From IMG/VR virus record IMGVR_UViG_3300005098_000230: a DNA stretch of 20,000 nt; one strand, given 5' to 3'. Source of the DNA: an uncultured virus (IMG/VR IMGVR_UViG_3300005098_000230) (taxonomy: Duplodnaviria > Heunggongvirae > Uroviricota > Caudoviricetes). The notes under the pieces were generated by a model. It saw only the letters and a program-made list of their open reading frames with translations, had not been told where the DNA came from and did no database searches. Of the stretch, positions 1-20,000 are shown in pieces (the first letter of the stretch is position 1; every line of letters begins with the position of its first letter). The translations under genes and the position numbers were made by a program.

Positions 1-1757
1 AACCGGGCGTAGGCGCTGTTGTAGACCGTGTCCAGGTAGACATCAACGTCAATGTCTATCAGTAGAGGATTGGATAAGGCAATGCAGAGGAAGTCGCTGG
101 TGGTGAACATACCGCCACCCGTGACATCTTTAGGTTTAGGTGTGGTGAATTGCTTGTATGCTGTGAGGTCTGGATACAGACTATTAGCATTCACACCATC
201 CTGATCGGCGGAGTTCCATTCTACGAAGTCGTCTGTTTCTCTGCTTGCATTAGTCATTACCTCATCAAATGCGAAGACCGGCATCCAGTTATAGTCTTCG
301 TAGCCATCAAACCCCTCATCATCCAGCAGTGTACTGCCCCCAATGCGCTCCCACAGCAAGTCAACGCGGTTAGTGAAGCGAGGGTCGAGTGTGAGAAAGT
401 CAGTGCCCAGGGGCGTTGCCAGTCTTAGGAATTGGAGAGTGTCCTGGCTCACGATATGACAGACCTCCCCAGAGAAACTCTCCAAAAGAAGTTTCTCGTT
501 GTTATCCACTCCCTCACTACCGCAATCTATCTGGAGCACATGCTCATCCACTGGTAGGAGCATGAGGAAGTCAATGTCGAAAGAGGAGTTGTCAGTGGTA
601 GAGTCACCAGCAGCCCGGGTAACACGAACATCTATGTAGGCAGCGATAGATTCGCTATCGGACACCTCAGTGGGCGGCATCTCGACCTCACCAATGATGA
701 AAACCATGAAAGTCCCAGTGCCAGAGAGGTAATTCACCCCTGGGGTGATGGACTGAATTACCTCACCGGCGCGGTATTGGGCATCTATCGTCCAGTTGGC
801 GCGGTCGGCGTCGTTGACGCGGGCGACGATAGCGAGGGCCATACGCCCCCGATGGTAGGCTTCATTGGCGATGGTGAACCGCAGAGCTTGGGCAACACCG
901 TTCCACCCGCTTCCAAACGAGGCACGCTTGTAGTAACCCCTGTTGCGGCTGGCGTCGGACACATCTGACCAGACAGCGCCAGTAGATACATCGGCGGCAT
1001 CGCGAGCATCGTAGATGCTCACGAACTGGTCGAGGCCGGCAGTGCGGCGGGCAAGCCAGAGCGTACCGATTGCCTCACTAGCCCCCGTTTGGAGGTTGCG
1101 GATCCGAAGCTGGCATAGGGCAGGACTATCGCCCCCAATCTCAGATGAGGCAACAGTGAAATAGTTATATCTTCCAGCACTGGGGTCGTAACCGTTGTGC
1201 AGAATGGTGCGGTTGAGGGTGAGGGAAACAGGATTGTCAGGGTCGGAGGTCGCGTAGGGCTGGGTGTTGAGCGTCACATCCACGTTGAGAGCATAGACGT
1301 AGTTGGGACAGGTTTGGACAGGCGCAGCATCCCAGTTGTTTCCGCTGGCACGAGCAAGGCGTGGGACAGGACTCATCAAGTAATGGTAGTAGGTGCTACG
1401 GACACTGGCGTCCAAGTCGTCGGGTTTGTACTCCAGGGTGCCGCCGTCTGGATTGGTCACGGCCTGGCGCAGGGCATGGACTCGCTGTATCAGACTGGCT
1501 CGCGCTGCCGCAGCAGTAGCGCCGACACCGTGAACCACCACTCGAAAACTCACCTCCACCAGTGGGCCGTGGTAGCTGGACAGATCACCGCCGTCCATCC
1601 TCGGTCCCTCGGACAAGGCAATCTCCAGTCGCTTCTCCTCATTGAGGGTGAGGGTGGCAAGGTTTACCACGTAGTCCTCTACAGTCGGGTCGGCTCCAGA
1701 TGCAGGAAGCAGGTCAATGTCAGACAGACCTTCAGGGTGAAGGATCAGGATTGTCAT
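1..1757 (-). CDS. Distal tail (Dit-like)/minor tail protein, truncated at the window edge (>585 aa)
   Basis: Absent from the ORF track because there is no stop in the window. Manual translation from ATG 1757, which overlaps the TMP stop as ATGA, reads MTILILHPEGLSDIDLL...VDVTLNTQPYATS...IGGDSPALCQLRI...FDIDFLMLLPVD... and stays open to base 1. It lies directly after the tape measure gene. Confidence 0.75.
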   Translation of the reverse strand, partial: MTILILHPEGLSDIDLLPASGADPTVEDYVVNLATLTLNEEKRLEIALSEGPRMDGGDLSSYHGPLVEVSFRVVVHGVGATAAAARASLIQRVHALRQAVTNPDGGTLEYKPDDLDASVRSTYYHYLMSPVPRLARASGNNWDAAPVQTCPNYVYALNVDVTLNTQPYATSDPDNPVSLTLNRTILHNGYDPSAGRYNYFTVASSEIGGDSPALCQLRIRNLQTGASEAIGTLWLARRTAGLDQFVSIYDARDAADVSTGAVWSDVSDASRNRGYYKRASFGSGWNGVAQALRFTIANEAYHRGRMALAIVARVNDADRANWTIDAQYRAGEVIQSITPGVNYLSGTGTFMVFIIGEVEMPPTEVSDSESIAAYIDVRVTRAAGDSTTDNSSFDIDFLMLLPVDEHVLQIDCGSEGVDNNEKLLLESFSGEVCHIVSQDTLQFLRLATPLGTDFLTLDPRFTNRVDLLWERIGGSTLLDDEGFDGYEDYNWMPVFAFDEVMTNASRETDDFVEWNSADQDGVNANSLYPDLTAYKQFTTPKPKDVTGGGMFTTSDFLCIALSNPLLIDIDVDVYLDTVYNSAYAR

Positions 1758-4700
1758 GCAATACCTCCAGGAACAGCAGCGCGGGCAGTGGCCACGTCAA
1801 CGCTGGCTTGAATCTCCGTCAAGAAATCGCGGGCATCGCGCCCATCGCGCACGCCAGGGAACACTGGGTTTTGGATGTAGATAACAGTAGACGAACCTCC
1901 TGCTCCAGCCACAGCAGGAGCGAGGGCAGGCATGGCAGGCGTGAGACTAGCATGGAAGCGTGACATGGCAGCCTCCAACCGGGGCACGGAAGTGCGGATG
2001 CTGGCAATAAGCGGGTCGGGTGCAAGAGACTCCCAGCGAATGGGGACTGAGAGCGGACCCGTCTTCGCTGGCGAGTGAGGGAATCTGTCGGCCACCTGGC
2101 CCAATACATCAGCCAGAGGCCCAAGTCGGGATTTGATCCCCTCGATGAGATTGTTGATCAGGTTTGCCCCCCAATCTTTCATCCGCCCCACGAGCTCGGC
2201 GAAGATTTTTTCGAGTTTGTCTCCCAAGCCCGCGAATATCGCCAGCATGTCGTCCACGAGGTCTGGGATGATGCTGCCCCCAACAAGGTCGTGGTAGAGG
2301 TTCTCGAAGAAGCCAATGATACCTTGAATGACTTGCTCAATGATGGTCAACACTATCGTCTTGAGCTGCATGAAGGTGGTCTCGATGTCTCGGCGCAGTT
2401 TGGTTATGACACCACCAGAGCCGGTGATGGCGATCCATAATCCCTCCAACAGGCCCAGCAGGGTACCACATAGCGCCTCGATCAGGCCGAGCACGACCCG
2501 TGATGCGCCTTCCAGCATGTCACTCAAACCTTGCCAGAGTTCATCCCATAGTTGGTGAGCGCGTGCTTTGGCCCCCTCTAAATCCCCAGTCAGAACTTTG
2601 TAGAGGATTTCAAGAGCACCGACAAACCCTCCAACCATGACTGCAACAAGTCCACCCAGATATTGCACCAGTCCACCCAGCGCCTCACCGAGACCAGGCA
2701 GGGCAGCACCGATGGCGTTGAGCGCAGCAAGGAGAGTACCAGCCAGCAGAAGCGCGAGATACCCTAAGAGTTTGAGCAGATCGCGCAGGGCGTTATCCCA
2801 CGACCGCAAGCTCTCAACGTGCAGGTTGGAGACGAAGCCCTTAGCCCCCTCAACAAGTGTGTTGAAAACGAGCGTGAGCCGGTCGCCAGCAGCCTCCAGT
2901 TGGTCAAGGTAGGGGATTTTCCTCTTGAGATCGTCGAGCCAGTTGGTAAGCCTCTCGGCCAGAGTGGTGGGCAGGGATTGGAGTGCTGCTTTCCACTCCG
3001 CGATCATCTCCCGCGCTTTCTGCCTGGCTTCCTCGAACCGTTCAGAAAGCGTGCTGGAGATGGAGAGAAGTGAACCCATCTCCTCCGTTCCTGTGACCTC
3101 GGGTTTGATGGCGGGTCGAGCCTTCACCTCTTCTGGTAGCTCCAGATCAATTTTGAGAGGGGTTTTGGAAATCTTTTTAAGGGCCTTCTCGATGCCCTCC
3201 AGCGTGTGTAGGAGTTCCAACTGGAGATCAAGGCCGGCCTGCCGCTGTTGTAGGAACTTCTCTTGTAGTGCCAGTTGCTCACCAGCAGCATCGGCCTCTT
3301 TCTGAGCAAGAGAGAGCTTCTTCTTGAGCTCAGCGGGTACGAAGCCTTTGGCCTCTGCCTCAGCTACTTCATCCTGCACGGCCTTGAGCTTGTCCTGTGC
3401 CTGGGTGAACTTCATTTGAAGTTCAAGGAGCTTGGCCAGCTCATCGCCGCCTTCGCCCAGCGCCTCAGCAAACTTGCGCAGGGACTCAGTGGGTATTTGC
3501 CCTGTGCGCCTGAATTCGTCTATTAGGGCGGCCACCTGAGCACGGGTCTCAGCGATCTTGCCGGGGAGCTTCTCAATGGGGATTTCGTGCATCTGAGCCA
3601 GACCACGCAGGTACCGCTCAATAGGTTGCAGTGACCTCTCTAGGATGCTATAGTCAGCCAGAGAGAAGCCCCGCAGATAGGTCTCCATCAAGTTCTGCGC
3701 CCAAATGATGATGTCCTTTAGCGGACCTTCTTTGGGCGGGGAGAAAGAGGCCAGGAAGTTGGAGATGGTTTGGCCAACGTAGTTCATCGCAGCCTGAATC
3801 GCATCAGCCACACCATTGATGATCCCTTGTGCGTAGCTGGCGATCAGGTTGTAGCCCCAAGTGAGAGCACGGGATACCCAGTCCTCCCAGATAATAATGA
3901 TCATAGCCAGAGCGTTTTCCATGACCTGCTGGAGGTTGGCAGTAGCGGCAGGGAAATCGCCCTGTAGGGCATGGATGACAGCGTTGATCACCAAGAGCAC
4001 ATTGCTCAACCCTACACGAACGAGCTCCAGGAAGCGTTGCCACGTTTCTGCGAGACTGGGCAAGCCAGATTGAGCCTGCATCATCATTCCAAAGCCAGTC
4101 GCAGCCTCTTTTACCCGTTGGATGACACCACCAATAGCAGTCCCCAGGGTAGACAGAAGCCGTTTCAGCGCATCCAGAATCTGGGGTAGCTTGAAGCCCA
4201 AGACAGAGCGCAGCTGGTCAAGGTAGGGCTGGGCCTGAGTCCATCCAGATTGGATTGTGGAGACAATGCCGCCGAAGAACTCCTTGAACTTGCCCCATCC
4301 TCCCATCACCGCTGATTTGATACCCTCAGTGAATTTGCGGATCGAGGGGCCAATCTTGTCGAAGAGCTTTTTGATGGACTTCAACACATCAGTGAGGATC
4401 AGCACCGCAGTAGACAGCAAGGGGATGAAACCGCGACCGATGGCGAGCTGCGCCTCCTCGATGTACCGGGGGAGAGAGCCTAGCTGCTTACCCACCGACC
4501 CCATCGCTTTCTCGTAAGCGCCGGCGTAGGGGGCGGCCTTCTCCAAGATAGCATTCATCATGGCCTGCTGGCGCTCGCTTGCCGTCAGTGCATCGGCAGT
4601 TTTGCCTATGGACTTAGCGTACTTATCCGCTATCTCAGAGGCATAGATATTGATGCCAATGGCACGGAGAAGCTCTGTGTTGCCGCTCAGAATAGCGTAT

Positions 4701-5290
4701 GTGAACCGCTGGAAAACTTCTGAGGAGTTGCGCCCGAAAACGACGGCCATGTCCTGGCCGGCGCGAGCCAACTTCTCAATGTTCTCGATGGGCAGATTGT
4801 TGGTGAGGAACTGGGAGATAGACGCGATAGACTGGCGGGTGGTGATACCAGTGTGCTTGAGCGTTTCGACCTTCTCTCGCACAAAGTCAACACTGTACCC
4901 CGCGTTGGTCGCCATGACGCTCAGGGTTTCCTCTAGCTTCTCCACCTCAGCAGCAATGCGGGTGGGCTGAGCGATCATCTGGGCGAGAGACTGGGAGACT
5001 GTACCGATGGCCTGGCCCATAGCCACGCCAAAGGCCATGCGCATGACACCGCCGAGGTTGCCGAAAGCACCAGTGAGTTTGCCCACAATCCCGCCGAGCA
5101 TGTTGAGGGGATTAGCAAGACGGAATGCCTGTCCAACGAGTCCACGAAAGACAGAGAGTAATCCCCCTACCCCCTTGACTCCAGACAGTTTACCCAGAGA
5201 TTCGACGCCCGCTTTGGCCTGTTCGAGACCTTTGGGCTCGAACTCCGAGAGTATCTTTAGCAGAACATCACGCGACATTCCGGGTGGCAT
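1754..5290 (-). CDS. Tail tape measure protein (1178 aa)
   Basis: Long Ala/Gly/Leu-rich helical ORF with periodic W/F residues and TMP-like motifs (FSPPKEGPL, GGSIIPDL, FPHSPAKTGPL). It follows the tail tube and chaperone genes. Confidence 0.93.
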   Translation of the reverse strand: MPPGMSRDVLLKILSEFEPKGLEQAKAGVESLGKLSGVKGVGGLLSVFRGLVGQAFRLANPLNMLGGIVGKLTGAFGNLGGVMRMAFGVAMGQAIGTVSQSLAQMIAQPTRIAAEVEKLEETLSVMATNAGYSVDFVREKVETLKHTGITTRQSIASISQFLTNNLPIENIEKLARAGQDMAVVFGRNSSEVFQRFTYAILSGNTELLRAIGINIYASEIADKYAKSIGKTADALTASERQQAMMNAILEKAAPYAGAYEKAMGSVGKQLGSLPRYIEEAQLAIGRGFIPLLSTAVLILTDVLKSIKKLFDKIGPSIRKFTEGIKSAVMGGWGKFKEFFGGIVSTIQSGWTQAQPYLDQLRSVLGFKLPQILDALKRLLSTLGTAIGGVIQRVKEAATGFGMMMQAQSGLPSLAETWQRFLELVRVGLSNVLLVINAVIHALQGDFPAATANLQQVMENALAMIIIIWEDWVSRALTWGYNLIASYAQGIINGVADAIQAAMNYVGQTISNFLASFSPPKEGPLKDIIIWAQNLMETYLRGFSLADYSILERSLQPIERYLRGLAQMHEIPIEKLPGKIAETRAQVAALIDEFRRTGQIPTESLRKFAEALGEGGDELAKLLELQMKFTQAQDKLKAVQDEVAEAEAKGFVPAELKKKLSLAQKEADAAGEQLALQEKFLQQRQAGLDLQLELLHTLEGIEKALKKISKTPLKIDLELPEEVKARPAIKPEVTGTEEMGSLLSISSTLSERFEEARQKAREMIAEWKAALQSLPTTLAERLTNWLDDLKRKIPYLDQLEAAGDRLTLVFNTLVEGAKGFVSNLHVESLRSWDNALRDLLKLLGYLALLLAGTLLAALNAIGAALPGLGEALGGLVQYLGGLVAVMVGGFVGALEILYKVLTGDLEGAKARAHQLWDELWQGLSDMLEGASRVVLGLIEALCGTLLGLLEGLWIAITGSGGVITKLRRDIETTFMQLKTIVLTIIEQVIQGIIGFFENLYHDLVGGSIIPDLVDDMLAIFAGLGDKLEKIFAELVGRMKDWGANLINNLIEGIKSRLGPLADVLGQVADRFPHSPAKTGPLSVPIRWESLAPDPLIASIRTSVPRLEAAMSRFHASLTPAMPALAPAVAGAGGSSTVIYIQNPVFPGVRDGRDARDFLTEIQASVDVATARAAVPGGIA

Positions 5291-5340
5291 GACTACCCCT
5301 TAAGGGACGCCCCGCCGGGAGCGGGGCTGGACAATGGGTA

Positions 5341-5369
5341 TTGACAATGCACGTGCAATGTGGTATGAT
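5341..5369 (+). promoter_or_regulatory. Sigma70-type promoter of the moron gene
   Basis: TTGACA (5341-46), 17 bp spacer, TATGAT (5364-69) with an extended TG. SD AAGGAGG precedes ATG 5398. Confidence 0.85.
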
Positions 5370-5397
5370 GAGACTAAACGCCACAAGGAGGAACATC

Positions 5398-5577
5398 ATG
5401 GCTATGATTAACCGCTGCCCGCATTGCGGGAACACCGACATCAAGTGTCGCAAGAAGCACGCAGGTCTAGTTTTCTGGATTTTCGTGCTTATCTCGATGG
5501 GGTTGGCACTGATCATGTACCCCTTCCTCCCCGTCGAGTGCGTGTGCAAGAAGTGCGGCACACGCTGGCGGCCTTAA
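5398..5577 (+). CDS. Small LITAF-like zinc-ribbon membrane protein (59 aa), moron
   Basis: MAMINRCPHCG...hydrophobic LVFWIFVLISMGLALIMYPFL...CKKCGTRWRP, i.e. CxxC-hydrophobic-CxxC. It has its own promoter and SD and is on the opposite strand to the operon. Confidence 0.8.
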   Translation: MAMINRCPHCGNTDIKCRKKHAGLVFWIFVLISMGLALIMYPFLPVECVCKKCGTRWRP

Positions 5578-5960
5578 TCCTCTTCTAGCAGGTGCTTATA
5601 CTGCTCCCAGCGGGAGCCGAACATCATCCTCAGCTTAGCCTCCGAGAACTTGGGCGACTGTGGTCGCTCGCCCAAGTTGAAAAGGTGCTCGATCAGGTCG
5701 TCCAGGGCCTTGCTTGCTTTCTTGGCCGGACCTTTGGCGGCTAGTGCGCTGCTCAGCACCAAACGCATTCCAGCGAGGTGCAGGGCGGCAAGGCGGGCTG
5801 GATGCTGTCTCTGCTCCCGCTGGTACTCCAGGGCAGAAATGGCCATGTAGAGCACCTGGGGATAGGTGTACTCCCGCAGAGCTACGGGCGGGGGCACACA
5901 GAAGGGTGGGTACGCGCACAAGGAAACGAGGTAATCCTCGTCCGTTACCCACTCGTCTCC
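5574..5960 (-). CDS. Tail assembly chaperone second ORF (gpT-like), start uncertain, possibly expressed by frameshift
   Basis: Open -1 frame overlapping the upstream chaperone (…WVTDEDYLVSLCAYPPFCVPPPVALREYTYPQVLY…). There is no good start codon at the junction. It lies between the tail tube and TMP genes. Confidence 0.6.
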   Translation of the reverse strand, partial: GDEWVTDEDYLVSLCAYPPFCVPPPVALREYTYPQVLYMAISALEYQREQRQHPARLAALHLAGMRLVLSSALAAKGPAKKASKALDDLIEHLFNLGERPQSPKFSEAKLRMMFGSRWEQYKHLLEED

Positions 5961-6451
5961 CCAGATGCTTCTGCTTCCATCTCCCTCGCCTTCTTCTCCC
6001 CCTCCACCCTGGCTTGCAATGCCACCAGGCCCAGGCGGAGCAGGCTGGGTAGTAAAGGGAGAAGGTACTCCTTCGCCAACTCTTGAGCCCATTTGAGGCC
6101 GTTTAGCTCGATGAGGACCTGGAAGTTGTGCCAGATTTGTGGCCACGGTGCAGTTTTCACGTCCTCTTCCTCAAGGTCGGGAACCAGCACTTTCAGCAGC
6201 CTGTATGGTGCATCCACGAGGCTCTCGAAAGCGGACTTGGCATCATCGGCTGTGACTTCTTCTTTGTCCTCAAAGCCCTGAACTCCTGCGAAGAGATCAT
6301 CAAACAGGTCTTTGAAAAGCAACGTCCGCTCGGCGGTGGCAGGTTCTACGATGTACCGCTGAGTGCCGAATTCAAGGATCACCCTCTCCCTTCGCCAAAC
6401 GCGGCTTTTTACACCTTTGGGAACTTTCTCGTCTGCCCCCAGTTTAGCCAT
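5945..6451 (-). CDS. Tail assembly chaperone (gpG-like)
   Basis: 168 aa acidic helical ORF directly after the tail tube gene, with SD AGGGGGT. The call rests on position. Confidence 0.7.
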   Translation of the reverse strand: MAKLGADEKVPKGVKSRVWRRERVILEFGTQRYIVEPATAERTLLFKDLFDDLFAGVQGFEDKEEVTADDAKSAFESLVDAPYRLLKVLVPDLEEEDVKTAPWPQIWHNFQVLIELNGLKWAQELAKEYLLPLLPSLLRLGLVALQARVEGEKKAREMEAEASGETSG

Positions 6452-6469
6452 TACACCCCCCTATTCGGA

Positions 6470-7081
6470 TTAGTACTGCCAGATGTCGTAGGCGGCTACC
6501 TCGTTGCCATCCGAGTCTAGAATCTGCGGATCGGTGTAGACCTTGAGCGTCACACCAAACTCCATCGGATTGTCCTTGTCCCACACCCGTTGGGTTTCGT
6601 CGCCTGACCGCTTCGTGTAAGGAAAGATAGTGGCTGAAATCTTGTTGTTCTCATCGAAGTCGAGAACAGCCACGCGATAGACCGTCTCATCCTTGCGGTT
6701 GGTGTAGAACAAGCGATACTCGCTATTGACAGCATCATCGTTGAAGTCCACACCCTGCTTCACGAACTCCAAGACGGTCCGCGACCACTCTGCCGGCGTG
6801 ATCTCAACCGTGCGGTTGTAGTCTGACTTGCGGGTGTTGATGACTCCGAACTGCTGGGTGTCAATCTCGGTCACATCGAAGCCCTCGCTCTCAGTGACGG
6901 GCTGAGTGGTGATCCCAATGTCGAACCACCCATTAGCCGCCACAGGATCGTAGGTGGTCAAGCTGATGATGTCTGAGAGCTGCAAGGGATAGGACGTGAG
7001 GTAGCTCGACCGCTTCTGCAACAGAACGCGGGCGATCTTGATTTTGACATTCGCTTTGGTGCCACGATACTGACCAGCCAT
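6470..7081 (-). CDS. Major tail (tube) protein
   Basis: ~203 aa beta-rich protein (WFDIGITT, EIDTQQFG, MEFGVTLKVY) with strong SD AAGGAGGT, upstream of chaperones and TMP. The start may instead be GTG 7090. Confidence 0.8.
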   Translation of the reverse strand: MAGQYRGTKANVKIKIARVLLQKRSSYLTSYPLQLSDIISLTTYDPVAANGWFDIGITTQPVTESEGFDVTEIDTQQFGVINTRKSDYNRTVEITPAEWSRTVLEFVKQGVDFNDDAVNSEYRLFYTNRKDETVYRVAVLDFDENNKISATIFPYTKRSGDETQRVWDKDNPMEFGVTLKVYTDPQILDSDGNEVAAYDIWQY

Positions 7082-7099
7082 AGTAGGCACACCTCCTTG

Positions 7100-7591
7100 T
7101 TAGATACTTTGCTTACGATCCCGCTTGTTTGCGGGCCAGAAACGGAGCCAGCTATAGCGCCCTGCCCATTCCGGTGGACTGCCGCACAGGATACGAGCGT
7201 CGGGCTTGGGAATTGCCTGCGGTTTGCCTTTGACAAAGTAATAGACCATATAGGGTCGGCCCTCAACAGTGCATGAGTACGGGTTCTCCTCGAGGTCGCG
7301 GAGCACAATCTTGATCGTCTCCTCTTCAGGAAGTGGCTCGGCCCTTTTCTCCACCCTTTCCACCAGCCTCTGGATTACGCCCTCGTAGTACTCCGCATCG
7401 GGGTTGAATTGCTCATACTCCAACTCAGTCATGCCGTGCAAGGCTATATGTACTGGCGAGATGGGGTGAGGGAACTCCCGACCACAGACCTTGCATCGCA
7501 CAGTTTCCACGTGGGAAGTTTCTTCGGGTGCAGTCTCCTCCGCAGGCTGATTTTCCACAGTTTCCACGTGGGAAGTTTCTGCCTTTTTCAT
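7100..7591 (-). CDS. Hypothetical protein with C2H2 (Ros/MucR-like) zinc finger
   Basis: CKVCGREF...HIALHGMTELEY motif and a duplicated ETSHVETV peptide. SD AGAGGGGG precedes ATG 7591. Confidence 0.65.
   Translation of the reverse strand: MKKAETSHVETVENQPAEETAPEETSHVETVRCKVCGREFPHPISPVHIALHGMTELEYEQFNPDAEYYEGVIQRLVERVEKRAEPLPEEETIKIVLRDLEENPYSCTVEGRPYMVYYFVKGKPQAIPKPDARILCGSPPEWAGRYSWLRFWPANKRDRKQSI
7499..7580. repeat. Perfect 25-bp direct repeat with near-palindromic core
   Basis: CACAGTTTCCACGTGGGAAGTTTCT at 7499-7523 and 7556-7580. Confidence 0.9.
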
Positions 7592-7601
7592 AATGCCCCC
7601 T

Positions 7602-8159
7602 CTAACTGACAATGATTTCGGCGACTTGCCCAGCGACTCTCTGCAAATCGCGGACCAGGTCTTCTTCCAGTTCTTCGATCACGCGCTCGTGGACGGGATT
7701 GCCTTTGGTGCCTGGATGCCAGACGGCCCAGGCACGGCAGGGCTCTCCTGTGTCACGGTCGTACCACAGCAACGGGTATCCCTTAGCTTTCTGCACCGCC
7801 GCCGCGACCTCATAGGAGGTATTGCCTCCCACGGGAATACGGTGAGGCTTTGTTGGGTAGAGTACATAGTCACGGATGGGCGAGCGGTTGTCGAGGGTGA
7901 TGGTGCCTCGATAGTCGCCCTCATCATCCACCACAGCGTACCACTGCTGGTAGAAATGCTGGCGCGGCTCGGCCTTGCGCGGGTCTCGGTGGAGCGTGTC
8001 TTTGGGCGACTCATCCCGTGCAAGCTGCACCATGCGCTCAGCCCACTCCTCAGCGTACTGCCGGCGCATGTGCGCCGCGTGGTCAAGAGCGCGAGTAAAA
8101 CGGCCCGCTGCGTCGCGGTGCCCCTCAACCACTATGCGGATCAGGTCAGCCATACTCAC
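7602..8159 (-). CDS. HK97 gp10-like tail completion/neck protein
   Basis: Motifs SPKDT, YVLYPTKPHRI and VWHPGTKGNP resemble the gp10-family YVExGTxPHxI...VxHPGTxxxP pattern. Confidence 0.75.
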   Translation of the reverse strand: MSMADLIRIVVEGHRDAAGRFTRALDHAAHMRRQYAEEWAERMVQLARDESPKDTLHRDPRKAEPRQHFYQQWYAVVDDEGDYRGTITLDNRSPIRDYVLYPTKPHRIPVGGNTSYEVAAAVQKAKGYPLLWYDRDTGEPCRAWAVWHPGTKGNPVHERVIEELEEDLVRDLQRVAGQVAEIIVS

Positions 8160-8638
8160 ATCCTGTGTATTACTCCGAAGCGGAAGAGACGGCCTCGGAA
8201 TCGTTCCTCTGGCGGAGCCACCCGTGTCACAGCCGTGCGGAATGTGGAAGCCACATACCCGCGTGGGCAGGCTCCCCCCAGTGTGGGGTCGGCTTGGAGC
8301 ATCCTCCAGAATGCCTCCAAGTGACGGTCTACTGTCTTAGCCAACCGCTCGGCGTCTGTGTCTCGAAACCGCATCTCAACCTGAATGGTGGTTTGCCAGA
8401 AAATAGTCGCGGATGGTTGCTGAGCGGTCACGAACGGGCGCGTTTCCACATCGTAGACCAGCAGGTAGGGATACTGGCGCGACTCGTTGAACACCCCCTC
8501 GTCGGCGTATATTCGGCTCTTAAAGTCCCCTAGCGTGATGGGATCAGCAGCGTGCGCCGTTTCTGTATCTATCAAGTAGGTCTCGTAGTTGGCCTCGAAA
8601 TGGTCAAGAATGCCCTGCACGATGTCTTCAGGGTACAC
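8156..8638 (-). CDS. Putative tail terminator/neck protein
   Basis: ~160 aa with YPYLLVYD and ADPTLGG features, in the neck region. GTG 8638 follows GGAG (the ORF track starts it at 8677). Confidence 0.6.
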   Translation of the reverse strand: MYPEDIVQGILDHFEANYETYLIDTETAHAADPITLGDFKSRIYADEGVFNESRQYPYLLVYDVETRPFVTAQQPSATIFWQTTIQVEMRFRDTDAERLAKTVDRHLEAFWRMLQADPTLGGACPRGYVASTFRTAVTRVAPPEERFRGRLFRFGVIHRM

Positions 8639-9023
8639 GCTTATGCTCCGTTTCACTCCAGAGGTCTGCGAGATCAACGCCCGTCAGGACATTGAGCCGC
8701 TGGAGGATCAATCGGTTGCTCTCGGCTACCCGCTGCTCCAACCTCTCCAGGGCTTGTGCGAGTTGCATGTTGCTTTCACGAGAGGCGGCTATTTGTTGCT
8801 CAAGCGCAGCAAGGAATTGTGTTGTGACCTCCTTGCGCTCCCTTGTCGCTTCCTCAGCCTGTTTGCAGAGCCGGTCTAGTTCTCGCTGTTGCTGGTCAAT
8901 AAGGGCTTGATTTTTTCTCTCCAGCGCCGGCCAGAGCACTTTGTAGATTCCAAACAGACCAGCGATTAGGAAGGCAAAGGCTCCTATGTACTGTGCCAAT
9001 GCTGTTATGATTTGCTCGGACAT
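8628..9023 (-). CDS. Single-TM plus coiled-coil protein, holin-like (BhlA/UviB-like architecture)
   Basis: N-terminal hydrophobic helix YIGAFAFLIAGLFGIYKVLW followed by a Q/E/R-rich coiled coil. Confidence 0.5.
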   Translation of the reverse strand: MSEQIITALAQYIGAFAFLIAGLFGIYKVLWPALERKNQALIDQQQRELDRLCKQAEEATRERKEVTTQFLAALEQQIAASRESNMQLAQALERLEQRVAESNRLILQRLNVLTGVDLADLWSETEHKRVP

Positions 9024-9029
9024 ACTTCA

Positions 9030-9530
9030 TCATCCTGGCCAGTACCTCGTTGTCCACGCATTGCGCTTGTGGCGCTTGCGCGTGAGCTGCCCAAAGGTCA
9101 TGCGCCCCTCGATGGGCGTGGGATCAGCGACAACGGGGGCGGTGTTAGTCAAGTCGTCGGATGTGTCACGAACGGCGTCATAGAGCAGATCGCCTCCGTC
9201 GCGCACGATGGCCGACATGCGATCCTCGTAGGTCTTCTTCCAGCGAGCAGCGCGGGTGTCTTCCTCGCCCGAGGTCAGGGCGTTGATAGCTTCCAGGGTC
9301 AGCCAAGCCGCTCCCCACGCAGCGATGTCTTTGAGCTGGGCGTAAGACTTGGGGGAGGCAGCCTGAGTGATCGGCACAGTGAAGCCAAGCCGTTTGAGAG
9401 CAGCGTTCATCTCGGCCTCAATAGCCGTGATGAAACTGGTACCCTCCGTGGAGGACGGCTCTGAGGTAGCCGAAAACGAGAAGCCCTGGATTCTGGCTTC
9501 GATGTCCGACAGCTCGATATAGTCGCCCAT
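9030..9530 (-). CDS. Head-tail connector/adaptor (Mu gp36-like)
   Basis: MGDYIELSDIEAR...AEMNAALKRLGFTVPIT...LKDIAAWGAAW...YEDRMSAI. It is the first gene after the capsid gene. Confidence 0.7.
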   Translation of the reverse strand: MGDYIELSDIEARIQGFSFSATSEPSSTEGTSFITAIEAEMNAALKRLGFTVPITQAASPKSYAQLKDIAAWGAAWLTLEAINALTSGEEDTRAARWKKTYEDRMSAIVRDGGDLLYDAVRDTSDDLTNTAPVVADPTPIEGRMTFGQLTRKRHKRNAWTTRYWPG

Positions 9531-9545
9531 GCGCACCCCCTCTCA

Positions 9546-9617
9546 GCCCGCACTGGAAGCGGGGGCCAGCGGGGGAGGAAGACCCCCGCCCCAGTTTGGG
9601 CAACGACTAGCTAGTCG
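9546..9617 (-). other. GC-rich stem-loop plus 14-bp palindrome after the capsid gene
   Basis: 15-bp stem 9552-9595 (one bulge, two G-U pairs on the minus strand) with no U-tract. Perfect palindrome CGACTAGCTAGTCG at 9604-9617. Confidence 0.7.
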
Positions 9618-9633
9618 GCGGGCGGATGATTAC

Positions 9634-10719
9634 CTACCACACGCTTGAGTTGAGCACACGGGCTGAGAGCACCCGCTTCGGCCACGTGAACTTCGGGAAG
9701 CAGTGCTCGCCCACACCAGTTTCGACGGTGTAGGGCGGCTTCAGGGCCTCATGTACCCAGGTGTAGCGGGCTCGCGGCGCAGGCGCACCACCCCTCGCGC
9801 TTCCAGGGGCCACGGCCATAGTACCCACAGTTGCGTCGCCTGGCAGGAGGACGATCTTCTTGTCGTCCACCATGTCAGTCTTGGTGATGGTTGGCTCGGT
9901 GGAAGTATCGGTGATGACCGAGTACTTGGCGCGGTAGAGGATCACCTGCACATCATGGAGCTCTTGGATGAACTGCTGTACCTGCGTCATGGTCAGAGCA
10001 GTCGGCTGGTTGGCCGAGGCGATGCCCCGAGTCGAAGACCACAGGTTGAGGACAGCGCTGTTGCGGGATAGCACCCACAGCACATCGCGGCTCACGATCA
10101 TGGCCCCGGGTCGCACACCACCAGTGTCCTCGACAGTGACGATCATCTTGCCGATGTCCTGGATGGGGTCGGATCCGCTCTGATCCCAGTACTTGGTGCC
10201 GTACAGATTGGTGGCATCCGTCCACTTGGTCAGCCCTGGCCACGTGACCTTGATGCGCACCTTGCGGTCGGTGTCCCAGGAATTGTCCACCTCACCCTCG
10301 AAGAGGGCAGACATTCTCATCCACTCTTTGGTGGCGTCTATCGCACCAGACAGGAGATTGGCGTAGTCGCGGATGTCCTCCAGGGCTTGGAGCTGGCGGG
10401 CAGCGATCTCCGAGTTGGGATTGGCCGCCACTTCGTGCCAGATGCGCAGTTCCTTCTCCGTCCAGATTTTGCGGAAGCGAATGTACGCCACAGCAGTGCG
10501 GATGCGCTGGTAGACGTTGTCGCCGATGATCGGGATTTCCGAATCCAGGGTCACGAACGGGGCCATCGGATTGCGGTCAAGGCGCAGGTCGTTGACCAGC
10601 TCATCGGCAGGCACGCCTTGATCGGGGAACCAACGAGCGCCGATATAGTTCTTCGGGATGTCTGTCTCACGGATCAGGCCATCCCACACGGGTTTCTGGA
10701 AAACAGTTGGTAGCGCCAT
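9634..10719 (-). CDS. Major capsid protein (lambda gpE-like family)
   Basis: 361 aa with motifs MAPFVTLDSE, EWMRMSALFEG, WDQSGSDPIQDI and SD AAGGAGGT. It follows the decoration protein. Confidence 0.9.
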   Translation of the reverse strand: MALPTVFQKPVWDGLIRETDIPKNYIGARWFPDQGVPADELVNDLRLDRNPMAPFVTLDSEIPIIGDNVYQRIRTAVAYIRFRKIWTEKELRIWHEVAANPNSEIAARQLQALEDIRDYANLLSGAIDATKEWMRMSALFEGEVDNSWDTDRKVRIKVTWPGLTKWTDATNLYGTKYWDQSGSDPIQDIGKMIVTVEDTGGVRPGAMIVSRDVLWVLSRNSAVLNLWSSTRGIASANQPTALTMTQVQQFIQELHDVQVILYRAKYSVITDTSTEPTITKTDMVDDKKIVLLPGDATVGTMAVAPGSARGGAPAPRARYTWVHEALKPPYTVETGVGEHCFPKFTWPKRVLSARVLNSSVW

Positions 10720-10747
10720 GTTATCTACACCTCCTTATGGGATGGAA

Positions 10748-11158
10748 TTACAGCCGGTCGCCAGACACGAAGAAGACGCGCCCGGAAAGGTCGGACTTGG
10801 TATCGGCAGTGACGGAGCCGAAAGTGCCGTTGTCCGTGCAGACGGCCTCGCGCACCCATCCAGCCAGGATCACATCCACGGCGGGGTGGTAGGGCGGAGT
10901 GTCTACTTGGATGGGCACAACGACCCGCTGGTGCAGGATACCCACGGTGTTCCCAGTGGCGGTCTTGGGATAGACCATACCAGTGGACGAGTCGTAGGCC
11001 AGGACGGTGCCCTCGCGCAACCACTTGAAGCCCTGGTCGGGGCTGTTGGTGGTGCTCAGGTAGGTTCCGTTGAGGGTGTAGGTGCCGATGACCTTGCCCA
11101 CGTCGCTGGCGAACAGTTGCAGTTGGCGATCTTTGGTGCTTTTGTCGTAGTAGCTCAT
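10748..11158 (-). CDS. Head decoration protein (gpD-like)
   Basis: 136 aa with EGTVLAYDSSTG..YP, GIL and VILAGWVRE. It lies between scaffold and capsid genes, with SD GAGGAGGTGA. Confidence 0.75.
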   Translation of the reverse strand: MSYYDKSTKDRQLQLFASDVGKVIGTYTLNGTYLSTTNSPDQGFKWLREGTVLAYDSSTGMVYPKTATGNTVGILHQRVVVPIQVDTPPYHPAVDVILAGWVREAVCTDNGTFGSVTADTKSDLSGRVFFVSGDRL

Positions 11159-11191
11159 CTTGTGTTCACCTCCTCATCTGCTGGACAGGGC

Positions 11192-11875
11192 CTAGTCTTC
11201 ACTCTCAGCGGGCTTCTCGCCCAAAATCCTGAGAATGCCCTGGGCCACGGCCTGCCCCTCCTCAGTACTGAGCTCGCGGGTGGTGGAGCCCAGAGCACGG
11301 AGCGCACTTACCAGATCGCCGCTGGGAGCAGGCGACCCGCTGAGTTTCAGCACCGGCTTGTCGGAGCGAGCGGGGTAGTTCTCCATGAGGCTGGTCAGGG
11401 CCTGCCACAGGTTGATCTTGCCTCCCTGCTCCAAGCCAAACACCTTGCCCTCACCTTCGGTCAGGGTGATGATCGGCTTGGCGTCGGGAGAGAGAGACAG
11501 CAGGATCGGTCGGAGCATCCTGGCCAACACGGGTGGCGGGTTCTTGGCCTCGAATTCGCGCAGCGCCTCGGCAACACGCCCCTCGTGGATGTCGGCCAGC
11601 ATCCGCTGGCGCTCGGCCATGAGCATCTGGATTGCCTCTGTCGCCTCCATCTCCACCACGCCATCAGCGGTCTCCAGCTTGACCATCTGCGGCCTGGGCG
11701 GTTCAGGCGGGTCTGAGGGCTCTTCCTCCTCGTGCTTCTCCAGGGCCTGCACCCGCTCTTCGAGTTCCTTCACCCGCTCGTCGCGGTCAGCGAGCAGCTT
11801 TGGCACTTCCTCCAAAGGTACCTCTTTCTCCTCGCCGTCCACAGTCAACTTGATGGTTTTGACTTCATCGGACAT
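11192..11875 (-). CDS. Nested in-frame scaffold protein (gpZ-like), 227 aa
   Basis: Perfect internal SD AAGGAGGTGA (11883-11892) precedes in-frame ATG 11875 (MSDEVKTIK...). Confidence 0.7.
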   Translation of the reverse strand: MSDEVKTIKLTVDGEEKEVPLEEVPKLLADRDERVKELEERVQALEKHEEEEPSDPPEPPRPQMVKLETADGVVEMEATEAIQMLMAERQRMLADIHEGRVAEALREFEAKNPPPVLARMLRPILLSLSPDAKPIITLTEGEGKVFGLEQGGKINLWQALTSLMENYPARSDKPVLKLSGSPAPSGDLVSALRALGSTTRELSTEEGQAVAQGILRILGEKPAESED

Positions 11876-12865
11876 GGGGGGTTCACCTCCTTCGAGATTG
11901 GTGGGAGTTTCCTCTTCTGATAGATAAGGCTCAGTTTTGGGCGGGACTATCTCTATCCTGCCCTCCTCAAGACAAATCATTGGCGAATCAATCGGGGGGA
12001 GTTCTTTCAGGAAATTGCGATTGGTAAGAGTGATCTCTTGGAAGACGGGCCCCAGATGGGGATCATCCAGGTACTTGGGCGAGATGAAACTGTACTGCCT
12101 GTCAGCCACGATCTGAGCACCCCGTTTTGTCCAGTTGGGCTTGGCCAGCAGGTAAGGCTCTTGAATCCGCATATCCTCAATCCAAGCACATGCCCCATCG
12201 CCGCTGTGACGAGTATCCATGACGATCTGGCGATTGAGAGGTGCGTTGGGACGATAGAGACGGTTGCGGAAGTTCTCGATGCCTCGCTGCATTTTCTCCC
12301 GAGTCATGGTGAAGTGACCATAACGGGGATCGTCCCACTCGCCGAGGACGTGGATAGGCACCCACTCAGGCAGCTCCTCACCCTCTTCCAGGGTAATCGG
12401 GCCGAAAAAGTGGAAAGTGAAGGCTTCCAGCAGGGTCTCAGGCGGGTCTTTCTTCGCTGCGCGGTAGACAGCGAGCAGCTTTTTCTTTGCCTGGGCTTTT
12501 TGCTCTGGGGTGGCCTGGACTTTCCTTCCACGAAAGCCACCAGGCGAGAGGGCAGCGACGGCAGCGGGGATGTGGTCCCAGTCTGGCGAGCCGTCTGCGT
12601 GCTTGTAGGGCATTTTCCATGTGGAAATGTCGTTAGGATCGCCCACGATCAAGTAGCATTCTGCCGGCAATCCTTCCTTGAGCAGCTTCTTCTTTGCCAC
12701 CTCTTCCTCCTCAAGGTCTCGCCCCAAGTCGCCGAGCTTGCCTTGTTTGTACAGGTTGGTGCAACGACCGTAGGCCCGACTCACCCTCTCCTCCTCTGGG
12801 AGGTCGGGGTAGAAATCAGGGCTACGTAGTAAGCGGGTTTTGCAATTCTCGACTTCTTGGGGCAT
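11192..12865 (-). CDS. Capsid maturation protease/scaffold (Mu gpI-like) with extra N-terminal domains
   Basis: Central region IVMDTRHS, ACAWIEDM, WTKRGAQIVADRQYSFISP, ITLTNRNFL matches the Mu gpI protease pattern (DxxH...W...YxYISP...LTNxP). The C-terminus is an acidic coiled coil. The ORF-track start 12892 lies inside the terminator, so ATG 12865 is preferred. Confidence 0.85.
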   Translation of the reverse strand: MPQEVENCKTRLLRSPDFYPDLPEEERVSRAYGRCTNLYKQGKLGDLGRDLEEEEVAKKKLLKEGLPAECYLIVGDPNDISTWKMPYKHADGSPDWDHIPAAVAALSPGGFRGRKVQATPEQKAQAKKKLLAVYRAAKKDPPETLLEAFTFHFFGPITLEEGEELPEWVPIHVLGEWDDPRYGHFTMTREKMQRGIENFRNRLYRPNAPLNRQIVMDTRHSGDGACAWIEDMRIQEPYLLAKPNWTKRGAQIVADRQYSFISPKYLDDPHLGPVFQEITLTNRNFLKELPPIDSPMICLEEGRIEIVPPKTEPYLSEEETPTNLEGGEPPMSDEVKTIKLTVDGEEKEVPLEEVPKLLADRDERVKELEERVQALEKHEEEEPSDPPEPPRPQMVKLETADGVVEMEATEAIQMLMAERQRMLADIHEGRVAEALREFEAKNPPPVLARMLRPILLSLSPDAKPIITLTEGEGKVFGLEQGGKINLWQALTSLMENYPARSDKPVLKLSGSPAPSGDLVSALRALGSTTRELSTEEGQAVAQGILRILGEKPAESED

Positions 12866-12873
12866 AGCATTCC

Positions 12874-12912
12874 AAACAAAAAAGCCGCCCACCCTGCAAG
12901 GGTGAGCAGCTT
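12874..12912 (-). terminator. Intrinsic terminator just upstream of the structural operon
   Basis: AAGCUGCUCACCCU-UGC-AGGGUGGGCGGCUU followed by UUUUGUUU. Both imperfect pairs are G-U on the minus strand. Confidence 0.85.
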
Positions 12913-13056
12913 ATTCCCGCTGTTGCGGCGACTTCTGCTTCACTCGCGCAGGGCAGGCGGCTTTCCCGACTAACGGCGACTACCGCCGACTGTTTGCGCG
13001 GGGCACCGCCATTTCTGCCCAGGTTCTCACCACGAAGGCGGGCCCCTATTCGCTTA

Positions 13057-13209
13057 AAAATGGATCCATCTGCGTCAGTTCACCACTATTAGTGGTGTCA
13101 CTAACCTCCCCCACTCCCAAAACCAGAGGGGGAGGTTGTGACTGGGGACGGTGCCCCTCTATGTTCGGAAAATGGGGTCTCTTGTGCCAGTTCGCCACTA
13201 TTAGTGGTG
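13057..13209. repeat. Two degenerate ~41-bp direct repeats ending in a 17-bp palindrome
   Basis: CAGTTCACCACTATTAGTGGTG (13076-97) and CAGTTCGCCACTATTAGTGGTG (13188-209), period 112 bp. Each is preceded at equal distance by AAAATGG. Confidence 0.85.
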
Positions 13210-13220
13210 CTTCGTCACTT

Positions 13221-13249
13221 ATTGTAACACAGATTGCCTAATTTGTCAA
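13221..13249 (-). promoter_or_regulatory. Strong sigma70 promoter facing the virion operon
   Basis: Minus strand TTGACA-17 bp-TACAAT with extended TG. The transcription start is expected near 13214. Confidence 0.88.
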
Positions 13250-13429
13250 GGTGGGTTTGGTGATCAAGTCCTTGATCGTTTCGTAACTTTCCGTAACTTC
13301 GTAGCGCTTGCCATCACCCAACCGCACGACAACCGGGTAGTGTGGATATATCGGCTCTACGATTTCGCTGATGTTTCCAACATTGATCAGTACCCTTGTA
13401 CCACCCACCTTATGCAATTCGATCATCAT
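13238..13429 (-). CDS. FlbD/SwrD-like small protein (63 aa)
   Basis: MMIELHKVGGTRVLINVGNISEIVE...VVVRLGDGKRYEVTESYETI resembles the FlbD pattern MIxLTxLNG..xLNxxxIExIE....IxLxNGxKYxVxES. SD GGGAGGAG. Confidence 0.65.
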   Translation of the reverse strand: MMIELHKVGGTRVLINVGNISEIVEPIYPHYPVVVRLGDGKRYEVTESYETIKDLITKPTLTN

Positions 13430-13706
13430 AACAGCATATCTCCTCCCGAAGACGTGTGATCTCTTTGGTTGCCGCGTCCAACACCACCAATAGCACTGCC
13501 TGTTGCATCCTCCGTTCGTATGGTCTTTGCCAGCCGAGATGATAGGCAAGGCAAATGCAAAACCAGCGGATAGGGCCAACCTCACGCCGGGCACGGGCTT
13601 GGACTTGAGCGTAGGAAATCTGTAACCCGCCCCACTCAATCGTAGTCCGGCGGTGCAGCGACTGAACATATTGCTCACAAATACGGTCTAGGGAGTGCAG
13701 TTGCAC
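13410..13706 (-). CDS. Hypothetical protein (~98 aa)
   Basis: GTG 13706 follows GGAG. The ORF fills the gap between the SPL-like and FlbD-like genes with short overlaps. The start is uncertain. Confidence 0.45.
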   Translation of the reverse strand: MQLHSLDRICEQYVQSLHRRTTIEWGGLQISYAQVQARARREVGPIRWFCICLAYHLGWQRPYERRMQQAVLLVVLDAATKEITRLREEICCYDDRIA

Positions 13707-14692
13707 ATCAGGCTCTCCGGGCCGAAGCCCAGGGCCTCCCTGACCTCCACTGTCTCCTTGCATAGTCCCACCTCCAGACCGGGATTGATAGGGCGCAAGT
13801 ATTGGTCAATCCATTCAATCACTTTTGTGTACATCTCCACCCGCAGCTTGGCAGGTACGCGAAAGCGCCCATCGGCTTCCGTGCGCTCAGTGGCAAAGTC
13901 GAAAACCTCGAAACCTGGACGCCTCCCCTGCGCCGCCTTGCGACGAACCCCCACTTTGTAGCGGAGGGAGCCAAGAGTGATGCGTTCAGGGCGACAACCA
14001 AGAGCCGCCAGAACGCGGATGAAATCCTCGTATTCCCATTGCCAGCGGGGGATGGGAATTAGGGGATCAAATCGGAAGCGAACCCGCCAGCCCGCAGAGT
14101 CACAGCGATTGGCAGCCAGCGCCCGCTCGTAGGGAGTGGGAGCGAACCTCTCGAACGCCTCTGCCACAGCGGGGGCATTCAGCGAGAAAGACAAGATCAC
14201 TTGGGGTGTGGGCGGGCGGATTCCGCCCCACTCGAACGCCCGGGTACCCACACTCTTGGTGAGGAACAGGAGATAATGCCGCTCCTGGGCAGCAAAGATG
14301 GGGACGAGACGACGCGAGAGGCCAGTGTGCTCATCAAAAACAAGGCCATCGCAAATCTCGCCGGCGTTGAGCACAGCGGGGCCGTTGTGTCTGTCATCAA
14401 CCAGCCAGTTGCGGACATTCGCTTCCATCCTATCAAGATTGGTGTAAAGCACTGGCACGGTTGTGTCCTGGTTCCTGAACGTGTTTTGAAGATAGCAATA
14501 GGAGCATAGGAAAGGACAGAGGTTAGCATGAGCGAGGACCCAGAACGAGGGGCAGACGATGCCGTCTTCTGCGCCCTTGAACTTGTGGATGAAAGGAGAA
14601 CGGCGCTCCCGCTCCACTATGGGCACAGGCTGAAAACCGTTGTTTAATCGCGCCCGAGCAAAAGTGTATCTTACTTCATCGTTATCGTTCAT
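13688..14692 (-). CDS. Spore photoproduct lyase-like radical SAM protein
   Basis: CPFLCSYCYLQ (CxxxCxxC with the SplB-like YCYLQ), plus LTKS, SFSLN, FDPLI, ITLGSLRY and LCKE motifs of the SPL family. Confidence 0.85.
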   Translation of the reverse strand: MNDNDEVRYTFARARLNNGFQPVPIVERERRSPFIHKFKGAEDGIVCPSFWVLAHANLCPFLCSYCYLQNTFRNQDTTVPVLYTNLDRMEANVRNWLVDDRHNGPAVLNAGEICDGLVFDEHTGLSRRLVPIFAAQERHYLLFLTKSVGTRAFEWGGIRPPTPQVILSFSLNAPAVAEAFERFAPTPYERALAANRCDSAGWRVRFRFDPLIPIPRWQWEYEDFIRVLAALGCRPERITLGSLRYKVGVRRKAAQGRRPGFEVFDFATERTEADGRFRVPAKLRVEMYTKVIEWIDQYLRPINPGLEVGLCKETVEVREALGFGPESLMCNCTP

Positions 14693-14883
14693 TTGTCCTT
14701 GCCCCTCACCGCCTCAGCAATCCAGCATTGACCGCAGTTGCAGGTAAGATGACAATACACGTGAGGCAGATCAGCGATTCTTTTCAGTATCGCCTGACAC
14801 CCCGAGCAAGAAGTGCTCTTCATGGCATCGCTCGGGGTCATCAACGCTTTCATACCCTTACGCTTGACACGCTTTAGTCCCAT
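14689..14883 (-). CDS. Small Cys-rich putative zinc-binding protein
   Basis: CSGC...CHLTCNCGQC, SD AAGGAGG, and ATGA overlap with the SPL-like gene. Confidence 0.6.
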   Translation of the reverse strand: MGLKRVKRKGMKALMTPSDAMKSTSCSGCQAILKRIADLPHVYCHLTCNCGQCWIAEAVRGKDK

Positions 14884-14886
14884 GCG

Positions 14887-15480
14887 CTATCCTCCTTCTT
14901 GAGCCTGTTCTTGATAACTTTCTTGAGCGTTGGTTTGACAGAAATGCAAATTTGTGGTAATATTACTGTACGGGAAGAGGGTACTGACAGCAAAAGCTGT
15001 CGAGGGTCGAAGTCTCATCGCTGTGGATCCGCCCTCCAGAAGACTCTCCCAGCGGCCACTGGGGGAGGCTTCTTTTTTTGGTGGTACTACGGGTAGTATC
15101 ACCACCTCGATCTGCCCGTATGCTTTGCCCTTCTCCCCACAAAGCTCCGTTGTCAGCGCAGGGGAGAGGTCGGCGACGAACTTGGGATTGATCTCCGAAA
15201 ACGCTCCCGTATCCGTCCACCTCGCCATCACCCATTTCGGCTTCCCTACTTTCCAGAAGCCGTCTGGGTGGTCCTTGTTTTTCAGGTGTGGCCAGTAGGC
15301 ACGGCCTGTCCAGATGATGATGTACCACTGACCGTCTGGAAATGTCTCGCCCCACAGATTGTTGGCCGCGAAGGTGAGTTCTTGTCCTGTGTAGACCTCA
15401 CCGTTGCGGGTGAGGTTGCCTGTGGGGGGATACCACGTTGCCAGGCCAACTATGAGGCCAGTCATAAAGAGTGACTTCAT
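14887..15480 (-). CDS. RlpA-like double-psi beta-barrel (putative lytic transglycosylase-like) protein
   Basis: GLATWY...TRNGEVY...LTFAA...WTDTGAF...ADLSPA...GQIEVVI parallels the RlpA GxASWY..TAxGE.Y...LTAA...INDRGP...IDLS pattern. The N-terminus is short and hydrophobic. Confidence 0.65.
   Translation of the reverse strand: MKSLFMTGLIVGLATWYPPTGNLTRNGEVYTGQELTFAANNLWGETFPDGQWYIIIWTGRAYWPHLKNKDHPDGFWKVGKPKWVMARWTDTGAFSEINPKFVADLSPALTTELCGEKGKAYGQIEVVILPVVPPKKEASPSGRWESLLEGGSTAMRLRPSTAFAVSTLFPYSNITTNLHFCQTNAQESYQEQAQEGG
14935..14963 (+). promoter_or_regulatory. Sigma70-type antisense promoter
   Basis: TTGACA (14935-40), 17 bp spacer, TAATAT (14958-63) with extended TG. Confidence 0.7.
14969..15079 (+). 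ncRNA. Candidate ~110-nt small RNA
   Basis: Lies between a promoter and a terminator. Stems are GACAGC-AAAA-GCTGTC (14986-15001) and GAGGGT/GCCCTC (15002-15036). Confidence 0.6.
15038..15079 (+). terminator. Intrinsic terminator of the candidate sRNA
   Basis: AGAAGACTCTCCCAG-CGGCCA-CTGGGGGAGGCTTCT running into a T7 tract. Confidence 0.8.
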
Positions 15481-15503
15481 ATAGCCCCCTACTATATCTC
15501 AGA

Positions 15504-15986
15504 TTAGTTACCGTGAACTATCTGAAGAATAATATCTGCTTCTCTCCTGTCGCTTTCCTTCTCGTCTTCGGGAAGTTCTGCATAAGACGTGTTTATTTGC
15601 CTTTTCCACCGCTCAACAGCCCATGCTGGAATTGTGACTGTACCATCAGCATTTTGGATGGACTTCTCAAATAGGTACGCCATCCACCCAGCCCAAGCAG
15701 TATGAGCATAATCGGCAAGTTTCTCTCTGACCGTATCGCAATCAGCTCTCAAGCGTGTCTCAGGTAGTTGGAAATGGGCACCACGCCCGCCTGTGATGGC
15801 GATTGGTGGGTGCTTGCTACCGAGCAAGGCCACCCAGACGTTGCCGAAAAGCAAGATTGATAGGCGCTCACGAAGTGACACACGCCAGCGAGTGATGAAC
15901 ACCTTACCATCTGTGTATGCTGGCAAGCCCCCAATTCCATCCCCACCAAGTACAGTGTTTACATCCTCAAATGTAATCGGTTCCAC
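15504..15986 (-). CDS. Two-domain hypothetical protein with C-terminal RyR-like domain
   Basis: GTG 15986 follows AAGGAGGT. The C-terminal EKLADYAHTAW...SYAELPEDEKESDR matches the RyR-domain LAxxxHxxW...YxxLxExEKxxDR pattern. Confidence 0.65.
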   Translation of the reverse strand: MEPITFEDVNTVLGGDGIGGLPAYTDGKVFITRWRVSLRERLSILLFGNVWVALLGSKHPPIAITGGRGAHFQLPETRLRADCDTVREKLADYAHTAWAGWMAYLFEKSIQNADGTVTIPAWAVERWKRQINTSYAELPEDEKESDRREADIILQIVHGN

Positions 15987-15991
15987 TCTTA

Positions 15992-16963
15992 TTAACCTCC
16001 TTCGATGGAATTTCTCAACCACTTCTCTCTCAGCCCCGGCCCGTACTTATTCTTCCGGGGCTGTACCCTCTGCACATACACGCGGGTGGTACTCAGGTTC
16101 TTGTGGCCGAGGGCGGCCTGTGCTTCGGGCATCGAGGCCCCACTATCGGCCACGCCACGGGCGAAAGTGTGGCGGAAGGTGTGGACTCCTATGCGGAGGC
16201 CCACTTTCTCCGCATATTTCTTCACCCGATGGTAGATTGTCCAACTACTCATTGGGGGTACTGGCTCATCCTCTGGGCAAGCCCAAGTGGAAATGAACAG
16301 CCCAGACTCCGGCTTCATCACCCCCAACCGCCCCCAGGCTCGCAGGTACTCCACAATGGCGTCCCGCGCTGCGGGATCGAGCTCCGCTTCCTCCGTCTCG
16401 CCGCCCTTAGCGATGTAGCGGATGGTGTACGGCTGCTCAAACAGCCGCACATCGGCCCACCGCAGGCGGGCAATTTCAGAGCGCCGGCGACCAGTGAGAA
16501 GGTAGGTGAGGATCATGGCATAGTCTCTCTGACCAATGCGGGTGTCGCGGGGAATGACGGCGAGCAGGCGCTGGACCTCCCCGTCTGAGAGGGCGCGGGA
16601 GGTATTGTAGGGCTTGATGCGCTTGCGCTCCACCTTGTCCACAGGGTTCTCTTGGAGCAGTCCCTTGTCCACGAGGTATTTGAAATAGGCGGAGATCATA
16701 CTCACCCGGGCGTAGACGGTGGTGGGGGCAAAGCCGGCAAGCTCCTGCTCGACCCGCCATGCCTCTACGTCCAGTGAGGTTACTTCGCGGGGATGCTTCC
16801 CGCACCACGCGAGGAAATTGGAGACAGTGTGGACTCTTTTGACAGCGTTGGAGCGGGCTGTGACCTGATTTGGCTGGAGATTGGCCACGGCCCAAGCTAC
16901 CACTGATTGCGTGACTGCCGTTTCCTCCTCGATGGGAATGAGATTCTTGTTTCCCTCGTTCAT
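15992..16963 (-). CDS. Tyrosine recombinase (XerC/D-like, no arm-binding domain evident)
   Basis: Catalytic set intact: TGRRRSE (R), AKGG (K), HTFRH (HxxR), LGH, TTRVY (Y). N-terminal core-binding domain (APTTVYARVSMISAYFKYL...NPV). Confidence 0.93.
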   Translation of the reverse strand: MNEGNKNLIPIEEETAVTQSVVAWAVANLQPNQVTARSNAVKRVHTVSNFLAWCGKHPREVTSLDVEAWRVEQELAGFAPTTVYARVSMISAYFKYLVDKGLLQENPVDKVERKRIKPYNTSRALSDGEVQRLLAVIPRDTRIGQRDYAMILTYLLTGRRRSEIARLRWADVRLFEQPYTIRYIAKGGETEEAELDPAARDAIVEYLRAWGRLGVMKPESGLFISTWACPEDEPVPPMSSWTIYHRVKKYAEKVGLRIGVHTFRHTFARGVADSGASMPEAQAALGHKNLSTTRVYVQRVQPRKNKYGPGLREKWLRNSIEGG

Positions 16964-16976
16964 AATCTATCATCCC

Positions 16977-17702
16977 TCACAATCGGCAAGCACACGGCAA
17001 CCACGCCGAAAAGTCCATTTCTAGCTGCCCTTGCCAGCGGCGCTCCCGATGCTGACGCAGGCTGATTCCCTGTGGGTCTAGTGTGGCCCACTTCCCACAA
17101 TGCTCACTGGCATTGTCTTCAAGCGCAATGGCCCTATCGTACAAATCGGGATAGTCATAGTATAATCGCCGCCACTCGCCCAGACCTTGCCCGGGACAGA
17201 AAAAGCACGCCGATTTGCGCGGCGCCAGCAGGCCAGCTCGCTGTATAATGCGCCGGCACTCCTCGCGGTTGATACCCTCCTCGACCAACGGGTATCTGAC
17301 AGACGGATCGTCTCGAACACGACGCGGCTCGCTGGCGGAGATGCCAAGTAACGAAACATCATAACCATGCGCTTGTGCCCAGCGATTGAGTGGATCGCGC
17401 TTCCACTCTACCGAGCACCAGCGTACAGCTAACAGTGGTATGATGCCGACCCGCAGGCAATAGGCCTCCAATGGCACACTGGCCTTTTTGCTGTGGTACT
17501 CGGACCCTGGCGTCAATCGAGTGATCTCCAAACCACGGGGCTTGAGGAATTCCCGCTCGAAGTATGTCAGATAGCAGTAGGTGTCTGGATGCTCACTGCC
17601 TGTATCCGCAAACACAATTGGGCCACGCCAACCCTGCTCAGCCAGCATGATGGTCATCGCCACGCTGTTAACACCCCCACCGAATGAGATCATCTCGGGC
17701 AT
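16977..17702 (-). CDS. PAPS reductase-like (PP-loop/HUP) protein, 241 aa
   Basis: ISFGGGVNS PP-loop variant, FADTGSEHPDTY, RWCSVEWK, YPL, KSACFFCP. ATG 17702 lies 1 bp after the MTase stop. Confidence 0.85.
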   Translation of the reverse strand: MPEMISFGGGVNSVAMTIMLAEQGWRGPIVFADTGSEHPDTYCYLTYFEREFLKPRGLEITRLTPGSEYHSKKASVPLEAYCLRVGIIPLLAVRWCSVEWKRDPLNRWAQAHGYDVSLLGISASEPRRVRDDPSVRYPLVEEGINREECRRIIQRAGLLAPRKSACFFCPGQGLGEWRRLYYDYPDLYDRAIALEDNASEHCGKWATLDPQGISLRQHRERRWQGQLEMDFSAWLPCACRL

Positions 17703-17703
17703 A

Positions 17704-19221
17704 TCATCCTGTCTCCGCAACCTCTTGGAACAGTGGTAAGCCTTCCCAATCAGTCTCAACCTCTCCCGCCCTTCCTTCCCACTCGGCCAGCCTGTCCAAC
17801 TCCAAGCGCTCGCGGGCCTGATCACGGAGGTAAGGGAGAGACAGGTCGAGACCAACAGCACGGCGTCCCAACTCACGGGCCTTGAGGAGCGTTGTACCAG
17901 AACCGACGAATGGATCAAAGACAATGCAGGGCACAGGCTCGCCTATGTCACAGTTACAGGTAGGCTGCCAGCGATTAGTCGCTCGTCTCGTTGGCATCCA
18001 TCCTGTGCTGTCCACCTTCGTCGGACTGTTATTGGGGCAATGGGCTACTTCCCTCTTGTTTATATGGCCTGTGCGCTCTGCCACCCTCTCCCACGGCGCA
18101 CCGCACTTCGGGCAGCATCCGCGCTCTGAGGTACTGGCCTTGATCAATGGTTCGATGAGGTCAGGATTGAAAGTGGCAAAGTGTGCCCCACTATACGGCC
18201 TCGTGGGGAACACCAGTGCCAGCGGATTGCCGCCTTCGTCTAACAGCATTCCGCCGTTGTCTCGGATACGGCATAAGTGGCGAAGATAAGCACGCTGCTC
18301 CTCAATCAAGGCATCCAGCGATTCGAGGAACCAATCGGAGGTGCGGCGGTTGCGACCGTTAGGATTAGGGCGCAGGTCTGCCCCTGGCTGAAGCGCAGAG
18401 CTTTGACTTACACCCAGCACCTTCTCTCGGTAATAGCGCCCCTTTCGAGTATCTGATGATTGCTTGTCGCCACCCCATCGGTTGATAGGGCCATCATAAG
18501 CTACCCTCACCGCATCCAGGTCCCAAAAGTACCGCTTTGATTTGGTGAGGAGGAACCAATATTCGTGGGCCGTTGTAGGGCGATCAGTGACGCTCTCGGG
18601 CATTGCGTTCTTCTTGATCCACAGCGGAGCCGAGCGCAACCACCACCCGTCAGCTTGGAGCGCGAGGGCCACGCGCCAGGGAATGCCGCAGAGGTCTTTG
18701 GGTTTGAGGCCGGCCTTTGTCTTATCCGACGCGCTACGATGTGGCTTGCCACCATCTACGGTTTCTCCACCGCGCCCGTTTCCGGGGTTGGTAGCATAAC
18801 TATCCCCCAAGTTCAGCCAGCACGTGCCGTCCCTCCTGAGCACCCGCCGCACCTCGCGGAAAATGAGGACTAGGTGCTCGATGTACATCTCTGGGGTTGG
18901 TTCGAGACCGAGGCAACCGAGCCATGCGCCACATTTAGCACAATAACCTTGCCCCACTTCAATCTTCGGAATGCTACCCTGCTTGTGACCGCCACCACGG
19001 TATTGCTCTCCGAGTTTGGCAAGCCCTAGCCCAGTGCGCATTTCGCCCTTGACCATCTCTGTAACCCACTCATGCTCACAGCTCGGATCGCCGCCCCACA
19101 CACTTGGCGGTAGCCCGTAATCGCGCAAACCCCAGTAGGGAGGGCTTGTGACCACGCAATGCACTGATTCATTGCGCAAAGGGATATGTGTTGCAGTTGC
19201 ATTGATCAATAGGACGGTCAT
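17704..19221 (-). CDS. DNA amino-methyltransferase, beta class (N4-C or N6-A)
   Basis: Motif IV TSPPYW is N-terminal and motif I FDPFVGSGTT is C-terminal. WLNLGDSY and HFATF are present, along with Cys-rich inserts. Confidence 0.93.
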   Translation of the reverse strand: MTVLLINATATHIPLRNESVHCVVTSPPYWGLRDYGLPPSVWGGDPSCEHEWVTEMVKGEMRTGLGLAKLGEQYRGGGHKQGSIPKIEVGQGYCAKCGAWLGCLGLEPTPEMYIEHLVLIFREVRRVLRRDGTCWLNLGDSYATNPGNGRGGETVDGGKPHRSASDKTKAGLKPKDLCGIPWRVALALQADGWWLRSAPLWIKKNAMPESVTDRPTTAHEYWFLLTKSKRYFWDLDAVRVAYDGPINRWGGDKQSSDTRKGRYYREKVLGVSQSSALQPGADLRPNPNGRNRRTSDWFLESLDALIEEQRAYLRHLCRIRDNGGMLLDEGGNPLALVFPTRPYSGAHFATFNPDLIEPLIKASTSERGCCPKCGAPWERVAERTGHINKREVAHCPNNSPTKVDSTGWMPTRRATNRWQPTCNCDIGEPVPCIVFDPFVGSGTTLLKARELGRRAVGLDLSLPYLRDQARERLELDRLAEWEGRAGEVETDWEGLPLFQEVAETG

Positions 19222-19224
19222 GGA

Positions 19225-19386
19225 TACATACCTGTAAACGCCTTCCAGGACGCCCCCAGAGGGGCGAAAATGCCAAAAATGAGTTGTGAATCATGTACTG
19301 CCTCTCCCGCCGCTCCTGGGCCTTCCTGGGGCTTTGGGAGGGGTATTTTGCCACAGGTGGTGGCAAAAAGTCTTTACAGGTCTGTA
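19225..19386. repeat. Inverted-repeat-bounded structured intergenic element
   Basis: TACATACCTGTAAA (19225-38) and TTTACAGGTCTGTA (19373-86) form a 13/14 inverted repeat, with internal hairpins. Confidence 0.7.
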
Positions 19387-19389
19387 CTA

Positions 19390-19587
19390 TTACTGTAAAA
19401 GGTGCTCAAAACGCTGAAAGTTGATGATACCTACGCTGCTCAGCCCTGCGTCCCGCTGCAACTGTTGGGCGATCTCCTGTAGGTGTTCAACCCCGCTTAT
19501 CGGTCGGTCGCACTGGACTTGGGCATATCCGAAGCCTAGCTTCCCGTCTTTCTCAAAACTGAGATAACTCACAAAATAGCGGACCAT
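19390..19587 (-). CDS. Hypothetical protein (65 aa)
   Basis: MVRYFVSYLSFEKDGKLGFG... with SD GAGGAGG before ATG 19587. Confidence 0.7.
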   Translation of the reverse strand: MVRYFVSYLSFEKDGKLGFGYAQVQCDRPISGVEHLQEIAQQLQRDAGLSSVGIINFQRFEHLLQ

Positions 19588-19604
19588 TCTAGCTTGTCCT
19601 CCTC

Positions 19605-19736
19605 TTACCTTTGCGGGCGAGATAAAGCAGACAGGATCAGCAGCATAACCCAAATCGGAGCCGTAATCACAAAGACAAAGAGGAGGCCGAGGGCCATGCC
19701 TATTCTGATCAGTACCACGAGCGCTCTCTCAGTCAT
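19605..19736 (-). CDS. Small hydrophobic membrane peptide (43 aa)
   Basis: Not in the ORF track. MTERALVVLIRIGMALGLLFVFVITAPIWVMLLILSALSRPQR, with ATGA overlap on the upstream MTase stop. Confidence 0.6.
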   Translation of the reverse strand: MTERALVVLIRIGMALGLLFVFVITAPIWVMLLILSALSRPQR

Positions 19737-20000
19737 CTTTGACCCTTCAATGCCTCACTCAACCGCTGTGCCAGCAGCGGGGGCACGGCGTTACCGATGT
19801 GCTTCGCCGTCATCCCCGGCAGGCAGGGTAATCCTTGCAACATCGCCATCTCCTGCTGGCGAACGCGCCAGTATTGCCCATTGTGCACGATGTGGGCATA
19901 GCGCGTCCCGGCCGCCGATGCTGTGACGGTGAACGCCGGCAGGGTCAACGGCCGCACATGCAGATGGTCACGCCGACCACTGCTATTCCTCGCCGAGAGT
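19733..20000 (-). CDS. C5-cytosine DNA methyltransferase, C-terminal part (5' truncated by window)
   Basis: Frame is open to the window edge. RPLTLPAFTVTAS, EMAMLQGLP (motif IX-like) and IGNAVPP (motif X). Confidence 0.8.
   Translation of the reverse strand, partial: LSARNSSGRRDHLHVRPLTLPAFTVTASAAGTRYAHIVHNGQYWRVRQQEMAMLQGLPCLPGMTAKHIGNAVPPLLAQRLSEALKGQR

Follow-up and report, generated by a model that had tools for sequence, protein, structure and literature searches.

What regulatory element occupies the 340 or so nucleotides that separate a strong promoter from a strong terminator immediately ahead of the virion genes of an uncultured tailed phage? The question concerns the minus strand of a 20,000-nt stretch of DNA (the window, part of a 73-kb contig), for which an earlier note, made from the sequence alone, had proposed late genes gated by a structured RNA leader with mutually exclusive pairings. 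On the evidence assembled here, the locus looks like a late-gene gate of the lambda style and not like a new RNA switch. With a probability of about 0.5, a gate made of promoter, leader and terminator controls the virion (head-tail) operon from its upstream end, in a manner similar to lambda PR'-tR' and with the help of a trans-acting antiterminator.

The first gene of the structural operon encodes a Mu gpI-like head protease/scaffold protein (11192..12865, minus strand; PF10123, phrog_328), for which the database gene call uses an alternative start, GTG 12784, giving 530 aa. Upstream of the leader is a gene for a 66-aa FlbD-like protein (13238..13438, minus strand; PF06289, 27.3 bits against a cut-off of 24.7), the last codons and stop of which overlap the -35 element and spacer of the promoter. 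Another small gene nearby is a 64-aa Cys-rich ORF (14689-14883). This promoter, at 13249..13221 on the minus strand, is of the sigma70 type and consists of TTGACA (13249-13244), a 17-nt spacer, a TG extension (13229-13228) and TACAAT (13226-13221), with transcription predicted to start at approximately 13215-13213. It matches 11 of 12 positions in a pattern scan, and nowhere else in the 20-kb window does the coding strand match as well, although the scan used an E. coli-type consensus, which may not apply in the host. The near-consensus promoter that had been read as pointing into the leader is thus present.

The predicted terminated transcript (12874..13215, minus strand, approximately 337-342 nt) contains no convincing ORF. 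In the sense direction it is open only for a 50-aa GTG frame that starts within a hairpin, and no leader peptide ORF with a ribosome-binding site was found in it. As had been claimed, this ORF-free region ends in an intrinsic terminator before the protease ATG: a local hairpin (12882..12912, minus strand) of 14 pairs, the most among 24 terminator-like sites in the window, followed by T6-G-T3 (the U-tract UUUUUUGUUU, 12874..12883). The end of the stem is 16 nt from the ATG at 12865, which leaves no space for a separate promoter there; with the database gene call, the terminator is 97 nt and not 16 nt upstream of the protease start. The same 3' arm is shared by a long terminator hairpin (12880..12965, minus strand), in which a 19-bp basal helix with four G.U pairs, inner helices and a CCGC-AACA-GCGG apex end in the U-tract (pair probability 0.99; z -6.63, with 0 of 200 shuffles as good).

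The strong structure attributed to the stretch between promoter and terminator is confirmed by folding statistics. The minimum free energy (MFE) of 12874-13215 on the minus strand is -158.7 kcal/mol, against -123.7 +/- 5.9 kcal/mol for shuffled sequences (z -5.96, 0 of 100 as good), and when 173 tiled 342-nt windows are ordered by GC-adjusted folding energy, the three that overlap the leader take ranks 1-3. The 5' 250 nt alone give a z of -3.1, with 1 of 200 shuffles as good. By strand, the whole stretch scores z -5.9 (minus) and -6.9 (plus), and the G-U asymmetry that had been noted for the transcribed strand applies to the 3' terminator domain, where the minus strand reaches -59.6 kcal/mol with 6 G-U among 37 pairs and the plus strand -52.0 kcal/mol with 1 among 31, but not to the 5' 250 nt, which fold equally on the two strands (-100.2 vs -100.0). 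No named RNA family had been recognised in the stretch, and a scan of the window against Rfam release 15 likewise gave no hits at gathering thresholds, the best sub-threshold matches (E 0.23-9.6) being far under them. Prediction of tRNA and tmRNA genes, considered as another reading of the stretch, returned none.

The individual stems described earlier all exist in the predicted folds. A 17-bp hairpin with Watson-Crick pairs only (13097..13142, minus strand; GUCAC AACCUCCCCC ... GGGGGAGGUU A GUGAC) has a probability of 0.90-0.96 and folds about equally on both strands (-28.6 vs -26.2), the CCGC/GCGG apex reaches a pair probability of 1.00, the GGGGCCCGCC/GGCGGUGCCCC stem is present, and the CGCGCA/UGCGCG enclosure forms once the local terminator is forced. 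The alternative pairings exist as well: GGCGGUGCCCC (13000..13010, minus strand) pairs either with GGGGCACCGUC at 13157-13147 (11 bp, probability 0.54) or with 13046-13037 (10 bp and a bulge), and the complementarity of AAAGCCGCC to the terminator 3' arm is part of the 19-bp helix (probability 0.99). The consequence drawn from them, an RNA switch, is not supported. The two partners of the 3' arm, 12965-12947 and 12912-12899, are both 5' partners of the same arm, and in each of the low-energy folds a helix remains at the U-tract; since AAAGCCGCC, further upstream, has the 3' arm and not the 5' arm as its partner, the helix only becomes longer and continues to abut the U-tract. The MFE fold, which contains the long hairpin, is followed by the fold with the local terminator forced (-150.3 kcal/mol, 8.4 above the MFE), and leaving the 3' arm unpaired gives at best -134.3 kcal/mol, 24.4 above the MFE; no alternative of comparable stability that prevents the terminator helix was found. 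In these folding models, the leader's own alternative pairings are predicted to be incapable of opening the terminator.

A feature absent from the earlier account is a 41-nt direct repeat within the leader, the copies of which (copy 1, 13169..13209; copy 2, 13057..13097; minus strand) are 78% identical and 112 nt apart. Each copy starts with a 17-bp palindrome. In copy 1 the palindrome CACCACTAATAGTGGCG (13193..13209, approximately +6 to +22) is symmetric at 16 of 17 positions, the exception being an A.C mismatch on this strand, and in copy 2 the palindrome CACCACTAATAGTGGTG (13081..13097, approximately +118) is a perfect 8+1+8 DNA palindrome; the local hairpin probabilities are 0.82 and 0.84, respectively, and no further copies were found within 20 kb. 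In copy 1 the palindrome is followed by the tail GAACUG.C.CA...CCAUUUU. Conservation between the copies extends in blocks for 24 nt past the palindrome, on the 3' side only, and similarity runs on, with gaps, to the end of each unit of about 115 nt, which can be closed by ACUGRC/GUUAGU. When the two internal modules are aligned, 3 of 23 predicted pairs are changed on both sides, a count that carries no statistical weight with two sequences only. A diversity-generating retroelement (DGR) or retron was rejected, as the repeat mismatches are not adenine-specific and no reverse transcriptase appeared in the Pfam and PHROGs scans. A CRISPR-repeat mimic, considered because of the hairpin-plus-tail form, was also set aside: a hairpin 19-mer had a single match in genome_contigs, taken as chance, in a coding region of a Clostridia MAG and not in a repeat array.

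Through protease and capsid alignments, five distant relatives (L003, L004, L007, L009 and L010) were identified that have a homologous protease and the gene order protease-decoration-capsid, so that six loci can be compared, including the window. L011 and L012 were left out of this count, having a capsid identity of 25%, no detectable protease homologue and a different gene order. A terminator hairpin of 9-15 bp, with its stem end 9-30 nt before the protease start, occurs at all six loci. A strong promoter (at least 10/12 with TG), located 213-561 nt upstream of the terminator, is found in the window and four of the five relatives, with scores of 12/12 in L003 and L009, two sites at 11/12 in L004 and 10/12 in L010; L007 has the terminator, and no promoter match of at least 10/12 was found within approximately 1 kb on that strand. 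The bracket of promoter and terminator ahead of the virion operon therefore recurs in the relatives. The leader itself does not: the six leaders have no mutual similarity, the inserts between promoter and terminator are unrelated at all six loci, and four of these phages have ORFs there. The small ORFs of L009 and L010 are not homologous to each other, Pfam gave only sub-threshold matches for the relatives' small ORFs, and a 117-aa frame of the window (13410-13763) has no BLASTP alignment with the ORF upstream in L004. Because the bracket is kept while the DNA between is unrelated, the conserved entity appears to be the gate and not the RNA. An attP or cos site was also considered for this region; nothing favoured one, and the bracket recurs in relatives.

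In the promoters of the window and L003, from -35 to -10, 25 of 29 positions are identical (counted by eye), and the spacer (AATTAGGCAATCTGTGT, 13227..13243, minus strand) agrees at 14 of 17 (binomial probability of at least 14 of 17, 1.1e-6) within unrelated flanking DNA, making it a candidate factor-binding element. Both the window and the L003 record contain a single occurrence of the 11-mer AAATTAGGCAA. L004, L009 and L010 have different spacers. Since the window and L003 have a common promoter despite unrelated leaders and upstream genes, the promoter is assigned to the conserved frame rather than the insert. The L003 insert, taken without its terminator, folds at chance level (z -0.36), and a different perfect 16-bp palindrome adjoins the -35 element of the homologous promoter.

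Wider searches returned little. In viral_contigs, a promoter 20-mer matched only the contig of L003 itself, neither the hairpin motif nor the long-hairpin arms had any match, and single queries with the protease and capsid proteins gave none that was confirmed. The protease alignment gave no confirmed match in genome_contigs or metagenome_contigs, and the hairpin 19-mer had none in metagenome_contigs. Blastn of the leader against 'phages' found no match, and tblastn of the protease against 'phages' and 'plasmids' found matches of 24-39% identity only; a protease match in a Microcystis phage was rejected for its different layout. At an E of 1e-10 or better, 122 relatives of the protease were counted. 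The palindrome and leader DNA recovered only 3-mismatch or 11-18-nt matches from the records of the five relatives (best E 0.02), and an Rfam scan of L003 and L004 gave no hits. On these comparative grounds, the leader RNA appears to be an orphan.

Taken as a lambda-style gate, the locus would work as follows. RNA polymerase would start at the near-consensus promoter, or arrive from the upstream operon, transcribe about 337 nt and stop at an intrinsic terminator, very strong and fail-safe, that lies 16 nt ahead of the ATG of the protease/scaffold gene, releasing a stable, highly folded by-product RNA. The protease, capsid and tail genes would be read only once a trans-acting phage factor had made the polymerase resistant to termination (processive antitermination). 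The best candidates for its loading site, on DNA or RNA, may be the two 17-bp palindromes or hairpins (approximately +6 and +118), together with the conserved promoter spacer. We infer that the promoter and the terminator function in the host, that read-through is regulated and that such a factor exists. Leaky read-through of the terminator, as an alternative, would require no factor. The earlier idea of RNA-gated late genes is kept in part, in its promoter and terminator bracket and its structured ORF-free stretch, while a switch by pairings is not supported, nor is conservation of the leader. It also counts against the gate that it offers no explanation for the strong folding and internal duplication of the insert in this phage; the L003 insert, by contrast, folds at chance level.

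The likeness to the lambda PR'-tR'-Q unit is close in layout. In lambdoid Stx phages, as described in PMC7547250, PR' is always active and transcription in the lysogen ends at tR', giving a short by-product RNA. The same source describes a strong promoter directly before the late operon and an intrinsic terminator a few hundred nucleotides downstream, just before the first late gene. As a pattern match, the sigma70 promoter at 13249-13221 would correspond to the former, and the 14-bp local or 19-bp basal helix with U6GU3 would correspond to the latter. A short terminated RNA would by analogy be the default product here, as with lambda 6S RNA and StxS, and the virion genes would need read-through (PMC7547250). 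No sigma-dependent, promoter-proximal pause element could be called at this promoter; the 14/17 spacer fits a binding element. There are differences as well. A head protease gene takes the place of a lysis gene as the first late gene, the leader has a greater length, a far higher degree of folding and an internal duplication, the adjoining upstream gene encodes the FlbD-like protein, and the insert varies among relatives, sometimes with ORFs. The gene for Q usually lies just upstream of the promoter, and no Q homologue was found in the window or in the records of the five relatives. In the 20 kb of the 73-kb contig, no Q-family or other antiterminator domain was detected among the ORFs compared with Pfam (24 + 5) or PHROGs (24). 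Searches with PF06530 and PF03589 found nothing in any of the five relatives' records, four of which are fragments, nor did a search with PF06323, for which the control gave no signal anywhere.

Among the other explanations, an autonomous non-coding RNA gene, an RNA moron in line with the stand-alone ncRNA offered as an alternative in the earlier note, survives best and is still unlikely. A self-contained unit of promoter, 337-nt RNA and terminator would have been inserted ahead of the head genes, to be expressed from the prophage and act in trans like StxS. Morons are described as independent transcription units spread by horizontal transfer (PMC3594210), and a bracketed unit with content that differs at the same place in every relative resembles them. 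The leader RNA is in addition an outlier in foldedness with a diverged tandem duplication of a module of about 115 nt, and StxS indicates that terminated leaders can work as sRNAs (PMC7547250). Unlike the morons described, the content is non-coding and the position of the terminator relative to the protease start is conserved at all six loci. Acquisition of promoter, cargo and terminator together is contradicted by L003, where the same promoter precedes a different insert, so that promoter and insert did not move as one unit. Furthermore, the 5' domain folds without strand preference, and with no homologue of the leader RNA found in any collection searched, a function has no support from conservation or covariation. 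This explanation is compatible with the gate, as a by-product RNA may have gained a function.

It is rather improbable that the 5' structure acts mostly as DNA, the 17-bp palindromes being operators for a dimeric repressor or roadblock at approximately +6 to +22 and 112 bp downstream that would keep the promoter off until late, with RNA folding incidental. Copy 2 is symmetric through its centre, which is more than an RNA hairpin requires, copy 1 loses symmetry at one position, which reads A.C on the sense RNA, and neither strand folds better than the other over the 5' 250 nt. A protein bound to the first palindrome would, from its position, block initiation or clearance, and in L003 a different perfect palindrome adjoins the -35 element. 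An operator leaves unexplained, however, the extension of repeat conservation 24 nt beyond the palindrome on one side, and repression leaves unexplained the conserved terminator directly before the protease; nor does the window hold a further palindrome copy or, among its scanned ORFs (Pfam, PHROGs), a helix-turn-helix protein.

A similarly doubtful reading takes the 337-nt RNA as a new kind of phage regulatory RNA, in which two diverged modules of about 115 nt, each comprising a boxB-sized hairpin and a U-rich tail and closed by a helix, would load a small antiterminator protein or act directly on the polymerase. A boxB-sized hairpin has a stem of 5-6 bp and a loop of 5 nt. Each module opens with such a hairpin, followed about 24 nt later by the U-rich CCAUUUU, which recalls the generally known boxA and boxB forms of lambda N/nut and rrn-type sites. 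Unlike at those sites, the loop is self-complementary (a full DNA palindrome), two copies occur per transcript, and neither a boxA consensus nor an N-like gene is recognisable here.

The RNA of HK022 put consists of two stem-loops in approximately 70 nt. Such a cis-acting antiterminator, in which the leader, perhaps through its two modules, would bind its own polymerase and pass the terminator without a protein factor, is very unlikely here. The location of a structured RNA downstream of the promoter and ahead of the first terminator in a long operon fits, as do the several stable stem-loops and the failure of the Pfam, PHROGs and PF06530/PF03589/PF06323 searches to recognise a protein antiterminator. 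The leader, at about 337 nt with two modules of about 115 nt, nevertheless differs from put as the latter is generally described. The leaders of the five relatives are unrelated, partly with ORFs, and that of L003 is not folded beyond chance, which makes an RNA mechanism common to all unlikely. A constitutive promoter with a self-acting RNA would also make the virion genes constitutive, in a phage that carries an integrase (Pfam and PHROGs scans). Finally, a riboswitch-like or attenuator leader, in which the mutually exclusive pairings (13010-13000 with 13157-13147 or 13046-13037; the 3' arm with 12965-12947 or 12912-12899) would choose between terminator and antiterminator, is extremely improbable, as neither alternative frees the helix proximal to the U-tract (the best terminator-less fold costs +24.4 kcal/mol), the stretch matches none of the riboswitch and leader families of Rfam and contains no ORF for a leader peptide that has a ribosome-binding site, and relatives do not keep the leader.

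Provided that the gate operates as described, head and tail genes would be under the control of obligatory termination and antitermination in a clade of uncultivated tailed phages. The members of this clade encode a protease like Mu gpI together with a capsid protein of the E type, and according to some of the records their genomes may measure 75-150 kb. As none of the known antiterminator families was found, the clade would be a place to seek a new one. Should the modular-RNA reading prove true, it would represent a new processive antitermination system in a clade without Q and N homologues, with the conserved promoter-terminator gate as its general signature. The slot between promoter and terminator is evolutionarily free, being occupied in this phage by an orphan structured RNA and in others by small ORFs or by further non-coding DNA. 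Such a free slot agrees with the idea that by-product leader RNAs supply the material from which new regulatory RNAs, StxS among them, emerge.

On the minus strand, which carries all long ORFs of the window, the leader is bounded by a near-consensus promoter (TTGACA-17-TACAAT with a TG extension, 13249..13221) and by an intrinsic terminator, a hairpin followed by T6GT3 (12912..12882). The consensus scan scores the promoter at 11/12, a value reached only twice in the whole window, once on each strand, and the terminator scan places the hairpin, with its 14 stem pairs, first in pair number among 24 terminator-like sites; both calls are matches to consensus. The promoter pointing into an ORF-free stretch closed by a 14-bp terminator, as described in the earlier note, is thus borne out; the lone sense-strand frame in the leader, 50 aa long, begins at a GTG within a hairpin. 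The same note placed the terminator just before the protease ATG. This holds for the candidate ATG 12865, whose product begins MP like those of four of the five relatives described below; the database gene call has an alternative candidate start, GTG 12784, preceded by GGAGGAG.

Downstream of the leader, on the minus strand, lie genes for a Mu gpI-like head protease/scaffold (11192-12865; PF10123, phrog_328), a 136-aa protein (10748-11158), an E-type major capsid protein (9634-10719; PF03864, phrog_29), a major tail protein (6470-7090) and a tape measure protein (1754-5290). Upstream, on the same strand, are a 66-aa FlbD-like protein (13238-13438; PF06289 at 27.3 bits, barely above threshold), a spore-photoproduct-lyase-like radical SAM protein (13688-14692), a tyrosine integrase (15992-16963), a DNA methyltransferase and a PAPS-reductase-like protein. 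The phage is tailed, carries an integrase and is probably temperate; in the protein database its protease sits on a 73,355-bp contig, so that the window covers 20 kb of 73 kb.

Several further features of this neighborhood were observed. The stop codon of the FlbD-like gene falls within the promoter spacer; FlbD is a flagellar/swarming family, and in a protein atlas the 66-aa protein groups with largely viral clusters of 60-70-aa proteins, some with FlbD. Between this gene and the radical SAM gene, about 250 nt (13439-13687, minus strand) hold no convincing ORF, only two overlapping frames of 146 and 117 aa that match no family, and a weak terminator-like site (13585-13557). A 64-aa Cys-rich ORF (14689-14883, minus strand; CxxC ... 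CxCxxC, sub-threshold DUF678 match) may encode a small zinc-ribbon protein. On the non-coding plus strand, the second 11/12 promoter-like site (TTGACA-17-TATGAT with TG, 5341-5369) lies immediately ahead of where the tape-measure gene begins and is oriented antisense to the tail genes. The same strand carries a candidate antisense small RNA unit (14935-15078), whose promoter-like element is TTGACA-17-TAATAT with TG (14935-14963) and whose 9-bp terminator has a T-run (15044-15067); the predicted RNA of about 105 nt (fold z -2.5) is antisense to the 3' part of a 197-aa gene (14887-15480, minus strand).

Direct searches found neither leader homologues nor close phage relatives in any collection (viral, genome and metagenome contigs, phages, plasmids). 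With the protease as query, a full HMMER search returned 1553 matches at E <=0.001, 11 of them at <=1e-30, and an alignment of the best ones led to the viral contigs L003 and L004. A capsid alignment of these two phages and that of the window then led to seven loci on five more contigs. In three of these contigs (L007, L009 and L010) the protease is homologous and the order protease-decoration-capsid matches that of the window; L011 and L012 share neither feature and were excluded from the locus count. The N-terminal part of the protease (residues ~57-146; 12437-12699, minus strand) matches a separate small domain, which may resemble ChaB, present in many database matches alone or fused to other proteins (e.g., 104-147-aa proteins, 42-53% identity; phrog_19463); the L003 and L004 proteases start with another N-terminal stretch.

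A terminator precedes the protease in all six loci, and a same-strand promoter lies upstream in five. The gap between the end of the stem and the putative start of the protease is 16 nt in the window, 22 nt in L003 (12 pairs), 15 nt in L004 (9 pairs), 19 nt in L007 (10 pairs), 30 nt in L009 (15 pairs) and 9 nt in L010 (12 pairs). The promoters, all with TG, lie 308 nt (window), 213 nt (L003, 12/12), 561 nt (L004, two at 11/12), 489 nt (L009, 12/12) and 272 nt (L010, 10/12) from the end of the -10 to the terminator stem; L007 has none of at least 10/12 within ~1 kb. The window and L003 share 25 of 29 promoter positions, including 14 of 17 in the spacer (P ~1e-6 under a uniform model), and beyond the promoter their inserts and upstream DNA are unrelated. 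At least between these two sequences, the promoter appears to be conserved independently of what is transcribed from it. L003 also has two divergent perfect promoters (12/12, TG) back to back at 2400-2494, the perfect 16-bp palindrome GTACCAATATTGGTAC (2450-2465) adjoining the -35 of the rightward one, and a 100-aa upstream frame (2014-2316) whose match to a Mu Com-like zinc ribbon is sub-threshold (E 0.004).

Conservation of the leader itself in related phages was not found: blastn-short detected no similarity among the six inserts at E <=1 except one 11-nt L004/L009 match. The window and L003 inserts are ORF-free. L004 carries a 112-aa ORF. The 93-aa frame of L007 has a winged-helix match below threshold, a 55-aa frame in L010 is accompanied by a strong 5' hairpin, and in L009 ~215 nt closed by another hairpin and T-run (by eye) are followed by a 58-aa frame; these frames are putatively coding, with no above-threshold Pfam match.

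The predicted 342-nt transcript of the window folds at -158.7 kcal/mol, compared with -123.7 +/- 5.9 for shuffles (z -5.96; 0/100 as good). Among 173 tiled 342-nt minus-strand windows, three overlapping the leader rank 1-3 in GC-adjusted energy, the leader itself lying 3.5 residual standard deviations out. Every stem named in the earlier note was recovered in the MFE, pair probabilities or constrained folds, and its impression of no named family agrees with Rfam, where the leader has no match at gathering thresholds and only noise at permissive ones; ARAGORN found no tRNA. The proposed sense-strand bias of G-U pairs applies to the 3' terminator domain (-59.6 kcal/mol on the minus strand, 6 G-U of 37 pairs, vs. 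-52.0 on the plus, 1 of 31) but not to the 5' 250 nt (z -3.1), where the strands fold equally (-100.2 vs. -100.0 kcal/mol). The case for sense-strand function therefore rests on the promoter, U-tract and terminator domain. In the relatives, folding against shuffles gives z -2.8 for the L003 insert with its terminator and -0.36 without, -2.0 for the first unit of L009 and -6.4 for L010. A possible 9-bp pairing (one G-U, probability 0.83) joins UUCCGAACA (13170-13162, first module) to UGUUUGGAA (12878-12870, both minus strand), which adjoins the 3' side of the U-tract and in which the weak ribosome-binding region of ATG 12865 lies; by rough estimate, chance alone would give about one helix of this kind.

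Overlooked in the earlier note, a 41-nt direct repeat lies within the leader, its copies 78% identical and 112 nt apart, and with gaps the two units stay alike over ~115 nt. Each begins with CACCAC-TAATA-GTGG(C/T)G, a palindrome that is perfect in copy 2 (8+1+8 in DNA) and off at one position in copy 1, giving A.C on the sense RNA. Its 15-mer does not recur in the window at <=2 mismatches; at three there is one extra match, at 4126 (0.29 expected by chance). ACUGRC/GUUAGU can close each unit, a pairing that with two sequences carries no statistical weight.

This duplication, with the unusual foldedness, would suit an RNA moron, a leader RNA that is a gene in its own right; such a gene is compatible with a gate, but no homologues occur in the collections searched, and the promoter shared with L003 also argues against it. 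Alternatively, the 5' structure may reflect operator palindromes in DNA, as suggested by the full symmetry of copy 2, by 5' folding that favors neither strand and by the unrelated perfect palindrome beside the L003 promoter, although the repeat extends on one side only and the terminator is left unexplained. A put-like self-acting RNA is unlikely, given that the inserts of relatives sharing this gate are unrelated.

As for the switch by mutually exclusive pairings proposed earlier, AAAGCCGCC (12964-12956) pairs with the terminator 3' arm and not with the 5' arm. Extended by the following bases, this pairing reaches 19 bp (probability 0.99) and closes an 86-nt hairpin (12965-12880) that likewise runs into the U-tract. 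Forcing the local 14-bp terminator gives -150.3 kcal/mol, compared with -158.7 for the long hairpin and -134.3 with the 3' arm unpaired. In these models both accessible states are terminators and no antiterminator fold is of comparable energy, so a choice between terminator and antiterminator is not supported, and we read the terminator as fail-safe and non-switchable.

With 9-30 nt from terminator to start codon, there is no space for a promoter after the terminator, and head-gene transcription must cross a strong intrinsic terminator in all six phages; the nearest promoter to the head genes is near-consensus and a few hundred nt upstream. In the lambda-type system PR' is always active and in lysogeny transcription stops at tR', yielding a short by-product RNA, and Q lets polymerase pass tR' into the late genes; in Stx phages this by-product became the sRNA StxS (PMC7547250). 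The promoter, early stop and read-through logic are shared by the element in the window, which, by analogy, we read as a PR'-tR'-like gate. Q families were found neither in the window ORFs nor in the records of the five relatives, four of which are fragments, and the control of one profile gave no signal. Polymerase from the near-consensus promoter would stop ahead of the head genes, and a 337-nt RNA would be the product of the gate in this phage; lambda 6S RNA is 194 nt. A factor acting in place of Q would then allow read-through into the head genes, and the conserved promoter spacer and the two palindromes (~+6 and ~+118) are candidate sites for such a putative antitermination factor.
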